Origin: Thermoproteus sp.
GTDB lineage: Archaea; Thermoproteota; Thermoprotei; Thermoproteales; Thermoproteaceae
NCBI GenBank assembly: GCA_049976425.1
Contig: JBMFIG010000021.1
Coordinates: 1 to 23,613 of the forward strand
Length of the DNA stretch: 23,613 bases
Direction: 5' to 3'
Positions 1 through 23,613 of this stretch are shown piece by piece. Position 1 is the stretch's first letter. Every line of letters begins with the position of its first letter. The notes beneath the pieces were generated by a model. The model was not told the DNA's origin and ran no database searches. It was given only the letters and a program-made list of their open reading frames with translations. Made by a program: the position numbers and the translations under genes.

Positions 1-206
1 TAAAACGGCGGATTAGAAGCGTCAAGAACCTTCTCCCAAGGCCTAAACCACTCAAGCTCCCTAGCGACGGAAGCCCAAAACTCCTCGAAGTTCTCAATCG
101 ACTTCTTGTGGTATTCCCAGTAGGTCTTGATATCTATAGTTCGCGACCGCCACCTATCGTTGTATATATACTCGTCGAACGGTAGGTTCTTCTCTTCGAG
201 AGACAT
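1..206 (-). CDS. acs: Acetyl-CoA synthetase (AMP-forming), 5' part; runs off the window edge
   Basis: Not in the ORF track. Manual translation from ATG at 206 gives MSLEEKNLPFDEYIYNDRWRSRTIDIKTYWEYHKKSIENFEEFWASVARELEWFRPWEKVLDASNPPF, the typical Acs N-terminal S...E.FW...A.EL.W..PW.KVLD...PP motif. Confidence 0.85.
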   Translation of the reverse strand, partial: MSLEEKNLPFDEYIYNDRWRSRTIDIKTYWEYHKKSIENFEEFWASVARELEWFRPWEKVLDASNPPF

Positions 207-228
207 AAAGATTCTATATTGATGAACC

Positions 229-235
229 TTATAAA
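229..235 (-). promoter_or_regulatory. TATA box of acs
   Basis: TTTATAA on the minus strand, 23-29 nt upstream of the ATG at 206, consistent with a leaderless transcript. Confidence 0.55.
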
Positions 236-491
236 CATTCCTTCAAAAATATGTCAATTCATTTATTTTGAAAATTAAGCAAAGTTTATACTAACTATCA
301 GGTTGTTCTCTATATAATAAAAATTTTTATATTTGTAGTTACCAATTATTGTATAGAAAGTTTACTATAGATTCTTAGTGATCTATAATTATGGTTATTC
401 AGATATAAATAATAGTGGGACGTTCGTGCACGGCTCTCGCTGGCCGCTCGACATCGCACGCACGTCCATCCCAGCACCTCGATAGGGCCGC

Positions 492-1688
492 TTAGTCGTG
501 CGAGGCCGCCACCTCGGCCGCGGCGATGGCCTCCTTGATGTACCTCTCCCTGTTCTTCTCGTAATCGTCCGCGCCGTATGCCTTGATCTTGGCCAGTATC
601 TTGGGCAGAGTCGTATATTCCATCTCCTCCGGCGGAAGGCGGTGGGGCTGGAATGGCCCCATGCGGCGTATGTACTCGGTTATCTGGGCGGCGAGCTGGC
701 GCGTGTAGTCGAAGGCGGGATCGTCGAAGAGGTCGACCGGCCCCTCGAGATATCCGTCGTGCAGTTGCCAGCCGAGGGCCCCGACCTTCGGCGGCCCGTC
801 GAACCTGGTCATCTTGGCCCCAACCGCTATCCTCCTCTCGGCGTCTATCTGGTAGAAGCGCATGGGCATTAGAGGGCCGGCGTGGCTCCCGCGCATCCAG
901 CCGTGGACCATGTGGGGATACGCGAAGGCCTCCAGGACCTCGCCCACTGCAGGCATGCCGTGTTGCGCGCGGACTATGGCGACCGGGTCGTCCTTGCCCA
1001 CATACCGGCCTGCTATCAGGTTAAGCCTCTCCACGCTCACCGCGGCTGCCGGCGCTCCGTCCGCCCTCCTGTAGACCCGTCTGACGATGTAGCGCCCCGT
1101 GGTTCCTATGAGCCCCAACAGCGAGTAGGAGTCCTCGGGCGCCTTGAGGAGGTACACCTTGTGCTCGTATACGTCCAGTACCTCGAAGAGGAAGCCCTCG
1201 TGCATCGCTGGGTCTATGACCAAGCCGGCCGTGTTGAAGGGGTCGGCGAATATCTTGTACATCGGCAGGTTGAAGGCTCCCGGCTCCGTCTTGTCTGCGG
1301 CGAAGGTTATGACGGGCTCGGAGGGCCTCTCCTCTATCTCGAGCTCTGCCACCTGCGGCCCCATGCCCCTCACGTTGCCCGAGAAGGCCTCCTTGAGGAG
1401 GTCTTGCCCGGCTCCGTAGAGCTTGTACTTCCTCGCCACCTTCTCGGTCACCTCCTTGAATATGTCCCAAGCTAGTCCGTGTATATCGCTGTGGTCGGGC
1501 CCCTTGGTGTGCGTCATCAGGAGAGATATGTCGTCGCCGACGTTGTAAACGAAGTAGTCTATGAGGAGGCCGCGTTTCTGGGCCTCCTTCAGCCTCTCGG
1601 CGGCCAGCTCGAGCATCTTGGGGTGGACCCAGGCGTGGCCGGGCCAGCCGCCTACGTCGGCCTTGATTATCGATATGGTGACCTTCAT
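492..1688 (-). CDS. fbp: Fructose-1,6-bisphosphate aldolase/phosphatase (class V FBPase)
   Basis: Motifs ISIIKADVGG.PGH, VGDDI.LLMTH, LYGAGQDLL, DKTEPGAFN, YVGKDDP, GWMRGSH.GP, FDGPP and EMEYT. Start moved from 1709 to ATG 1688 because a TTTTTATA box sits at about 1710-1717. Confidence 0.95.
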   Translation of the reverse strand: MKVTISIIKADVGGWPGHAWVHPKMLELAAERLKEAQKRGLLIDYFVYNVGDDISLLMTHTKGPDHSDIHGLAWDIFKEVTEKVARKYKLYGAGQDLLKEAFSGNVRGMGPQVAELEIEERPSEPVITFAADKTEPGAFNLPMYKIFADPFNTAGLVIDPAMHEGFLFEVLDVYEHKVYLLKAPEDSYSLLGLIGTTGRYIVRRVYRRADGAPAAAVSVERLNLIAGRYVGKDDPVAIVRAQHGMPAVGEVLEAFAYPHMVHGWMRGSHAGPLMPMRFYQIDAERRIAVGAKMTRFDGPPKVGALGWQLHDGYLEGPVDLFDDPAFDYTRQLAAQITEYIRRMGPFQPHRLPPEEMEYTTLPKILAKIKAYGADDYEKNRERYIKEAIAAAEVAASHD

Positions 1689-2027
1689 GGTACCCCCGGC
1701 TTCTACCATTATAAAAATTTTGGTGGTATAGTTATAGTCGACTCATAATATTATAACAATTACAAGACAATACGGAGAGGTGTGTGAAAGAACTCAAACT
1801 ATAGCGGTCGTAAGAACAAACCGTCATGTCTAGGTAGCAGACCGCGGCGGTATCCGACGCGGCCTCGGCCTGCGTCTGAGCGCAACAACCCACAACACGC
1901 GGACTTCGGCTTTCTGCTACCGCGACGACCAGGCCAGTGGGTCCACATCTGCCGTAGCTGCCGCGTCCCTATCTTTATTCATAGAGCTACAGTATATTTT
2001 ATCTGTCTATATAATTTACTTTCTATT

Positions 2028-2079
2028 TATCTAAATATATATAAATAAAAATACCAAAGTATCTTTATATATTTAGATA
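2028..2079. repeat. 14-bp perfect inverted repeat with 24-bp spacer (candidate operator)
   Basis: TATCTAAATATATA (2028-2041) and TATATATTTAGATA (2066-2079), just upstream of the TTTTTAA box at about 2100-2106. Confidence 0.5.
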
Positions 2080-2127
2080 CACTTCTGTGTGGAATAAAAT
2101 TTTTAAGTTAAAAACGTAAAGATAGTC

Positions 2128-2613
2128 GTGGAGCTGGATTTCTACGAAGTCACGGGCAGATACGACGAGGTGGCCAAGTTCTACTCCTCGGTCGGCGAGG
2201 AGAGCAGATATCTCCGCTTTCTCGCCGCCGTGAAGGATCCGGCGAGCATATACAGCCATATGTGGTCCTGCGGGGGTAGGAGCTTTCTAGTCGTCGAGGG
2301 CAGGAGGCCCGTCGCGCTGGTCGACGTGACCCCTTGCGGCGGCGAGGCCGAGGCCGGCATAGTCGTCGTCGACTCGCTCCAGGGGAGGGGGTACGGGACT
2401 AGGATAGCCGAGGTATTCGCCGAGCTCCTGCCCCGGCTGGGGTTCGACGTGGTTAGGGCCGAGATCTATAGGGAGAATCTCAAGGCTCTGTCCATAGCGA
2501 GGAGGCTGGGCGCCTCGGTCGCCTGCAGAGGCATTATATGTACTGTGAGGCTCGACTTGAGGCGGAGGGCTCTCAGAGGCGTGGCGGCCCTCAAGCTGGC
2601 CGCTACGCCTTGA
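2128..2613 (+). CDS. GNAT protein lysine acetyltransferase, Pat-like
   Basis: ESRYLRF motif typical of Pat GNAT domains, acetyl-CoA binding motif QGRGYGT, and EN...I.R.LG. GTG start with an upstream TATA box. Confidence 0.75.
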   Translation: MELDFYEVTGRYDEVAKFYSSVGEESRYLRFLAAVKDPASIYSHMWSCGGRSFLVVEGRRPVALVDVTPCGGEAEAGIVVVDSLQGRGYGTRIAEVFAELLPRLGFDVVRAEIYRENLKALSIARRLGASVACRGIICTVRLDLRRRALRGVAALKLAATP

Positions 2614-3214
2614 ACACCTCCCCGAGCTCCTTGACCAGCTCGGGCACCTTCGCCCTCATCTTTTCCCTAGCCTCGTCGTAGAAGTTGTAGCCGGTCGGGT
2701 CTATCATGACTGTCAGAGGGCCGAAGTCCTCGACCTCCAGGACCCACATGGCCTCGGCCATGCCTAGGTCGAGCCAGTGGACGTCTACGACCCTCTTTAT
2801 GGCGCGGGCCGCCAGGACCCCGGCGCCGCCGGTGAATATGGCGTAGGCCGCCTTGTGCCTCCTCATGGCCTCCGCGGTCCTCCTCCCCATGCCGCCCTTG
2901 CCTATTATCAGCTTGACGCCGAGCTTCTCTATCACGTCGGCCTCGAACGCCTCCATCCTCGCCGACGTCGTCGGGCCCATGGCGATTATCCTCCAGCTGT
3001 CGCCCTCCTTCTTGGCTACCGGGCCCGCGTGGTATATCGCACCGCCTCTCAGATCGACGGGGAGTTGCCTCCCCTCCTTCAAGTACTCGAGCATCCTTGC
3101 GTGAGCCGCGTCGCGGGCGCTCACCAAGATGCCGGAGATGTAGAGCGTGTCGCCGACCCGGAGCCTCTCCACGTCCTCGTCCCTCAACGGGGTCCTCAGC
3201 CTGTAGGTCGCCAT
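2603..3214 (-). CDS. Class I (Fe-S) fumarate hydratase/tartrate dehydratase, beta subunit
   Basis: Motifs ARDAAH, IYHAGP, GPTTSARM, IGKGGM and LGMAEAMW.LEV..FGP. Confidence 0.9.
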   Translation of the reverse strand: MATYRLRTPLRDEDVERLRVGDTLYISGILVSARDAAHARMLEYLKEGRQLPVDLRGGAIYHAGPVAKKEGDSWRIIAMGPTTSARMEAFEADVIEKLGVKLIIGKGGMGRRTAEAMRRHKAAYAIFTGGAGVLAARAIKRVVDVHWLDLGMAEAMWVLEVEDFGPLTVMIDPTGYNFYDEAREKMRAKVPELVKELGEVFKA

Positions 3215-3321
3215 ATATGTACGGCGGCGGGATGAATTTACGTTTTTCTGTCGTATCCAGCCTAAAAAGGCCTAGACGGGCTGTCTCAGCAATATTTTTC
3301 TACTCCAACACCGTATAGGCC

Positions 3322-4194
3322 ATGGACCTTGAGGAGGCCGTGCTCAAGGCGGCCAAGGAGGCCATAATAAAGGCCAGCATATCCCCCGCGCTCGACGTAG
3401 TGGGCTCGCTAAGGAGGGCCTACGACGCCGAGTCTTCGGAGGCGGCGAGGATCCAGATAGGGGCCATCCTGAAGAACATAGAGCTCGCGACGTCCGCCAC
3501 GTCGGCCGTCTGCCAGGACACGGGAGTGCCCACCTTCTTCGTGAAGCTGGGGGACGGGTTCCCCATCAGGAGCAGGGTGTTGTCCATACTCACGGACGCC
3601 GTGAGGCAGGTCACCAAGGAGCTCCCGCTTAGGCCCAACACCGCGGATCCCTTCACCGAGAGGAACCCCGGCGACAACACCGGGCTCGGCGTCCCCGTGT
3701 TCGATATAGAGCTGTTCGACGGCGACTACCTCCAGTTCACCTACGTGCCGAAGGGCGGCGGCTCGGAGCTACCGGGCAAGGCCATGGTCCTCCCGCCCGG
3801 CGTAGCCTTCAAGGAGCTGCCCAAGATAGTCCTCGAGTCGGTGATAGACGCGGGGCCCATGCCCTGCCCGCCGGTGATAGTGGGGATAGGCATAGGCCCG
3901 ACGCTGGACGCGGCCGCCAAGCTGGCGAAGAAGGCCGCGACTCTAAGGCCGGTGGGCTCCAGGAACCAGAACCCGGAGGTGGCCAAGATGGAGGAGGCTC
4001 TCTTGAGGGCCATAAACAAGCTGGGCCTCGGGGCGCACGGCGTCGGCGGCGACATAACTGCGCTGGACGTGCATATAGAGTATGCCTATAGGCACCCGGC
4101 CACCTTCGCGCTGGCCATAGTCTTCAGCTGTTGGGCCACCCGCAGGGCTACGGCCACCGTCTGGCCCGACGGCAGGTACGAGGTCAAGACCTAG
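3322..4194 (+). CDS. Class I (Fe-S) fumarate hydratase/tartrate dehydratase, alpha subunit
   Basis: Motifs CQDTG, LRPN, GDNTG, KGGGSE, PCPP..VGIGIG, G..G.GG and HPA...CWA.R. Confidence 0.9.
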   Translation: MDLEEAVLKAAKEAIIKASISPALDVVGSLRRAYDAESSEAARIQIGAILKNIELATSATSAVCQDTGVPTFFVKLGDGFPIRSRVLSILTDAVRQVTKELPLRPNTADPFTERNPGDNTGLGVPVFDIELFDGDYLQFTYVPKGGGSELPGKAMVLPPGVAFKELPKIVLESVIDAGPMPCPPVIVGIGIGPTLDAAAKLAKKAATLRPVGSRNQNPEVAKMEEALLRAINKLGLGAHGVGGDITALDVHIEYAYRHPATFALAIVFSCWATRRATATVWPDGRYEVKT

Positions 4195-4399
4195 CCTTAC
4201 GCTTCCTGTACATCTCGAGCCACCTCTTCGCGGTACCCTCGAAATACATGTCGAGGGCAGCCCTTATGGCCTCGTTCCTCGTCACGAATATGCCCTTGGT
4301 CACCAACATGTCGACGCCTCTCACCACCCTCTCGGATATCGTAAAGGACACCAGCCTCAGGCGCTTTCTCTCCTCCACCGAGCCTCCGGCGTCGGCCAA
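4184..4399 (-). CDS. Ribbon-helix-helix (CopG/MetJ/Arc) DNA-binding protein
   Basis: RLVSFTISE...GVD.LV..G.F.TRNEAIR.AL pattern; TTG start. Confidence 0.75.
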   Translation of the reverse strand: MADAGGSVEERKRLRLVSFTISERVVRGVDMLVTKGIFVTRNEAIRAALDMYFEGTAKRWLEMYRKRKARS

Positions 4400-4424
4400 T
4401 ATAAAGGCTACGTTGGAAATCCCT

Positions 4425-4712
4425 TTAATTAACGCAACCTCCTCCGACCGGCGGCATGAAGACCACCTCGTCGCCGTCCTTCAGCCTCGTGTCGAGGCCT
4501 GCTAGGTAATCGACGGCGCGCCCGTTGACTAAGATGTTGTACTCGTCCTTCAGCCTGTCGCCGTCCAGGATCTCCCTTGACAGCTTCCCCCCATGCCTCT
4601 CGTCGATTATCTTCACCAGATCGCGGACGGTGGCGCCTTGTGGCACCTCCACTGCCTCCTTCATGACGCCCATCAAGTCGTAGAGGGTGGCCAGATACCT
4701 GACCTTGACCAT
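4425..4712 (-). CDS. MoaD/ThiS/SAMP ubiquitin-like protein with C-terminal extension (GGGCVN)
   Basis: Motifs VKVRYLA.L, ILVNGR and LDTRLKDGDEV..MPPVGGG. Confidence 0.88.
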   Translation of the reverse strand: MVKVRYLATLYDLMGVMKEAVEVPQGATVRDLVKIIDERHGGKLSREILDGDRLKDEYNILVNGRAVDYLAGLDTRLKDGDEVVFMPPVGGGCVN

Positions 4713-4745
4713 CACGCCCGAAAAACCGTCCGGGATTTATTACCT

Positions 4746-6589
4746 TTACAGGAGGTACTGGAACTCCTCGAGGCCCAGCCTCTTCAAAGTATCGTATGTG
4801 GGCTTTCCGTCGACCCAGCCCCTGAGCTTGTAGTATATCTTAATCCCCTCGTCGAACATCTTGGCCGAGGAATGGCCCTTGGCGGGGCCCGTGGGTATGG
4901 GGTTCCTGAAGTGCGGGTTCAGCTCGTCCTTGATCCACTTGCCCTCCTTCACGTGGAACAGCCTCTCCACGTTGAAGATCCTCTCGCCTATGGCCAACAT
5001 ATCCTCCGGCGTGACGTCCCAGTCGTAGGCCAGGTTGAAGAGGTGCGCTAGGTCCTTCTCGAATATGCCCTCGTGGTCTAGCGTGGCGAACTTGCAGTAG
5101 GTCACCGAGTCGGTGAGGGCCATCAAGTGCTGGGCGTATATAACGATCCTGGCCTGCTTCTCTATACACTCGGGGGTCTCGCAGAGCGGGTCCACCTTCT
5201 CGGGGACGCCGAGGACCTCCCAGGTCGGGGAGTAGGCCTCCAGGTGGTCGCCTCCTCTATTGGCGGTGAAGTACGAGAGCGAGAAGCCCTTGAGGGATCT
5301 CGGGTCGTAGGCCGGAAGCCCCTGCCCTCTGGAGCCCTTGAAGGCGCTGGGATCGCCGTACTTCAGCGCCAGCCTGTAGTCCCCCTCTGCCAGATCGTCG
5401 CCTATATCGCTCCTGTTGGCCGTCCTTATGACTAGGTCGACCAACGCGCCCGCGTCTCCCCAATCCACGTCGAGCTTCAGCTTCCCCTTCTTGGCCAGCT
5501 CCACGGCGGCGGCCAAGGTGTTGCCCAGCGAGATTGTGTCGAACCCAAGCTCGTTGGCCAGCTTCTGCAGGCGTAGGTCGGCCTCGGGGTCGAACAAGCC
5601 TATGTTGGCGCCGAAGCTCCAGGTGTTCTCGTACTCGTACTTAGCCTTGCCGACGAACTTGTAGGGGCCGGACTTGACCATGACGTGTTGCGTGCAGGCG
5701 ATGGGGCACATCATGCAGGCGTGGGTCTCCACGACGTAGTTCTTCTTTATGTATTCGCCGGTCAGCTTGTCGGCCTCCTCGGCGTAGCCCGTCTCGAAGT
5801 TCCTCACGGGGTAGGCCCCTATCGAGTTTATCACCGCCGTCAGTAGGTTAGTGCCGTATATGTGGAGGGCCTTCGCCGTGGGGCCCGACATGAGGCGCTG
5901 GGCGAGCTTGGTGGACTCCGCTATGAACTTGGCGCGGTCCTTGACGTCCTTAAGCAAGTCGCGCGTGCCCCAGACAAGTATGCCCTTGAGCTTCTTCGAG
6001 CCCATGACGGCGCCGACCCCGCCGCGCCCGGCGAAGCGCTCGTAGTCGGACATCCTGATGCCCGCTATCTTCGACAAGTTCTCCCCGGCGGGGCCCACCA
6101 CGGCGACGCCGGCCGCCTTCTCCTCCTCGGGGAACCCGTTCTCCCTCAACATGGCCTTTATCGCCGCGCCGGTCCATTTGCCCCAGAGGTGCTTCGCCGG
6201 CTTTATGGCCACGTCGCCGTCCTTGACCACCACGTAGACGGGGTCCTCGGCCGCGCCCTCTATGACGAGGCCGTCGTAGCCAGACTTCCTCAGCCAGTAG
6301 GCGAAGTTCCCGCCCGCGTTGGAGTGGGTTATGGAGCCCGTGAGGGGCGACTTGGTGACGACCGTGACGCGGCTGGTGGAGAGGTTCGCCATCGCCGACA
6401 GAGGCCCGGCGAATATGTACAGCCTGTTGCTGGGCGACAGGGGATCTATCCCCTGGGTATTTCCTTGAGGGCCAGGTAGGAGCCCAAGCCTCTGCCGCCC
6501 AGGAACTTCTTCAGGAGATCGTCCTTGAACACCTCCTCGGTCACCTTCTCTGCCTTGAGATCTATTCTAGCTATTCTGAATATCGCCAT
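4746..6589 (-). pseudogene. aor: Tungsten-dependent aldehyde:ferredoxin oxidoreductase (AOR family), interrupted by a 1-nt frameshift near 6450 (possibly a sequencing error)
   Basis: ATG 6589 gives MAIFRIARIDL...KFLGGRGLG..LALKEIPRG followed by TAG (6446-6448). The other frame continues IDPLSPSNRLYIFAGPLS into ORF 4746..6392, which has KSPLTG, GRGG.GAVMGSKKLK, C..CPIAC, EYE, G.DTIS and YDPR motifs. Confidence 0.85.
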
Positions 6590-6639
6590 GAATAGAAAAA
6601 TATATATGTTTAAATGCTTATTTATCTATAGATTGATAT

Positions 6640-6924
6640 TTATCCCCCGAACGGGGACACTATGAGGATCGAGTCGCCGTCCTTGAGGCGTGTCCTCAAG
6701 CCGTCCAGGAAATCTATGGATCTGCCGTTTACTAATATATCATGCATCTCTATTACTTTTCCATTTCTAATAATTTTATTCTTAAAGCCGGGATAAATTC
6801 TATTTAGTATATTCACGACATCCTCTACGACGGAGCCGTCCTCTAGGTTTAGATCAAGCGAGATCTGGTCGACCGAATCTAGGCCGAAGTACAGCGGCGC
6901 CATGATCCTCACCTTGACCCGCAT
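6640..6924 (-). CDS. MoaD/ThiS/SAMP ubiquitin-like protein (free C-terminal GG)
   Basis: ILVNGR.I..LDGL.TRLKDGD.I.IVSPFGG followed by stop. Confidence 0.85.
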   Translation of the reverse strand: MRVKVRIMAPLYFGLDSVDQISLDLNLEDGSVVEDVVNILNRIYPGFKNKIIRNGKVIEMHDILVNGRSIDFLDGLRTRLKDGDSILIVSPFGG

Positions 6925-6991
6925 AGAGGTTGCCGGGCGCCTCCTAAAATACGATAGAGGGCTTCTTAAAAAGGGCCGTCCCTACGGCCCT

Positions 6992-7981
6992 ATGGTGAGG
7001 GTGTTCAAGCAGGGTCGCGCCGAGCTGTTGAGGGGCAAGACGGTGGCCGTGATCGGCTACGGCAACGTGGGGAGGTCCATCGCTCTGAACCTCAGAGACT
7101 CGGGCCTCTCTGTCCTAGTGGGCGATCTGCTCGGCAACGAGTACGCGAGGAGGGCCAAGGCCGACGGGCTGGAGCCGAGGCCTATACCCGAGGCCGCCGA
7201 GCTGGGCGACGTCGTTGTGCTGGCGCTTCCCGACGACGCGGCCCCCGAGATCTACAGGACCGAGGTCCTGCCCGGCCTCCACTCGGGCAAAGCCCTCGTG
7301 TTGACCAGCGGCTTTCCAGCCGCCTACGGCCTGTTGCAACTGCCGGGCGGCGTCGACGTGGCGCTTTTCGTGCCCAAGGCGCCCGGCCCCGCGATTAGGG
7401 ACAGATATCTGCAAGGCAGAGGGTACGCGGCAGTCGTCGGCGTGGTCGAGGACGTCTCGGGGAGCGCGCTCGACGTAGCTCTGGCCGTGGCAGACGGCGC
7501 CGGCGCGTTCAAGCAAGGCGGCTTCGCCGTGGAGGCCTCGGCGAGGGAGGAGGCGTTGGCGGATCTCCTGGGCGAGCAGATACTCAAGGCGTCTCTGCTG
7601 GCCGCTATAGAGGTCGCCTTCGAGCTCATGACGAAGGCCGGCGTGCCGCAGGAGCTGGCCGCGGTCGAGCTCTACGGCTCCGGCGAGCTGGGCGAGCTGG
7701 GGAGGCTCATGTCGCTCGTGGGGCCCTACGGCGCTCTGCGCCTCCAATCGCCCGTGGACGCGTACGGCCAGCTGGCGAGGGCGGGCGCCTACAGGAAAGC
7801 CATAGCGCGGGTGGCCGCCAGAGTCCTCGAGGAGATCCTCGGCGGCGACTTCCCGAGGGAGATCTACCTGGAGAGGGCCGCCGGCTACGTGAAGTTCAAC
7901 GCCTTGTGGAGGTCCGCAACCGCCAGCGAACTGGCCCAGGCGGACGCGCGGCTGAGGGCCGCCTTGCGTCAAGGGCCGTAG
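6992..7981 (+). CDS. ilvC: Ketol-acid reductoisomerase family protein (divergent)
   Basis: Motifs L.GKTVAVIGYG..G...ALNLRDSG, PD, PK.PG and DL.GEQ. Start placed at ATG 6992, after the TTAAAA box at about 6966, which removes the overlap with the MoaD gene. Confidence 0.75.
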   Translation: MVRVFKQGRAELLRGKTVAVIGYGNVGRSIALNLRDSGLSVLVGDLLGNEYARRAKADGLEPRPIPEAAELGDVVVLALPDDAAPEIYRTEVLPGLHSGKALVLTSGFPAAYGLLQLPGGVDVALFVPKAPGPAIRDRYLQGRGYAAVVGVVEDVSGSALDVALAVADGAGAFKQGGFAVEASAREEALADLLGEQILKASLLAAIEVAFELMTKAGVPQELAAVELYGSGELGELGRLMSLVGPYGALRLQSPVDAYGQLARAGAYRKAIARVAARVLEEILGGDFPREIYLERAAGYVKFNALWRSATASELAQADARLRAALRQGP

Positions 7982-8343
7982 TAGAAACAGGGGGTCGATA
8001 GGCCCCCCTCGCAGACCTCGACCCAAGTGGCGCCGAGGTGTCTAGCTATATATCTAGCCAGACACTCGCCGGTGACCCCGCCGGGCCCGCACGGTATTTC
8101 GTAGTAGGGCTCCGGGGCCTCCCCCTCGCGGCTGGACTTGAGGTATTTGCCGTCCATCTCGGCGAGTAGCGACCAGAGCCTGCGCTGGAGCTCGTCGGCG
8201 TCCACGACGTAGTCCACGTCGTCGGGGCCGCAGACGGCCGCCCTGATCACGTAGTCGTGTCCGTGGAGCGTGCCCTTGAGGGCGGAGAACGAGGGCTTGT
8301 GGGCCACCGAGATGGATCCCCGGGCCACGACGCAGAGACGCAC
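7969..8343 (-). CDS. queD: 6-carboxytetrahydropterin synthase / PTPS family (COG0720)
   Basis: AH...LHGHDY zinc motif, V.D, and T.E.LA.YI; 124 aa, consistent with a T-fold protein. Confidence 0.8.
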   Translation of the reverse strand: MRLCVVARGSISVAHKPSFSALKGTLHGHDYVIRAAVCGPDDVDYVVDADELQRRLWSLLAEMDGKYLKSSREGEAPEPYYEIPCGPGGVTGECLARYIARHLGATWVEVCEGGLSTPCFYYGP

Positions 8344-8362
8344 GGCGGCTCGCCGCCCCCTC

Positions 8363-8377
8363 TATAAATATTTTAAA
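8363..8377. promoter_or_regulatory. Bidirectional TATA region shared by queD and the QNG1-like gene
   Basis: TATAAATATTTTAAA is the only AT island in the 52-bp gap between divergent GTG starts at 8343 and 8396. Confidence 0.65.
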
Positions 8378-8395
8378 GACGTCCGCCGCACGGCC

Positions 8396-9292
8396 GTGGA
8401 CGTTGTCGTGGATGTAGACAAGGCGCGGGCGGTGGCCGAGATAGTGGGGAGGCTCGGCTTGAGGAGGGACACCTACGACGACGGGCGCCTATACCCCCCT
8501 AGATCCGATCCCCGGGAGGATCAGCTGGCGTTCTTCACAGCGATGGTGGCGGTCGACCACAGGACCTCCACGCCGCTGGGGCCCTTCGAGGGGTATATAG
8601 ACGGCGAGTTCTACCACGGGGCCGACGCGTTGTGGCGGCTCGGCAGGAAGGCCTACGACGAGGGCCTATTCAAGGCCGAGAGGCTGGCCGAGCTGACCCC
8701 TAAGGAGGCCGAACGCCTCTTCTCGATAGGGGATCTCAAGGTCTGGGACTTCCACGTCAGGCTGTTCCTACTGCGGGATCTCGGCAAGAAGGCCCTACGC
8801 GCAGGGGGGTTCGAGGCGTTGATACCGGACGCCGTGTCCGAGATGGTGGAGAGGCTGAGGCGGATCAGAGCGTACGAGGACCCCGTGAGGAAGAAGGCGC
8901 TGTTGTTGGCCAAGTTCCTGGACGGACGCGGCTTGGTAAAGTTCAAGGACCCCGAGAACTTCGACGTGCCGGTCGACAACCACCTATCCAGGATAGCCTA
9001 CAGGCTGGGCATAGCCGACGTCGACTACCGCCAGCTCTTCGAGGGGCTGGAGCTGAGCCGCGAGGAGGACGCCGAGGTGCGGCAGAAGGTGAAGCTCGCG
9101 TGGAGGCTGGTGGCCAAATTCTCGGGCGTCGACCCGTTCACCCTAGACGACTTCTTGTGGTCTTTCGGGAGGCGCGTATGCACTAGAGAGGCGCCGAGGT
9201 GCGGCCAGTGCCCCTTTAGGTCGGTCTGCAAGGCCGACGGCCTCGGCCAGTACCCGCCGGAGCACTCCCACCAGCTGACCTGGTATTATTAA
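8396..9292 (+). CDS. QNG1/DUF2419 (queuosine salvage)-like HhH-fold N-glycosylase with EndoIII-type [4Fe-4S] motif
   Basis: Motifs LAELT..E...LF, R..LLRDLG, KKALLL, FKD..NFDVPVDNH...RLG, E..EVR, LDDFLW..G, C-X6-C-X2-C-X5-C and C-terminal H..LTWYY. GTG 8396 preferred as start. Confidence 0.65.
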   Translation: MDVVVDVDKARAVAEIVGRLGLRRDTYDDGRLYPPRSDPREDQLAFFTAMVAVDHRTSTPLGPFEGYIDGEFYHGADALWRLGRKAYDEGLFKAERLAELTPKEAERLFSIGDLKVWDFHVRLFLLRDLGKKALRAGGFEALIPDAVSEMVERLRRIRAYEDPVRKKALLLAKFLDGRGLVKFKDPENFDVPVDNHLSRIAYRLGIADVDYRQLFEGLELSREEDAEVRQKVKLAWRLVAKFSGVDPFTLDDFLWSFGRRVCTREAPRCGQCPFRSVCKADGLGQYPPEHSHQLTWYY

Positions 9293-9309
9293 ACACCCCC
9301 ATTTCCCTC

Positions 9310-10263
9310 ATGGAGATCAGAGCAGTCGCCTTGAACGTGAAGTGGGGCTTCGACCCCGAGAGGATTTCGCGGTTCTTAGAGGCGGCCAAGAAGTTGCGTC
9401 CGCTGACCGTGAGGGTTTCCGTGACCACCCCGCCGAGGGAGGGCGTCAGGCAGACGTTGAAGGCGTTGGAGGAGCTGGGCGTGGAGTACGCGGCGATAGG
9501 CATCTACGAGGGCGACGATCTGGAGGAGCTCGTGAGGACCTACGGCGTCTTCGCCGCCGTGGGCTCCGTAGACAGATACCTCGAGTTCTTGAGGAGGGTG
9601 GAGAGGCGCGGCGAGCCCCATCTGGCCAAAAACGTGGCGCTCTTGCTGGGGGGCGTAGTCTACGATTCGCCCTACTACCCCGCTACTGCGGTGAAGAACG
9701 AGGGCGTCGCGCTGTCGCTCCTCTACCCCGACGATCTGGAATCCCTCGACGACGTTGCGGCCGTCTTGGGCTCGGCAGAGAGGTTGGGGGAGGCCTTCGC
9801 GTCGTCCATAGGCGAGCGCTTCCTCGGCGTAGACGGGAGCCTATCCCCCTGGGGCGAGAGATCCGTGGCGAGGGCGATCGAGCGCCTGTTCGGCGTGAGG
9901 GTCGGCGCGTGGGGCACGCACTCGGCCATCAGAGCCTTGAACGAGGCCATCTGGTCCTCCGGCGCCCGCCTAGTGGGCTTCAGCGAGGTCATGTTGCCGC
10001 TGGCGGAGGACGAGGAGCTGAAGAGGCTGGTCGAGGGAGGGGCCCTAGACCTCCAGAAGCTCGTGTCCTACACCTCGACGTGCGTCGCGGGCCTCGACAT
10101 GGTCCCGATAGAAGCCGACGAGAAGGCCTTGAGGAGGATGTTGCTCGATCTGGAGGCCATAGCGAAGTCCAAGGGGAGGGCCGTCGGCGTGAGGGTCTTC
10201 CCGGCCTCCGGCCAGTACTTCGACGTGCCGGGCTTCGGCAAGACGCCCGTCCTGAGGCCTTGA
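9310..10263 (+). CDS. DUF711/UPF0210 family protein
   Basis: Motifs SPYYP, GVDGSLSP, G.WGT..A...LN, VGFS.VMLP..ED..L and C..GLDMVP. Confidence 0.75.
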   Translation: MEIRAVALNVKWGFDPERISRFLEAAKKLRPLTVRVSVTTPPREGVRQTLKALEELGVEYAAIGIYEGDDLEELVRTYGVFAAVGSVDRYLEFLRRVERRGEPHLAKNVALLLGGVVYDSPYYPATAVKNEGVALSLLYPDDLESLDDVAAVLGSAERLGEAFASSIGERFLGVDGSLSPWGERSVARAIERLFGVRVGAWGTHSAIRALNEAIWSSGARLVGFSEVMLPLAEDEELKRLVEGGALDLQKLVSYTSTCVAGLDMVPIEADEKALRRMLLDLEAIAKSKGRAVGVRVFPASGQYFDVPGFGKTPVLRP

Positions 10264-10264
10264 C

Positions 10265-11116
10265 ATGCCGTGGCTCACTAGGCCTATCGAGTACGTCCCC
10301 CGCCGCGTCGTGTCCCTCAACCCGTCCATAACCGAGTTCCTCTTCGTCGCCGGCCTCGGAGACAGGCTGATCGGGAGGGACGTGTTCTCCTACAGGCCGC
10401 GGGACGCCCTCAAGATACCTCATGTGGGGTCCTTCACCTCGGCCGACCTAGGCGCGGTCGAGGGGGTCAAGCCGGATCTGGTTATAGTGTACTACCCGGT
10501 GCAGAAGGACCTCGTGGAGGTTCTCGACAGAATAGCCCCCGTCGCAGTTGTCGAGACGCCTACGAGCATCGACGACGTGTTGGGCAACTTCAAGTTCGTG
10601 TCCAGGCTCCTCGACGCCGACGAGGCGGGGGAGCACGTGTCGGGCATATACAGGGATCTGCTCAAAGGCGCGCCGCTCGTGGAGGACGCCTTGGCGGTCT
10701 TCTACCTGGGGGGCTACGACGTGGCCTGCGCCGAGTCCTTCACCGCCGCGGCCCTCGACGCCGTTGGCATAAGGTACAGCAGGAGGATCCACTGCGTCTA
10801 CCACTTCCTGGGGCCTCTGGAGAAGGCCGTGGAGCTGGTGGAGAGAGTCGACCCGGCCCTCGTGCTCTACGAGGGCAAGACGAGGCAGCCGAGGCCCGAG
10901 GAAACCGCCTGGATCAGACGCGCCAGGTGTAGGGCTTGCTCTAGGGGCGAGGTGGTGGCGGTCCCCAACGACACGTTGGCGCACTACGGGCCGAGCCTCC
11001 CGCTGGACCTCGCGCTGGTCAGAGACGCCGTGGCCTCGCGGGCCCCGCTGGTCGCCGGCACTTCCAGCGTGTCGAGGCCCGCCCTAGGCGATCCCTGGTA
11101 CCGGCCGTACCTCTGA
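10265..11116 (+). CDS. Class III (BtuF/FhuD-like) substrate-binding fold protein, no signal peptide
   Basis: Motifs PRRVVSL.PS.TE.LF..G.GDRL.G, KPDLVI and C-terminal H.GP. Confidence 0.7.
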   Translation: MPWLTRPIEYVPRRVVSLNPSITEFLFVAGLGDRLIGRDVFSYRPRDALKIPHVGSFTSADLGAVEGVKPDLVIVYYPVQKDLVEVLDRIAPVAVVETPTSIDDVLGNFKFVSRLLDADEAGEHVSGIYRDLLKGAPLVEDALAVFYLGGYDVACAESFTAAALDAVGIRYSRRIHCVYHFLGPLEKAVELVERVDPALVLYEGKTRQPRPEETAWIRRARCRACSRGEVVAVPNDTLAHYGPSLPLDLALVRDAVASRAPLVAGTSSVSRPALGDPWYRPYL

Positions 11117-11194
11117 GGGCGGGCCGCCCCGCGATGTCGGGACCCGCCGGCGGGAAGGGCTCCATGCTTATAAGCTTGGTTGCGTTGAGCCCCC

Positions 11195-12586
11195 ATGCTG
11201 GCGGATCTATTGGAGAGGGGGGAGCTCTCTGTCGCCATCTACGGGCTCGGCTACGTCGGCCTGGCCCTCTCCGCGGCTTGGGCTAGAGCCGGAGCCAAGG
11301 TCATAGGAGTCGACGTAGACGCCGAGAGGGTCGCGGCGCTCTCCAACGGCGTAGTGGAGTACGTCGAGGAGGACGTGAGGCGCGCCGTGGCCGACGCTAT
11401 AAAGTCGGGAAGGATGGAGGTCACCACCGACGGCGAGGTGGCCTCGATAAAGAGCAAGGTGAAGATAGTCACCGTGCCGGTGTACCTCACTGCGACTAGG
11501 CCCAGCATAGAGGTGGACTTCTCCGCCATAGTCTCCGCCGCCAAGGCCATAGCCCAGGGGCTGAAGCGGGAGGACTTAGTCGTCGTGGAGTCCAGCGTCC
11601 CGCCGGGCACCACCGAGGAGGTGGTGAGGCCTGTGCTGGAGGAGTCCGGCCTAACCGCCGAGGACGACTTCTACCTGGCCTACAGCCCCGAGAGGGTCAT
11701 GGTGGGGCACGCCCTCAAGGACATAGAGGAGAACTACCCCAAGATAGTCGCCGGCGTCGGGCCCAGAAGCGCCGAGGAGGCCGCGGCCCTGTACAGGAAG
11801 ATAGCGAGGAAGGGCGTGATAAAGCTCTCGTCGGTGAAGGCGGCGGAGTTCGAGAAGCTGCTCGAGGGAGTCTACCGCGACTTGAACATAGCGCTGGCCA
11901 ACGAGATGGCCCGCCTGGCGAGCGCCCTCGGCATCTCCTTCGCGGAGGCCAGAGCGGCCGCCAACAGCCAGCCCTACAGCCACGTCCACAAGCCGGGCAC
12001 CGGCGTGGGCGGCAGTTGCATACCCGTCTACCCCTACTTCCTTATGTGGACTGCCGAGAGGCTCGGCGTCGAGCTACCGCTGACAGCGTTGGGCAGAGCC
12101 GAGAACGAGGCCCAGCCCTTCAGAGTGGCCGAGGCCGCCGTCAAGGCCATGATCAGAGAGGGCGTAAACCCCGCGGAGGCCAAGATAGCCGTGCTAGGCC
12201 TGGCCTTCAGAGGCGACGTGGACGACACGCGGCGTAGCCCCACCTACGACGTCCTGCAGGGGCTCCTCGACTTCGGGATAAGGCCGGCCAACATAGTGGT
12301 GCACGACCCCTACGTCAAGCGCGACCGGGTGGTCGAGAAGCTCGGGATAAGGCTGACGGGGGACTTGAAGGAGGCGTTGGCCGGGGCGTCCCTGGCCCTA
12401 ATAGCGACCGACCACAGCGCGTATAGGGTAAAGGCCAGCGAGCTGGCTAAGCTGATGGCGAGGCCTGTCATAGTCGACGCCCGCGGCGTTTTGGAGGCCG
12501 ACATGCCCATATACTCTATAGACGGAGGGCGTTGGCCCGTGGAGAGGCGGAGCCCCGTCCAGGAGGAGTCCAGGAGGCGTTGCTAG
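11195..12586 (+). CDS. Nucleotide-sugar 6-dehydrogenase (UDP-ManNAc/UDP-GlcNAc dehydrogenase, WecC-like)
   Basis: Motifs GLGYVG, ESSVPPGTT, YSPER, K..E..YRD.NIALANE, PG.GVGG.C and LGLAF..DVDD.R.SP. Confidence 0.88.
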   Translation: MLADLLERGELSVAIYGLGYVGLALSAAWARAGAKVIGVDVDAERVAALSNGVVEYVEEDVRRAVADAIKSGRMEVTTDGEVASIKSKVKIVTVPVYLTATRPSIEVDFSAIVSAAKAIAQGLKREDLVVVESSVPPGTTEEVVRPVLEESGLTAEDDFYLAYSPERVMVGHALKDIEENYPKIVAGVGPRSAEEAAALYRKIARKGVIKLSSVKAAEFEKLLEGVYRDLNIALANEMARLASALGISFAEARAAANSQPYSHVHKPGTGVGGSCIPVYPYFLMWTAERLGVELPLTALGRAENEAQPFRVAEAAVKAMIREGVNPAEAKIAVLGLAFRGDVDDTRRSPTYDVLQGLLDFGIRPANIVVHDPYVKRDRVVEKLGIRLTGDLKEALAGASLALIATDHSAYRVKASELAKLMARPVIVDARGVLEADMPIYSIDGGRWPVERRSPVQEESRRRC

Positions 12587-13428
12587 CCCTTAACCCCGCT
12601 CATCGTGTACATCCTCGTTAGGTATCTCTGGAACGCCAAGAATACGGCCATTATGGGTATGCCCATCAACACGGCGAATGCGGCGAAGACGTTGTAGAGC
12701 GTCGATCTGTTCGTGAACGAGAGGTACCACATGCCCAACGTCAACGTCCACATATCGCTACTGGTTATGAAGACGTTGGCCATGGCGTAGTCGGTGTAGG
12801 CGCCCATGAACGCCAGGAGGCCCAGGAAGGCGAGTACCGGCTTGCTCAGAGGCAACAAGATCCTCATGAAGGCCCCGAACCTCGACAAGCCGTCTATCAT
12901 GGCGGCCTCCTCGTACTCCTTCGGTATGGAGTCCACGAACAGCTTCACGAGGTACGCCCCGTATATCGACGTCCCGCTCGAGTAGGCGAGTATCAGCCCG
13001 TAGTACGTGTTTATTAAATGGAGCGTTGCGAACATGAGATACAGCGGCAACACGGTCACCGTCATCGGGAAGAAGGTGAGTACGTAGACCGTCACCATCA
13101 AGGCCCTCTTCCCCGGCACGTTCAGCCTCGACAACGCCACCCCCGACAAGAACGCCAGCAGGATCGTCACGGCGACGGTGGAGCCGGCCAGTATCAGGCT
13201 GTTCCTCAACCACAGGAAGAACGGGTTCCCGAAGAGTATGCCCTTATAGGCCTCCAGAGTCACCCCTCTGGGCTGGGGTATCAAGCTGTTTACGCTTATC
13301 GAGGCTATGGTCGGTATATCGCTGAGGGACGTTATCACTATATAGTAGATGGGGAATACCGCTATCACGGCGGATACGGCCAATATGATGTACGATATGC
13401 CGAGCCGGAGGACGTCCCAGACCTTCAT
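12583..13428 (-). CDS. Carbohydrate ABC transporter permease (MalG-like)
   Basis: Multiple transmembrane segments; EAA motif IPKEYEEAAMIDG. Confidence 0.9.
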   Translation of the reverse strand: MKVWDVLRLGISYIILAVSAVIAVFPIYYIVITSLSDIPTIASISVNSLIPQPRGVTLEAYKGILFGNPFFLWLRNSLILAGSTVAVTILLAFLSGVALSRLNVPGKRALMVTVYVLTFFPMTVTVLPLYLMFATLHLINTYYGLILAYSSGTSIYGAYLVKLFVDSIPKEYEEAAMIDGLSRFGAFMRILLPLSKPVLAFLGLLAFMGAYTDYAMANVFITSSDMWTLTLGMWYLSFTNRSTLYNVFAAFAVLMGIPIMAVFLAFQRYLTRMYTMSGVKG

Positions 13429-14306
13429 GTTATCGCCTCCAACACGCCCGAGTATTTCAGCATTATGACGGCCATGGCTATCAGTATAACGGCGTCTATC
13501 ACCGAGTAGACGGCGGCGAAGTTGTAGAGGCTGTTGTTGAACGCGGCCTGGTAGGCGTAGACCACCAAGATGTTGGTGGCGTTGCCGGGGCCTCCGCCCG
13601 TCAGTATATATATGGGGTAGAAGTTGTTCCAGGTAAAGGTGAAGCCCCCTATGGCCACGAAGGCTATGGTCTTCCTCATCAACGGGAGCGTTATGTACCT
13701 GAACCTAGCGAGGCGGCTCGCCCCGTCTATCTCTGCTATGGAGTAGAGCTCCTCGGGTATGCTCTGCAACGCGGACAGGAAGACCGATGTGTAGTAGGGG
13801 AAGGACAGCCACAGATTCGTGAGTATGAGCATGACCCAAGCCATCGGCACTATGTCGAACCAGTCTATCGGCCTTATGCCGAACATGGCCAGGACCTTGT
13901 TGACTATGCCGTATTTCCAGTTCCACATGCCCTGCCACACTATAAGCGATATGAACGCGGGGAAGGCCCAAGGCACCAGGAGCAGCGTGAAGAAGACGGA
14001 GCGCTCCTTCAAGTCCTTCTGGTTTAAGATCAAGGCCAGGAGGAAGCCGACGGCTATCATGGGCGCCAGGCTCCCGACGGTCCAAATCGCAGTGTTCGCC
14101 AAGACTTGCCAGAAGGTCCCGCCGGTGAGGACGGTTATGTAGTTGGAGAGCCCCACCCACTGGTACTCGAAGAAATGGTACAAATTAAAATTAGTAAAAG
14201 ATATATATACAGTATATGCTATTGGATATAAATAAAGAAAAGCTACAAGGATAACTACAGGGAGGATATAAAGATAGTTAAAAAAGTTTGTTTTCTTGTA
14301 GGCCAT
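13425..14306 (-). CDS. Carbohydrate ABC transporter permease (MalF-like)
   Basis: Motifs ISFTN, VGLSNY, PWAFP, LQSIP.ELY..A.IDGA and LTGGGPG. Confidence 0.9.
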   Translation of the reverse strand: MAYKKTNFFNYLYILPVVILVAFLYLYPIAYTVYISFTNFNLYHFFEYQWVGLSNYITVLTGGTFWQVLANTAIWTVGSLAPMIAVGFLLALILNQKDLKERSVFFTLLLVPWAFPAFISLIVWQGMWNWKYGIVNKVLAMFGIRPIDWFDIVPMAWVMLILTNLWLSFPYYTSVFLSALQSIPEELYSIAEIDGASRLARFRYITLPLMRKTIAFVAIGGFTFTWNNFYPIYILTGGGPGNATNILVVYAYQAAFNNSLYNFAAVYSVIDAVILIAMAVIMLKYSGVLEAIT

Positions 14307-15844
14307 TAGGAGGACGGCATCAAGCCGGCCTGTTGCATGTTAGAGATCATGCAACTCTCCATCTCCTGTGCGGCCTGCGCGGCCGATATGGTCTTGTTGG
14401 CGAAGTAGAGGGTGAAGTACTGGTGGAAGCACGGCCAGTAGAAGCCCATCTGCGGTATGTTGGGGAACTTCTGGCCGTACTGCGCCTGCTCCAGTATGCC
14501 CTTATAGACGTCGTTCATGTAGGCGGGCTGGAGGCCGCCGGAAGTGAGCAGAGCCATGACGGTGTCGTACGCCTGCTTCTCGGCAGGCAGATCGCCCGCG
14601 AAATTCCAGAGGTTCATCTCAGCCTCCTTGCTCGTCACGTAGGCTATGAAGGCGAGCGATGCGTATATCTGCTCCTTCGTAGCGCCGCTGGCCTGCGGCG
14701 AGGCTATGACCCAGCCCGTCGAGCCTATGAACGGGGCCGCCCTCTTGCCCGTCATGGATATTATGGGCAGAGGCGCCGCGCCGAGGTTGGGCCCCAGCGC
14801 CTTCTGGTATATCTTGAGATCCCAAGGCCCGTCGAATATTATGGCGGTCATGTTCTGCGTGAACAGTTGCTGCTCCAGGCTGGGCGTCACGCCAGGCGCG
14901 TTGTACTTCCAGACGTAGGTCATGTTGTACCAGAACTCCTCGGCATTAACCATGGCCGTGGAGTTGAGGTGCGGCATGCCCTTAGCGTCGAATATCTGCC
15001 CGCCGAAGCCGGTGAACCAGGCGGCGAACCTATAGCCCCACTCCTGGCCGGCGCCGTAGGCGATGCACCAGACCTTATAAGTGGAGTTTATGTACTGGCA
15101 CAGCTGGAGCAACTGGTTGGTGTTGAGCTGGTCCACGTTCACCCCGAACATCTTCTGCGTCAGAGAGTCGTTCAGGAACTTCTTGTTGTAGTACATCACG
15201 ATGTAGTTGACGTTGTCGGGAAGGCCGTAGATGGAGTTGCCCAACATGAAGTTCTCGACGGCAACGGGGATGTAAGCCGCCTCTATATCGGCCGGGTTGA
15301 TGTACTTGCTCACGTTGAGCAGAAGGCCTCCGGCGAACAGCTTGCCCGCGTCGTCGCTGGTATCCCTATAGACGTTGGGCGCCTGGCCGGCCTTGGCGGC
15401 CGAGACGAAGTTCGCGGTGGCTATCCCGACCCCGTGGGTGACCTGCACCTTTATACATGGATACGCTTGCATGAAGGAGGCGAGGGTGACGTTGAAGGCT
15501 TGGTCCTCGGTAGGACCGTAGGTGTCCCACACCGATATGGTCACGGTCTTGCCGCCGAGCAGTTGTTTACAGACGAAGTTGGGGTTGAGGAGAGAGCTCA
15601 GGCTGAACGGAGGCGTGGTGGGCGGCGCGCTCGTAGTCGTGACGGTTACCACCGACGTGGTGGTCGCAACCGAGGTTGTCGTGGCCACAGACGTCGTCGT
15701 CGACACCACCGTGGTGGTAACCGTAGTAGGCGCAGATGTCTGGGGCGGCGCCGGCTTTGTGGCGTAATAGAGGGCGACGGCGGCGATGATAATCACCACC
15801 ACAACCGCGATAGCTATGGAGACTGTTCTACTTAGGCCCTTCAT
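14306..15844 (-). CDS. Maltose/maltodextrin-type ABC substrate-binding protein, N-terminally anchored
   Basis: N-terminal transmembrane segment, Thr/Val-rich linker, and motifs YGLP, MYYNK, FDGPW and PNIPQMG.YW. Confidence 0.88.
   Translation of the reverse strand: MKGLSRTVSIAIAVVVVIIIAAVALYYATKPAPPQTSAPTTVTTTVVSTTTSVATTTSVATTTSVVTVTTTSAPPTTPPFSLSSLLNPNFVCKQLLGGKTVTISVWDTYGPTEDQAFNVTLASFMQAYPCIKVQVTHGVGIATANFVSAAKAGQAPNVYRDTSDDAGKLFAGGLLLNVSKYINPADIEAAYIPVAVENFMLGNSIYGLPDNVNYIVMYYNKKFLNDSLTQKMFGVNVDQLNTNQLLQLCQYINSTYKVWCIAYGAGQEWGYRFAAWFTGFGGQIFDAKGMPHLNSTAMVNAEEFWYNMTYVWKYNAPGVTPSLEQQLFTQNMTAIIFDGPWDLKIYQKALGPNLGAAPLPIISMTGKRAAPFIGSTGWVIASPQASGATKEQIYASLAFIAYVTSKEAEMNLWNFAGDLPAEKQAYDTVMALLTSGGLQPAYMNDVYKGILEQAQYGQKFPNIPQMGFYWPCFHQYFTLYFANKTISAAQAAQEMESCMISNMQQAGLMPSS
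15620..15745 (-). repeat. Low-complexity Thr/Val/Ser linker (TTTSVA repeats)
   Basis: PTTVTTTVVSTTTSVATTTSVATTTSVVTVTTTSAPPTT. Confidence 0.7.
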
Positions 15845-15953
15845 GTAAGTACTACATACAACTTATATTTAACAATTCCCCCTGAAAGCTCGTCGCTCTA
15901 CGCATGGCATATGGCCAACTGAAAATTTTTTACGTGAACGTTCGTTAAGGTAT

Positions 15954-18623
15954 ATGAAGGCGTGGTCCCTCCTCCTGCTGGCGATCTCGGCCCTGGCCTG
16001 GGCCCAATACTCGGTGACCTTTTACGTATCGCCCAGCGGCTACGTCACGGTCTACATAGCCGGGATACCGCAAGGCCACAAGGTGCTCCTCCACTGGGGC
16101 GTAGAGCCGTATCCCCAAGGCCCCTGGACCGTCGTCAACGACACGCCGATGGTGTGGAACGGCGCGAACTACACCGCGACTATCGGGCCCTTCAAGAACG
16201 GGACCTGGGTCGCCTTCGTCTTCTACGACGCCACCAGCGGCGTCTGGATAAACTACGAGGGGACGCCCTTCTGGAACTGGAACGTCGAGGTGAACCCGCC
16301 GAACTTGGGGGCGACCTCGGTGCAGGTGTTGCCCAACTGTAGCCTCCTCATAACAGCCGTCGGGCGGGCCCCCGACGTCATGGCGATACACTACGGCTTG
16401 ACCTCGGGGCCCCAGACGGGGCTTCCTTGGGCCAACGTGGCCGACGCAGTCATGGAGTACAACCCGTTGTGGGGCAACTACACCGTCGTGGTGGGGCCCT
16501 TCCAGCCCGGCCAGTGGATCCAGTGGGTCTACCACGACCTCTCCACGGGGCTCTGGATATCGAAAAACGGCTCCAACTTCGCGGCCCAGGTGGCGTGCGC
16601 CCCGCTGTCGTTGAGCACGACGTACCCCTACGATAGGTACGTCTACGTCGTGGGCGAGACCGCGCACATATCCATAGGCCTCCAGAACCCCTCCGGCCCC
16701 GTCAACGCCACGGTGACTTTGTCCATAGGGCCCCTCAAGGCGGCTGAGAGGGCGGCGCTCAAGCGCGGCCTCAACTACGTCAACTTCACCCTAACAGTGG
16801 ACATTCCGCAGGGGATATACACCCCGTCGTTGGCCGTCGCCGTCGGCAACGCCACGTTGCTCAACACAACGCTTCCGCAGTTCTACGTGCTGAACACAAC
16901 GGGGAAGCCGCCGGTCAGCCTCGTCATAGTGTGGAACATGCACCAGCCGCTCTACGTCGAGCCCAACGGGACTTGGGCCATGCCTTGGGTCCCGCTACAC
17001 ACGGGCGAGGACTTCAAGTGGGGAGGCAGATACGTCGGGTCCTACGAGCTACAGGCTCTGTTGCTCAGCCAATTCGACGTCAACGTCTCCATAGACTTCA
17101 CCCCGGTGCTCCTCTACCAGTGGGAGGCCCTCCTGGCCGAAGGACCCGGCGGGTTCAGGTACCTGGGCTACTACCCCGGCAACATAACCTACGACATAGA
17201 GGCGGTGAGGAGGACCTTGGATCTATACAAGGAGCTGGCGGCCGAGGGGCGTATCGAGGTGCTGACGGTGCCCTTCTACCACCCGCTGGAGGCCATAGAG
17301 TACGACAACGGGTGGGCCGACGACCTGCTGGCGCAGCTCTTGATGGGGAAGGAGATGACGTATAGGGTGTTCGGGGTCAACGCCTCCTGCGTCTGGACGC
17401 CCGAGATGGCGTTCAACATGGGCCTGGTCCACCTCTACCAAGAGGCCGGCTTGAACTGCACGGTGCTCGACGCCCAGGCCTTCCTGCCGTCGGCGACCTA
17501 CATCAACGGCTCCCAGAACCCCTACGTGCCCTACGTCGTCGAGGACAGCGAGGGGCACTACATATACGCGCTCTTCAGAGACGACGACCTCTCCAACCTC
17601 TTCTCGTTCTACCTATTCACCCTCAGCGACCCCAACCTCGTCAAGCAGTTGCTGATACAGTACCTCGCCAAGGTCTACATGAAACAGCCCGGCGCCGTCG
17701 TCGTGGTCGCCCTAGACGGCGAGAACCCGCTTATATTCAACTCCATGACCGGCCCGAGGGACCTCTACGCCATATACGAGGCCCTCTCTCAGTACTCGGG
17801 CAAGTGGCTGGTGACGCAGACCGTGTCGCAGGCCATAGCTACGCACACAAAATACGCCGTGACCAACCTCCCCGAGAGCTCGTGGGCCCTCAACCTCAAT
17901 AACTGGAACAACGGCTACCCCGGCAAGATAGCCATATGGCGCGCCGTGGCCCTAGCCAGGGAGTACCTCGTGGCCTTCACCAAAGCGCTCGGCGGCCGCC
18001 AATCCCCCGTCGTGGAGCTCGACCCAGCCCGCATCCCCAACTCCACCGGGCTCCTGCCGACCCTCTGGAACTACCTCTACGTGGCCGAGGGCAGCGACTG
18101 GACATGGCAGACGGGGCCGCCCAACTTCGGGCCCGGCTGGTTCAGCCTCCAGCCCATCATATACGCCGACGCCATACTGGAGGCCATAAACGAGTCTATA
18201 GCCAAGATCGTCCCCATCTCCATAGGGCCCTATCTGAACGGCTCCGCGCTCCTCGTCGAGAACGGCTTGGGCATGCCCATAAGGCTGGCGCTGGGCGCGG
18301 GCGGGAAATGCTATGAGGTCACCCTAAAGCCGGGCCTCAACGAGATCCGCCTGGCCGGCGTCAAGGCCGCCGAGCTCGACGTGTATCTGCCCGTCGACGT
18401 CTACGAGGTGCCGGGCTACGTGGTGCCGCCCTCCCCCTGCGGGCTCAAGATAGCCGCGTGGACCCCGCCGCCGGCCACGACGCTGTCCGCCCCTGCTACA
18501 ACCGCGACGCCTCCCGCCCCATCCGCGGCGGCCGGAGCCGCCTACGCGCCGTACCTAACCGCCCTCGTCTTCGCCGCCCTCGTCGCGGCCCTAGCGGCGG
18601 CGCTCGCCAGAAGGAGGCGTTAG
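15954..18623 (+). CDS. Secreted, C-terminally membrane-anchored GH57 glycoside hydrolase (amylopullulanase/amylase-like)
   Basis: Signal peptide; GH57 conserved regions WNMHQP, PFYHP, WTPE (nucleophile), ALDGEN (acid/base) and AEGSDW.W; Pro/Thr/Ala linker, transmembrane helix and RRRR tail. Confidence 0.88.
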   Translation: MKAWSLLLLAISALAWAQYSVTFYVSPSGYVTVYIAGIPQGHKVLLHWGVEPYPQGPWTVVNDTPMVWNGANYTATIGPFKNGTWVAFVFYDATSGVWINYEGTPFWNWNVEVNPPNLGATSVQVLPNCSLLITAVGRAPDVMAIHYGLTSGPQTGLPWANVADAVMEYNPLWGNYTVVVGPFQPGQWIQWVYHDLSTGLWISKNGSNFAAQVACAPLSLSTTYPYDRYVYVVGETAHISIGLQNPSGPVNATVTLSIGPLKAAERAALKRGLNYVNFTLTVDIPQGIYTPSLAVAVGNATLLNTTLPQFYVLNTTGKPPVSLVIVWNMHQPLYVEPNGTWAMPWVPLHTGEDFKWGGRYVGSYELQALLLSQFDVNVSIDFTPVLLYQWEALLAEGPGGFRYLGYYPGNITYDIEAVRRTLDLYKELAAEGRIEVLTVPFYHPLEAIEYDNGWADDLLAQLLMGKEMTYRVFGVNASCVWTPEMAFNMGLVHLYQEAGLNCTVLDAQAFLPSATYINGSQNPYVPYVVEDSEGHYIYALFRDDDLSNLFSFYLFTLSDPNLVKQLLIQYLAKVYMKQPGAVVVVALDGENPLIFNSMTGPRDLYAIYEALSQYSGKWLVTQTVSQAIATHTKYAVTNLPESSWALNLNNWNNGYPGKIAIWRAVALAREYLVAFTKALGGRQSPVVELDPARIPNSTGLLPTLWNYLYVAEGSDWTWQTGPPNFGPGWFSLQPIIYADAILEAINESIAKIVPISIGPYLNGSALLVENGLGMPIRLALGAGGKCYEVTLKPGLNEIRLAGVKAAELDVYLPVDVYEVPGYVVPPSPCGLKIAAWTPPPATTLSAPATTATPPAPSAAAGAAYAPYLTALVFAALVAALAAALARRRR

Positions 18624-19168
18624 GCCTTGGAGGCCAGCAGTTTTTTCGACACGATCTCGTAGGCCTCCCTAGCCGCCTCTATATTCGCCTTGGCGGCCCT
18701 AGCCGGCACGAACTCGGGGATGGTCTTGACTATGCCCTCTATGGTCACCGCCTTGCTCACCGCCGCGAAGGCGCTCGCCATTATCATGTTCACGAGAGGC
18801 CAGCCGGCCGCCACCAGGCCGTGCTTGAGCGCTATCGACGTCGCGTCTATGGCTATATACCAGGGGGCCTCCTCCTTGGAGTTCACTATGTAGACAGCGT
18901 TCGGCTTGCCGAAGGCCTTCACGTTGGTCTGAGCGATTATACGGCCGTCGAGGACCACGACGTAGTCGCCCGCCGTAACCGCCGAGTGTACCTCGATGGG
19001 CTTGTCGTCGATCCTCAAATACGCGCGGACTATGGCGCCTCTCCGCTCCGCCCCGAACTCGGGTATGGCCTGCCCGAACTTCCCCTCGATGGTCGCCACG
19101 CGGGCGAGGAGCTGGGCGGCCGTCACCGCGCCCATGCCGCCCCTCCCGAAGAAGACCACCTCGATCAC
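18620..19168 (-). CDS. porG: Pyruvate/2-oxoacid:ferredoxin oxidoreductase, gamma subunit
   Basis: Motifs GRGG.GAVTAA, PEFGAERRGA, IDAT.IA and N..M. GTG start at 19168. Confidence 0.88.
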   Translation of the reverse strand: MIEVVFFGRGGMGAVTAAQLLARVATIEGKFGQAIPEFGAERRGAIVRAYLRIDDKPIEVHSAVTAGDYVVVLDGRIIAQTNVKAFGKPNAVYIVNSKEEAPWYIAIDATSIALKHGLVAAGWPLVNMIMASAFAAVSKAVTIEGIVKTIPEFVPARAAKANIEAAREAYEIVSKKLLASKA

Positions 19169-19399
19169 GAGGGTACGAAAGCACAACTTAATAACCTTTA
19201 TAGCCCTATATAGCAACGGCGCGTCGTTCGGACATATTTTACTAAGTAAATGTATCTAACTATACATATTTAACCCCTATATCAGGAAAAAACATACAGC
19301 AACCCTCGGACGCCTATGTAATAGATCCAGAAGACCTACCGGGCCGCATCTCTATATTACTATATATAAAACATAAATACTCTACACGTTCTAACCTCC

Positions 19400-19663
19400 G
19401 TGGGGCTCGCGTTGGTTCCCCTATCAAGGCCCGCGCCGGGCTCCGGCGGGATAACCGGCACCTGGCGCACGTTGAGGCCCGTAGTCGACCTCAATAAGTG
19501 TATAGACTGCGGCATCTGCTGGCTCTACTGCCCCGAGTCCGTGATAGACTGGGAGAAGGGCCAGAAGATAAAGATAGACTACACCTACTGCAAGGGATGC
19601 GGCATATGCGCGCACGAGTGCCCGACCAAGGCGATAGAGATGGTGCCGGAGGCGGGGCTATGA
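19400..19663 (+). CDS. porD: Pyruvate/2-oxoacid:ferredoxin oxidoreductase, delta subunit (2x[4Fe-4S])
   Basis: Motifs TGTWRT.RPV, C..C..CW.YCP and YCKGCGICA.ECP. Confidence 0.92.
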   Translation: MGLALVPLSRPAPGSGGITGTWRTLRPVVDLNKCIDCGICWLYCPESVIDWEKGQKIKIDYTYCKGCGICAHECPTKAIEMVPEAGL

Positions 19664-20811
19664 AGGCGCTGGCCGTAACCAAGACCGCGCTCACGGGCAA
19701 CTACGCCGTCGCCCACGCGGTCAAGCTGGCCAGGCCCCAGGTAATAGCGGCGTACCCCATAACGCCGCAGACCACCATAGTCGAGAAGCTCTCCGAGTTC
19801 GTCGCCAAGGGCGAGCTCAAGGCCAGCTTCGTCAACGTCGAGTCCGAGTTCTCGGCGCTGGCGGTGGTCTACGGCGCCGCCATGGCGGGCGCCCGCTCCT
19901 TCACCGCCACGAGCAGCCACGGGCTCTTCTACATGTACGAGATGTTGTGGTGGGCGGCCGGAAGCCGCGCGCCGATAGTCATGGCAGTGGTCACCAGGAC
20001 CCTGGGGCCTCCCTGGAATATCCACGACGAGCACAACGACATACTGGCCATAAGGGACACCGGGTGGGCCATCGCCATGGCCTCCAACGTCCAGGAGGTG
20101 CTCGACCTGACGATACAGGCCTTCAAGCTGGCCGAAAGCGCCTACGTCCCCGTGGCCGTGGGGCTAGACGGCTTCGTGTTGAGCCACACCGTCGAGACCG
20201 TGGAGCTGCCGCCCCAGGAGATAGTCGACGAGTTCCTGCCGCCGAGGAACCCCGACCTGCCCATGAGGCTGAGGCCCGGCGAGCCGGTGACCATGGGCAA
20301 CCTCCCCGCAGACGACAGGCTACACGCCGAGCACCTCAAGAACATATACAAGGCACATCAAGAGGCCAAGAAGCTCGTCAAGGCCATAGACGCCGAGTAC
20401 GGCAAGCTCGTCGGCCGCGAATACGGAGGGGCCGTCGAGAGGCTCTGGCTCGAGGGAGCGAAGTACGCCGTGGTCTGCATGGGCGCCTGGTGCGGCGACG
20501 CAAAGGAGGCCGTCAGGAGCCTGCGCCGCGAGGGCATGCCCGTCGGGCTCATGAGGATACGCTTCGTCAGGCCGTTCCCCGACGAGGAGATCGCCGAGCT
20601 CTCCGCCATGGATAAGGTCGTCGTGTTCGACCGCGACATAACGCCCGCCGGAGGGGTCCTCGGCAGAGAGGTGGCGTCGGTGCTGGGCCGCGACAAGGTC
20701 GTCAACGTCCTGGCCGGCCTGGCGGGCGTCGACTTCAAGGCAGACGAGTTCAAGAAAGCCGTCAAACACGCCGTCGAGGGCGAGTACGGAGACCGCGTGG
20801 TGTTGCTATGA
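19660..20811 (+). CDS. porA: Pyruvate/2-oxoacid:ferredoxin oxidoreductase, alpha subunit
   Basis: Motifs GN.AVA, AYPITPQT, VESE.SA, TATSS.GL, DGF.LSH and RPFP. ATG 19660 overlaps the delta stop (ATGA). Confidence 0.92.
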   Translation: MKALAVTKTALTGNYAVAHAVKLARPQVIAAYPITPQTTIVEKLSEFVAKGELKASFVNVESEFSALAVVYGAAMAGARSFTATSSHGLFYMYEMLWWAAGSRAPIVMAVVTRTLGPPWNIHDEHNDILAIRDTGWAIAMASNVQEVLDLTIQAFKLAESAYVPVAVGLDGFVLSHTVETVELPPQEIVDEFLPPRNPDLPMRLRPGEPVTMGNLPADDRLHAEHLKNIYKAHQEAKKLVKAIDAEYGKLVGREYGGAVERLWLEGAKYAVVCMGAWCGDAKEAVRSLRREGMPVGLMRIRFVRPFPDEEIAELSAMDKVVVFDRDITPAGGVLGREVASVLGRDKVVNVLAGLAGVDFKADEFKKAVKHAVEGEYGDRVVLL

Positions 20812-21710
20812 CCGTAAGGATAGACCTACTGCCGAAGAAGAAGTACGTGTTGCCCGGCAACTCCGCCTGCGCCGGCTGCGGCATGATGATAGGTTGGAAG
20901 ATACTCGGCATGGCCCTCGGCGAGGAGGCCGTGTTGTCGATACCGGCCAGCTGCGCCTCGGTCGTGCAGGGGCTGGGCCCCAAGTCCGGCATAGGGATGC
21001 CGGTGCTCAACGTGCCCTTCGCCTCGGCCGCCTCCGTGGCCACGGGGATATCGGAGGCTTTCAAGCAACTGGGCGTCAAGGGGCAGGCGGTCGTGTGGGC
21101 CGGAGACGGGGGGACCGCCGACATAGGCTTCGCCGCGGTCAGCGCGGCCGCCGAGAGGAACAGCGACGTCCTCTACATAATGTACGACAACGAGGCCTAC
21201 ATGAACACAGGCATACAGAGGAGCAGCGAGACGCCGAAAGGCGCCTGGACCACCACGACCCCCACGGGCAAGAAGGAGGCCAAGAAAGACGTGGCGTTGA
21301 TACTGCTGGCCCACAACGTGCCGTACGTGGCCACGGCCAACATAGCCTACCCGCAAGACTTCTACCGCAAGATAAAGAGGGCGTCGGAGATAAGGGGCTT
21401 CAAGTTCATCCACCTCTTCGCCCCCTGTCCCCCCGGCTGGCTCTTCGACCCGTCGCTTACCGTCGAGGTGGCCAGGAAGGCCGTGGAGACCGGCGTCTTC
21501 ATACTCTGGGAGTACGACAACGGCGAGCTCAAGCTCAACCCGCCGAGCTCCGCGCTGGTGGACAAGAAGAGGAGAAAGCCGTTGGTCGAGTACCTCAAGC
21601 TACAGGGGAGGTACGCCCACTTGACTGAGGACCAGATAAGGCAGATGGAGGAGGAAATAGGCCGCAAGTGGCAGTTCCTCCTGCGCTTCGCCCAAGCCGC
21701 AAAGGCCTAA
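20808..21710 (+). CDS. porB: Pyruvate/2-oxoacid:ferredoxin oxidoreductase, beta subunit
   Basis: ACAGCG, the TPP-binding motif GDGGT.DIG...YDNEAYMNTG.Q, and PCP.GW. Confidence 0.92.
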   Translation: MTVRIDLLPKKKYVLPGNSACAGCGMMIGWKILGMALGEEAVLSIPASCASVVQGLGPKSGIGMPVLNVPFASAASVATGISEAFKQLGVKGQAVVWAGDGGTADIGFAAVSAAAERNSDVLYIMYDNEAYMNTGIQRSSETPKGAWTTTTPTGKKEAKKDVALILLAHNVPYVATANIAYPQDFYRKIKRASEIRGFKFIHLFAPCPPGWLFDPSLTVEVARKAVETGVFILWEYDNGELKLNPPSSALVDKKRRKPLVEYLKLQGRYAHLTEDQIRQMEEEIGRKWQFLLRFAQAAKA

Positions 21711-22213
21711 TCGATATAGAACTCTATAGACTCCCTACCCCCTACCTTAGTCCCGGCAGGCACCCGCACGGAGAGGAGAGAGCCGTGAATCCTCACGTCG
21801 CCCGCCATGGCCGCCCTCACGACTCTGCCGGGAAGAGACCAGAGGAACTCGTAGGGGTACTCCGCCACCTCCTCCTCGTACACGTCCTCGTAGACGTTGA
21901 GCCCCCTGCGGAGCTCCCCCCTGAACTTGATCAGGAAAGTGATGTAGGGCAGGTCGATCGCGATCAGCCCGATGTCCACGTGGACCACTCTGGCCTCGAC
22001 CCTCCTCCCGTTTATAGAGATGGCCTCCTCGTCCAGAAACGACTGCATGTTCCTCCTGACGGCCTCCAGCTCCCTCCTGAGCGCCTCCCGGGAAAGCCCC
22101 GCGTAGTACGCCTTCGGATCCCTGTAGTAGAAGACCATGTACTGAGACACGGAGCCCAGCGGGTCCATGTTGAAGAAAGCCCTCGCGAAGATAGGCCTCA
22201 CCTCCTCGGACAC
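21707..22213 (-). CDS. Hypothetical protein, 168 aa
   Basis: Host-like codon usage, fills the gap, 4-bp convergent overlap with porB, and an AT island about 25-30 nt upstream. Confidence 0.7.
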   Translation of the reverse strand: MSEEVRPIFARAFFNMDPLGSVSQYMVFYYRDPKAYYAGLSREALRRELEAVRRNMQSFLDEEAISINGRRVEARVVHVDIGLIAIDLPYITFLIKFRGELRRGLNVYEDVYEEEVAEYPYEFLWSLPGRVVRAAMAGDVRIHGSLLSVRVPAGTKVGGRESIEFYID

Positions 22214-22267
22214 ACTGGGAGGGGGGCCCAGGGCTATATGTTTTTATAGTGGTTGAGGCCGCGCGGC

Positions 22268-23119
22268 GTGGTCGGAGGGTCGGTGATAGCGGTGTTGTCG
22301 AACGACGAGGCGAAGGCGGTCGAGATAGCCGAAAGGCTCGGGAAGAGAGAGGGGAAGGAGGAGGGGGTCTTCTACAGGCGGCGGGAGGGGGCCGTGAGGA
22401 CCGTCCTCGTCCCCAGGCGGGGAGACCTCCTCAAGGCCGCCGAAAGCCTCACGCTGTCGACGTACTACTACCTCTATGTGGGTGAGATCAACGCCGAGGC
22501 CGCCGAGCTGGCCCTGCTGGCGAGCGCCTCCGGCGTCCCCGGAAGGGCGATGGCCCTCGACGCCGCCGCGTTCCGCAAATACTTCGGCGAGCTCGGGCTG
22601 GAGCCTGGCGAGTTCGAGGAGGTGGACAGACAGCCGGAAGACCTCGGGTACGTATACGTCGAGAAGGCGTTCAACGTACGCGGCGTCGGGCCCGTCGCCA
22701 TAGGGCTCGCGTACACGGGCGTCAAGGTACACGACAAGCTCGTCGCGCTCCCCAGCGGGGCGGAGGTCGACGTCAAGAGCATACAAGTGCTCGACGAAGA
22801 CCAGGAAGAGGTAGCGCCGGGGGCCAGAGTAGGCCTGGCGCTCAGAGGCATAGAGGCCGACCAGCTCAAGGAGGCGTACGCCCTAGTCAAGAAGGGGGTC
22901 CCCCTCCGAGACCGGCTTAAGGCCGTCAAGCTCAAGTGGGCCGCCGAGACCGACAGAGCGCACGCGTTCCTCGGCGGGATAAAGGCCCTGGCCGCCGTAA
23001 AGGGGCAGGAGGCGGCCCTCGACAGGAAGATCCCCGCCACGCTGCGGCGCGGCGTCCTCGTAAACGTCAACGCCAAGCCCAGAACGCCCAGAGTATACGG
23101 CTACCTGGAGGCGCCCTAG
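22268..23119 (+). CDS. SelB-like translation factor homolog (aSelBL type) with a degenerate G domain
   Basis: EF-Tu domain II motifs EKAFNVRGVG.V..G, V.VHD.L and VKSIQ..D.D...A.G.RVGLAL. No P-loop. TTTTTATA at 22241-22248 favours GTG 22268 over TTG 22253. Confidence 0.7.
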   Translation: MVGGSVIAVLSNDEAKAVEIAERLGKREGKEEGVFYRRREGAVRTVLVPRRGDLLKAAESLTLSTYYYLYVGEINAEAAELALLASASGVPGRAMALDAAAFRKYFGELGLEPGEFEEVDRQPEDLGYVYVEKAFNVRGVGPVAIGLAYTGVKVHDKLVALPSGAEVDVKSIQVLDEDQEEVAPGARVGLALRGIEADQLKEAYALVKKGVPLRDRLKAVKLKWAAETDRAHAFLGGIKALAAVKGQEAALDRKIPATLRRGVLVNVNAKPRTPRVYGYLEAP

Positions 23120-23181
23120 CGAGGCGGCGGCCGGCAGGGCGGGGCCGCGCAGGTCAGGGGCTTTAAAACAGCGCCACTATC

Positions 23182-23613
23182 GTGGATAGGTGCGTCGCGG
23201 AGGCGGCCGGCGGAAGGCTAGCGGTCAAGACGCCGCTGGGGACCTTCGACGTCGAGCCGACCCCGTCCGACCTGCTCTCCCTAGCCGAGAAGCTCGCCGC
23301 CGTGTGCGGAGACGGCTTGCCGAAGTCGGCAACGCGCCGCGGGGAGGGCGCCCTACGCGCCAGCCTGCGGAGGCGCCAGGGATAGAGAGGCGGGTGAGGG
23401 AGGAGGAGCGGATACGTCTTTCCTCGCCGAGGTCTCGACAAGGCTAAGCCGGTCTAAAGTGTGGTAGGGCATTGCGGGAGGCTTGCAACGACCACGGGTA
23501 GCCGCCTCCCCCGCCGATCGCGGAGGCTCAGTAGCCCGCGTCTCGCCGCCGTGCAACACCTCCGTAGCGGCTAAGCCGGCCTTCCTACAGCCATAGGCAA
23601 AGATACGCCGACC
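23182..23613 (+). pseudogene. Degraded coding remnant, tentatively paREP2-like
   Basis: TTTAAAA box followed by MDRCVAEAAGGRLAVKTPLGTFDVEP...; protein-like fragments continue across frames (FLAEVSTRLSRSKVW*GI, DRGGSV, AIGKDTP). The family call is from recollection only. Confidence 0.35.

What the first reader, a model, noticed from the sequence alone, without database searches (positions are those of the whole stretch)
7969..9292. Candidate archaeosine/preQ0 salvage module: queD head-to-head with an Fe-S-bearing QNG1/DUF2419-like glycosylase
Seen: the two genes diverge from a single AT island in a 52-bp gap. The 298-aa protein follows the QNG1 motif order: KKALLL (cf. KRAQIL), FKD...VPVDNH (cf. 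F.D...T.FADY, with the catalytic Asp), EDAEVR (cf. EVEIR), LDDFLW..G and a terminal H...TWYY. Known: QueD performs the second step of preQ0 synthesis; QNG1 releases queuine from Q nucleotides; archaea put archaeosine, not queuosine, in tRNA. Inference: this enzyme may release the 7-deazaguanine base from archaeosine or preQ0 nucleotides after tRNA turnover and be co-regulated with de novo synthesis. I know of no characterised archaeal salvage route of this kind.
Basis: partly seen in the sequence, partly recalled or inferred. Interest (0 to 1): 0.85.

Follow-up and report, generated by a model that had tools for sequence, protein, structure and literature searches.

The report
Iron-sulfur Qng1-like glycosylase beside odd QueD
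A heat-loving archaeon carries a relative of the enzyme that eukaryotes use to recover the tRNA base queuine, here fitted with an iron-sulfur loop and placed beside an unusual QueD-like gene, so it may recycle the archaeal tRNA base archaeosine, though this is untested.

Summary
A 124-aa PTPS/QueD-family gene (7969-8343, -) and a 298-aa gene (8396-9292, +) diverge from a 52-bp gap with an AT island.

The 298-aa protein is a Qng1/DUF2419-type fold, not an Nth/AGOG-type one. All 10 best PDB matches of its model are Qng1 (TM 0.73-0.79); DNA glycosylases reach 0.57 at most. Qng1's catalytic Lys and Asp, its deazaguanine-binding Asp, Trp and aliphatic residue, and its C-terminal Tyr (120 of 120 homologs) are kept. 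An EndoIII-type Cx6Cx2Cx5C loop is inserted, and the queuine-specific aromatic pocket is replaced by invariant Asp residues.

The neighbour is a non-canonical QueD. It lacks the CxxxHGH Cys and the Asp-His dyad, but it is the only PTPS in the genome and abuts QueE in a sister genus.

Linkage to it holds in 17 of 18 Thermoproteaceae loci. No QueD, QueC or QueF-L lies beside the gene in 40 loci of other families.

My best reading (0.4) is hydrolysis of archaeosine or preQ0 mononucleotides for base recycling. Rivals are a DNA glycosylase and a hydrolase of another modified nucleotide.

No biochemistry exists, and my literature searches found no description. Earlier first-reader notes of this scan flagged the same family in two other genomes.

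The parts
7969..8343 (-). Non-canonical PTPS/QueD-family (T-fold) gene, 124 aa, GTG start. It keeps the three Zn-binding His (H14, H27, H29) and a Glu. It has KGTLHGH in place of CxxxHGH and MDGKYL in place of the LDH(x)L Asp-His dyad.
   Evidence: PF01242 scores 34.5 bits against a cut-off of 22.4. TIGR03367 QueD scores 25.3 against 89.25. It is the only PTPS match in the genome. Alignment with 7 canonical QueD of the phylum is. The motif definitions come from PMC5041015.
8344..8395 (.). 52-bp divergent intergenic region with an A/T island at 8363-8377. It is a likely shared TATA region for two leaderless genes (inferred).
   Evidence: Read directly from the sequence. Sixteen Thermoproteaceae loci show the same divergent layout with short gaps, mostly holding an A/T-rich stretch. 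No Rfam match lies in 7700-9600 at E<=1.
8396..9292 (+). Fe-S-bearing Qng1/DUF2419-like N-glycosylase, 298 aa plus stop.
   Evidence: AF2 model pLDDT is 95.7. The Foldseek top 10 are all Qng1, TM 0.73-0.79. The family profile matches StQng1 at E 1e-6 over 273 positions. Homologs at about 45% identity pass the PF10343 cut-off. P0001 itself passes only AGOG PF09171, locally (27.9 against 26.1 bits).
8891..8896 (+). K166-K167. K166 aligns with the HhH-motif Lys K199 of StQng1. L170 (8903-8905) aligns with I203.
   Evidence: Alignment. Both are invariant in 38 of 38 homologs. The roles of K199 and I203 come from PMC9881137.
8972..8983 (+). V-D194-N-H. D194 aligns with the catalytic Asp D231 of StQng1 and with the catalytic Asp of EndoIII. 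H196 aligns with the phosphate-contacting K233.
   Evidence: Alignments. D194, N195 and H196 are invariant. The phosphate contacts come from PMC9881137.
9146..9160 (+). D251-D252-F-L-W255. D251 aligns with D298 (H-bonds the deazaguanine). W255 aligns with W302 (stacks on the base). D252 replaces the pocket residue W299.
   Evidence: Alignment. D251, D252 and W255 are invariant. Roles come from PMC9881137.
9179..9229 (+). C262-x6-C269-x2-C272-x5-C278, an EndoIII/MutY-type [4Fe-4S] cluster-loop motif inserted between the base-binding helix and the C-terminal tail.
   Evidence: Invariant in 38 of 38 close homologs and at least 90% conserved in 18 remote homologs. This segment matches EndoIII, MutY and ROS1. 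Cluster binding itself was not tested.
9278..9289 (+). C-terminal T-W-Y-Y298. The last residue aligns in role with Qng1's terminal Y323, whose free carboxylate binds the ribose.
   Evidence: 120 of 120 close homologs end in Y, and 117 of 120 end in T[WY][WY]Y. D225 sits at the position of E267, which anchors Y323. The role of Y323 comes from PMC9881137. The geometry in the model could not be inspected.
9310..10263 (+). DUF711 gene, 17 bp downstream and co-directional. It is a conserved partner of the glycosylase in Thermoproteaceae, of unknown function.
   Evidence: PF05167 scores 107.6 bits. It lies downstream in 16 of 18 family-f1 loci and in 1 locus of family f2.

Best explanation
The 298-aa protein is a Qng1-type N-glycosidase that acts on a free 7-deazaguanine ribonucleotide, not on duplex DNA. 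The most likely substrate is archaeosine 5'-monophosphate (or preQ0 nucleotide) from tRNA turnover.

Shown: the Qng1 fold, the conserved residues listed below, and the gene linkage inside Thermoproteaceae.

Inferred mechanism, by analogy with Qng1: D194 attacks or stabilises C1'. K166 and the carboxylate of the terminal Y298 hold the ribose. L170 and W255 sandwich the base, and D251 reads its guanine-like edge. H196 and R259 take the 5'-phosphate. The invariant D77 and D252, which replace Qng1's aromatic pocket, bind the cationic amidine at C7.

Inferred pathway: the released G+ base decays to preQ0 (published chemistry), which arcTGT puts back into tRNA. The Fe-S loop is probably structural, or an added phosphate or nucleic-acid contact.

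In Thermoproteaceae the gene shares a short bidirectional promoter region with a non-canonical QueD, so recycling and precursor supply sit at one locus.
For: Fold: the model has pLDDT 95.7. The 10 best PDB matches are all Qng1 entries (7u5a, 7ulc, 7u07, 7ugk, 7u1o, 7u91, 7uk3), with TM 0.73-0.79 and E 3e-10 to 2.5e-9. EndoIII, MutY and AGOG follow at TM 0.47-0.57 and E>=8e-6.

Sequence: the family profile aligns to StQng1 over 273 of 313 positions at E 1e-6. It places K166 on K199, L170 on I203, D194 on D231, D225 on E267, D251 on D298, W255 on W302 and R259 on Q306. All are invariant in 38 of 38 homologs. The roles of these residues come from PMC9881137.

C-terminus: 120 of 120 homologs end in Tyr, as in Qng1, where the terminal carboxylate is part of the active site and the tail blocks the DNA cleft.

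Pocket: W94 becomes D77 and W299 becomes D252, both invariant.

Context: the PTPS gene is adjacent in 17 of 18 Thermoproteaceae loci. Adjacency survives an inversion in G099, which gives PTPS->glycosylase->DUF711 with QueE two genes further on. The same PTPS type abuts QueE in G322.

Other points: the genome has its own canonical AGOG (266 bits) and one EndoIII-like HhH-GPD gene. TGT is present in 70 of 71 genomes of the six families that hold most glycosylase carriers. Families f14 and f23 carry the gene in 27 of 28 genomes but PTPS in only 3 of 28. Free G+ base deaminates to preQ0, and recycling from tRNA breakdown has been suggested (passages of PMC5485725 and PMC5699537).
Against: The only Pfam model P0001 passes is AGOG (27.9 bits), and PF10343 gives no hit at E<=1. 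The best PDB sequence hit of both the single protein and the profile is the DNA glycosylase ROS1.

The Cx6Cx2Cx5C loop, the V-D-N-H motif and FGRxxC are features of DNA glycosylases. In EndoIII and MutY the loop contacts DNA (recalled).

Outside Thermoproteaceae, none of 40 loci has QueD, QueC or QueF-L within 6 kb. The recurrent neighbour there is the PolB1 subunit PBP2 (9 of 39 loci). Some remote homologs are fused to a weakly KaiC/MEDS-like domain.

The gene was not found in 303 of 401 genomes of the phylum, including TGT-positive lineages without PTPS such as f3 and f26. G139 and G195 keep TGT and QueE without it.

The pocket mapping in the N-lobe rests on a low-identity alignment (about 20%). 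Model coordinates could not be inspected. Canonical arcTGT does not accept G+ base (passage of PMC5485725), so the loop depends on decay to preQ0. There are no enzymatic data.
Confidence: 0.4

Rival explanations
1. It is a DNA (or polymer RNA) glycosylase of base-excision repair or DNA-modification surveillance. It would use the Fe-S cluster loop to grip the backbone and D194 (with K166) to excise a damaged or modified guanine-like base, for example a lesion or a 7-deazaguanine in foreign DNA.
For: AGOG is the only Pfam family over its cut-off. ROS1, EndoIII and MutY match the C-terminal third, including the cluster loop. K166 occupies the position of the EndoIII lyase Lys, by my reading of the motif alignment. 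PBP2, a DNA polymerase B1 subunit, is adjacent in 9 of 39 loci outside Thermoproteaceae, across three families. Public names are 'N-glycosylase/DNA lyase' or 'iron-sulfur cluster loop'. Remote homologs are fused to a weakly KaiC/RecA-like domain (a lead only).
Against: Structural similarity to DNA glycosylases (TM 0.47-0.57) is far below that to Qng1 (0.73-0.79). The Gly-rich HhH hairpin (LPGVG; recalled for EndoIII) is replaced by the acidic Y-E-D-P-V. PF00730 gives no hit and nth scores 12 bits against 211.7. The invariant terminal Tyr (120 of 120) and the beta-hairpin at 65-74 correspond to the Qng1 elements that block the DNA cleft. The genome already has canonical AGOG and EndoIII-like genes. 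The TIM-barrel neighbour in 5 loci is not a real endonuclease IV (20-25 bits against about 130).
Confidence: 0.25
2. It is a Qng1-like mononucleotide N-glycosidase whose substrate is not a 7-deazaguanine. It would act on another modified or damaged guanine-type nucleotide from RNA or DNA turnover (for example a cationic N7-substituted or oxidised GMP/dGMP) and clean the nucleotide pool before replication.
For: The fold, catalytic residues, guanine-edge Asp and terminal Tyr are as above. The Q-specific pocket is not conserved. There is no que linkage outside one family. Neighbours include PBP2 and an adenine-phosphoribosyltransferase-like gene within 1-4 genes in 4 of 39 loci. The distribution does not track presence or absence of preQ0 synthesis.
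Against: The only pathway-specific linkage found is to the QueD-like gene, in 17 of 18 loci, and it is kept through an inversion. The residues that Qng1 uses for the deazaguanine core are all kept. No positive evidence points to any particular alternative substrate.
Confidence: 0.25
3. It is not an enzyme of nucleotide metabolism at all. It would be a redox- or ligand-sensing Fe-S protein on a glycosylase scaffold, for example a 7-deazaguanine-binding regulator of the neighbouring gene.
For: It has an Fe-S motif and shares a promoter region with the PTPS gene.
Against: The full catalytic set (K166, D194, terminal Tyr) is invariant across 38 homologs and largely across remote ones. No DNA-binding regulator domain was found.
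Confidence: 0.05

Closest known systems
Qng1/QNG1 (DUF2419, Pfam PF10343 Q_salvage): queuosine-5'-monophosphate N-glycosylase of eukaryotes and a few bacteria (PDB 7uk3, 7ulc, 7ugk)
   Same: Two-lobe HhH glycosylase fold with the Qng1-type beta-hairpin and C-terminal tail (TM 0.73-0.79). Kept: Lys and Asp catalytic pair, aliphatic/Trp sandwich, the Asp that reads the deazaguanine, an acidic residue that anchors the terminal Tyr, and a strictly terminal Tyr.
   Different: It carries an inserted Cx6Cx2Cx5C loop of about 22 residues; Qng1 is described as metal-independent. The queuine pocket residues differ: Y93/W94/W299 become A76/D77/D252, Y232 becomes N195 and K233 becomes H196. Identity is about 20%. 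P0001 itself does not reach PF10343. The host is an archaeon, which uses archaeosine rather than queuosine (background from PMC5485725).
Endonuclease III / MutY / ROS1-type HhH-GPD DNA glycosylases with an iron-sulfur cluster loop
   Same: Identical Cys spacing, the preceding GR-x2-C, and a V/I-D-x-H catalytic Asp motif.
   Different: There is no Gly-rich HhH hairpin and no PF00730 match. TM is only about 0.5. The extra N-lobe elements and the terminal tail are of Qng1 type.
AGOG (archaeal 8-oxoguanine DNA glycosylase, PF09171; Pa-AGOG 1xqo)
   Same: A local match over residues 184-265, just above the Pfam cut-off. Both are HhH glycosylases that recognise a guanine-type base.
   Different: The NCBIfam AGOG equivalog scores 14.1 bits against 383, and TM to 1xqo is 0.57. 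The genome has a separate true AGOG of 266 bits. AGOG has no Fe-S loop (recalled).
QueD (PTPS-I, 6-carboxytetrahydropterin synthase), for the neighbouring gene
   Same: PTPS T-fold family, three Zn-binding His and a conserved Glu. It is the only COG0720 member in genomes that have QueC and usually QueE. It abuts QueE in G322, and a canonical QueD stands in its place in G262.
   Different: It lacks the CxxxHGH Cys and the His of the Asp-His dyad, has six conserved Cys elsewhere, and scores below the QueD equivalog cut-off.

Membership tests
Qng1/QNG1 (DUF2419) | Qng1-type HhH two-lobe fold with cleft-blocking insertions | tested here: met
   The Foldseek top 10 are all Qng1, TM 0.73-0.79. A beta-hairpin at 65-74 and a short helix at 211-215 are predicted where Qng1 has beta2-beta3 and alpha12. 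Whether the cleft is blocked was not inspected.
Qng1/QNG1 (DUF2419) | Catalytic Asp (D231) and HhH-motif Lys (K199) | tested here: met
   D194 and K166 align to them and are invariant in 38 of 38 homologs.
Qng1/QNG1 (DUF2419) | 7-deazaguanine recognition by D298, W302 and an aliphatic residue at 203 | tested here: met
   D251, W255 and L170 align to them and are invariant.
Qng1/QNG1 (DUF2419) | Invariant C-terminal Tyr whose carboxylate enters the active site | tested here: met
   120 of 120 homologs end in Y, and D225 sits at the E267 position. The position of the tail in 3D could not be checked.
Qng1/QNG1 (DUF2419) | Aromatic cyclopentenediol pocket (W48, Y93, W94, W299, P46, H53) | tested here: not met
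   The aligned residues are A76, D77 and D252, and D54-H55-R56 replaces N-F-C. This predicts a substrate other than queuosine.
Qng1/QNG1 (DUF2419) | Pfam PF10343 gathering score (25 bits) | tested here: not met
   P0001 gives no hit at E<=1. Of 10 homologs chosen because they carried the precomputed flag, 8 reach at least 25 bits. Of 10 remote representatives, 5 reach it.
Qng1/QNG1 (DUF2419) | Hydrolysis of queuosine-5'-monophosphate to queuine | not testable with these tools
   Needs an enzyme assay.
EndoIII/MutY-type HhH-GPD glycosylases | Cx6Cx2Cx5C iron-sulfur cluster loop | tested here: met
   C262, C269, C272 and C278 are invariant. Metal binding was not tested.
EndoIII/MutY-type HhH-GPD glycosylases | Gly-rich helix-hairpin-helix motif and a PF00730 / nth / mutY model match | tested here: not met
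   No PF00730 hit. nth scores 12 against 211.7 bits and mutY 23 against 286.5. The hairpin reads Y-E-D-P-V.
AGOG (PF09171) | Full-length family match | tested here: not met
   Pfam scores 27.9 against 26.1, but only model positions 163-237 of 248 match. NF009787 scores 14.1 against 383. A true AGOG lies elsewhere in the genome.
QueD / PTPS-I (neighbour gene) | CxxxHGH signature | tested here: not met
   P0002 reads KGTLHGH. All 13 Thermoproteaceae copies lack the Cys, while 7 of 7 canonical QueD of the phylum have it. The motif comes from PMC5041015.
QueD / PTPS-I (neighbour gene) | PTPS fold family and Zn-binding His triad | tested here: met
   PF01242 scores 34.5 against 22.4. H14, H27 and H29 align with the His of canonical QueD. 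That these are the Zn ligands is recalled.
QueD / PTPS-I (neighbour gene) | Pathway context with QueE and QueC | tested here: inconclusive
   It abuts QueE in G322 and lies near QueE in G099, and it is the sole PTPS in the genome. But no QueE was found in this genome or in G123 and G214.

The most novel reading that the evidence does not exclude
This is the missing enzyme of an archaeal archaeosine-recycling route. An Fe-S-bearing Qng1 relative would hydrolyse archaeosine (or preQ0) 5'-monophosphate from tRNA decay. The base would decay to preQ0 and be re-inserted by arcTGT. Whole hyperthermophile lineages with arcTGT but no recognisable QueD or QueE (families f14 and f23), and this species, which has lost QueE, would then keep archaeosine largely by recycling and scavenging. 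In Thermoproteaceae the Cys/His-less PTPS neighbour and the DUF711 partner could be further members of the module, for example by handling the released base.
Probability: 0.3. Interest if true: 0.8.

Novelty: new variant of a known kind. Interest (0 to 1): 0.62.

Why it matters
Qng1 is known as the queuine-salvage enzyme of eukaryotes and a few bacteria. Archaea use archaeosine rather than queuosine.

A conserved archaeal relative keeps the deazaguanine-binding and catalytic residues, swaps the queuine pocket for acidic residues, and gains an Fe-S loop. That gives a concrete, testable candidate for how archaea recover preQ0 from tRNA turnover. The literature mentions this step as possible without naming an enzyme (passage of PMC5699537).

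The family also looks like an intermediate form between Fe-S DNA glycosylases and nucleotide-specific Qng1. That bears on how a DNA-repair fold was turned into a salvage enzyme, or the reverse.

The family is currently annotated as 'iron-sulfur cluster loop' or 'N-glycosylase/DNA lyase'. If the reading is right, those names are wrong.

The neighbour would be a QueD without the textbook catalytic Cys and His.

Tried and rejected
Expression data: one search listed no RNA holder. Only two DNA metagenome runs of one study were listed.

I used Pfam, the PDB sequence search (no hit) and the protein atlas (KaiC/RAD55-like, scores 0.76-0.87, a lead only) on the fused forms instead. The N-terminal domain stays unresolved.

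Base-excision-repair operon idea: the TIM-barrel gene after the glycosylase in 5 loci passes Pfam AP_endonuc_2. It is not an endonuclease IV by NCBIfam (20-25 bits against about 130; best hit CbiR-like, below cut-off). I rejected it as BER evidence.

Salvage-replaces-synthesis idea: I looked for an inverse distribution of the glycosylase and preQ0 synthesis genes across 401 genomes. All four combinations occur, so there is no clear correlation either way. The QueE model also picks up generic radical-SAM genes at E 1e-9 to 1e-13. I counted only matches at about 1e-17 or better, starting at model position 1-3, as QueE. That is my own judgement.

QueE in this genome: not found with TIGR03365, TIGR03963, or tblastn with five archaeal QueE, three of them from the same genus. 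The best candidate ORF on contig C29 is not QueE by NCBIfam.

RNA element in the shared gap: no Rfam match.

Literature: eight searches found no description of an Fe-S Qng1 homolog or of an archaeosine-nucleotide hydrolase. Subscription journals are mostly not covered. Zallot et al. 2014 (PMC4136680) is not held. The supplementary alignments of PMC9881137 (Figures S2, S6, S7), which may bear on the conservation claims, could not be seen.

Model geometry: the tools give no coordinates. The position of the tail, pocket distances and cleft electrostatics were therefore not measured.

Scope: only the window's own phylum was scanned. Occurrence elsewhere is known only from names (Korarchaeota, Culexarchaeum, Verstraetearchaeota).

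PTPS positions relative to the glycosylase outside family f1: one search listed coordinates for 18 genomes. All are on another contig or at least 52 kb away. For the five genus-g5 genomes the PTPS coordinates were not listed, and only one of them (G107, L038) was among the 40 loci fetched and checked. My ORF caller missed the glycosylase in 1 of the 40 fetched loci (L055).

Full report
**What is there.**
The window is contig C21 of a 1.84-Mb, 99.4%-complete genome. Names of the closest homologs place it in Thermoproteus/Pyrobaculum.

ORF 7969-8343 (-) encodes 124 aa (P0002). ORF 8396-9292 (+) encodes 298 aa (P0001). Both start with GTG. Homologs begin at the 298-aa start, not at the longer 340-aa frame.

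The gap is 52 bp, with TATAAATATTTTAAA at 8363-8377. That lies 19-33 bp from each start codon, as expected for a shared TATA region of two leaderless archaeal genes (inference). Sixteen related loci have the same divergent layout, with gaps of 33-65 bp (one of 113 bp) that mostly hold an A/T-rich stretch. No Rfam family matches 7700-9600.

The flanks are unrelated housekeeping genes: ketol-acid reductoisomerase, a ThiS-like gene, DUF711, a Peripla_BP_2 protein and a UDP-glucose dehydrogenase.

**The 298-aa protein.**
- On its own it passes only Pfam AGOG, locally (27.9 against 26.1 bits, residues 184-265). It gives no PF10343 hit.
- NCBIfam gives only far sub-threshold mutY, nth and AGOG hits.
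- By sequence against PDB, the best hit is ROS1 (E 2.5e-5, residues 181-279), then EndoIII and MutY over the Cys loop.

The family is large. There are 364 word-indexed homologs. In the 50%-representative library there are 436 at E<=0.001, of which 211 are at <=1e-10.

Eleven of the 120 listed homologs carry a precomputed PF10343 (Qng1/Q_salvage) flag. When I re-scanned 10 of these, 8 reached the 25-bit cut-off, and two matched nearly the full model (4-271 and 7-278 of 285). Of 10 remote representatives, 5 pass, 2 are just below and 3 show nothing.

A 38-sequence alignment (A1) has these invariant residues:
- D54-H55-R56, G75, D77, D118, R122, D128, K132
- D162-P163, K166-K167, L170-L171
- D194-N195-H196, R203, G205, D225, R229
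- D251-D252, W255, R259
- C262, C269, C272, C278
- T295 and the terminal Y298

**Structure.**
AlphaFold2 with A1 gave pLDDT 95.7 and pTM 0.93. Foldseek against PDB put ten Qng1/DUF2419 chains first (TM 0.73-0.79, E 3e-10 to 2.5e-9). EndoIII, MutY and Pa-AGOG follow at TM 0.47-0.57 and E>=8e-6.

The A1 profile aligns with Sphaerobacter thermophilus Qng1 (StQng1) over 273 of 313 positions (E 1e-6). The ROS1 match (E 3.6e-7) covers the C-terminal two thirds, and the EndoIII matches cover only the 27-34-residue Cys loop.

I read passages and section 22 of the Qng1 structure paper (PMC9881137) and mapped its functional residues:

| StQng1 residue | Role in Qng1 | Residue here |
|---|---|---|
| K199 | HhH-motif Lys, orients the ribose | K166 |
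| I203 | stacks on the base | L170 |
| D231 | nucleophile | D194 |
| E267 | anchors the terminal Tyr | D225 |
| D298 | reads the deazaguanine | D251 |
| W302 | stacks on the base | W255 |
| Q306 | phosphate contact | R259 |
| K233 | phosphate contact | H196 |

Qng1's terminal Y323 places its carboxylate on the ribose 3'-OH, and C-terminal tags kill the enzyme. Here 120 of 120 close homologs end in Tyr and 117 of 120 end in T[WY][WY]Y. Of 146 remote representatives, 116 also end in Tyr.

Three things differ.
- Qng1's aromatic pocket for the cyclopentenediol (Y93, W94, W299) is A76, D77 and D252 here.
- Y232 is N195.
- About 22 extra residues with the Cx6Cx2Cx5C motif sit between W255 and the tail.

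Remote homologs keep the four Cys and the terminal Tyr (A2). Some have I-D-Y-H, C-H-Q-T and G-W-D-Y motifs closer to Qng1. The family thus looks like a set of Fe-S-bearing Qng1 relatives with different pockets.

**The neighbour.**
P0002 passes PF01242 (34.5 bits) but not the QueD equivalog (25.3 against 89.25). The published signatures are CxxxHGH (QueD), CxxxxxHGH (PTPS-II) and ExxHGH (PTPS-III) (passages of PMC5041015). P0002 reads KGTLHGH and fits none of them.

Aligned with 12 Thermoproteaceae copies and 7 canonical QueD of the phylum, this type lacks the Cys. It has D-G where canonical QueD has D-H. It keeps the three His and a Glu and adds six conserved Cys.

Three points still argue that it does the QueD job.
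- It is the only PTPS in the genome.
- In G322 it abuts QueE.
- In G262 it is missing and a canonical QueD (TIGR03367 91.7 against 89.25) is present elsewhere.

**7-deazaguanine genes in this genome.**
Present: one arcTGT, a GAT-QueC fusion of 496 aa and QueF-like.

Not found: QueE, with two models and five archaeal QueE queries, three of them from the same genus. QueE is also not found in G123, a one-contig genome with an identical PTPS, or in G214. It is found in 19 of the 22 other Thermoproteaceae genomes searched.

A canonical AGOG and one EndoIII-like gene lie elsewhere in the genome.

**Distribution and context.**
In 401 genomes of the phylum the family is found in 98:

| Family | Genomes with the gene |
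|---|---|
| f1 | 20 of 22 |
| f2 | 12 of 12 |
| f14 | 15 of 16 |
| f23 | 12 of 12 |
| f28 | 5 of 5 |
| f25 | 4 of 4 |
| f3 | 0 of 13 |
| f12 | 0 of 56 |
| f19 | 0 of 32 |

TGT is found in 360 of the 401 genomes, and in 70 of 71 genomes of those six positive families. PTPS is found in 167 of 401, but in only 2 of 16 genomes of f14 and 1 of 12 of f23.

PTPS is adjacent to the glycosylase in 17 of 18 f1 loci, and in 0 of 12 loci from other families among the first 30. DUF711 follows the glycosylase in 16 of those 18 f1 loci.

In G099 the PTPS gene is inverted, giving PTPS->glycosylase->DUF711, with QueE two genes beyond DUF711.

In 40 loci of other families (flanks of 6 kb), tblastn found no QueD, QueC or QueF-L. 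It found one TGT, next to a remote homolog, and one weak radical-SAM hit.

Recurrent neighbours in the 39 of those loci where the gene was called:
- PBP2, a PolB1-binding protein: 9 of 39 loci.
- A TIM-barrel protein that is not a true endonuclease IV: 5 loci.
- An eRF1/Pelota-like gene: 5 loci.
- An adenine-phosphoribosyltransferase-like gene: 4 loci.

G139 and G195 lack both the glycosylase and the PTPS. The two genes are adjacent, so this could be a single loss event or an assembly gap.

**Reading.**
The fold, the catalytic and base-binding residues and the strictly terminal Tyr favour a Qng1-like enzyme acting on a mononucleotide with a guanine-like, 7-substituted base. The acidic pocket would suit the cationic amidine of archaeosine. 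The only pathway-specific linkage is to a QueD-like gene.

Published chemistry closes the loop. G+ base deaminates to preQ0, the arcTGT substrate (passages of PMC5485725, and PMC5699537). The latter review also suggests recycling from tRNA degradation.

Against this stand the Fe-S loop and DNA-glycosylase-like motifs, the PBP2 neighbourhood, the patchy distribution, and the complete lack of biochemical data.

I put 0.4 on archaeosine or preQ0 nucleotide hydrolysis, 0.25 on a DNA glycosylase, 0.25 on another nucleotide substrate, and 0.05 on a non-enzymatic role.

**Novelty.**
Eight literature searches found no description of this family or of an archaeosine-nucleotide hydrolase. Coverage of subscription journals is poor, and supplements were closed.

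Two earlier first-reader notes of this scan flagged the same kind of protein in two other genomes. They are unchecked and are not independent evidence.

I class this as a new variant of a known kind: a Qng1-type glycosylase with an Fe-S loop and a different pocket.

Noticed in passing
whole genome G000; also G123 and G214: No QueE is detectable in this genome or in its two closest relatives (one is a single-contig genome). Yet arcTGT, GAT-QueC, QueF-like and the PTPS gene are kept, and 19 of the 22 other Thermoproteaceae genomes searched have QueE. This species may be unable to make preQ0 de novo.
   Followed up: partly
L003:745-2235 (+) and L081:1405-1737 (+): The genome holds both a GAT-QueC fusion (496 aa; QueC domain 146.9 bits against 150.3) and a QueF-like gene (110 aa). 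The literature describes these two archaeosine-synthase types as inversely distributed (abstract and passages of PMC5485725).
   Followed up: no
window 9310-11116: A DUF711 gene (317 aa; only the C-terminal part matches the model) follows the glycosylase after 17 bp. A Peripla_BP_2 (BtuF-like) gene follows that after 1 bp. DUF711 is kept downstream of the glycosylase in 16 of 18 Thermoproteaceae loci. ECOD groups DUF711 with the ten-stranded barrel of ribonucleotide reductase and PFL (passage of PMC4390871).
   Followed up: partly
L048:6974-7333 (+), L049:6959-7321 (+), and 7 further loci: In family f14 (6 genera) the glycosylase is followed, co-directionally, by a PBP2 (PolB1-binding protein 2) gene. 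PBP2 is also nearby in L056, L058 and L067, from two other families.
   Followed up: partly
proteins P0141, P0160, P0167-P0169, P0172, P0177, P0185, P0222: Remote homologs of 680-839 aa carry the Qng1-like domain at the C-terminus. In front of it is a 380-500-aa domain with only weak MEDS, DUF7504 or KaiC/RAD55-like signals. P0244 (618 aa) has a weak phage-integrase hit instead.
   Followed up: partly
L092:2624-4128 (+) (G099): In G099 a gene that looks, from its N-terminal sequence only, like a purine-nucleoside or MTA phosphorylase directly precedes QueE. Both lie within 3 kb of the glycosylase-DUF711 pair. The phosphorylase-like gene was not annotated with any tool.
   Followed up: no
window 4746-6392 (-): The aldehyde:ferredoxin oxidoreductase ORF (548 aa) matches the AFOR_N model only from position 68 of 199. 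The gene may be N-terminally shortened, or its true start may lie upstream of the listed ORF.
   Followed up: no
window 6640-6924 (-) and 6902-7981 (+): A ThiS-like ORF and the ketol-acid reductoisomerase ORF overlap head-to-head by 23 bp as called. In Pyrobaculum loci the ThiS-like gene lies directly beside the PTPS gene.
   Followed up: no
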